The notes under the pieces: generated by a model | What the model saw: only the letters and a program-made list of their open reading frames with translations | Told to the model about the DNA's origin: nothing | Database searches by the model: none | Made by a program: the position numbers and the translations under genes | Shown: positions 1-20,423 of the stretch, one piece after another | How positions within the stretch are numbered: the first letter of the stretch is position 1 | Layout of the letters: each line of letters begins with the position of its first letter | From: Bdellovibrionota bacterium | Lineage (GTDB): Bacteria > Bdellovibrionota_C > UBA2361 > JBIKUX01 | DNA: 20,423 bases | Reading direction: 5' to 3' | NCBI GenBank assembly: GCA_044347345.1 | Contig: JBIKUX010000031.1 | Location: forward strand, 1-20,423

Positions 1-123
1 GAAATCAGTCTTAGACTACTTGACACTGTTGCTAATATCGGAGGACTACAAGTAGCGAACGCACTACGTGGATTAATTCAAACAGAGATTGAAGAAATGA
101 AAAACAAACTTAACGGTAAATGA
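1..123 (+). CDS. 3' end of a gene truncated by the window edge (EISLRLLDTVANIGGLQVANALRGLIQTEIEEMKNKLNGK*), product unknown
   Basis: Frame 1 is open from base 1 to TGA at 121-123, followed by TAA and an AT-rich intergenic region; helical-looking peptide; my own translation. Confidence 0.6.
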   Translation, partial: EISLRLLDTVANIGGLQVANALRGLIQTEIEEMKNKLNGK

Positions 124-324
124 TAAGAGACCCTAACAATAGTTTTAACAACTTACCAGCTAAAAAACATTTTCTTAGTAATTAAGCTATATGCTTTACT
201 TATTTTTGAGAGCTGTCGACGAATCAAAAAATAGTAAGAGCGGTTAACCACTCCTCAACTAACTATTTACAAAAGGTCAATTATAAATAAAAGTGCATGC
301 ATTTGAGTTTACCTTAGAGAAGGC

Positions 325-353
325 TTGACAGAGTGTGATAAAATTTTGATCAT
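325..353 (+). promoter_or_regulatory. Putative sigma70 promoter for the hemolysin-family gene
   Basis: Perfect TTGACA at 325-330, 17-bp spacer, GATCAT (4/6 match to TATAAT) at 348-353. Confidence 0.45.
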
Positions 354-376
354 TATGTTTGGTAACTTGAGAATTA

Positions 377-402
377 TTAGTGGACAAAATTTTTAGTGGA
401 CA
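377..402. repeat. 10-bp direct repeat TTAGTGGACA x2 (period 16)
   Basis: Exact copies at 377-386 and 393-402. Confidence 0.8.
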
Positions 403-533
403 GTGACCCCCCTAGTTTATATTTGCAAAAAGCCAAGTACTTTAGGTGCCTTAAACTACCGAATGGTATAAGCAGGCTAGTTTATGCAAGCCCGTTAATG
501 TCGGTGCACTAAAGTGAAGAGGGTACAAAGTCA

Positions 534-2210
534 ATGACTTGGTCAATCGCTGCAGGCATCGCTGTAGTATTATTTTTAGTATTAGCTAACTTTTACTTCG
601 TTGCAGCCGAATTTGCGATGGTTCGCAGTAGGCCAACAAAATTAAAAGCGCCTGAAGAATCTGGCCGATTTGGCACTCGGTCATCCTTAAAACTCATAGA
701 CGATTTAGACTCAAGCCTTTCAGCTATTCAGCTGGGTATAACCGTAGTTAGCTTAATTTTAGGTTGGTACGGTGAGGCCATATTTGCTCAGATGTTTTTA
801 AATCTGTTCAATTTTTTTGGTCATTCTGATGAATTAGCCTGGGCCTTAATATTCTCACACGGCGCAGCCACTACTCTAGCGTTATGTGTAGTGACTTTTT
901 TACATGTTGTGATCGGTGAGTTAGCCGCAAAATCCTTAGCTATACGGTATCCCGAGGCAACACTCAGAGCACTAGCGCCTTTGATGGTATTTCTGACTAA
1001 AATTTGCCGACCCCTTATCTTCATCCTTAATGGAGCCGCAAATTTATTTCTTTCTATTTTTGGACTTCGCACAGTTGCTGAAAGTGAAAGGGTGCTAAGT
1101 TCTCACGAATTAGCAATGTTGGTGGCTCACAGTTCACAGTACGGGATGCTCGATAAAAATGAAGAAGAGATGCTTAAGGGTATCTTTACTTTTTCTGAAA
1201 CTGTAGCCAGAGAGGTAATGACTCCTCGCACTGACCTCATTACAGTTCCAATCAATGCCTCTTTTCAACAAGTAGTAACTATTGTATCCAGCTCTGGTTT
1301 TTCTAGATTTCCTGTAATCGGTACTGGCACTGATGACGTAAAGGGTCTTCTTCTGGCTCGGGATATCATTGGCGTACTTCAGCAACGCGGTATTTTATCA
1401 GCTCAAGAAAACTTTGAAGTAAAGCGTATAATGCGAAAAGCTTTTTTTGTGCCAGGAACCAAGCCCATTGACGATCTTCTTACGGAGCTACGGTCACAGA
1501 ATGTACACATGGCTGTCGTACTCGATGAGCACGGCGGTATAGACGGAGTAGTAACTCTTGAGGATATAATTGAAGAGATAGTCGGTGAAATTTTTGATGA
1601 ATCGGACCGACTCGAGCTAGACATAGTCGTGGAAGCTGACGGAGACTCTCTAGTAGACGGCGGAGTATTAGTCTCAGATTTTAATGAAAAATTATCTCTT
1701 AGTATCGCCGAGGGCGATTATGATACCATCGCTGGTTTTATATTCGCGGCGCTAGGTCGTGTGGCTATCTCAGGTGATTCCATACTAATCAACCGTAATG
1801 GCTTAGTTCTAGAAATAAATGGTATTCACATTCACCCAAATAACGTTGGGGCAAATGAAGAAGAAGAGCTAAACAGCACTGAGAATTTATCTGTTTTATC
1901 AAAACAAAAAAAGGTTAGAATCACCGTTCAAGAGGTAGAGGGTAATCGTATTCATCTCATAAGAGTACATCCGATTGAGGATAAGGAGAGTATAAATAGC
2001 GACAATACATCTATTGAGCAAGTCGAACTAAAACAAGATCCTCCCTCAAATGAAAGCTCAAATGAAGCCAACGATATGAGTGAATCAGTTAAACCTGAAC
2101 TAGATGATTTATCTGCTAGTAGCAAAGTAACTGAAGAACTACCTGAAAATTCTTCTTCCCAAGAAAACGAAATTGGAGAGCAATCTCTGAAAAAATCTCT
2201 CACTGCTTAG
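534..2210 (+). CDS. Hemolysin-family / HlyC-CorC transporter (CNNM/DUF21 TM domain, CBS pair, CorC_HlyC domain), probably Mg2+/divalent cation homeostasis
   Basis: N-terminal 'ANFYFVAAEFAMV', 'IQLGITVVSLILGW', 'HVVIGELAAKSLA'; CBS motifs 'AREVMTPRTD', 'FSRFPV', 'HMAVVLDEHGGIDGVVTLEDIIEEIVGEIFDESD'; CorC 'DYDTIAGFI'. SD-like GAAGAGGG at 516-523. Confidence 0.93.
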   Translation: MTWSIAAGIAVVLFLVLANFYFVAAEFAMVRSRPTKLKAPEESGRFGTRSSLKLIDDLDSSLSAIQLGITVVSLILGWYGEAIFAQMFLNLFNFFGHSDELAWALIFSHGAATTLALCVVTFLHVVIGELAAKSLAIRYPEATLRALAPLMVFLTKICRPLIFILNGAANLFLSIFGLRTVAESERVLSSHELAMLVAHSSQYGMLDKNEEEMLKGIFTFSETVAREVMTPRTDLITVPINASFQQVVTIVSSSGFSRFPVIGTGTDDVKGLLLARDIIGVLQQRGILSAQENFEVKRIMRKAFFVPGTKPIDDLLTELRSQNVHMAVVLDEHGGIDGVVTLEDIIEEIVGEIFDESDRLELDIVVEADGDSLVDGGVLVSDFNEKLSLSIAEGDYDTIAGFIFAALGRVAISGDSILINRNGLVLEINGIHIHPNNVGANEEEELNSTENLSVLSKQKKVRITVQEVEGNRIHLIRVHPIEDKESINSDNTSIEQVELKQDPPSNESSNEANDMSESVKPELDDLSASSKVTEELPENSSSQENEIGEQSLKKSLTA

Positions 2211-2304
2211 CGCTAGCTTTACTGCTCTCGCATCATTCTCCCTAGCTGGCTGCAACGAGTCGTTTTGTATCGTATTTTATTGCGTCGCACTACCAACTAT
2301 GAAG

Positions 2305-2331
2305 AAAACATACAAGTAGTATGATTTTTTT
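2305..2331 (+). terminator. Weak possible intrinsic terminator between convergent genes
   Basis: CATAC-aagta-GTATG hairpin (2309-2323) with an A-run on the left and a T-run on the right; the stem is short. Confidence 0.3.
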
Positions 2332-2355
2332 GAGGAGTTTTTCGCAATGAATTTT

Positions 2356-3285
2356 TTAAGCTGTAGGGGAGTCTACAGTATGCTTCCAAGCGTGATAACT
2401 ACTTCGCACTAGAGGTCCAGACTCTACATACCGAAATCCTCGTGCAAGACCTTCTTTCTCTAAGAATTTAAATTCATCTGGAGTAACATAACGTCGCACG
2501 GGAGCCTGACGCTCAGATGGACGCAAATATTGGCCAATAGTCATTATATCTACAAATGCATCTCTCAAATCATCCATAAGAGATAAAACTTCTTCTACGG
2601 ATTCGCCTAAGCCTACCATGATACCAGACTTTGTGAGGCATGATTTATCTGCCTCCTTAGCCCATCTTAGGATGGAGAGAGAACGAATGTAACCAGCACC
2701 TGGTCTCACCTTACGATATAAGCGAGGAACAGTTTCTATATTATGATTTAGTACATCTATGCCACTTGCCATAATTGTTTCGAGATCTTTTCTCGAACCT
2801 TGCAAATCCGGTATTAGTAATTCTATCCGACACTTTGGAGCATGATGTTTGATAGCTTCAACTGTTTTAACAAAGTGCCTAGCCCCATTATCAGTGTAAT
2901 CATCTCTATCTACAGATGTAATTACTGCATGAGTTAACTTGAGCTCCTTAACTGCGATACCTACCCTCTCTGGTTCAAAAGGATCAAGAGGCTGTAAGGT
3001 ATCGTTATCACCCTTCTTTACAGCACAAAAATGACATTTGCGAGTACACAAATCTCCCATTATCATGAAGGTAGCTGTATGATGCGACCAGCATTCTCCA
3101 ATATTAGGACACCTCGCCTCTTCACAAACTGTGTGGAGACTTAAATTTTTTACAATATCTTTTGTTTCGAGATAAGTTGGGGAGCCAGGTGCCTTAACCT
3201 TTAGCCAACTGGGTTTTGAAGAATTACTCCCAGCCCGTTCTGTCCCATTTACTGTTTGATTAGTTGGTGTAGTAGAGTTGTCCAT
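2356..3285 (-). CDS. lipA: Lipoyl synthase (radical SAM)
   Basis: 'KPSWLKV', auxiliary cluster motif 'CEEARCPNIGECW', radical SAM 'CTRKCHFC', 'NHNIETVPRL', C-terminal 'VRSSYHA'. Confidence 0.98.
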   Translation of the reverse strand: MDNSTTPTNQTVNGTERAGSNSSKPSWLKVKAPGSPTYLETKDIVKNLSLHTVCEEARCPNIGECWSHHTATFMIMGDLCTRKCHFCAVKKGDNDTLQPLDPFEPERVGIAVKELKLTHAVITSVDRDDYTDNGARHFVKTVEAIKHHAPKCRIELLIPDLQGSRKDLETIMASGIDVLNHNIETVPRLYRKVRPGAGYIRSLSILRWAKEADKSCLTKSGIMVGLGESVEEVLSLMDDLRDAFVDIMTIGQYLRPSERQAPVRRYVTPDEFKFLEKEGLARGFRYVESGPLVRSSYHAWKHTVDSPTA

Positions 3286-3314
3286 AGATTAAATTCTCAA
3301 TCTCAATCGATGTT

Positions 3315-4805
3315 TTACGATATGAGAAGTAATGCCGGATTCTCAAGATATCTTTTCAAAGTCTTCATAAAAGTCCCCGCAGTCACGCCATCAATAATTC
3401 TATGATCAACGGAAAGCGTTAATCGAAGAAGCTTACCTATTTTGATAGTGCCATTATCCACTACTGGTTCTTCCTTAATTGAACTAACAGCTAAAATACC
3501 TCCCTGCCCTGGATTAATTATGGCTGTGAAGCTCTCAACATCAAACATGCCCATGTTAGAAATACTAAAAGTCCCGCCAGATAGGTCAGCACCACTGGGC
3601 CGACCTGAGCGAGCCCTATCTACCAAAGCTCGTGATTCATAAACAATATCTGCTAAAGGCAGTTCATTAACGTTGTGTAATACGGGGATAAGTAAACCAC
3701 CTTCGATAGCAGTGATAATGCCGATATTTATCTGATCTGGAACAAATAACTTATCTTCTTTCATCGAGCTATTTACATCAGGTACCTCTTTTAGAGAGGA
3801 CGCTGTAGCTTTAATAACTAAATGATTAACGCTTAGTCCCTTAAATCTCTCTTGCTCTTTTAATAAAATCCTGAGTTTCTCAGCCTCATCCATACGCACC
3901 GTAGTGGTGAGATAAAAGTGTGGTGATTGCTGAACGCTCTCTTGCATGCGTCTAGCAATAGTTGCCCGCATTTTAGAAAGCTCAACAAAACGACCGCCCT
4001 GAGCTTTTTTCATACCTGAGTCAGATATACCTGAATCAAATGGTACCGTAGACTGAGCAACTACTTGCTTTACCTCACTTGTTGGATTTTCGATAACCCT
4101 ATTGCCACGAGATACATCACTAATAGTAGCAGCGTTACTGCTTCTTAGAGAGGCGGCTAACATTCCTGCCTCTGATATATTAAGACCTTCTTCTAATCTA
4201 CTGCTACTACTACTTTCCCTAACCGTCGTGCCAACCTTATCTCCATCAAAAGGTTGAGTAGGACTCTTTAAATCACGCTTAACTATCCGACCCTGCGGAC
4301 CAGTCCCTACTACCTTGGTGAGATCTATATTTTGCTCTTCCGCAAGCCTTCTGGCTAATGGAGACACCTTGACCCGCTCAGTTAATTCTTCAGAAGAATT
4401 CTTAACTGTATCTGAGTTAGTATATCCATTTAACGGGCTGTCTTTACCATTATGGTCAGGAGAACCACTATTAGGTTTATTAACAGCAGTCAAAAATTGT
4501 GTTGATTGAGCTTGATCAGACGAAGATGACCCTAAAGAAGATCCTAAAGAAGATTTTGGCTGCTCGTTCGGTTCTCCAATTACTGCAATTACATCACCCA
4601 CTCGGGCTACGTTACCGGCGGCAGTGATAATTTTTAATAAAACACCAGAGTAAAAAGCCTCAATCTCTAAGTTTGCCTTATCTGTCTCGACCTCAGCGAG
4701 AATATCCCCTCTCCGAACCGTATCTCCTTCGGAAACTCGCCACTCAACGATTTTACCGTCGTTCATCGTATCGCTTAATTGGGGCATCCGTATCTCTTCA
4801 GCCAT
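3315..4805 (-). CDS. pdhC: Dihydrolipoamide acetyltransferase (E2) of the pyruvate dehydrogenase complex, single lipoyl domain
   Basis: Lipoyl domain 'MPQLSDTM...EVETDKA', E3-binding domain 'VSPLARRLAEEQNIDL...GTGPQGRIVKRD', catalytic 'GGTFSISNMGMF' and 'DHRIIDG'; AGGA SD upstream. Pyruvate specificity is inferred from the MPxLSxTM lipoyl type. Confidence 0.9.
   Translation of the reverse strand: MAEEIRMPQLSDTMNDGKIVEWRVSEGDTVRRGDILAEVETDKANLEIEAFYSGVLLKIITAAGNVARVGDVIAVIGEPNEQPKSSLGSSLGSSSSDQAQSTQFLTAVNKPNSGSPDHNGKDSPLNGYTNSDTVKNSSEELTERVKVSPLARRLAEEQNIDLTKVVGTGPQGRIVKRDLKSPTQPFDGDKVGTTVRESSSSSRLEEGLNISEAGMLAASLRSSNAATISDVSRGNRVIENPTSEVKQVVAQSTVPFDSGISDSGMKKAQGGRFVELSKMRATIARRMQESVQQSPHFYLTTTVRMDEAEKLRILLKEQERFKGLSVNHLVIKATASSLKEVPDVNSSMKEDKLFVPDQINIGIITAIEGGLLIPVLHNVNELPLADIVYESRALVDRARSGRPSGADLSGGTFSISNMGMFDVESFTAIINPGQGGILAVSSIKEEPVVDNGTIKIGKLLRLTLSVDHRIIDGVTAGTFMKTLKRYLENPALLLIS
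4531..4554. repeat. Perfect 12-bp tandem duplication (CCTAAAGAAGAT x2) in the E2 linker, within the SSLGSSLG repeat
   Basis: Read directly at 4531-4542 and 4543-4554. Confidence 0.85.
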
Positions 4806-4816
4806 TGTAAATCCTG

Positions 4817-5482
4817 CTAAGCCTTACCTTTTCCACTTTGGTAAAGATACGTTATTTTGCGATTACTCTCAATCATATGAAATTCATTAGATCTCTGGGT
4901 TATTAGATCTCTCTGGACTAATTGAGCTATCAGCAACGATAAACTAGCCACATACCAAATAATTTTCTTTACTCCACATACTTCAATACTTCCCCAAGCG
5001 ACTAGGCGAGCAGATACCAACCCAAGGATGAGTATAAAGTTTATATAATCTAAGCTTGGAGTTTTTAAAGATACAGAAGTAGATTCTAGTAGCTTATCTA
5101 TTTCTTGACTTAAAACTTTTTTGTACCCAAAAAATAATAAACAAAAACTCACTACTAAAAGCAGGGGAAACTTATAAAGTCTAATTGTAAGCTCTAACAC
5201 AGAAATTAATCCCATTAGAACGATTGTACACTTCAAGATAAATTTAGCTCGATGCCTATCCACATCAATTTGCGGCAAGAATTTATGGTTAATAAAACTT
5301 ATCCACATCTCTCTGAAAGCACACATCACACTAATGAGAGTAGCTATTAAAATGAAAGGAGCTAAACTATCAGAGGGAACTATAAAACCGATAAATTTTA
5401 ATAAGATAATATCAAGTGCATAAGAAGCCACAAGCAGAGCAACCACACTTTGGTTATACTGAGAACGGCAACCGCTAATCAT
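4817..5482 (-). CDS. Hypothetical multi-pass membrane protein, start uncertain (TTG 5494, ATG 5482 or further downstream)
   Basis: Long ORF with several hydrophobic segments; its stop lies 11 nt before the pdhC start, suggesting an operon; no family recognised. Confidence 0.6.
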   Translation of the reverse strand: MISGCRSQYNQSVVALLVASYALDIILLKFIGFIVPSDSLAPFILIATLISVMCAFREMWISFINHKFLPQIDVDRHRAKFILKCTIVLMGLISVLELTIRLYKFPLLLVVSFCLLFFGYKKVLSQEIDKLLESTSVSLKTPSLDYINFILILGLVSARLVAWGSIEVCGVKKIIWYVASLSLLIAQLVQRDLITQRSNEFHMIESNRKITYLYQSGKGKA

Positions 5483-5493
5483 GGTGACACTCA

Positions 5494-6975
5494 ATGAATA
5501 AAACCTCTTCTTTCACTTCTCTTCACAAAGTAACTCCCATGTTAGATGCAGCTCAGCCGCCACTCTCTGTCTCTGAGCTTACTACACTCTTAAACAACAC
5601 GCTTGAACAGAAAGTAGGCATGGTTTCATTTCAAGGAGAAGTAAGCCAGATTACACGAGCTAATTCAGGGCATCTATATTTTTCAATCAAAGACCCAAAT
5701 TCAGAGCGAGGTAATCAGCTCCCAGCTGTTCTATGGAAGAACGTTGTTAATACGCTCACCTTTAAGCTTGAAGAAGGAATTGCCGTAATTTGTCGCGGAA
5801 AGCCTAACGTTTATTTAGTAAATGGACGTCTTCAAATGTTGGTGTACGAAATTATTCCAGCTGGAGATGGATTACTTAAACAAAAATTTGAAATACTAAA
5901 AAATCTACTTGCCTCAGAAGGACTTTTTACCACTGAGCGAAAACGTCCTCTCCCTTTCTTTCCTAAAGTAATTGGCGTAGTAACCTCAGCAACAGGAGCA
6001 GCGCTTCAAGATATTATCGCAAAACTTGAAGAACGAATGCCTTCTATTAAAGTTTATCTTGCAGGAGCGCGAGTCCAAGGTGAGGGAGCAGCTCAAGAAA
6101 TTGCTAGTTCTATCAAATTACTATCTCAAATAGAGGCTATAGAAGTAATAATCGTGGCTCGTGGCGGAGGCTCTTTGCAAGACCTTTGGGCTTTTAATGA
6201 AGAAGTGGTAGTGCGTGCAATATTTGCCTCAAGAGTACCAGTTGTTTCAGGTGTAGGGCATGAAGTTGACGTTACCTTAAGTGATCTTGTAGCTGATTAC
6301 CGCGCACCTACTCCAACTGCAGCAGCTGAAGTAGTCGTACCAGATGCAAAAGAACTTAGCTTAACTCTAAACTCTCTCACTAAAAGACTTTTTAGTATTG
6401 AACGTAATCTAAGCTCAGCTGAACAATCTCTTGATGAAATTTCTCTACGGGCAGAGGTAGCAATTAAAGGATACTTCTCTCTTCTTCGTGCTCATTTTAA
6501 AGTTGGGATCAGCCGTATTAATAGTCTCAAACCCTCAACCATTCTCTTATCACTTTTAGACAAAATTAACTTTTATGAAGGTAATTTAAACACCCAATTT
6601 TTGAATATATCACTACAAAATCGCGAGATACTTAATAATCTTAATAGTAAACTCAAATACTCATCTATTCCAATGAAACTCAAACTTTATAATGAGCGGC
6701 TAATTCACAGCTCTATTCGCTTAAAACAAGGTCTAGATCGCACTATGTCCAAGCATCACGAGACAATAAGTTATTTTGAACAAACTCTCTCGGCAATATC
6801 TCCTCATCGAGTTATAGAGAGAGGGTACGCTCTTATCCTCAAAAAGGGTAAGGTAGTTAGCGATGTAAACTCACTAGATAATGGAGAAGAAATTGAAGCC
6901 AAACTCTCAAACGGACAAATCACAGCAACAGTAAGTAATATTTTACCCAACCCACAGTGCCCAAAAAATTACTGA
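5494..6975 (+). CDS. xseA: Exodeoxyribonuclease VII large subunit (alternative start ATG 5539)
   Basis: 'LSVSELT', OB fold 'GEVSQ...SGHLYFSIKD', 'IGVVTSATGAALQDI', 'RGGGSLQDLWAFNEE', 'SGVGHEVDVTLSDLVADYRAPTPTAAAE', 'SPHRVIERGYA'. Confidence 0.98.
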   Translation: MNKTSSFTSLHKVTPMLDAAQPPLSVSELTTLLNNTLEQKVGMVSFQGEVSQITRANSGHLYFSIKDPNSERGNQLPAVLWKNVVNTLTFKLEEGIAVICRGKPNVYLVNGRLQMLVYEIIPAGDGLLKQKFEILKNLLASEGLFTTERKRPLPFFPKVIGVVTSATGAALQDIIAKLEERMPSIKVYLAGARVQGEGAAQEIASSIKLLSQIEAIEVIIVARGGGSLQDLWAFNEEVVVRAIFASRVPVVSGVGHEVDVTLSDLVADYRAPTPTAAAEVVVPDAKELSLTLNSLTKRLFSIERNLSSAEQSLDEISLRAEVAIKGYFSLLRAHFKVGISRINSLKPSTILLSLLDKINFYEGNLNTQFLNISLQNREILNNLNSKLKYSSIPMKLKLYNERLIHSSIRLKQGLDRTMSKHHETISYFEQTLSAISPHRVIERGYALILKKGKVVSDVNSLDNGEEIEAKLSNGQITATVSNILPNPQCPKNY

Positions 6976-7035
6976 TAAACAAATCAATATAAATAAAATA
7001 GTAGTAACTGTTACATTTAAAACTAAAAAAATATT

Positions 7036-7332
7036 ATGGACTCTAAAAAAACACTTTCAGTCGATTATTTACTTGGTTTATCAGAGGGCGACCTACAAGA
7101 ATTGCTCATCAGTATCACTTTTGAACAAGGACTCGCTCTTTTGGAGCAGCTTGTTCAAAAGGTCGAATCAGGACAACTTCCTCTTGAGGTAGCCGTTACC
7201 TCTTATGAAAAAGGTGTTGCTGTAGCAAATAGACTTCGTGCTCTTCTACACCAAGCAGAAGAACGAGTGAGAATGGTCACTGTTTCAGAAGGAGGAGTAG
7301 CTCTAGCTAGTATTTCTAATACTACTTCATAG
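7036..7332 (+). CDS. xseB: Exodeoxyribonuclease VII small subunit, with an N-terminal extension
   Basis: 'TFEQGLALLEQLVQKVESGQLPLEVAVTSYEKG...LHQAEERV' fits the XseB pattern; directly downstream of xseA. Confidence 0.9.
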   Translation: MDSKKTLSVDYLLGLSEGDLQELLISITFEQGLALLEQLVQKVESGQLPLEVAVTSYEKGVAVANRLRALLHQAEERVRMVTVSEGGVALASISNTTS

Positions 7333-7386
7333 GGTATACAAAATATTATTTTGTCAGGTTTTTTAGTACTAGTTAAACCGATAACA

Positions 7387-10300
7387 TTAAAACCGAGAGC
7401 CTATCGAAAAATGTAGCCTCACTGAAGGCTCGCCCTCTTTTTGGTCGAGAGGAAACCCTAAATCTAAACCTACAGGACCAATAGGAGAAAGATATTGAAG
7501 GCCCCAACCTGCGCTTACTCGTTGGTGATCTATCTCTGCATCTAATTTACGAAGGAATACGTTACCACTATCAAGAAATAGATGAGTTGAAAATCTATTA
7601 TCCACAAGATAGCGAAGCTCAGCGGAATTGTACTGTGTCATATCGCCTCCTATTACAGCACCCATGACACCACGCGGCCCAAGAGAATTTTCACGGAATC
7701 CTCTCACTGTTCTTCTTCCACCAAGATAAAAACGTTGCGTAATTGGTACAGCTTGAGTATCAGCCCAAGTGTTAGATATTCCAAACCGACTTGTAAAGCC
7801 TAATGAAAATCGCTCAAATACTGCACTCCCGGGCAATACAGCGGAAAGTCGTGAATCAAAAGTGCCAAAGTTTGCCTCAGAACCAAGCATCTCAGAGGCA
7901 ATTTTAATTTCACTTGTAAATGCTACTCCTTCTCGAGGATCTAAGGGATTATCCCTATAATCAATAATAACCCTACCTATTAACGCACTAATTGTAACTG
8001 AATTAATATCTAACGGTGAGAGAACTGCATCCGAAGAAACATTTGTAAGCTCATCAAAGAAAACTGAATGACCAAGAAAAAACGAGATATTTTTCTCTTG
8101 ATCAGAATTAAAATACGAAAGTGCAGACAAACGGGCTAAATCGTACTCTTGGTTGAATGCAACAAGACGCTGAAATCCAAAATCATTAACCCAAGTATAA
8201 TCAGTCTGAAAAGCCTGTGGTACTGAGAAAATTAAACTTGATGTTCCACGACTTATTTCTTCAAGTCGTGGCTCATAATATAAATCAACTTTCAGAGATA
8301 ATAGTTTACCATCTGAAAAAAAGGAGCGATCCGAAGCTTCTGTAAAAAAATGTGCTCCAAGTTCTGAATTAGCTCCAGCACCCACTACAAGCGACTGTAA
8401 CGGTCGCTCTTCTACATCAAGCACAAGAGTCTCTGAATCATTATCAAGTGCTCCATCTAAGGAAGAAGTACGAATCCGACTAAATAATCCCAATCGATAT
8501 AATCGCCGAACACCTTGTCGAATATCATCAGCACTCCAAGGGGAACCTGGATGAATATCCAAGGTTTTTAATATCACGTCATTTTTAACTAACTTATTGC
8601 CCTTGATTTCAAGTTTGTTAATGGTCGCTCTCTTTCCTGGATGAACCAAAACAGTAGCATCATTATGCCCGCCTACCCCCATATCAAAAATAAGTGATAC
8701 TGATGAAGTAAAAAATCCCCTTTCCTTGAGTATATTTGCAACTCGCTCAATAAAACGATTAATCCGAGGCACAGAATAAGGAGGTTCTGGAAAAGGTATT
8801 AAAGATCCTAAAAATGGCATTCCATCCATCTTTAAATTTTTGGTAGCGGTAATCTCACCTAATTTAACTTCGTAAATAACCACAAACCGAGCTTTATTAT
8901 CTATATTTGTAGCAACAGATACATTAGCATCTCCATATCCCAAGTCGGATAAAGTGCCAAGAAGTAATGAAGTAAAGGAAACTTTAAGCTCATCTGTGAC
9001 TACGGTAGGGTTAAGATAAGGATTGAGATCAGATATCCCATGCAACTTTTTAAGATGACTTAGTAGGCGTTTTTTTCCTATAGCTTCAATTCCATATATC
9101 TTAACTAAATTGGTGCTTCTCTTAACTCCTTCATTTACCTTAATTACAAAAGTTCTTTTATATGCTCCAAAATCTGACTGATTTTCGGGCATGCCTGTAT
9201 CCAATATCTCGTCCTGCGACACCTCGTGAGTCTCTACAGAAGCCTCCTGAAACCCCTCAAGTCGATATTTTTCAAGGATACTTTCTTTCAACAAACGAAC
9301 AACATTAGAACCATAGGGTTGAAGCCTGTCTGTGCGATAAAGCGGTTCAAGAAGTATTTCATCCGAAAATTCATTATTACCCTCTATCTTAAAAGATAAG
9401 GGCATACCCTCTTCAAAGGACACTTCAATAATGGCTTTGCCGTTATCATCAAGCTGTGATTTATCGCGATAAGCTGCCTTTACTCGGGCACCAAAATACC
9501 CTTTTAATCTCAATAATCGAAGTAAACGACGCTCCAGTCTCTCACGCCTACCTTCAGTGGCATATTCATCAATTGGCAAGAATTTATCTATCTCTTTTTG
9601 AACAATGCCTATTGGTAGACTTGAAGGTATAATAATCTGCCCTATCTTATACTGACTCCCTTCATTAATCGTAAATCTTAATTTAAGACAACGAGAATCT
9701 CTCTCCTTTTTGCAGGAAGCTTTTATCTCAGCATCAAAATACCCTCGCCTACGATAATACTGAACAAGAGAACGCTCTCTAAGCGGAAGCTCATTTACAA
9801 ATATTCGTGTACTCGCATTAATTCTGAGTTCTTTTTCAATTTCCGCTTGAGTTATACTCCAATTTCCCCTTGCCTCTATAACTACCTGAGGCTCATTTGC
9901 ATCAATAATTGAAAATCGAAGATTACTTTCTACGCCAGGCTCTACCTGTCCTATTAAAGTCCTAAAACCTCCGTCAAGACTTGTATGAGAAAAAATCCTC
10001 CAGCGCAGTAAAAAATCACTTTGCGCGAATGTATCGCTAAATACTCGTGAAGCAGATAACACCACCGAATCTGTGAGTCGCTTTTCTGCAAAGACTGCCG
10101 GATCAAGTGAGCCAGTGGCAGGATTAAAGGTTGGTTCTAAAAGAATAGAATCAATGCGAGTCAGATTATATACGACATTTTCGAGAAAAAAAGTCGTATC
10201 TTTTCTTCCAATCGATACATCCAGATATTCTAACCCTAAACCCAAACTAACAGGCCCTTCACTTACTCCTCCACCTCCTGAAGCCAACATCAATAGTAAC

Positions 10301-13161
10301 TCTTGCTCGGAATATCCACGATCAGAAGAAAAGCTAATCTGGGGTGCAGATACGGAGCCATCCACCTCCAAAAATACAAGTACAGTCTCTCCTTGCCAGC
10401 TACGAAGAGTAGCTTCACTTAAGAGATCTATCGTCGGAATGGTCTTTCCTGGCTCAAAGGTCAGTGTCGCTGAGGTAATATCGAACCGACGATTACGAAG
10501 ACCAAACCATCCACCTATCGTTTCTATACGACCTGAAAATCGCGGCTCTGCTAATGTCCCCAAAACACGAAGTGCTCCACTAAGCTCAATTTGTGCCCAA
10601 TTAGTTAGTATTGAAACATTCTTGGGAGCCTTAATAGCTACATCAAGGGCAAGTGGCGGGGCTGATGCTCCCACACTCCGCTTTGCCACTTCAGTCATTG
10701 ACTGTTTAGGACGACTATCAAGTAAAAATTTCAAAATGTCTTGAAGAATAGTCCGAAGAGTGATGGTTTTTGCAAATTCAGCTGAAGCTACTTCCACCTC
10801 CCCCTGTATAACAGGCTTACTATCAGATAGCTGAGAAAACAGAAGATTTGCGTCAAAGGTTACAGATGTTTCCGGTGAGGGTGTAAAGAAAGCATCTTGT
10901 AACTTTACTCGTGCATAAGAGCTGGTAAAATCACTGAGATGTATCTCTCCATCTACTGAAATTAATCCACCATTAAACTCACCCGAAAGAGCCGAGGCTG
11001 AAATAACATCACCTTCTAGCTTTAGCGACCCTGATAAATTTGTGACATCAATTCCAGAATCGGCAAAAATAACTCCTCCATTTGCAATTTGTGCTTGCCC
11101 AGTAAGCCTGGGATTCTTAAAAGAACCAGTAACGTGGGCATTTAGTTGCATTGACCCACGCACCTCATCAGCAGAGGGGAAAAATGGAGCAAAAGCCTCA
11201 AATTTGAGCTGCCCATGCATACCAACATCGAGCCCCTTGTTAAGTTCATATTTTCCTCCTATTCGAGTAATAGCTCCAAGAGATGCAAGCTCAGTAGGTG
11301 CAAACACAAAAGTACCGTTAGTTATTGGCGTGGATTCGCGACTAACAACAGATAAAGGATGACGACACCCAAAAAATCCGGAAAAAGGGGATAAATTACC
11401 GTTACCGCGCATAGGCATAACGGGCATGAACGTATACTTTAGTCGGCCATTAATCTTAATACAGGAGTTAGTAAACTTAGATCCTACTGGCGCAAAATTA
11501 GTCAAAGATATGTCAATGCTGATAGGGTTTCTTGAGTTTGCCGCCCCCCTGAGAGGGATAAAAACTAAAGCTCGTACAGACTCTAACTTATCCTCGAGCG
11601 ATACTGACAAAACATCATTTTTCGTGGTCACAGAGAAGGGAATCTTCTCTAATCCAATATCAGGCGTAATGGATGTCATTATTCCACTTCCTGAGACATA
11701 AAACGTCTGAGTAAGAATATCGCCACTAAACTTTGCCTGCCCCGATAAACTAGCGAGAGAGGATAATGAGCCATATGCCCAATCAAGCAACTTGATATTC
11801 CCCTCCACAAGCAACCGCTTTTCTCCAAATGCTAATTGCATCCCACTTTGTAATGTTTCACTTTTTAAATCATTAAAAGCGTTTATATTGAGAGTAAGAA
11901 TATCTGAGCGAAAATTAAAATTACCTTTGATTTTTGCTGGCCCAATCCGTTGATTAAATGCACTAAGCAATGGAGAATTAACAAAAAAAGTTATCCCTTC
12001 AGACTGAAAGCTTAGTGAAATACTTGGTGATTCAACTGAAAAATTACCAAAGGAAAAATATGTGGCGTCTAATTTTATTTCACCAGAAAAACGATTAGGC
12101 TCAATAGTAACATTAGATTCAGACCGAACTTTAACAAGCGGATCTGATGAAAAAAAATCAGATAAACTTATTTTATAATCACTCTCAACGATTACGGCAT
12201 TTACTTTCGCTCCTAACTCCCTACATTGAAGCGTAGAATTTTCGGCCAACTGTACAGTAAGCCCTGAAGAGCCAGTAAAAGCATCCCCAATTAATTTAAT
12301 TTCATCAAGCGTTCCTGCAACTCTTAAAGAAGCTCCCATATTGCCTTTAAGGAGCGGCTCAAGATTAAGAAAGCTCATCGATAATCCAGCTCGAAGTAAG
12401 CCGCTTAGCGAATTTTTTCTTTCTATATCTACTCCCCCCGAGTAGTGTGCGCTAAATTGTGATTCTCCAGATAGTAATAAATTCGGCACCTCTACCAATG
12501 GTTTACCTGTCTTAAATTCGGTGCTTAATTTTCCTAAACTTACGGTTCTATTTGATTCTTTTAGATAAAGACTAACGTTTTCAGCTGATGGAATAATTGA
12601 AAAAAGACCAGTATTTTCTCTATCAACTTCTACTGTAGCATTAACTACTCGGGCAATCACCGATCCAAAATCATGCTCCAAAAATGCTGGTAAAAGACGA
12701 AGTTTATTTAAACGAACTTTAACAAAGGGTTTTGGTGTATCGGGAGGTGAATCACTTGTTAAGTGATCAATAAATTTAAAAATAGCACTTGTTGGTGCAA
12801 AAGCTTTACTCTTGGCATCTTCAAGAGTTACCTCTGAGAGATCAACAATCGGAGGGTAAATTTGACTAACGGCGAACTTGGCTCTAAGTAAGCCCACGTG
12901 AGTCTCAGGTCGTCCTTTTTGCGACAAAACTATTCTTCGAGCAACTCCATTCATTCGCAAAAGGTGAATACGAAATTCCTCGGCAGTAATTAAACATTCC
13001 CCCGCGCAAGATCTGGAAACCTCATCTTTTATAGATTGTAAAATTATGTGAGCTAAATAACCCTGCAGACTAAAATAAAAACCAAGAGATATACCAATCA
13101 ATATACCTAACAATAGTAATCTGCGAGCTGAAGACCACGGATACGTCATAACAAAATACAA
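7387..13161 (-). CDS. TamB (AsmA-like, DUF490)-Omp85 (BamA/TamA family) fusion protein (alternative start ATG 13149)
   Basis: N-terminal TM 'RRLLLLGILIGISLGFYFSL'; repeated beta-taco motifs ('LRVAGTLDEIKLIG','AHVTGSFKNPRLTG','LRVLGTLAEPRFSG'); DUF490 end 'EVDGSVSAPQISFSSDRGYSEQELLLMLASG'; POTRA helices (YYRRRGYF etc.); barrel motifs 'DYRDNPLDPREG', 'RFYLGGRRTVRGF', 'SPIGPVGLDLGFPL', C-terminal 'HFSIGSRF'. Confidence 0.9.
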   Translation of the reverse strand: MYFVMTYPWSSARRLLLLGILIGISLGFYFSLQGYLAHIILQSIKDEVSRSCAGECLITAEEFRIHLLRMNGVARRIVLSQKGRPETHVGLLRAKFAVSQIYPPIVDLSEVTLEDAKSKAFAPTSAIFKFIDHLTSDSPPDTPKPFVKVRLNKLRLLPAFLEHDFGSVIARVVNATVEVDRENTGLFSIIPSAENVSLYLKESNRTVSLGKLSTEFKTGKPLVEVPNLLLSGESQFSAHYSGGVDIERKNSLSGLLRAGLSMSFLNLEPLLKGNMGASLRVAGTLDEIKLIGDAFTGSSGLTVQLAENSTLQCRELGAKVNAVIVESDYKISLSDFFSSDPLVKVRSESNVTIEPNRFSGEIKLDATYFSFGNFSVESPSISLSFQSEGITFFVNSPLLSAFNQRIGPAKIKGNFNFRSDILTLNINAFNDLKSETLQSGMQLAFGEKRLLVEGNIKLLDWAYGSLSSLASLSGQAKFSGDILTQTFYVSGSGIMTSITPDIGLEKIPFSVTTKNDVLSVSLEDKLESVRALVFIPLRGAANSRNPISIDISLTNFAPVGSKFTNSCIKINGRLKYTFMPVMPMRGNGNLSPFSGFFGCRHPLSVVSRESTPITNGTFVFAPTELASLGAITRIGGKYELNKGLDVGMHGQLKFEAFAPFFPSADEVRGSMQLNAHVTGSFKNPRLTGQAQIANGGVIFADSGIDVTNLSGSLKLEGDVISASALSGEFNGGLISVDGEIHLSDFTSSYARVKLQDAFFTPSPETSVTFDANLLFSQLSDSKPVIQGEVEVASAEFAKTITLRTILQDILKFLLDSRPKQSMTEVAKRSVGASAPPLALDVAIKAPKNVSILTNWAQIELSGALRVLGTLAEPRFSGRIETIGGWFGLRNRRFDITSATLTFEPGKTIPTIDLLSEATLRSWQGETVLVFLEVDGSVSAPQISFSSDRGYSEQELLLMLASGGGGVSEGPVSLGLGLEYLDVSIGRKDTTFFLENVVYNLTRIDSILLEPTFNPATGSLDPAVFAEKRLTDSVVLSASRVFSDTFAQSDFLLRWRIFSHTSLDGGFRTLIGQVEPGVESNLRFSIIDANEPQVVIEARGNWSITQAEIEKELRINASTRIFVNELPLRERSLVQYYRRRGYFDAEIKASCKKERDSRCLKLRFTINEGSQYKIGQIIIPSSLPIGIVQKEIDKFLPIDEYATEGRRERLERRLLRLLRLKGYFGARVKAAYRDKSQLDDNGKAIIEVSFEEGMPLSFKIEGNNEFSDEILLEPLYRTDRLQPYGSNVVRLLKESILEKYRLEGFQEASVETHEVSQDEILDTGMPENQSDFGAYKRTFVIKVNEGVKRSTNLVKIYGIEAIGKKRLLSHLKKLHGISDLNPYLNPTVVTDELKVSFTSLLLGTLSDLGYGDANVSVATNIDNKARFVVIYEVKLGEITATKNLKMDGMPFLGSLIPFPEPPYSVPRINRFIERVANILKERGFFTSSVSLIFDMGVGGHNDATVLVHPGKRATINKLEIKGNKLVKNDVILKTLDIHPGSPWSADDIRQGVRRLYRLGLFSRIRTSSLDGALDNDSETLVLDVEERPLQSLVVGAGANSELGAHFFTEASDRSFFSDGKLLSLKVDLYYEPRLEEISRGTSSLIFSVPQAFQTDYTWVNDFGFQRLVAFNQEYDLARLSALSYFNSDQEKNISFFLGHSVFFDELTNVSSDAVLSPLDINSVTISALIGRVIIDYRDNPLDPREGVAFTSEIKIASEMLGSEANFGTFDSRLSAVLPGSAVFERFSLGFTSRFGISNTWADTQAVPITQRFYLGGRRTVRGFRENSLGPRGVMGAVIGGDMTQYNSAELRYLVDNRFSTHLFLDSGNVFLRKLDAEIDHQRVSAGWGLQYLSPIGPVGLDLGFPLDQKEGEPSVRLHFSIGSRF

Positions 13162-13353
13162 TCAGCAATAAATAAAACCGACAATACTTTTTGTAATTAC
13201 TCCAATAACAATGTTTTTATTCATAAAGGACTCCCGAATTATCTTTTAACTAGATACTATAGGGTCAGAAGGGTAAGTTGACCAAGCTACTCTTAGTAGA
13301 TTGCTACCAATGCTTGTAAAATCGGTGGCACTAACTCGCGAGAGAAAATTTTC

Positions 13354-13758
13354 ATGAAACGGTTAAATAATAACGAGCCTGTAACAATTCTTTTAGCTGA
13401 GGATGATCAGGATCAAGCATCAATTTATAAAATGCGATTTAAAGCTATCGGCGCCCAAGTTGACCTCGCCAACAACGGACATCAAGCTCTTGAGTATTTG
13501 GAAAAACAAACTCCGGATCTCCTTATTACAGATATTATGATGCCAGTAATGGATGGATATGAATTAGTTACAGAACTGAGGCAGCGCAAAAATATGTTAT
13601 ATTTACCGATAGTCGTGCTAACTGCTGTAACAGATGTTGACAATAGGGAGAAATTTTCTCCCTTAAATGTAGCTGATTTTTGCGAGAAAACTCTAAGATG
13701 GAAAGTTTTTCAAGAAAGAATAATTAAAATACTTAAACAACAAAAGATAATCGCCTAA
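13354..13758 (+). CDS. Single-domain response regulator (CheY-like receiver)
   Basis: 'ILLAEDD', 'PDLLITDIMMPVMDGYEL' (phospho-Asp), 'PIVVLTA', conserved Lys in 'FCEK'; no output domain. Confidence 0.92.
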   Translation: MKRLNNNEPVTILLAEDDQDQASIYKMRFKAIGAQVDLANNGHQALEYLEKQTPDLLITDIMMPVMDGYELVTELRQRKNMLYLPIVVLTAVTDVDNREKFSPLNVADFCEKTLRWKVFQERIIKILKQQKIIA

Positions 13759-13770
13759 AACAAATTTATT

Positions 13771-14529
13771 GTGTCTATGACTTTATCAGAAACAAATAAA
13801 GCACTCGTTGGAGAATATTTAGCAGCACGTATAGCTGACGGAGCCTGTATCGGTGTAGGCACTGGCAGCACAGTTGATTTAGCAATAATAGCACTTGGCA
13901 AAAGAGTCAAGGAAGAAGGACTTCGAGTAACAGTTGTACCTACGTCAATCGCTACAGCGCAGAGATGTTTTGATATGGGACTTCTGGTAGCTTCGCCATT
14001 AGCATTTTCTTTACCTCTTTCATTATACTTTGACGGTGCAGACGAAGTAGACCCAGACTTGCGACTCATTAAAGGAAGGGGAGGAGCATTACTGCAAGAA
14101 AAAATTATTGCAGCATCGAGTTTAACTTTTATTGTTCTTATAGACTCAACAAAATTAGTAGATAAACTCGGGGCTCGGTGCGCTATCCCGATTGAAATTA
14201 TTCCTTCTTCACTTCCTTATGTAACAAATCAGTTATATAAAATAGGGGCTACCTCTCTCAATTTACGACAGGGGAAAGAAAGTAAGCATGGACCAATAAT
14301 AACTGAAAACGGAAACTTTATTATTGATGCATCGTTCCCAGAAGTTCCTGTAAGCCTAGAAGCAGAGATAAAAAGTATTATAGGCGTAGTCGAGCATGGA
14401 ATTTTTTCTGGACTTGCCACTGAAGTGCTCATAGCTGAGAATGGGGGGGTAAGGAGTCTGACTGGCAAACACAGCAGCAACCAGAATAGCAGTAACCAAA
14501 ATAGCGGAAACTGTACCGATACGAACTAA
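13771..14529 (+). CDS. rpiA: Ribose-5-phosphate isomerase A (alternative start ATG 13777)
   Basis: 'IGVGTGSTV', 'FDGADEVDP', 'IKGRGGALLQEKIIA', 'ITENGNFIID', 'GVVEHGIF'. Confidence 0.97.
   Translation: MSMTLSETNKALVGEYLAARIADGACIGVGTGSTVDLAIIALGKRVKEEGLRVTVVPTSIATAQRCFDMGLLVASPLAFSLPLSLYFDGADEVDPDLRLIKGRGGALLQEKIIAASSLTFIVLIDSTKLVDKLGARCAIPIEIIPSSLPYVTNQLYKIGATSLNLRQGKESKHGPIITENGNFIIDASFPEVPVSLEAEIKSIIGVVEHGIFSGLATEVLIAENGGVRSLTGKHSSNQNSSNQNSGNCTDTN
14473..14511 (+). repeat. Imperfect 15-bp tandem repeat (about 2.6 copies) encoding the SSNQN-SSNQN-SGN tail of RpiA
   Basis: AGCAGCAACCAGAAT / AGCAGTAACCAAAAT / AGCGGAAAC. Confidence 0.75.
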
Positions 14530-14535
14530 CACAGC

Positions 14536-14555
14536 GCCTTTACAATTTAAAAGGC
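14536..14555. terminator. Hairpin between convergent rpiA and the pilin-like gene, possible terminator
   Basis: GCCTTT(14536-41)/AAAGGC(14550-55) stem; no downstream U-tract on either strand. Confidence 0.3.
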
Positions 14556-14559
14556 AAAA

Positions 14560-15021
14560 TCAGCATCCTGAAGACGGTAAGTCACTTATATATAATTCTG
14601 AGCCGTCGCCATACCGTTCCCATAAAATGACCCTTTTACCTTCACAAGAGTTTGCCATTATGGAATGGATAGTACACCCGGCGTAATTACAATTTGGATT
14701 ATTACTGAAGGTGAGCTCCACCTTTGGTGGCAATCTAAATCCTGGTAGTAATCTAGAGGTAACAGAATCGAATGGTTTATCTGAATCCTTTAGAACGACA
14801 AAATGTGGTAGAGTCTGTTGTAGTGATAACTCAGTTAAGGAAGCTGCGAGTGCCAAACGACTTTCCTTGACAGCTTGCTCAGCTACTTTATGAAAGGATT
14901 TTCGTTGTAATATTAAGAATGAAGTAACTAAAATGACTGCTAGTAATATGATAAATCCAAGAATAGAAATTAGATGAGTGACAATTCCACCGTTGGAATT
15001 TTTATAAATATAAGCAGCCAT
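14560..15021 (-). CDS. Type IV pilin-like protein with a degenerate prepilin peptidase motif
   Basis: Short leader ending NSNG, a hydrophobic helix, then an amphipathic helix that aligns without gaps to deltaproteobacterial PilA alpha1 (L6, I13, L16, A17, I19, F24, K30, A36, A46, L47); four Cys in the C-terminal half. Confidence 0.6.
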   Translation of the reverse strand: MAAYIYKNSNGGIVTHLISILGFIILLAVILVTSFLILQRKSFHKVAEQAVKESRLALAASLTELSLQQTLPHFVVLKDSDKPFDSVTSRLLPGFRLPPKVELTFSNNPNCNYAGCTIHSIMANSCEGKRVILWERYGDGSELYISDLPSSGC

Positions 15022-15256
15022 TCAGCCTATTGCTAACAAATATGAGATTCACCTTATTACTTAATTTTTACCGATGACTTTGGAAGGGTCGGCTAGTCAC
15101 TTAATTATCTAAATAAAAATTTTGTTAAAAACAATCGCTGAACCTTATCATTTACTTACTTTTTTTAGCTAAGAGTCAGACAAAATTTATACCATAATTT
15201 CTATATAAAAATTTTGAATTATTGATTCTAGTTTATTATCTGAACATGATTACCTT

Positions 15257-17536
15257 ATGTCGATGATTCCAATTTTTAACCGCTTTAATCAGACAAAAAT
15301 AAACTTACTATCTTTTTTTATCTGGGGATGTGGAGTGTGTTTTTTTTACGCGCTCATAGCTGGAGGTATTTCCTTTTGGGATGCACCGGAAGATCCCTTA
15401 AGCCACACTATACCCAGATATCATATTATCTGTTTTGCGATTGTTTTATTAGGATTAGGAATCACAAATTATTTTCTGATTGAAAATCGACAAAAAACTT
15501 TAATTAAACAAAAACGGCTATTAAAAAAGAGTTGGACAGTGCCACTCGCCGCACTACTAATAATTTTTTTTATTGGCGATTTTTTAACTCGAAAATACGT
15601 TCTATTTCCAGGACCGACTATTCGAGGAGAAATAATCCTAGGTATGATACTCAGCTGGGCTCTAACAAGAGGCTCGCCGAGCTTATACCAGATCCGTTTT
15701 TGGACAATAGGTACGGCATTACTAGCTTTTATACAGCTACTTTTACAAACAAAAGGTAAACCTATATTTACAGACGACCATGCAACTTTTTATTTACGCC
15801 TTAGCCTCTTAATAGAGCAATTTCCATCCGTTCCGTTTTTTTATCCACTCTGGAACGGTGGTATTGATGCCCGAGATTTTTTTGCTACCGGAAGTCTTGG
15901 AGTATTTTTGTTATTTGCTCCACTTTTTTATCTGATACCTCTTAATCTAATCTACACACCTATTGTCAGTAGCATTCCATTTATAATAGCACCTCTCTCT
16001 ACTTTCTGGAGTGCTAAACTTTTGGGTTACTCACAAAGAAGCGCCCTAGTATCAGCATTATTAGCACTGTCTCCTTCATTTCTCTGGCCTAAATGGTATT
16101 TAGCCTACGGAACACTGGGATTTCTTCTTTCATGCTCCTTGTTTCCGCTATGCGCCACATTTCTGCTTAGATTTGCGGATAAACGACTTACTATATCTTG
16201 GCCTGAGGCTATTATCTGTTCCCTGGTAACGTCTATTGCCCTCATGTGGTCACCAACAGGTTTAGCATTACTACCTTTACTAGCTTGGTGTGCCCTTAAA
16301 ATTCCTCAATGGTACCAATCTCGAGTGCACTTAAGTATTGTATGTTTAACTACAGCTATAACTGTACCTTGGGTATTACTATTTATTACCTCTTCCCCCA
16401 TATTTTCTTTTATATCCCAAGCTACTCAGCGCGGAAGTGCGGAAATACATGCAGAACACCAAACTCGCACATCTCCTGTTACTGTTGCTTCGATTAAGCA
16501 GAAAATAAAACGTATCATTACTCAAAATGGCAACGCCATTAATCCAATTCTCGCTGTTTGCGGAACATTAGGTTTTCTTCTTACTAATCGTAAAAATTTT
16601 TGTATTTTTTTTATCCTACCCCTTTGGCTTCTAAGCGTGGGGATATTAGGCCCATTACTTAAACCTCAGCTTGAGCTAGATCGTCTCTTACTATTTCTTG
16701 CATTACTTGGAACAGTACCAGCTGGACATTTAATTGATAAAATTTGGAGATTAAAAGCTTTACAAAAAACTCTACAATTTAAGAAAACGAATCTTACCAT
16801 TTTTATTATTACTATCATTTTAGGAGGCTTCTTCTTTTCCACACCATTTGTATTAAGCGCGATTAGCAGAAATAGATCTCTTGAGCAATCAACAACACTA
16901 GATAAAGAAGTAGAAAATCTTGCATCTGCCATTGCTAGTGGAGCACAACAGGGAAGAGGCTTATTTACTGGCTTTGTACTTCATGAATTATCTGGCGGAC
17001 ATTTGGCTCCTCTTACTCTCCTATCTGGTACACCGTTAATTGCCCATAGTTGGGCGCATAATATGTGGCGATATAATGATGTAATACCGGACTCCTTTCA
17101 ATTAGAGGGCATTAAAGGATTAAAAGATTATTTGAATAAAATGAATGTAGGTGTTGTGATTGCACACGAAAGGAAGTGGAAATCATTATTAAAAGATAAT
17201 CCTGATGACTTTTTGCCAATCTATAAGGGACGTTGGTTTACAGCATTTAAACGAACTTCTTTTACCTCAAACTATTTTCTGGAAGGGCAAGGCGTTGTTC
17301 TTGAACAAAACACAAGTTCAGTACGAATTCGCATTGACAGCACAGATGGCATTTTAAAATTTTCCTATTTTCCATTTCTTATGCTAGAAGGATGTCAAAT
17401 TTTACCAGTGATTATACATTCTGGCACTGGTGGCACGATGATACGCTATAAAAATTGCACGAAAGGAAAAGAAACTATTCTTCGTTCGGTCGCGCCATTT
17501 AACCGTTTCATGAAAGTCCTTGGTAATTCTTTATAA
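15257..17536 (+). CDS. Polytopic membrane protein, probable GT-C superfamily / YfhO-like glycosyltransferase
   Basis: Many TM segments; acidic 'FTDDH' right after a TM helix, then 'YPLWNGG'; soluble C-terminal part with 'YLNKMNVGVVI' and 'ILKFSYFPFL' resembling YfhO-type tails. Family call is by pattern only. Confidence 0.55.
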   Translation: MSMIPIFNRFNQTKINLLSFFIWGCGVCFFYALIAGGISFWDAPEDPLSHTIPRYHIICFAIVLLGLGITNYFLIENRQKTLIKQKRLLKKSWTVPLAALLIIFFIGDFLTRKYVLFPGPTIRGEIILGMILSWALTRGSPSLYQIRFWTIGTALLAFIQLLLQTKGKPIFTDDHATFYLRLSLLIEQFPSVPFFYPLWNGGIDARDFFATGSLGVFLLFAPLFYLIPLNLIYTPIVSSIPFIIAPLSTFWSAKLLGYSQRSALVSALLALSPSFLWPKWYLAYGTLGFLLSCSLFPLCATFLLRFADKRLTISWPEAIICSLVTSIALMWSPTGLALLPLLAWCALKIPQWYQSRVHLSIVCLTTAITVPWVLLFITSSPIFSFISQATQRGSAEIHAEHQTRTSPVTVASIKQKIKRIITQNGNAINPILAVCGTLGFLLTNRKNFCIFFILPLWLLSVGILGPLLKPQLELDRLLLFLALLGTVPAGHLIDKIWRLKALQKTLQFKKTNLTIFIITIILGGFFFSTPFVLSAISRNRSLEQSTTLDKEVENLASAIASGAQQGRGLFTGFVLHELSGGHLAPLTLLSGTPLIAHSWAHNMWRYNDVIPDSFQLEGIKGLKDYLNKMNVGVVIAHERKWKSLLKDNPDDFLPIYKGRWFTAFKRTSFTSNYFLEGQGVVLEQNTSSVRIRIDSTDGILKFSYFPFLMLEGCQILPVIIHSGTGGTMIRYKNCTKGKETILRSVAPFNRFMKVLGNSL

Positions 17537-17560
17537 TTCAGCAAAAAGTAAGAGAAATTT

Positions 17561-19267
17561 GTGATTCTAGGCATTGAAGTAGACTCTTATCAGTCCCTAT
17601 CTGACGATATCTTTCGTGAAGTGGTAAATTTTACGACAAATATGTTTTTTATTCGTTGGGGCGGTATTGGATTAACAGCTCTTTTCGAAAACCCAATCAG
17701 CTGGGCTGTTGTTTGGCTTACAGGGTGGTGTTGGTTAACAAATTCATATATTTCTGGTGTACTACGAGGTACATTTATAGGGAGTATTTTATTACTTTTT
17801 TTTGGTCTTGATACAGCCGTTCTGCCAGCATTGGCTACATTTCCCTGGATAATGAGCGTCTTCCGAGATAAGCCTTACAAACTTCTCATATGCGTAGCCT
17901 CTAGTACCGTTAACTGCGCACTTGGATTAGGTCTATCTTTAGCAAGCTATCTACTTGCAGTCGTAACAGAGATCATACGTACTAGAAGTTTAATCTCTTT
18001 TTGCGAAGAATCCAGATTTACAAATAATATAAATCACACAACTAGTGCCACTCATATTAGCGACAAAATCAAAGAAAAAGTAAGTACAAATAATAATAAC
18101 TCATTGAACCAACGTTACTTCTCCATAGGTTTATTGATACATTGTACAGCTCTTTTAGCTGTACCTTATCCGACTGATTTACAGTTTCCTAATCAAGCCA
18201 AAGTAGTACCAGACGACGGAGTTTCTGGAATGGTTCGGCCTTTACTTGGCAAAGGCTCTCCTATTCCTTACCTAGATAACGAGACTATAAAAGAAAGATT
18301 TAGGTTTTGGATAATACTTAGTCTGATGATTGTTAATGCTCGAATACTTGTAACACTACCGAGCACTGTAAATTACTTTTCAAAAATTCGCCCATTTTTA
18401 CCAAAATTCTCCAGCGTTACGTTTATTTATCTAACGTTTACCAGTCTTCTCCTAACACTTGTCACCGCTGACTTATTTTTACCAAGTAATTTGGGAGAGA
18501 TTGCTCCGCTTGCCACTATTCGTAGAATTATACCTCACTTATTCTTTTATTCTTTATCTCCACTGTGTTTTGGCGTAGCAATTATTGTCTTCCTTTCTCC
18601 GCTCATAACTCCCCTTACCACTACATCAATGCTCTGGGCAAACACAGTAACGACACTTTTATTAGCTTTATCACCTTCTCCACTCTTACACCGAATAGGC
18701 AGTGAGAAAGCTTTTAAGAAAGATGATGCGGCCTATAAAATAGTAAGCCCTGGCTACGCAGTAGTACGAAGACTTATCGACTGTACAGGTAAATCTGAAT
18801 TAGCCCGTACATCAAGTTTAAAAGAAATTACCCCACCGATATCTCAAATTATCTCAGGAGGAGGTAATGATAAAATATCTGCTTTGCAGGATGGAAACCT
18901 TAATTCACGATGGACTTACGGAGAAGGAAAACAACTTGGCAAAGAGTGGCTAAAATTAACCTTAGTTGAGCCTACTTTACTTAGTGGAATAAGACTTAAT
19001 ACTGGATCCTTTACTACTGACTTTGCCAGAAGCATTCAAATCACAGAGTGCGATAATCCAACGACAATTTTATATAAATCTTGCGACTGGCTTGGTCCAG
19101 CGTACTTAACTAAGAACAGTATTCCTTTCTTTGGATCTCAATCCGATACTACCTATGTATTTTTACAGCCAACCGTAGTCCAATGTTTGAAAATTGAACA
19201 ACTCGGCGTAACTAACAAATTTGACTGGTCGATTACTGAGATTCAATTTATTAAAAAAGTACCCTGA
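17561..19267 (+). CDS. Membrane protein with a C-terminal discoidin (F5/8 type C, galactose-binding-like) domain
   Basis: Several TM segments; C-terminal 'ALQDGNLNSRWT...Q...EWLKLTL...LSGIRL...DFARSIQI...LKIEQ...DWSITEIQF'. GTG start 24 nt after the upstream stop. Confidence 0.7.
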   Translation: MILGIEVDSYQSLSDDIFREVVNFTTNMFFIRWGGIGLTALFENPISWAVVWLTGWCWLTNSYISGVLRGTFIGSILLLFFGLDTAVLPALATFPWIMSVFRDKPYKLLICVASSTVNCALGLGLSLASYLLAVVTEIIRTRSLISFCEESRFTNNINHTTSATHISDKIKEKVSTNNNNSLNQRYFSIGLLIHCTALLAVPYPTDLQFPNQAKVVPDDGVSGMVRPLLGKGSPIPYLDNETIKERFRFWIILSLMIVNARILVTLPSTVNYFSKIRPFLPKFSSVTFIYLTFTSLLLTLVTADLFLPSNLGEIAPLATIRRIIPHLFFYSLSPLCFGVAIIVFLSPLITPLTTTSMLWANTVTTLLLALSPSPLLHRIGSEKAFKKDDAAYKIVSPGYAVVRRLIDCTGKSELARTSSLKEITPPISQIISGGGNDKISALQDGNLNSRWTYGEGKQLGKEWLKLTLVEPTLLSGIRLNTGSFTTDFARSIQITECDNPTTILYKSCDWLGPAYLTKNSIPFFGSQSDTTYVFLQPTVVQCLKIEQLGVTNKFDWSITEIQFIKKVP

Positions 19268-19370
19268 CCATAATTTAACAACTAACCAAAGTTGAACTCA
19301 GATTAAAAATTTAATTTTGGTTTCCTAATATTAATCTTATACAGTCTAAAATTACTCATCCTGCTCAATA

Positions 19371-19823
19371 TCACTCATCTTGGTCGATATCCCATGATTC
19401 TTCTTCTGAGGAAGAATCGCCTTTAGTGGCATACAATTTTTCACGCCGCTCAAGTTCCTCTTTCGCTTCTACAGTATACTGGGCAACTGGACGAGCCCTA
19501 AGTCTCTCTACAGGGATATCTTCCCCAGTAAGCTCACATACCCCGTACGTTCCATCATCAAATTTACTGAGAGCATGGAGAATTTTATCGAGAAGCTTTT
19601 GCTGGCGAGTTCCTAGCTTAGATATGGCATTCTGGGATATCTCGATTGAAGCATAGTCGACTGAATCACCTGACAATTCTTGCACGTCTTGTTGTGAATT
19701 TTTTTCAAGCGACTCAAGTTGTTGGACTATTTTTTGGCGTTCAGCCAACAAAATTTCTTTTAACTCGAGGAGAGCTTTTTCACGAGCAGCTTTGTTCTCG
19801 CCTGATGATGGTTTCTTAGCCAT
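19371..19823 (-). CDS. dksA: DksA/TraR-family RNA polymerase-binding factor, one-cysteine variant
   Basis: Coiled coil with a 'GDSVDYAS' (DxxDxA) tip, 'KILHALSKFDDGTYGVCELTGEDIPVERLRARPVA'. Confidence 0.88.
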   Translation of the reverse strand: MAKKPSSGENKAAREKALLELKEILLAERQKIVQQLESLEKNSQQDVQELSGDSVDYASIEISQNAISKLGTRQQKLLDKILHALSKFDDGTYGVCELTGEDIPVERLRARPVAQYTVEAKEELERREKLYATKGDSSSEEESWDIDQDE

Positions 19824-19843
19824 TTTTACCCTTTTACATCTCT

Positions 19844-19849
19844 ATTATA
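19844..19849 (-). promoter_or_regulatory. Possible -10 element for dksA
   Basis: Perfect TATAAT on the minus strand 20 nt upstream of the ATG, inside the palindrome CTCTA-TTA-TAGAG (19840-19852); no well-spaced -35. Confidence 0.35.
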
Positions 19850-20033
19850 GAGGGAACATCACAACCAACTATTCAACAGGATAGGTAACACTACCCTATC
19901 AATTAAAACACGAACGCTTTAAATTATCTTACAGCATATATTAAATAAATGTTTCAAACCGTACAACACTTCCTCTACCGTGGCAATGATTCATTCGCTA
20001 TAGTGAACACTTAATGCAATTCTGAAGAAGACC

Positions 20034-20423
20034 ATGATCACTGTGAGCCAAGGTCAGGGGAATATTTTACCCTTTATCGAGGAAATTGACCCAAGAATAA
20101 TTACTAATACTAGCCGACGACAACAGGTTCAAGATGCTATCGCAAATGGTACTTGCTATTTGGCTATTATCAAAGAAGAGATTAAAGGTTATGCCATATT
20201 TGATTATAGGTTGTTTGGATACGGCTTTTTATCTGAGCTTTTTGTTCCAGAAGATTCTGATTTTAGAGCTGAAGTATTCACTGAATTAATCAATTATCTG
20301 AGTACTATCAATTTATCACCCGTAATTTACGGAGCTGCTAATGAATCAGACTCAAACCGGATTCAGCTTTTAATGTCACTCGGATTCAAAACTAGTGGGA
20401 TTCTTTACACAAAAGAAGGAGCA
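20034..20423 (+). CDS. GNAT-fold acetyltransferase-like protein, truncated by the window end
   Basis: My translation from ATG 20034: MITVSQGQGNILPFIEEIDPRIITNTSRRQQVQDAIANGTCYLAIIKEEIKGYAIFDYRLFGYGFLSELFVPEDSDFRAEVFTELINYLSTINLSPVIYGAANESDSNRIQLLMSLGFKTSGILYTKEGA, open to the end; GNAT-like beta3-beta4 and 'NES...LGF..SG' motif B. Confidence 0.75.
   Translation, partial: MITVSQGQGNILPFIEEIDPRIITNTSRRQQVQDAIANGTCYLAIIKEEIKGYAIFDYRLFGYGFLSELFVPEDSDFRAEVFTELINYLSTINLSPVIYGAANESDSNRIQLLMSLGFKTSGILYTKEGA

Follow-up and report, generated by a model that had tools for sequence, protein, structure and literature searches.

The window analyzed here, a stretch of 20,423 nucleotides from a Bdellovibrionota genome, contains a single open frame in which a TamB-type sequence runs without interruption into an Omp85 sequence. 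The fused gene is natural and under selection. We consider it likely that it represents a conserved fusion of a tamB-then-omp85 gene pair, whose product works as a single-chain TAM-type machine reaching from the inner to the outer membrane. Read from its N-terminus, the frame 7387..13161 (minus strand) encodes an anchor, a TamB/DUF490 part, six units of POTRA size and an Omp85 barrel of 16 strands. The individual features are:

7387..13161, minus strand: whole fused ORF, 1924 codons from TTG 13161, stop-free; stop codon at 7387-7389
13054..13128, minus strand: N-terminal signal-anchor, residues 12-36; the sole hydrophobic helix in a Kyte-Doolittle scan
10987..13053, minus strand: N-terminal TamB body, residues 37-725; from full-length alignment to fused relatives
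9904..10986, minus strand: TamB DUF490 domain, residues 726-1086; from Pfam, the family profile and AlphaFold secondary structure
9886..9903, minus strand: six-residue linker D1087-Q1092; from the junction alignment of ~60 distinct fused sequences and the model
8392..9885, minus strand: six POTRA domains, residues 1093-1590; six beta-alpha-alpha-beta-beta units in the model
7390..8391, minus strand: 16-strand Omp85 barrel, residues ~1591-1924; from Pfam and the model

A preliminary description of this DNA had proposed one uninterrupted ORF of 1924 codons, with an N-terminal transmembrane anchor, TamB, POTRA and Omp85 parts in that order, a VRGF motif at 7696-7707 and a terminal Phe, and our analysis bears it out on each point. 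The frame at 7387-13161 is free of stops, and the ATG at 13149 (residue 5), where the ESM Atlas record begins, is a likelier start than TTG 13161; the ATG-initiated product has 1,920 residues, and the database representative of the fused protein, P0002, has 1908. The anchor coincides with the hydrophobic segment at residues 12-36, outside of which the highest 19-residue Kyte-Doolittle mean, a measure of hydropathy only, is 1.25, and a signal-anchor is also present at the N-terminus of 11 out of 11 relatives inspected (loci L007-L017). Pfam places the three families in the proposed order and positions, and both the DUF490 and the Omp85 profiles match: TamB (PF04357) covers residues 726-1067 with 105.9 bits (cut-off 22.4) and Omp85 (PF01103) residues 1651-1924 with 128.1 bits. 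The POTRA profile (PF07244) scores 95.1 bits over three stretches, its match beginning at residue 1095; unit by unit, POTRAs 1, 3 and 6 lie above the cut-off, 2 and 5 are weak and 4 is absent. The VRGF motif corresponds to residues 1819-1822; RGF and the residues beside it are identical in all 16 aligned sequences. The chain terminates in ...SIGSRF. The N-terminal TamB body, presumed to be a beta-taco (residues 37-725), also gave a weak Pfam match to YhdP at residues 669-790.

All hallmarks of the Omp85 superfamily are present, namely the PF01103 barrel, POTRAs, the VRGF loop-6 motif and a C-terminal aromatic residue. From the TamB family, the protein has the C-terminal DUF490 and, judged by hydropathy, the single N-terminal signal-anchor; it lacks a free beta-signal-like strand at the end of a chain, because strand G1076-I1086 runs on into POTRA1. 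It falls outside the narrower NCBIfam equivalogs, with 27.1 bits for ATportTamB (cut-off 825) and 101.3 bits for ATportTamA (cut-off 625), while its Omp85 half reaches 240.2 bits for the BamA equivalog TIGR03303 (cut-off 297.15). It has six POTRA units in place of the three that characterize TamA or the five of BamA.

Integrity and conservation of the fused frame

The junction carries neither a Met nor a signal peptide. The preliminary description had pointed to the same absence and given a junction string, which we found at residues ~1079-1100; in split relatives, classic signal peptides stand at this very point. The last TamB strand, G1076-I1086 (family consensus DLxYTI/L), is followed by a linker of constant length and then by the first strand of POTRA1. 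The linker length is invariant across the order in an alignment of ~60 distinct fused sequences, and in the AlphaFold2 model the linker has a pLDDT of ~82 and packs directly into POTRA1. The tryptic peptide across the junction is FSIIDANEPQVVIEAR.

Independent Logan contigs from lake metagenomes that were not flagged as possible sources of the window span the junction. One of these (X9 record 17) covers 9134-11000 with 0 differences, and another (X12 record 12), which extends over 9662-10119, differs by 2 synonymous substitutions; no indels were found in such contigs across the junction (~9886-9903). When all X12 contigs were pooled, 8 differences were counted, of which 5 were synonymous and 3 nonsynonymous. 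In addition, one 155-nt metatranscriptome contig lies at 10339-10493, which is no proof of transcription.

To place the fused frame among its relatives, we searched 96 genomes of the phylum with a completeness of at least 85%, 72 of them from the same order. In 69 of these 72, the best match is an open frame spanning both sides of the junction; these frames typically measure 1850-1960 aa and share 26-32% identity, and the genomes that carry them represent ~20 families. The three exceptions are two genomes (G087 and G098) that hold barrel fragments only, at contig ends, and one (G018) without TamB. No TamB was found in G018 and G055 (same class, about 92% complete), so TamB may not be indispensable in the class. 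The carriers of such genes are uncultured metagenome-assembled genomes labeled Bdellovibrionota, Oligoflexia, Bdellovibrionales or, in older records, 'Deltaproteobacteria' or 'Proteobacteria'. In a contig scan, a single-protein query found nothing and an alignment query gave matches.

Residues 730-1924 served as query for an exhaustive phmmer search of 1.84 billion representatives (50% clustering), which returned 621 matches at E<=1e-30. Among the best 150 of these 621 matches, 125 are at least 1700 aa long, nearly all with one alignment stretch across the junction, and ordinary Omp85s of ~930-940 aa occur only at the foot of this best-150 list. Full-length homologs that span the junction are present down to 22-35% identity, and within the order the fused state, as opposed to the split one, extends from close to distant relatives (69/72). 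Together with the independent contigs, the order-wide fusion agrees with the earlier view that the gene is not two genes merged by error. The barrel is its best-conserved part, with a mean pairwise identity of 51.5%.

Split relatives and repeated origin of the fusion

In the other orders of the class, 14 of the 16 loci that were fetched have tamB followed by omp85 on the same strand, adjacent or overlapping, with frames of 1102-1387 aa for tamB and 869-1010 aa for omp85. The split TamB proteins end in an amphipathic strand of the ...GxxFRRxF type and a tail of ~12 residues. Their Omp85 partners begin with a classic signal peptide and ~90 further residues, absent from the fused protein, which by their pattern would constitute a seventh POTRA; Pfam was run on one such pair. 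The comparison indicates that the fused gene derives from an adjacent tamB-then-omp85 pair, and since the split pairs of sister orders possess the TamB tail, the stop codon, the signal peptide and the additional POTRA, these are the elements that the fusion removed. Fused genes also occur in two genomes of other orders (G059, 1881 aa; G041, 1707 aa). A further genome, G047, contains a fused copy as well as a split pair, the fused copy being located on a separate 21.4-kb contig and grouping with the order of the window. Since this may reflect mis-binning, we do not count the genome as evidence for the coexistence of both forms.

The preliminary description also mentioned similar fused annotations in some other phyla, and for Acidobacteriota this proved right. 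Clusters combining TamB, POTRA and Omp85 were found for this phylum in the ESM Atlas, and in 37 of 201 sampled Acidobacteriota genomes the Omp85 match forms part of an open frame measuring 1800 aa or more, a count that leaves out one unpublished genome and in which high-GC frames can overrun the true start. All four Acidobacteriota frames tested with Pfam (2199, 2086, 2403 and 2287 aa) have TamB, then POTRA, then Omp85, and word-indexed searches with two of the Acidobacteriota fusions returned all three Pfam families in 117 of the best 120 and in 30 of 39 matches. Their linkers are 30-50 residues long and of low complexity. NCBI and JGI list these proteins as 'outer membrane protein assembly factor BamA', 'YaeT' or 'TamB domain-containing protein'. 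A Terriglobia locus (L092) considered as a fused form was rejected, having split omp85 (999 aa) and tamB (1522 aa) genes in that order.

Quick maximum-likelihood trees, which contain some long branches, were calculated for the last 480 residues (Omp85) and for the DUF490 region. In the two half-trees, fused and split Acidobacteriota proteins form one clade (SH-aLRT 99 and 100), the class of the window forms a separate one, and the fused proteins of the order form a single clade (SH-aLRT 94 and 99). A single clade of all 28 fused rows, a group named after the tree was seen, was rejected (p-AU 0.018, ΔlnL 54.9), whereas forcing together the 23 fused rows of the class was not (p-AU 0.66). With a cross-phylum clade rejected and a within-class clade allowed, the fusion arose at least twice, possibly more often, and the trees indicate that the Acidobacteriota fusion arose separately from that in the class of the window.

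Predicted architecture and mechanism

AlphaFold2 was run on residues 730-1924 with a 48-sequence alignment and gave a model with a mean pLDDT of 79.9 and a pTM of 0.68. Along the chain, its secondary structure consists of long strands (the taco), three short helices, six long strands, a 6-residue break, six POTRA units and a 16-strand barrel. The six long strands preceding the linker comprise residues 1005-1086, with pLDDT values of 62-81. Although phmmer with the TamB half gave no matches in the PDB, the family profile matched E. coli TamB (9xdc_B) over residues 925-1161 with an E of 2e-14 and aligned weakly to its penultimate strand, at 1228-1243 of 1259; the TamB part therefore extends to the equivalent of the very C-terminus of the E. 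coli protein. For the Omp85 half, Foldseek matched BamA with an E of 4e-39, and VIA-align superimposed the barrel on those of Sam50, BamA and TamA with Z scores of 25-27 (TamA ~25). Of 50 VIA-align rows, 9 match a barrel-only chain (BamA or TamA) to a range of the model that begins in the TamB part, at residue 188, 189 or 281, and extends to the end of the barrel; in seven further barrel-only rows the range begins at 858-861. These ranges, which give the first and last aligned residues only, are a suggestive hint that a TamB strand may sit in the barrel wall of the model next to strand 16.

The genome (2.53 Mb, 95.8% complete, 68 contigs, metagenome-type assembly) holds four Omp85 loci. One of them, elsewhere in the genome, is a true BamA (TIGR03303, 624 bits; cut-off 297), which settles the question, raised in the preliminary description, whether a standalone BamA exists; the fused barrel is accordingly an extra, TamA-like paralog. 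A second locus encodes a PlpD-type patatin-Omp85. TamB occurs at no locus other than the fusion, and AsmA, YhdP, DUF748 or YdbH-like proteins gave no match in this 95.8%-complete genome. In the window, the fused gene stands alone, with xseB and xseA convergent downstream and a response-regulator gene and rpiA divergent upstream, and no conserved operon partner such as the TPR gene of Bdellovibrio was found adjacent to it. E2, xseA and orf759 show loose synteny with the gene but no operonic arrangement, and scans for promoters and terminators were at or below shuffle expectation.

These features suggest how such a chain might be assembled and used. The N-terminal signal-anchor would remain in the inner membrane, and the ~1890 residues behind it would be exported by Sec; lacking a separate signal peptide, the Omp85 half can reach the periplasm only as part of the fused chain. 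The standalone BamA would then insert the C-terminal, Phe-ending 16-strand barrel into the outer membrane, with the TamB beta-taco presumably spanning the periplasm. By homology to the E. coli TamA-TamB hybrid barrel, and in line with the hint in the model, the six C-terminal strands of TamB would probably occupy the lateral seam of the barrel. Since only six residues separate the last TamB strand from POTRA1 and both ends would be pinned at the seam, the geometry implies that the six POTRAs may form a closed ring leading from the seam back to barrel strand 1. The groove would carry phospholipid from the inner to the outer membrane as its main job, a role in outer-membrane-protein assembly being possible too. 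Transfer of phospholipid is the probable main job given that the genome yielded no other AsmA-like protein, and judging from this gene content the fused protein is probably the main phospholipid conduit of the cell. Altogether, we infer an uncleaved, 1:1, envelope-spanning machine that closes on its own barrel. The complete picture, one chain in both membranes that forms a permanent, self-closed hybrid barrel with a six-POTRA ring, serves as the only phospholipid bridge and evolved at least twice, in the Bdellovibrionota-labeled class and in Acidobacteriota, is plausible, and we put it forward tentatively.

Other readings of the fused frame have to be weighed against it. That two genes were merged by a sequencing or assembly error, or that the frame is a decaying pseudogene, is hardly credible: the window does come from a metagenome-type assembly in 68 contigs, but the gene is fused in 69 of 72 same-order genomes and in 125 of the best 150 representatives, the independent contigs agree without indels, the Omp85 half lacks a signal peptide or start codon of its own, and the barrel, at 51.5% mean pairwise identity, is the best-conserved part. 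A genuine fusion could nevertheless be a precursor that serves the export of Omp85 and is cut near the junction by a periplasmic protease, leaving an ordinary two-subunit TamB/Omp85 complex. Cleavage would solve export without a second signal peptide, and the low-complexity linkers of 30-50 residues in Acidobacteriota could be cut. Moreover, a 2142-aa fused protein shares its 90%-identity cluster with members of 1265 and 876 aa from a single contig, although this pair may be due to a frameshift in one assembly. In the order of the window, however, the linker has six residues, a fixed length and a pLDDT of ~82 and is packed straight into POTRA1, so that there is hardly space for a protease site, and no known cleavage motif could be recognized in it; cleavage is quite improbable.

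The chain could also be arranged linearly, with the C-terminal TamB strands outside the barrel and the POTRAs extending the bridge, in which case it would mainly be a BamA-like insertase tethered to the inner membrane and not a device for lipid transfer. It is true that the best NCBIfam family of the Omp85 half is BamA (240 bits versus 101 for TamA), that six or seven POTRAs exceed the three of TamA, and that TAM was first described as a protein-assembly module (PMC11014939). Yet the amphipathic terminal strands of TamB are kept, and the six long strands of the model resemble the membrane-embedded ones of E. coli TamB. POTRAs offer no lipid groove, even though the fusion is the only AsmA-like protein found, and a full BamA is already available in the genome. 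We regard the linear arrangement as unlikely.

A self-closed hybrid barrel within one uncleaved chain would bear on two questions about TAM that are under active debate, namely whether TamB is locked in the TamA barrel and whether the main cargo is lipid or protein. Natural fusions amount to evolution's own tethering experiment, in which the parts cannot dissociate and the stoichiometry is fixed at 1:1; the TamB C-terminus must end in the periplasm, at most six residues from POTRA1. If true, this would indicate, from a natural system, that the hybrid barrel of TAM works as a stable, non-dissociating state and is not a transient assembly intermediate. The fused protein would be anchored in both membranes at once, which is rare for a single chain, and it would provide structural biology with a complex unable to fall apart on extraction. 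As it may be the only AsmA-like lipid bridge of its genome, its function should be easy to isolate genetically, given a cultured relative or a heterologous test.

Comparison with known systems

The fused proteins are already in databases, as hundreds of annotated entries, and their existence is not new; the suspicion in the preliminary description that the novelty would lie in function rather than existence was justified. We found no published description of a natural TamB-Omp85 fusion in the paper texts searched; Table S1 of PMC13119328, on length classes of DUF490 proteins, and the supplementary trees of PMC4494059 may list such proteins. The text of PMC13119328 gives 1250-1700 aa for the length classes of DUF490 proteins in bacteria, and fused chains of 1900-2440 aa are not among the classes named there.

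The Acidobacteriota fusions (~2000-2440 aa) share the domain order in one chain with the protein of the window. They differ in forming a separate clade for both halves, in their longer TamB part and in their linkers of 30-50 residues, compared to 6 here.

Among two-gene systems, TamB pairs with an Omp85 other than canonical TamA in Bacteroidota, where TamL and TamB are reportedly separate proteins. In Borrelia, TamB (BB0794) works with BamA, the only BamA of the cell, and these, too, are separate proteins (PMC5582053). The fused protein resembles both pairs in combining TamB with an Omp85 other than canonical TamA; unlike in Borrelia, the Omp85 is here a dedicated extra one, covalently attached. 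The gene order is that of Bdellovibrio bacteriovorus, in which bd2494 (DUF490) is followed by bd2495 (a seven-POTRA Omp85, essential) as two genes, and of Myxococcus MXAN_5764/5763, which have the same tamB-then-omp85 arrangement, as reported by Milner et al. (2014, PMC3983030). The comparison, based on that paper, covers gene order and POTRA number: tamB precedes a many-POTRA omp85 throughout, and the 14 split loci of the sister orders share this arrangement. The Bdellovibrio and Myxococcus genes are separate and belong to an operon that includes a TPR gene, whereas the window has a fused gene with one POTRA fewer and no adjacent TPR gene.

The closest mechanistic model is TAM of E. coli, in which TamA and TamB are separate proteins. 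Cryo-EM has shown the two to form a TamA-TamB hybrid barrel (PDB 9xdc and 23sp; preprint PMC13119328). Like this complex, the fused protein has a signal-anchored TamB with a C-terminal DUF490 and six terminal TamB strands, an Omp85 partner with POTRAs, a 16-strand barrel and the VRGF loop, and a 1:1 stoichiometry. In contrast, it is one polypeptide instead of two, in the order TamB then Omp85, the reverse of tamA-tamB, with six POTRAs instead of three and with TamA and TamB equivalog scores far below the cut-offs; its TamB C-terminus is not free, being followed after 6 residues by POTRA1.

Upstream ORF, RNA trace and neighbouring ORFs

The ORFs around the fused tamB-omp85 gene in the window include the following:

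13162-13224, reverse strand: 20-codon upstream ORF (MNKNIVIGVITKSIVGFIYC), with GGGAG ahead of it
15257-17536, forward strand: 759-aa ORF without a Pfam family
4817-5494, reverse strand: 225-aa ORF without a Pfam family above noise
14560-15021, reverse strand: 153-aa ORF without a Pfam family above noise

The TGA of the 20-codon ORF overlaps the TTG that heads the long fused frame; this ORF could encode a leader peptide or be due to chance. In a freshwater metatranscriptome library, a single 155-nt contig is identical to positions 10339-10493, within the TamB part of the fused gene; this gives a weak hint that the gene is expressed.

A Pfam search with the 759-aa ORF returned no family, even at E≤1. 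Homologues sharing 31-45% identity with it nevertheless lie close to the fused gene in 31 of the 86 related loci, usually on the same strand and 2-3 kb downstream, an arrangement from which that in the window is rearranged. For the 225-aa and 153-aa ORFs, the same 86 loci contain no homologues.

Broken, duplicated and missing copies

In G033, a genome of the same order, the fused gene occupies two frames (C82:153-839 and 863-5701). The break falls inside the barrel (query residues ~1683-1695), away from the TamB-POTRA junction, and likely represents a frameshift or a pseudogene. The 90%-identity cluster of P0296, a 2142-aa Acidobacteriota fusion, includes members of 1265 and 876 aa that lie on one 9.1-Mb contig and sum to 2141 aa; this pair may be a frameshifted or re-split fusion.

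In G047, a genome of another order, a fused copy lies on a small contig of its own (C3, 21.4 kb; locus L098, the same as L055), and the main contig carries tamB and omp85 as a split pair (C2:706120-710582; L099). The fused copy groups with the window's order, and its presence reflects either mis-binning or a genuine second copy.

No TamB (PF04357) match was obtained in G018, of the same order, or in G055, of the same class, each ~92% complete. If this absence is true, part of the group lives without TamB.

A patatin-Omp85 protein in the same genome

The genome that carries the fused gene also encodes a PlpD-type protein of 739 aa (C22:71598-72200; L003), in which a patatin-like phospholipase is joined to an Omp85 barrel.
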